Shown piece after piece: positions 1 through 11,278 of a stretch of 11,278 nucleotides of DNA (position 1 is the stretch's first letter; each line of letters begins with the position of its first letter). The position numbers were made by a program, and so were the translations under genes. The stretch covers positions 1-11,278 of the forward strand of contig JAQGDQ010000965.1 of NCBI GenBank assembly GCA_030141605.1. The letters are read 5' to 3'. The notes beneath the pieces are model-generated. The model did not search any database and was not told the origin of the DNA. It saw nothing but the letters and a program-made list of their open reading frames with translations. The stretch comes from Tubiluchus corallicola (taxonomy: Eukaryota > Animalia > Priapulida).

Positions 1-9
1 TATTCATAT

Positions 10-863
10 GCACAACTCACCTGTCATTATAGCACAACTCACCTGTCATTATAGCACAACTCACCTGTCATTATAGCACAACTCACCTGTCATTATAGCA
101 CAACTCACCAGTCATTATAGCACAACTCACCTGTCATTATAGCACAACTCACCTGTCATTATAGCACAACTCACCTGTCATTATAGCATAACTCAATGTC
201 ATTATAGCACAACTCACCTGTCATTATAGCACAACTCACCTGTCATTATAGCACAACTCACCTGTCATTATAGCACAACTCACCTGTCATTATAGCACAA
301 CTCACCTGTCATTATAGCACAACTCACCAGTCATTATAGCACAACTCACCAGTCATTATAGCACAACTCACCAGTCATTATAGCACAACTCACCTGTCAT
401 TATAGCACAACTCACCAGTCATTATAGCACAACTCACCAGTCATTATAGCACAACTCACCAGTCATTATAGCACAACTCACTTGTCATTATAGCACAACT
501 CACTTGTCATTATAGCACAACTCACTTGTCATTATAGCATAACTCACCTATGTCACCTGTCAACTCATTCGCTCAACTCACCTGTCATTATAGCTCAACT
601 CACCAGTCATTATAGCACAACTCACTTGTCATTATAGCATAACTCACCTATGTCACCTGTCAACTCATTCGCTCAACTCACCTGTCATTATAGCTCAACT
701 CACCTGTCATTATAGCACAACTCACCAGTCATTATAGCACAACTCACCAGTCATTATAGCACAACTCACCAGTCATTATAGCATAACTCACTTGTCATTA
801 TAGCATAACTCACCTGTGTCACCTGTCAACTCATTCGCTCAACTCACCTGTCATTATAGCACA
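10..863. repeat. 22-bp minisatellite (GCACAACTCACCTGTCATTATA)n, ~37 units, derived from the exon/intron junction
   Basis: Directly visible head-to-tail units without spacers. Variants CCTGTC/CCAGTC/CTTGTC occur in blocks. Three 34-bp variant units start at 537, 637 and 803. The last unit overlaps the exon 3' end (848-863). Confidence 0.98.
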
Positions 864-978
864 GTGCTAGTGGCGCCTGGGCGTTGGCCAAGAATGAATT
901 CGTTCGTCCCGGGTGGTCGACGTCGTGGATCACTGCCGCGATCAGTGCTGCCACCTGGTCAACTTTCGTCAGCGTATT
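848..978 (-). CDS. PDE8: PDE8 catalytic-domain exon: [43 protein letters not shown](R/S)
   Basis: Manual translation, absent from the ORF track. Acceptor gctttcAG|AAT at 979/978, donor CAG|GTGAGT at 848/847; 131 nt (phase 0 to 2). Contains the PDEase I signature HDxDHPGxxN and LA..YND. Confidence 0.96.
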
Positions 979-1090
979 CTGAAAGCATAGCGAAGCGATA
1001 CATTACTGATAACTTTTGTTTGCGAAGCTTCTCCTTATCGTTACTTTCACGGAAGAAGCTACAGTCACATATGAAGAAAAGCGTCTTATG

Positions 1091-1496
1091 AAACCACTTT
1101 TTCCTCGGACTTCTTATCTGTGGAATTCTCCACCAGAAAATGTTTCCTCTACTAATTACAACCACACTCAATTCAAGAAGATTATCAGTAAATGCTTTCT
1201 ATCAATATCAAAATAAAGGCAAATATGAGCATGAATATATTTAGACATATTTCGCTATGTCAACAAAGCTGATTGAAGAAAAATACATTTAGACAAAAAA
1301 CATTTTTTCCTCGGACACCTTATCTGTGGAATTCTCTACCAGAAATAGTTTTCCCTATCAATTACAGTCTCACCCAATTCAAAATGAACAACAGTAAATG
1401 CTTTCTATCAAGCTGCTAAGGAAACCATTTTTTCCTTGGACTTCGTCTCTGTGGAATTCTCTACCAGAAATAGTTTCCCCTATCAATTACGGCCTC
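1091..1496. repeat. Three diverged direct copies of a ~115-bp unit (third partial)
   Basis: Shared core 'ttttcct(c/t)ggac...tctgtggaattct..accagaaa...aattac'; copies start near 1091, 1298 and 1422. Confidence 0.85.
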
Positions 1497-1662
1497 GTAT
1501 CACTACCAAATTCGTTGTGAATACGAATATGAATATATTTCGCATGAACTTTAGACTTCTCTGCGAACGTTTCCGGCTTTCTATTGCGGCTACTTATCTG
1601 GACTGACCACTGAATGGCCAACGGCCACTCTAGAACAATTGCGATCAACGGGGAATTGTTAC

Positions 1663-1861
1663 CTTTAATTTCTCCCTGTTTAAGAAGTAAGCCGACGCCT
1701 GCAACACGTCGGAGGCGTGGGTGGAATTGTGATATGAGTTCTTGGAGTGGTACCCCGCTTCGATGCGACTCAGCCACGTGTGCAGCATCTTCTCCGGACA
1801 GTTCAGCATCTCGCAGACGCCGAATCGGGCGAATATCTTCAATCCCAAAAACAACAGCGGC
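1663..1861 (-). CDS. PDE8: PDE8 catalytic-domain exon: (R)[15 protein letters not shown]...[34 protein letters not shown]
   Basis: Acceptor ttgccatttcAG|G, donor AAG|GTAACA; 199 nt (phase 2 to 0). Contains the class I PDE YHNxxHxxDV motif. Confidence 0.96.
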
Positions 1862-2102
1862 CTGAAATGGCAAGAAAATAGGACGTTATCAGGGATGAGA
1901 ATGACAAATTGCAAATAACTCCAATGGGGTTCAAGGGAGCCCCCTTGGAGCCAGCAACAAATTGCAAAAAACTCTGAAACAGGCCGTAGGCAGCAAGAAA
2001 TTGCAATTTTGTGACCATAGAGAGCCTCTAAGTGGACTTAAAATATCAATTACCTTGTTTCATGCATAATTTAAAATACCCAACTATCAAGGATACATGA
2101 TA

Positions 2103-2297
2103 CCTAATTGTCTCAAAAATGCCCAAGTACTGGCCGCTCCTATGCAAAAGTTTATAAAAACTGTCTGCAATTGACTCAAATAACTCCGCACAATTGACTC
2201 TGTATTTTTATACATAGAGATCTACACGTGGTTACACTGATGTACGTGATGTAAACAAAGTGACGGCCTGCCAACTAGCGGTCAGCTTGTGAAATAA
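2103..2297. repeat. Dispersed repeat, direct copy of 4728-5027 (probable transposon relic)
   Basis: 'cctaattgtctcaaaaatg...gcaattgactcaaataact...aattgactct' and 'ggttacactgatgta...gtaaacaaagtgacggcc...caactagcggtcagct' occur at both places. The second copy has ~100 bp more between the two blocks. Confidence 0.85.
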
Positions 2298-2629
2298 TGT
2301 ACTGGGTCCGTAAAAATTTTCTCAACGAATTTACGCGATTTACAAAAATGGCACTACTGGTCTTCCAAAAACTCAGAAAATTCTCATCCCTGCGTTATGC
2401 ATCACGGTGCAATCATCATGTCGTTAAAAACAGCAAAAAAGAAAATGAAAAAACTAATTAGTTACTTGGTCTATAAAATCTGGCTGACATGTACAGCACT
2501 TTTTTCGTAAAAGAAACAGCAGAAACCTCGAGGTTGCAATGATAGCCTCTTAATAATAGCCGTAATTGATGGAAATTATAATAAATTGGAACTACGCTTG
2601 GTGCTGATATATATGATGTTAAAGCGTGC

Positions 2630-2960
2630 CTGATTAAAGGAAGACAGGATGATTTTTCAAACACTATCCCATTTTCAAGTCCGATAAAAAGTATACATTT
2701 TAACACAATTAATACTGCAAAAGCGCTTCTGATGATAAATTAATTGATTAAAAAGCTTAATAAATGGTGTGTGACCCCAACTGTTGATCACATCACAAAC
2801 TAACATAATTTTCAGCAGCAAAAAATTCCACCAGCGTGTTGCACGTGTTCACAAAAGCGAAAATTAAAGTACAGCGCTACCATAAGACATTCAGTGTGTT
2901 GTACTAAAATTAGGCAAGTTTTAAGATAAAAATTCAAGTTTCTAATTCTAAAATGCACGA
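2630..2960. repeat. Dispersed repeat, inverted relative to 10218-10510
   Basis: 2776-2942 is the reverse complement of 10244-10413, including a 49-nt core (2889-2937) with one mismatch. Weaker gapped similarity extends further out. Confidence 0.88.
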
Positions 2961-3291
2961 GCTGTAGAACGTGTGTAGTTTGTCACAAACTAACACATCT
3001 GAACCGAGCGGTACGGCACCTGTTTTTTGCGCAATGCATTTCCGAAATGCAGGCGCTAGTGAATGGCGAAATGCATGTAACAGCGAAGAACTAGTGGCGC
3101 GAACGTGAAATTGTGTTTGTGTGGTAACAATTCTTTCACGTAAGTCATTTTTGTTGAAAAGATAGAATGTTTCATTTCAATATTTTAAAGAATAGATTGT
3201 TTTGACTTACGGTTTAAGATTGGATCTGGGTTTTGCTTTACTTATATATAGAAAATTAATAGGAATAGTATGAATGTAAACTTACACAGCT

Positions 3292-3492
3292 TATTTATCT
3301 TCTTACAAGACGACTGTATATATATATATCCCTTATATTAATATTCTTGGTATATATATTTATTTATATATAAGATTCGAGGCTTCGACGACGGCACCAT
3401 TTGCAGCGATCTATACATCAAACGAAAGGTCTCGATCTAGTGTCGTCCCCTTATATATATATATATTCAGTCGTCTTGTAACAAGATAAATA
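3292..3492. mobile_element. ~200-bp MITE-like element with ~38-bp terminal inverted repeats
   Basis: tatttatcttcttacaagacgactgtatatatatatat (from 3292) versus atatatatatattcagtcgtcttgtaacaagataaata (to 3492), two mismatches; TA at both ends. Confidence 0.75.
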
Positions 3493-3650
3493 CATATATA
3501 TGTATATGTATATGTGTATGTGTATATACATATACATATATATATATATACACATATATATATATATACATATGCATATATACATGTATACCATAAACAA
3601 TTTGAAATTATAGAAAATACATATATACATGTGAGTTTTTCTATATCATA
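3491..3650. repeat. (AT)n/(ATAC)n-type compound microsatellite
   Basis: Low-complexity alternating purine-pyrimidine run, just downstream of the 3671 donor in transcript orientation. Confidence 0.85.
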
Positions 3651-3670
3651 TATAAATTTCGAATAATTAC

Positions 3671-4032
3671 CGTTTATCAGTTAGCTTTTCTAACTGAATA
3701 ACATTAATACTCCATTGGTCGTCTCTTTCTAATATCTTTTGCACCTCTGGAGACGACTTCAACGTCAGTAGCGTGGGCGGCAATGCCGACGTCAGTCCGT
3801 GCTGTGCCCTCATATGCATCTCGTGTCCCGGGGAGGCCGGCAACGAATGCTTCTTGTAGGTGCGGGCCATCAGACCGTCCATGTAGTCGGCCGTCATCTC
3901 GTCGTGTTCCAACACGTTCTCGTTCAGCGGCGAGTACAGTTCGGACGATCGCAGGATGTCCAAGACTTTGTCCAGTAGAGGCACTACAGTCCCGGGACAG
4001 TTCTCTTGCACGGCACTAATGATATTTACAAC
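3671..4032 (-). CDS. PDE8: PDE8 internal exon: VVNIISAVQENCPGTVVPLLDKVLDILRSSELYSP...QWSINVIQLEKLTDK(R)
   Basis: Acceptor ttatgtttccAG|GTT, donor CG|GTAATT; 362 nt (phase 0 to 2). Continues the PDE8 motif (V.NII.A.QE..P...LD.VL.ILR..ELYSP) and reaches the W.F.I..LE-type start of the catalytic domain. Confidence 0.95.
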
Positions 4033-4051
4033 CTGGAAACATAAATGTAGT

Positions 4052-4133
4052 TGACACTTCCGTGCCACCAAATAGATAGTATCACACAAAATTACGAGTA
4101 TTCGTGACACTTCAGTGCCACCAAATGGATAGT
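4052..4133. repeat. 29-bp direct repeat pair inside the 137-bp intron
   Basis: tgacacttccgtgccaccaaatagatagt (4052-4080) and tgacacttcagtgccaccaaatggatagt (4105-4133), two mismatches. Confidence 0.85.
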
Positions 4134-4169
4134 TGGTACCAAAACAGATGAAGAGAGAAAAAAACCTAC

Positions 4170-4246
4170 CTTTGTTATTGGCGCTTCTATGGTCATAGAG
4201 TGAATCCTCGCCATAGACTGACGGCGTGATAACGGATGCATACCAC
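4170..4246 (-). CDS. PDE8: PDE8 internal exon: GMHPLSRRQSMARIHSMTIEAPITK
   Basis: Acceptor ttttcaatacAG|GT, donor AAG|GTAGGT; 77 nt (phase 1 to 0). SMARIHSMTIEAPITK is the PDE8-specific conserved motif upstream of the catalytic domain. Confidence 0.95.
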
Positions 4247-4594
4247 CTGTATTGAAAAGAGAAAAAAATCGATCACCATTACGTAAAAAAATGATGAACA
4301 CAAATACTCAAAAACCAAAAACAATAGCAGAACTCTTTGATTCAAGCTGCAGACTTAAAAGCGAGTTAAAAACGGAATCGCTGTTCGTTAAAAAATATGA
4401 AATTTTCATCGTGCGAAAGTCCGATTTATAAAACTTTATATAACTGAAAACTTGTAATTACATTTAGACTGATTTAAGAAAAATGAAATTTGCTTAGATA
4501 CAAAAATTTATCAACCTTACTAATTTTCACTTTGTGCAAATCCTGTTTAAGCTATTCGTGCAGTTTGTGTCCTTGCAGATAGGACAATGAAATA

Positions 4595-5131
4595 AACTCA
4601 TATCTCGGTTTGCCGGACAAAAGCGGGGAGCCGTCGGTCCGAATTTGACGAATGTCCGTAGTTACCGATACTAAGCAAATACAGTAGGTGCCCATGCATT
4701 AGACTCACGGTAATGTAGAATCAATCTCCTAATTGTCTCAAAAATGTTTAGTACGGGCCGCTTCTACGCAAAAGTATATAAAAACTGTCGGCAATTGACT
4801 CAAATAACTGCGCATAATTGACTCTATATTTTTTCTGCACATGCTTAAATAAATATGTGCGACCAATGAGATTTTACTATTTCTATATCGTCTTACTTTG
4901 CTTTTTTACGCTATATACGTAGAAACAATCAGGTCAAGTACAGTTCATTACACGCTGCTTGGTTACACTGATGTAATGACGTAAACAAAGTGACGGCCCG
5001 ACAACTAGCGGTCAGCTCGCGAAATAAACAACGGACTCTGTTCATAGTATGTGGGACTTTCTAATGCTCCAGATTTGTCCGTTTCTACGGGTATCCGTAA
5101 AAGCGAAGTCCGGCGAACAGAGATATGAGTG
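4595..5131. mobile_element. Putative non-autonomous DNA transposon with a 23-bp inverted repeat, family unassigned
   Basis: actcatatctcggtttgccggac (4596-4618) versus gtccggcgaacagagatatgagt (5108-5130), 21/23 match. The interior is shared with 2103-2297. These repeats may be subterminal rather than terminal. Confidence 0.55.
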
Positions 5132-5233
5132 TAAAGTGTAATCATGATCGTGAGTAATCACAATCGTGAGTAATCATAAAACGGCAAGCGAAGCGAGAAG
5201 AATAGTGCTACACAGAAACTCGCTAGAATAGTT

Positions 5234-5329
5234 TTAACTCCTTCAGGACCGTAAGTGTTTGCTGTGTGTTAGAACATGAATACAGTAACATCCCAAACTT
5301 AACTCTTTCAGGACCGTAAGAGTTTGCTG
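5234..5329. repeat. 31-bp direct duplication resembling a TTAA-anchored (piggyBac-like) element end
   Basis: ttaactccttcaggaccgtaagtgtttgctg (5234-5264) and ttaactctttcaggaccgtaagagtttgctg (5299-5329). Confidence 0.65.
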
Positions 5330-5942
5330 CCTTTTGCGCGGGTTCATGAAAAACTGCCGTCACAGAGCAGCGATCTCATTATATTTGATAATTTTTGTAG
5401 TTTTCTACTCCTCACACAGTGGATTTTCATAAAATTATACACGAAATGCATTTGCTTACCTTGGTCAAATTAAAAATCGATTTTTGATGCGACAAAAATG
5501 AAAAAGGCTTTCAGTAACTGCAGTGTTTGCACTGTAACAATGTACAGTATCACTTGTGTGAAATCGGCTAATGCAGAAAATTTCAACTATACAGGTACAA
5601 CACTCTGATAAAATTTGGCCTCAAATCTACTCTATTTCTAAGGAGAAATTCCTGTTAAAAGATGAAATGACCTTAATTTATCCTTGGCTGATTGGCTGTT
5701 TTTTTTTTCTGGAACTCTGTACAGCAGACAGTTCTCTTGGGCTGTAGCAAGCAGGCAATCAATAAAATTGTGTGTACGATCACGCATGTGTACACCAGAC
5801 TACGCTACTCGATAAGCCAAGTTGGAGTGCCCAAAAGGGCGTGCTCATCTTAATTTTATCCAATTAAATCACTTAAGCAAATAGCACGATTGGATAGACG
5901 AGATTCTCCTGAATAGAACAGTGCCTAATTTGTAATTTCCAA

Positions 5943-6270
5943 CATGTCTACTAACCCTAACCATTCTTTCATTCACTCATTTCTGCCACCCCTTCCTTCT
6001 TCCTATCCCTAATCTTACTATTTTTTTCCATTCCATCATGTCTACTAACCCTAACCATTCTTTCATTCACTCATCCTCCCCTCCCTTCCTTCTTCCTATC
6101 CCTAATCTTACTATTTTTTCCATTCCATCATGTCTACTAACCCTAACCATTCTTTCAATCACTCATCCTCCCCTCCCTTCCTTCTTCCCATCCCTAATCT
6201 TAATATTTTTCCATTCCATCATGTCTACTAATCCTAACCATTCTTTCATTCACTCATCTGTGCCACCCTA
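5943..6270. repeat. ~92-bp pyrimidine-rich tandem repeat, ~3.5 copies
   Basis: Units begin 'catgtctactaa(c/t)cctaaccattctttca' at 5943, 6037, 6129 and 6220. Confidence 0.95.
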
Positions 6271-6804
6271 ACAAGCCAAGCTTTCAAGGTGTCATACAGC
6301 AACTCTTTTATTTGGTTAATTTGACTTCATCAACGGTTTTTTTACCTATACTGTTTCTTTTTGTTTCAATAATATTGTATGTTGATGTATTGTATATGTC
6401 TTGCTGGAGTGAAATAAATTGATTGATTAAACATTTAGTTAGGTCTCTTTCACACAGTAGCAGAAATGTCATAAGTCTTATAAGAGCTATTCTGAGAGGT
6501 GCAGCCCTGAAGGAGTTGAGTACAACAAGTCCAAGATCATTAAATTCAGATACGCCGGGGCAAAGCGACACCCGGATCATAACTAGTTAAGAAAAACAAC
6601 CACTTCAAAACAAATCGCGAGCGTTTGTTTATTATTTCGAAACGTCTGATTTGTTATCGCATCAGCACGAGTGCGGATGATGCGGAGCGTGCGGTCGAGG
6701 GAATCGAGTTTAGTGGCAAAAACACAAGGTTGCCACACCGGCTGCAGAAATCGCACAAAATTTCTCTACAAAGAAGCCTCTGCGGGTGCCCCGTACAAGT
6801 GATG

Positions 6805-6842
6805 GGCGATTAATAGATTAATCGATTAATCTATTAATCGCC
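6805..6842. repeat. Perfect 38-bp palindrome
   Basis: GGCGATTAATAGATTAATCGATTAATCTATTAATCGCC equals its own reverse complement. Confidence 0.95.
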
Positions 6843-7092
6843 ATTACAACTACGTGTAAAAATTAATTTATTCGAGGACTCGGCAGCAATTAACCCTTAC
6901 AGGGTCACGATTTTTTACGACCAATTTTGGTAACCGGGGGGGGGGGGTTGTGTAAAAAATTACCCCCACCATAATTCGTAATTTACTTTCGATAAACCGC
7001 CGTGTTTCATTAGTAAACAGCAACAGCATAATTTGTGGTTATGTTGACCACCATAGGATACATTATACCTCTGCTTAAACACATGTGACTTA

Positions 7093-7484
7093 CCGTATTT
7101 TCCCGTGTATAAGAGACCCTTTTTTGCTCAGAATTTTCACTTTAAAAATAGGGTGTCTCTTATACATGGGAGTAAGTCCAGAATGGAATGGTGTAAAGCC
7201 AAAGGTCATTATTAAATCTTTCAAGAAGTGTGGCATCTCCAATGCCATGGACGGCACAGAGGACAATGCCATTTTTGAACAGAGTGACTCCTCTGATGAT
7301 GAACTGGCTGGAATTGCTGAAGGTCTGACTCCAGTTGATATTTTTGATGAGAGTGATGAGGAATTTAATGATTTCTATGATGAATAAAGTTATTCATTAC
7401 CAAAAAACTTTTTTCCAGAATTTTTGCCTAAAAATTGAAGGGGTCTCTTATACACAAGGGTCTCTTATACATGGGAAAATACGG
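7093..7484 (+). mobile_element. Internally deleted pogo/Tc2-type (Tc1/mariner superfamily) DNA transposon retaining the transposase C-terminus
   Basis: TIRs CCGTATTTTCCCGTGTATAAGAGACCC / GGGTCTCTTATACATGGGAAAATACGG (26/27), TA on both sides (7091-92, 7485-86), extra subterminal TCTCTTATACA copies. Frame ~7181-7387 reads W..V..KVIIKSFKKCGISNAMDGTEDNAIF plus an acidic tail, typical of pogo-family transposase C-termini. Confidence 0.9.
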
Positions 7485-7605
7485 TACTAGTAATATGAAA
7501 TTTAAATTCACTTAGTTACGTTCCCTTATCTATGCTGGAATAACTGTAGACAACCGACATTGCAACGCCTGTGCAAAAATCATTGTTATTTTGAATTTGT
7601 TGTCT

Positions 7606-7920
7606 ACTAAAGGCCGCTAAAGGTCTTTTCGAAGTGTTTAACAAAGTATCTGGTAGATGGCAGCACTATGCACATAGCACCTTCTGTCTTATATCTCACC
7701 GTTTTTAAAGCACTGCTGCCAACAATCGCAGTGATAATGAGTACAGTAACTCTTTAAGACCTTCCTTGAAATGTTCAGCAAAGTATCTGGTAGATGGCAG
7801 CACTATGCACGTACCACCTTCTGCCTCGTATCTCACCGTTTTTAAAGCACAATGTGTAGGGCAACACACTAAAGGCCTTCTTCAAAATGTTTAACAAAGT
7901 AGATGGCAGCACTATGTGCA
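7606..7920. repeat. Diverged tandem repeat, about 2.5 units of 110-137 bp
   Basis: Core 'agatggcagcactatg' at 7655, 7792 and 7901; 'tatctcaccgtttttaaagcac' occurs twice. Confidence 0.85.
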
Positions 7921-8027
7921 TACCCGTACTGCAGCGAGCCTAACTCCATTGAAGCCGGCCGCGCCAGATTACGAATATTTCAGATTTCATGTCCCCGTGG
8001 CCGATCTTGCATCGACGCCAGGTTTAA

Positions 8028-8486
8028 CCCTTTCAGTCCCAAATTATTTTTTCAATAAGAAAAAAATTTTTGGCTTGGTACTTTTGTTCAGTATGTCCAC
8101 CTTGTTTACACATAATAATTATTTTTTTCTACCTGTGCCCGTGTGCTAAATATAGCCTGTATCCCACGGGATACATTGGGATTCAATGGAAGCATAAAAT
8201 GTGCTTCATTTTGCAACTGCTGATAATTTTTTAAAGTATTTAAGACATTTAGTATGCATGCTATGCTGATCTGTACAAAGTCGTCTCTAAAGTACTGTAC
8301 CTTGCGCAGTTTTTTATGCTATGTAGATTTTCTAGTTTGCCATTTTATCATCATTTTAGTCTATTGCTATTGGCTTAAATCAAAATAACTATTAACAGAT
8401 CAAATAACTGTCAGTTTTAAAATTGTATTAATTTTAAAGGCAGAAAATATTCTCGTATCCCACGGGATACAACGGGTATGAAAGGG
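8028..8486. mobile_element. piggyBac-like MITE (459 bp)
   Basis: TTAA on both sides (8024-27, 8487-90). Ends CCCTTTCAGTCCC / GGGTATGAAAGGG (11/13). Internal palindromic motif GTATCCCACGGGATAC at 8159 and 8455. Confidence 0.75.
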
Positions 8487-9378
8487 TTAATACCGGGCAG
8501 CAAGAGACCACAAGAAGCCATGCGCTCAGAGGTAAAATCGGGATTTGAATAGCAGGAGGAAGAAAACCGACCTCACGACTTCCGCGAGCAAACTTTAGAC
8601 GAGACAAAAGCGGCGCACACAACTGAAGAGCTAAACAGCAAACACAGTAGATGAACACGTGCTTTCCTCGACAAAGCAAAAGGCTTAGCTGAAACAATTC
8701 AAATAGAGTCTAAGCTGAAAAGAATCAATAAAAAACATCTAAAAACACAAAAACAAACTTTAAACAGAGTGTGCAACAGATATCACAGTTTTCGTTCAGA
8801 CTGTCACTTATTTCCTCCAGACTGTTGAAAAATCACTGTCACTCAAAAGCACAAATCCTTTAATTATTTGAGAACCTTTACTATCAACACGAACATCCTT
8901 ACTACTGCATGCCTACTACTTTCTTGATCGCCTAGCATTGATCTTGACTGACAGTGATTAGTCGTCTGCGAGAACGCATGACAGTCCGTACAGCACAGTG
9001 CAGAACGGCACGACACACAGGGGTGCGATTTAGCACTAACCCTCACTGCTGATTGATCGTACGTCCCCGGAGAGCTTATACAGCGAACGTATGCTATTGC
9101 GCCTCATGTGGAGTTCTAGATGAACGCACAAAAACAAGCAACGAAAATGTTAGTAAACAAACAATTATGTCACGTAAGATAAGCATTCATGTTACGGCAC
9201 GCACTGCCTTGTCATGCTAGCCTTGCAAACCATGCTTTTGTAAACCGCAGGGCACAACTAAGACACATCTCTCAACCTACTGAAACAAGAGGTCGATATA
9301 AAGAAGAAATAATACGGGCCCTAGTCCTGATCCCCGAGGGACACCATTGCTCCATGCTCCAACTAACACAATTTACTC

Positions 9379-9726
9379 CAGGGGTGTGCAAATTATCTGA
9401 CTAGCCGGGCCATATTAAACATTCCCGCAATTCCTGTGGGCCACATGCAGTTTGGTCAAGGAGCCAAGTACAGTAGGACCGATTTTTGCAACCGATTTGC
9501 GCACATCATTACTACTGCACTACTACACTCAAGAAACTATTTTAGAAGTTATTAAAATTGATATTAAAAATCATATATTGCATCATGTCCGACAGTGACA
9601 TTAAGTGATAACGGTCTTGTAAGGGTTAATGCCATCCGATCTAGACGAAAAAACTACCCGCACTATCTGTGCGATATTGGTGCAGACTTCAGCTGGATCG
9701 CGTGGGCCGCAGTTTGCACACCCCTG
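9379..9726. mobile_element. hAT-superfamily MITE (348 bp)
   Basis: Perfect 14-bp TIR CAGGGGTGTGCAAA / TTTGCACACCCCTG and perfect 8-bp target-site duplication ATTTACTC (9371-9378, 9727-9734); subterminal GGGCC motifs. Confidence 0.93.
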
Positions 9727-9919
9727 ATTTACTCTATCTACTACAATCCAATTTGACACACGATTCTAATACAATTCAACTTGCTATGCATTTCAGTTCA
9801 CACCGTTACGGCACTAACGTTGCACCCGACATAGGAACATCACCCGGCTTCTCGGACAGAAATAATCCGGTAAAATTACGCCCGCTAAGAAACATTACAC
9901 GGTTTCTTACCATTCTTAC

Positions 9920-10029
9920 CATTAGGAAAGGTGACCATGTCGGCGTCCTTGAGGCTTGTGAGGCTCTGTATCGTCGAGTCTGCTGTCAGCTCGTCTTTAT
10001 GCTTAAGATACACGTAGTGACTCACTCTC
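9920..10029 (-). CDS. PDE8: PDE8-family phosphodiesterase, internal exon (probable end of PAS region plus linker): (G)RVSHYVYLKHKDELTADSTIQSLTSLKDADMVTFPN(G)
   Basis: Strong acceptor tttttttcttctttAG|G at 10030/10029 (phase 2). Donor AATG|GTAAGA at 9920, with an alternative at 9911 (both phase 1), matching the phase-1 start of the exon at 4246. 'RVSHYVYL' resembles the 'GKIRHYVSI' end of the vertebrate PDE8A PAS/PAC region as I recall it. An extra small exon in 4247-9910 is not excluded. Confidence 0.75.
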
Positions 10030-10083
10030 CTAAAGAAGAAAAAAACAAATCTCTTCCATGTCAAAAACACGTGGCTAATAATA

Positions 10084-10218
10084 AAGTTAATGCCATTAGG
10101 GTAAAATGGAACACTGCTTATAGAAAAATATTCGATTTTAGACAAAATGAAAGCATCAAATTGTTATTGCATCAAAATGTATTTTTGTGGCACAATGCCT
10201 GTGAATTATTAAACAGAT
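10084..10218 (+). repeat. Frameshifted partial duplicate of the LINE-like fragment at 10571
   Basis: aagttaatgcc(a/g)ttagggtaaaatggaacactgcttatagaaaaatattcg... repeated at 10571; this copy has a 10-bp insertion (ttgcatcaaa). Confidence 0.9.
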
Positions 10219-10510
10219 CGTGCGCGAGTATAGCCTTAAATATGAAATTTGAATTTTTATCTTAAAACTTGCCTAGTTTTAGTACAACACACTGAATATC
10301 TTACAGTAGCACTGTACTTCAATTTTCCCTTTCGCAAACACGTGCAACACGTCTTCGTGGTATATTTTTGCTGTTGACAATTATGTTAGTTTGTGATGTC
10401 ATCAATAGTTGGGCTCGCCAATTAGGTTCGCTCTTGGATTATCATTTGTATAAAAATGTGTACTTTTGAAGATGGGATAGTATATGAAAAATCTTCCTTT
10501 AAAGTCAGGA
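10218..10510. repeat. Dispersed repeat, inverted partner of 2630-2960
   Basis: Reverse-complement match to 2776-2942 (see that feature). Confidence 0.88.
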
Positions 10511-10563
10511 TAGATATGCCGGTTCTGGATAACTGGGGATGGCAGATGTGAAATTGGGGGTCA

Positions 10564-11067
10564 AACAATGAAGTTAATGCCGTTAGGGTAAAATGGAACA
10601 CTGCTTATAGAAAAATATTCGGTTTAAGACAAAACGAAAGCGGCAAATTGTTAATGTATTTTTGTGGCACAATGCCTGCGAATTATTTAATAGATAGTCG
10701 AAAATTAAACTTTGTGAGAAAAATTGTAAACTCTTGCACATTGAGAATTCCAAAGCTATGCTACTATGTAAATAACAGTCAAGTAAATTTAAGATTTAAA
10801 TATGGTTGTACTGTAGATCTAAACGAAAATGTAAAATTAAAAAAGGTTAAGAACTCATTTAAAGATTATGTTTTAAGATATCTATTATAGCTCCTTACAA
10901 CACTGTATAATGTAATATAATTACAAGGGAACTACAATGTGTGGTTATTATAAAGTTGAATGTCTGTAGATATGTTACTTTACTAATATCGCATTACCTG
11001 TTTTACTAACATCTTTCTTTTTGTAAACTGCATATTTTTATGCGAAACAAACTCATAATAATAATTA
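10564..11067 (+). mobile_element. Probable 5'-truncated non-LTR retrotransposon (LINE) 3' end
   Basis: Open frame 10564-10890 (VNAVRVKWNTAYRKIFGLRQNESGKLLMYFCGTMPANYLIDSRKLNF...) resembles the post-RT C-terminal region of invertebrate LINE ORF2 proteins (recognised from memory). It is followed by an AT-rich 3' UTR-like tract and a short (TAA)n tail near 11056-11067. Confidence 0.6.
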
Positions 11068-11220
11068 TTAGTCTACAAGCTCAAACAATACGATCGGTCA
11101 ACTCAGCGGCACTCAGCAAAGAGAACAAAAAAACATTAATGGTATAATTGTGCATCTTTTGATTTCCCGCATATATTTTACAAAGGAAATTTCAAGTTGA
11201 AAACAGACGATAGCTATCAA

Positions 11221-11267
11221 AGCAATACGTAACTGAACGAAGTACACATAAGAAGTTACGTATTGCT
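11221..11267. repeat. 14-bp inverted repeat with 19-nt loop near a possible TTAA-terminated element end
   Basis: AGCAATACGTAACT (11221-34) / AGTTACGTATTGCT (11254-67), followed by cggcgag-TTAA at the window edge. Confidence 0.7.
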
Positions 11268-11278
11268 CGGCGAGTTAA

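What the first reader, a model, noticed from the sequence alone, without database searches (positions are those of the whole stretch)
10..863. A minisatellite made of the 5' splice site itself: ~35 tandem decoy donors behind a PDE8 catalytic exon
Seen: on the coding strand the 22-nt unit is TGTGCTATAATGACAG|GTGAGT, exactly the last 16 nt of exon 978-848 plus the first 6 nt of the intron. By manual count 36 of 37 units keep GTGAGT and about 18, including the real donor, keep the full CAG|GTGAGT. Known: CAG|GTRAGT is the optimal U1 snRNA-pairing sequence, and competing strong donors often favour intron-proximal sites. Seen: reading past the first donor gives GAC AGG TGA, so using any downstream copy puts a stop inside the catalytic domain. 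Inference: either the spliceosome reliably picks the most 5' of many equal sites (e.g. by exon definition or co-transcriptional commitment), or the array acts as a copy-number-tunable U1 sink or NMD-coupled rheostat on PDE8 output.
Basis: partly seen in the sequence, partly recalled or inferred. Interest (0 to 1): 0.85.

Follow-up and report, generated by a model that had tools for sequence, protein, structure and literature searches.

The report
Repeated splice donor in PDE8 intron
The last 16 bases of one exon of an animal (likely priapulid worm) PDE8 gene, together with its splice signal, are repeated 36 more times in the next intron; this is a new case of a repeat type already known from human and lancelet genes, and the extra signals are likely mostly ignored.

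Summary
Window 10-863 (minus strand) is a 22-nt minisatellite of 37 blocks. The first block is the last 16 nt of a PDE8 catalytic exon plus GTGAGT; 36 blocks keep GTGAGT and 18 keep CAG|GTGAGT. All 38 downstream candidate donors would add the same in-frame stop. Contigs of two runs of one sample bridge exon and array. Unit orders absent from the window occur in two samples, so the array is real and variable; its full length was not verifiable.

It is not a new kind. Human F7, IFI6, CBS and ABCA7 VNTRs and amphioxus 'mirages' have the same anatomy, and this scan noted it on other DNA (21 findings, at least 11 genomes). In the published cases the first donor dominates, with at most slight leak. 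GTGAGT is no better kept than the rest of the unit, and the stop is generic to this phase-2 intron, so a U1 sink or rheostat has no support.

One real peculiarity: 17 decoys have the perfect donor motif, the only one that competed in F7 minigenes. No RNA holder was listed, so donor choice is untested.

The parts
848..978 (-). PDE8 catalytic-domain exon (131 nt, phase 0 in, phase 2 out; carries the HD metal-binding motif, ends ...LCYND-AG)
   Evidence: Pfam PF00233 E 1e-14; best PDB hit PDE8A; 86% identical to Priapulus caudatus PDE8 P0010, which continues LCYND-R; phases
842..863 (-). First repeat unit: last 16 nt of the exon plus GTGAGT; authentic donor GT at 847-846
   Evidence: junction bridged by X1 contig 813-1117 and X2 contig 785-1101
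10..863 (-). 22-nt minisatellite, 37 blocks (33 regular, 1 shortened, 3 rearranged 34-nt blocks) plus a 5-nt partial unit; 35 downstream GTGAGT, 17 of them CAG|GTGAGT
844..846 (-). In-frame TGA reached by any read-through of the authentic donor
   Evidence: 38 of 38 downstream donors include it
808..841 (-). Rearranged 34-nt block directly behind the true donor; recurs at 642-675 and 542-575 as part of a 100-nt higher-order unit
1..14 (-). Array end: TGTGC, then 9 nt that are either unique intron flank (5-nt microhomology with the exon side) or a decayed unit
   Evidence: only 9 nt of flank lie in the window, so the two readings cannot be told apart
1663..1861 (-). Preceding PDE8 catalytic exon (199 nt, phase 2 in, 0 out)
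   Evidence: PDE8A E 4e-26 against next family (PDE7A) 4e-07
3671..4032 (-). PDE8 exon (362 nt)
   Evidence: tblastn with PDE8 homologues; open in the expected phase
4170..4246 (-). PDE8 exon (77 nt)
9041..9115 (-). Likely PDE8 exon (75 nt)
   Evidence: tblastn with P0010, E 0.001. One search was run with the end one base off and printed a wrong frame; 9041 is read by eye from the GTTAGT in its output
9920..10029 (-). Likely PDE8 exon (110 nt)
   Evidence: tblastn with P0010, E 0.017; open frame

Best explanation
This is a minisatellite whose first 22-nt unit spans a PDE8 exon end and its splice donor; it likely arose by slippage at the exon-intron junction, likely grows and reshuffles as a near-neutral repeat, and is likely spliced out whole from the first donor. 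Shown: the anatomy, the gene, the stop on read-through, and variable unit order between samples. Inferred: (1) birth by slipped replication between two short TGTGC repeats 22 nt apart; (2) growth and turnover by further slippage or unequal exchange, which produced variant units and a 100-nt higher-order unit; (3) use of the first donor because it is transcribed first and closes a normal 131-nt exon, and because neighbours only 22 nt apart would crowd U1; (4) rare use of a nearby copy would yield a stop-bearing mRNA that NMD would likely remove.
For: Same anatomy as F7 IVS7, IFI6 (25 pseudo-sites), CBS, LMNB2 and PDGF, where only the first donor, or the first plus the two nearest, is used, and as amphioxus mirages, reported not to disturb splicing. 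In ABCA7, one-unit retention gives a PTC, appears to be the ~2% isoform by the order of listing, and does not change with VNTR length. No special conservation of the donor: non-donor positions 4-14 are invariant in 33 of 33 units; 3 of 5 independent unit variants fall in the 9 donor positions, P=0.33. The coding exon end is intact and shared with P. caudatus (LCYND-R), and the four exons checked in their correct phase are open, so the gene looks functional. Three contig junctions in runs X1 and X3 match no place in the window, as expected of a VNTR. An unrelated 92-nt minisatellite sits mid-intron in the same gene.
Against: The authentic donor and 17 decoys share CAG|GTGAGT. This is the CV-100 motif that took 70-90% of splicing from a weaker (CV 74) upstream site in F7 minigenes; the all-perfect case was not tested in the sections read. 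In HeLa systems two strong sites 45 nt or more apart are used ~100% at the intron-proximal one. Even the CTG| copies pair with U1 (-9.2 kcal/mol) better than 3 of the 4 other donors scored in this gene. All mechanistic precedents are mammalian or cephalochordate. The microhomology rests on 9 nt of flank.
Confidence: 0.75

Rival explanations
1. Leaky by-product: the perfect decoys take a sizeable share of splicing, so PDE8 output falls with the number or placement of perfect units, without having been selected for it. Selection then weakens the copies nearest the exon.
For: The perfect motif competes in F7; intron-proximal bias for strong sites; IFI6 and CBS use nearby pseudo-sites; ABCA7 VNTR length changes skipping of the next exon. 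CAG| stands in 5 of the first 20 downstream GTGAGT but 12 of the last 15, and only 1 of the 5 GTGAGT within 143 nt of the true donor is perfect.
Against: The polarity test (Fisher P=0.002) is not valid: units copy one another and the split was chosen after looking. The nearest GTGAGT (+34) is itself perfect. Variant placement within the unit is not biased (P=0.33).
Confidence: 0.15
2. Selected regulatory device: a copy-number-tuned U1 sink or NMD-coupled rheostat on PDE8.
For: 38 of 38 downstream donors give a PTC about 214 residues before the end of the P. caudatus homologue. The array varies between samples.
Against: The stop is generic to this conserved phase-2 intron (15 of 150 hits end one residue after YND). 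No selective retention of the donor. About 36 sites on one pre-mRNA are negligible against the nuclear U1 pool (recalled knowledge, not from a call).
Confidence: 0.03
3. Ratchet ladder: each CAG|GT unit can serve as an acceptor and then regenerate the donor, so the array is removed by recursive splicing, which would give the same mRNA.
For: 22 AG|GTGA sites lie in the array. Splicing the true donor to a CAG|GTGAGT would re-create the identical junction (seen in the sequence).
Against: No pyrimidine tract: 6-7 pyrimidines of 17 before the array AGs, against 11-16 of 17 at the five real acceptors scored. A spacing of 22 nt leaves little room for a branch point.
Confidence: 0.03
4. The array, or most of its length, is an assembly artefact.
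For: Its 854-nt length and far end could not be checked; the array ends 9 nt from the window edge.
Against: X1 and X2 contigs bridge the exon-array junction with 35 and 63 letters on the array side. Unit contigs in X1 reach depths of 350-750 against 184 for the exon contig (qualitative only). A second sample and study (X3) holds unit contigs. Eleven distinct unit types are not what a collapsed or stuttered read gives. X1 and X2 are one sample and may be the source of the assembly.
Confidence: 0.04

Closest known systems
Human F7 IVS7 37-bp VNTR (Borensztajn et al. 2006, PMC1557585; read: abstract, introduction, results section 9, discussion)
   Same: The first monomer spans exon end and donor; identical pseudo-donors follow; the array is polymorphic.
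   Different: F7 has 5-9 units, 4 exonic nt and a mediocre donor (CV 74). Here there are 37 blocks, 16 exonic nt, a 22-nt pitch, and 18 copies of the CV-100 motif CAG|GTGAGT.
Human IFI6 (6-16) intron 2, CBS IVS13, LMNB2 and PDGF intron 4 minisatellites (second-hand, from the introduction of PMC1557585; originals not read)
   Same: 10-25 repeated donors behind an authentic one; IFI6, with 25 pseudo-sites, is closest in number.
   Different: There, RNA shows either only the first donor, or the first plus two near copies, in use. Here use is untested, and every downstream donor gives a stop.
Amphioxus 'mirage' minisatellites in Adh3, globins BflGb6/BflGb9, troponin C and PGBD5 (PMC3087553: abstract and section 16 read; PMC3902484: passages read)
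   Same: Tandem duplication of an exon-intron boundary in an invertebrate; units 10-160 bp; many keep splice signals; length unstable; reported not to disturb splicing.
   Different: Different phylum (closest protein here is priapulid), different gene, more copies than the globin cases (3-6).
Human ABCA7 intron 18 25-bp VNTR (De Roeck et al. 2018, PMC5954066; passages read)
   Same: The unit begins at the donor; use of the second unit's donor gives a PTC subject to NMD.
   Different: It holds no exonic bases. Its length-dependent effect is skipping of the next exon, not decoy use. No such effect is shown here.

Membership tests
Boundary-spanning minisatellite ('mirage', F7-type VNTR) | Head-to-tail array of a 10-160 bp unit | tested here: met
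   22-nt period, 37 blocks
Boundary-spanning minisatellite ('mirage', F7-type VNTR) | Terminal monomer spans a real exon-intron boundary | tested here: met
   Homology ends at 848 with LCYND-R as in P0010. 25 of 150 hits break off one residue after YND, as expected for a conserved phase-2 intron (32 flagged, 7 dropped by eye as continuing coding sequence; 92 continue; 26 lack the motif). Boundary from homology, not RNA.
Boundary-spanning minisatellite ('mirage', F7-type VNTR) | Many copies keep the splice signal | tested here: met
   36 of 37 GTGAGT, 18 of 37 CAG|GTGAGT
Boundary-spanning minisatellite ('mirage', F7-type VNTR) | Length or internal-order polymorphism | tested here: inconclusive
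   Three unit junctions absent from the window occur in X1/X3 contigs, so internal order varies; copy number could not be measured from short contigs
Boundary-spanning minisatellite ('mirage', F7-type VNTR) | Authentic site dominates in mRNA | not testable with these tools
   No RNA holder was listed
PDE8 (class I cyclic nucleotide phosphodiesterase) | PDEase_I catalytic domain with HD motif, closest to PDE8 | tested here: met
PDE8 (class I cyclic nucleotide phosphodiesterase) | N-terminal REC and PAS domains | not testable with these tools
   They would lie upstream of the window; no genome is held
Recursive splice site (ratchet point) | AG immediately followed by a consensus donor | tested here: met
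   22 AG|GTGA sites in the array
Recursive splice site (ratchet point) | Strong acceptor with a polypyrimidine tract | tested here: not met
   6-7 of 17 pyrimidines against 11-16 of 17 at real acceptors
Regulated unproductive splicing (AS-NMD switch) | Alternative site introduces a PTC upstream of further exon junctions | tested here: met
   38 of 38 donors; downstream exons inferred from 214 further residues in P0010
Regulated unproductive splicing (AS-NMD switch) | Regulated use and cross-species conservation of the switch | not testable with these tools
   No RNA; no relative's intron sequence at this junction was obtained

The most novel reading that the evidence does not exclude
An extreme mirage: 17 perfect donors behind an identical perfect donor, at a 22-nt pitch below the distance at which two U1 particles can both act. 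The array may neutralise itself by U1 crowding while selection weakens the exon-proximal copies, and allele-specific unit order may set the share of stop-bearing PDE8 mRNA. It would then be a natural allelic series for the unresolved conflict between 'first site wins' and 'intron-proximal site wins'.
Probability: 0.1. Interest if true: 0.6.

Novelty: new member of a known kind. Interest (0 to 1): 0.24.

Why it matters
As it stands it is one more example of a described repeat class, extending it to a likely priapulid gene. It would matter more if RNA showed clean first-donor use despite 17 perfect competitors: that is the case which the F7 minigenes (perfect decoys against a weak first site) and the two-site HeLa experiments (intron-proximal wins) leave open. 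It would also matter if decoy use tracked array alleles.

Tried and rejected
Expression and donor use: no RNA holder was listed (6 runs, 4 hold part of the stretch). The one guessed-RNA run X6 laid only on interspersed repeats. Neither is evidence either way.

Relative X5 (same species label, next to none of the words) gave one contig over 933-984 with 2 differences and an unlike upstream intron, and no cover of the donor or array. This is uninformative on presence of the array.

Only 780-863 of the array was included in the stretches laid, so its length and far end stay unchecked. No whole genome is held, so the genome-wide scan for similar arrays could not be run; no earlier notes exist for this genome.

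The idea that array letters had overwritten the coding exon (unusual C before YND; 101 of 102 homologues have L) was rejected: the one exception, P. caudatus PDE8, has the same LCYND-R.

Masking of decoys by RNA structure is not supported: mean unpaired probability is 0.21 at the true donor and 0.24-0.44 at the next five. Special conservation of GTGAGT is not shown; positions 18-22 are invariant by construction of the parse and were not counted as evidence.

A protein search with exon 3673-4029 found nothing. Literature searches on priapulid repeats, PDE8/Priapulus with minisatellite, and genome-wide boundary-spanning repeats listed nothing on this locus (only 15 of 4,910 and 12 of 1,946 hits were listed in the first two; open-access library only). 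Supplements of the papers were not opened.

Full report
OBSERVATION. On the minus strand, window 863->10 is a tandem array. Tandem Repeats Finder reports period 22, 35.7 copies (10-817) and a 100-nt higher-order period over 474-817. Splitting at each TGAGT gives 11 unit types: 33 regular 22-nt units, one 21-nt unit without its GT, and three rearranged 34-nt blocks, 37 blocks in all. The first unit is the last 16 nt of exon 978-848 plus GTGAGT. GTGAGT stands in 36 of 37 blocks and CAG|GTGAGT in 18; the others are CTG| (11), CAA| (5) and TAG| (2). Outside the array GTGAGT occurs twice in 10,408 nt of that strand and CAGGTGAGT never. A 19-nt unit piece matches 33 times with up to two mismatches, against none in 200 shuffles. 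The ladder begins at +25, +34, +56 and +78 rather than +22.

THE GENE. Exons 978-848 and 1861-1663 match Pfam PDEase_I (the second scores below the family cut-off on its own) and, among solved structures, PDE8A best. Hits of the second exon carry PDE8 names or generic phosphodiesterase names. The closest protein to the first exon is Priapulus caudatus PDE8, 86% identical over 42 residues, so the animal is likely a priapulid; this is inference from one protein. tblastn with that protein finds six exons in the window. The four nearest the array are open in consistent phases; the two upstream ones are weaker (E 0.001 and 0.017). The P. caudatus protein reads LCYND-R and runs 214 residues further, which fits a phase-2 donor at 848/847. 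Of 150 hits, 92 continue in frame after YND, 26 lack the motif and 32 were flagged as breaking off. Seven of those 32 I dropped by eye as continuing coding sequence, leaving 25; 15 of them end exactly one residue after YND. These look like exon read-throughs and indicate an old phase-2 intron at this place. They also show that a stop directly behind this donor is generic.

IS IT REAL? No genome is held. Four runs hold part of window 1-4300 and none is on record as RNA. Contigs of X1 (813-1117) and X2 (785-1101), one sample, bridge the exon-array junction. X3, another sample and study, has an exon contig (858-1051) and unit contigs but no bridging piece. In X1, contigs made of units have depths from 5 to 750, three of seven at 350 or more, against 184 for the exon contig (qualitative only). 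Three loose ends in X1 and X3 define unit junctions that match no place in the window: at best 13 of 50, 20 of 33 and 27 of 71 flanking letters. The array is therefore real at its start and variable in unit order. Only 780-863 of it was laid, so total length and far end are unverified.

WHAT DECOY USE WOULD DO. All 38 downstream GTGAGT/GTGAC donors include the TGA at 846-844, and no GT lies before that stop. Any decoy would cut the catalytic domain after the HD motif, and the mRNA would likely be an NMD target (inferred). U1 duplex energies, computed against the complement of a recalled 11-nt consensus, are -12.2 kcal/mol for the true donor and the 17 perfect copies, -10.6 for TAG|, -9.2 for CTG|, -8.1 for GTGAC and -5.7 for CAA|. 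Four other donors of the gene score -5.3 to -10.3. So the decoys are strong. Local folding does not hide them. As acceptors the array AGs are poor.

SIGNS OF FUNCTION. None found. Non-donor positions 4-14 are invariant in 33 of 33 regular units, whereas donor positions -2 and -1 vary in 11 and 5. Three of five independent unit variants touch the nine donor positions (P=0.33). Perfect copies are rarer near the exon (5 of 20) than far from it (12 of 15). The nominal P of 0.002 is not valid, because units copy one another and the split was post hoc. It is a lead only. The coding exon shows no sign of overwriting by array variants.

ORIGIN (inferred). The array ends in TGTGC, the same five letters with which the first unit begins inside the exon. 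That is what slippage between short direct repeats would leave, a route proposed for minisatellites in general (PMC2820488, passage read). With 9 nt of flank, a decayed last unit is equally possible.

WHAT IS KNOWN. PMC1557585 describes the human F7 IVS7 VNTR, whose first unit spans the junction and where only the first donor is used. It lists IFI6 (25 pseudo-sites, two nearest also used), CBS (two also used), LMNB2 and PDGF (first only). Amphioxus 'mirages' are the invertebrate form and are reported not to disturb splicing; I was led to them by earlier notes of this scan, which lists 21 such findings in at least 11 genomes (AI notes, not evidence). In ABCA7, retention of one unit gives a PTC independent of VNTR length, while length drives skipping of the next exon. 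Against my reading: the F7 pseudo-sites competed only when changed to CAG/gtgagt, taking 70-90% from a weaker first site. Two strong sites 45 nt or more apart go ~100% to the intron-proximal one in HeLa systems, an effect that sets in only beyond about 30 nt (PMC3413131, passages read). This array has that perfect motif at both the first and 17 later sites, at a 22-nt pitch, a combination not tested in the sections I read. Searches listed nothing on this locus.

VERDICT. Observation confirmed; interpretation partly supported; new member of a known kind. It is most likely (0.75) a tolerated boundary-spanning minisatellite spliced from its first donor. Appreciable leak 0.15, artefactual length 0.04, selected rheostat or sink 0.03, ratchet ladder 0.03. 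Donor choice itself was not observed. Interest 0.24.

Noticed in passing
window 5937-6258: A 92-nt minisatellite, 3.5 copies, 94% matches, mid-intron and far from any exon found: tandem arrays also arise in this gene away from splice sites.
   Followed up: no
window 7091-7486: A 396-nt element with 31-nt terminal inverted repeats (97% complementary) that begin and end in TA; MITE-like (the class label is recalled).
   Followed up: no
window 1900-2410 and 2590-3270: Very high-copy interspersed repeats (summed contig depth about 10^6 against about 180 at exons in X1); partial further copies at 4750-5027 and, inverted, at 10239-10416.
   Followed up: no
window 1091-1536: Three diverged 115-nt direct repeats in the intron just upstream of the exon.
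   Followed up: no
window 3292-3590: A 38-nt inverted repeat with TA runs, next to a ~100-nt (TA)-rich microsatellite.
   Followed up: no
window 998 and 1085: Runs X1 and X2, listed as one sample, differ at 998; X1, X2 and X3 all differ from the window at 1085. The window is likely another haplotype or individual, or has an error there.
   Followed up: no
window 793-863, run X3 record 13: The exon-end unit followed by the rearranged 34-nt block occurs preceded by another repeat unit: the first blocks of the array have been copied into its interior in that sample, or the reverse.
   Followed up: partly
window 10077-10221 and 10564-10698: A two-copy direct repeat, about 90% alike, 480-490 nt apart, upstream of the first exon found.
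   Followed up: no
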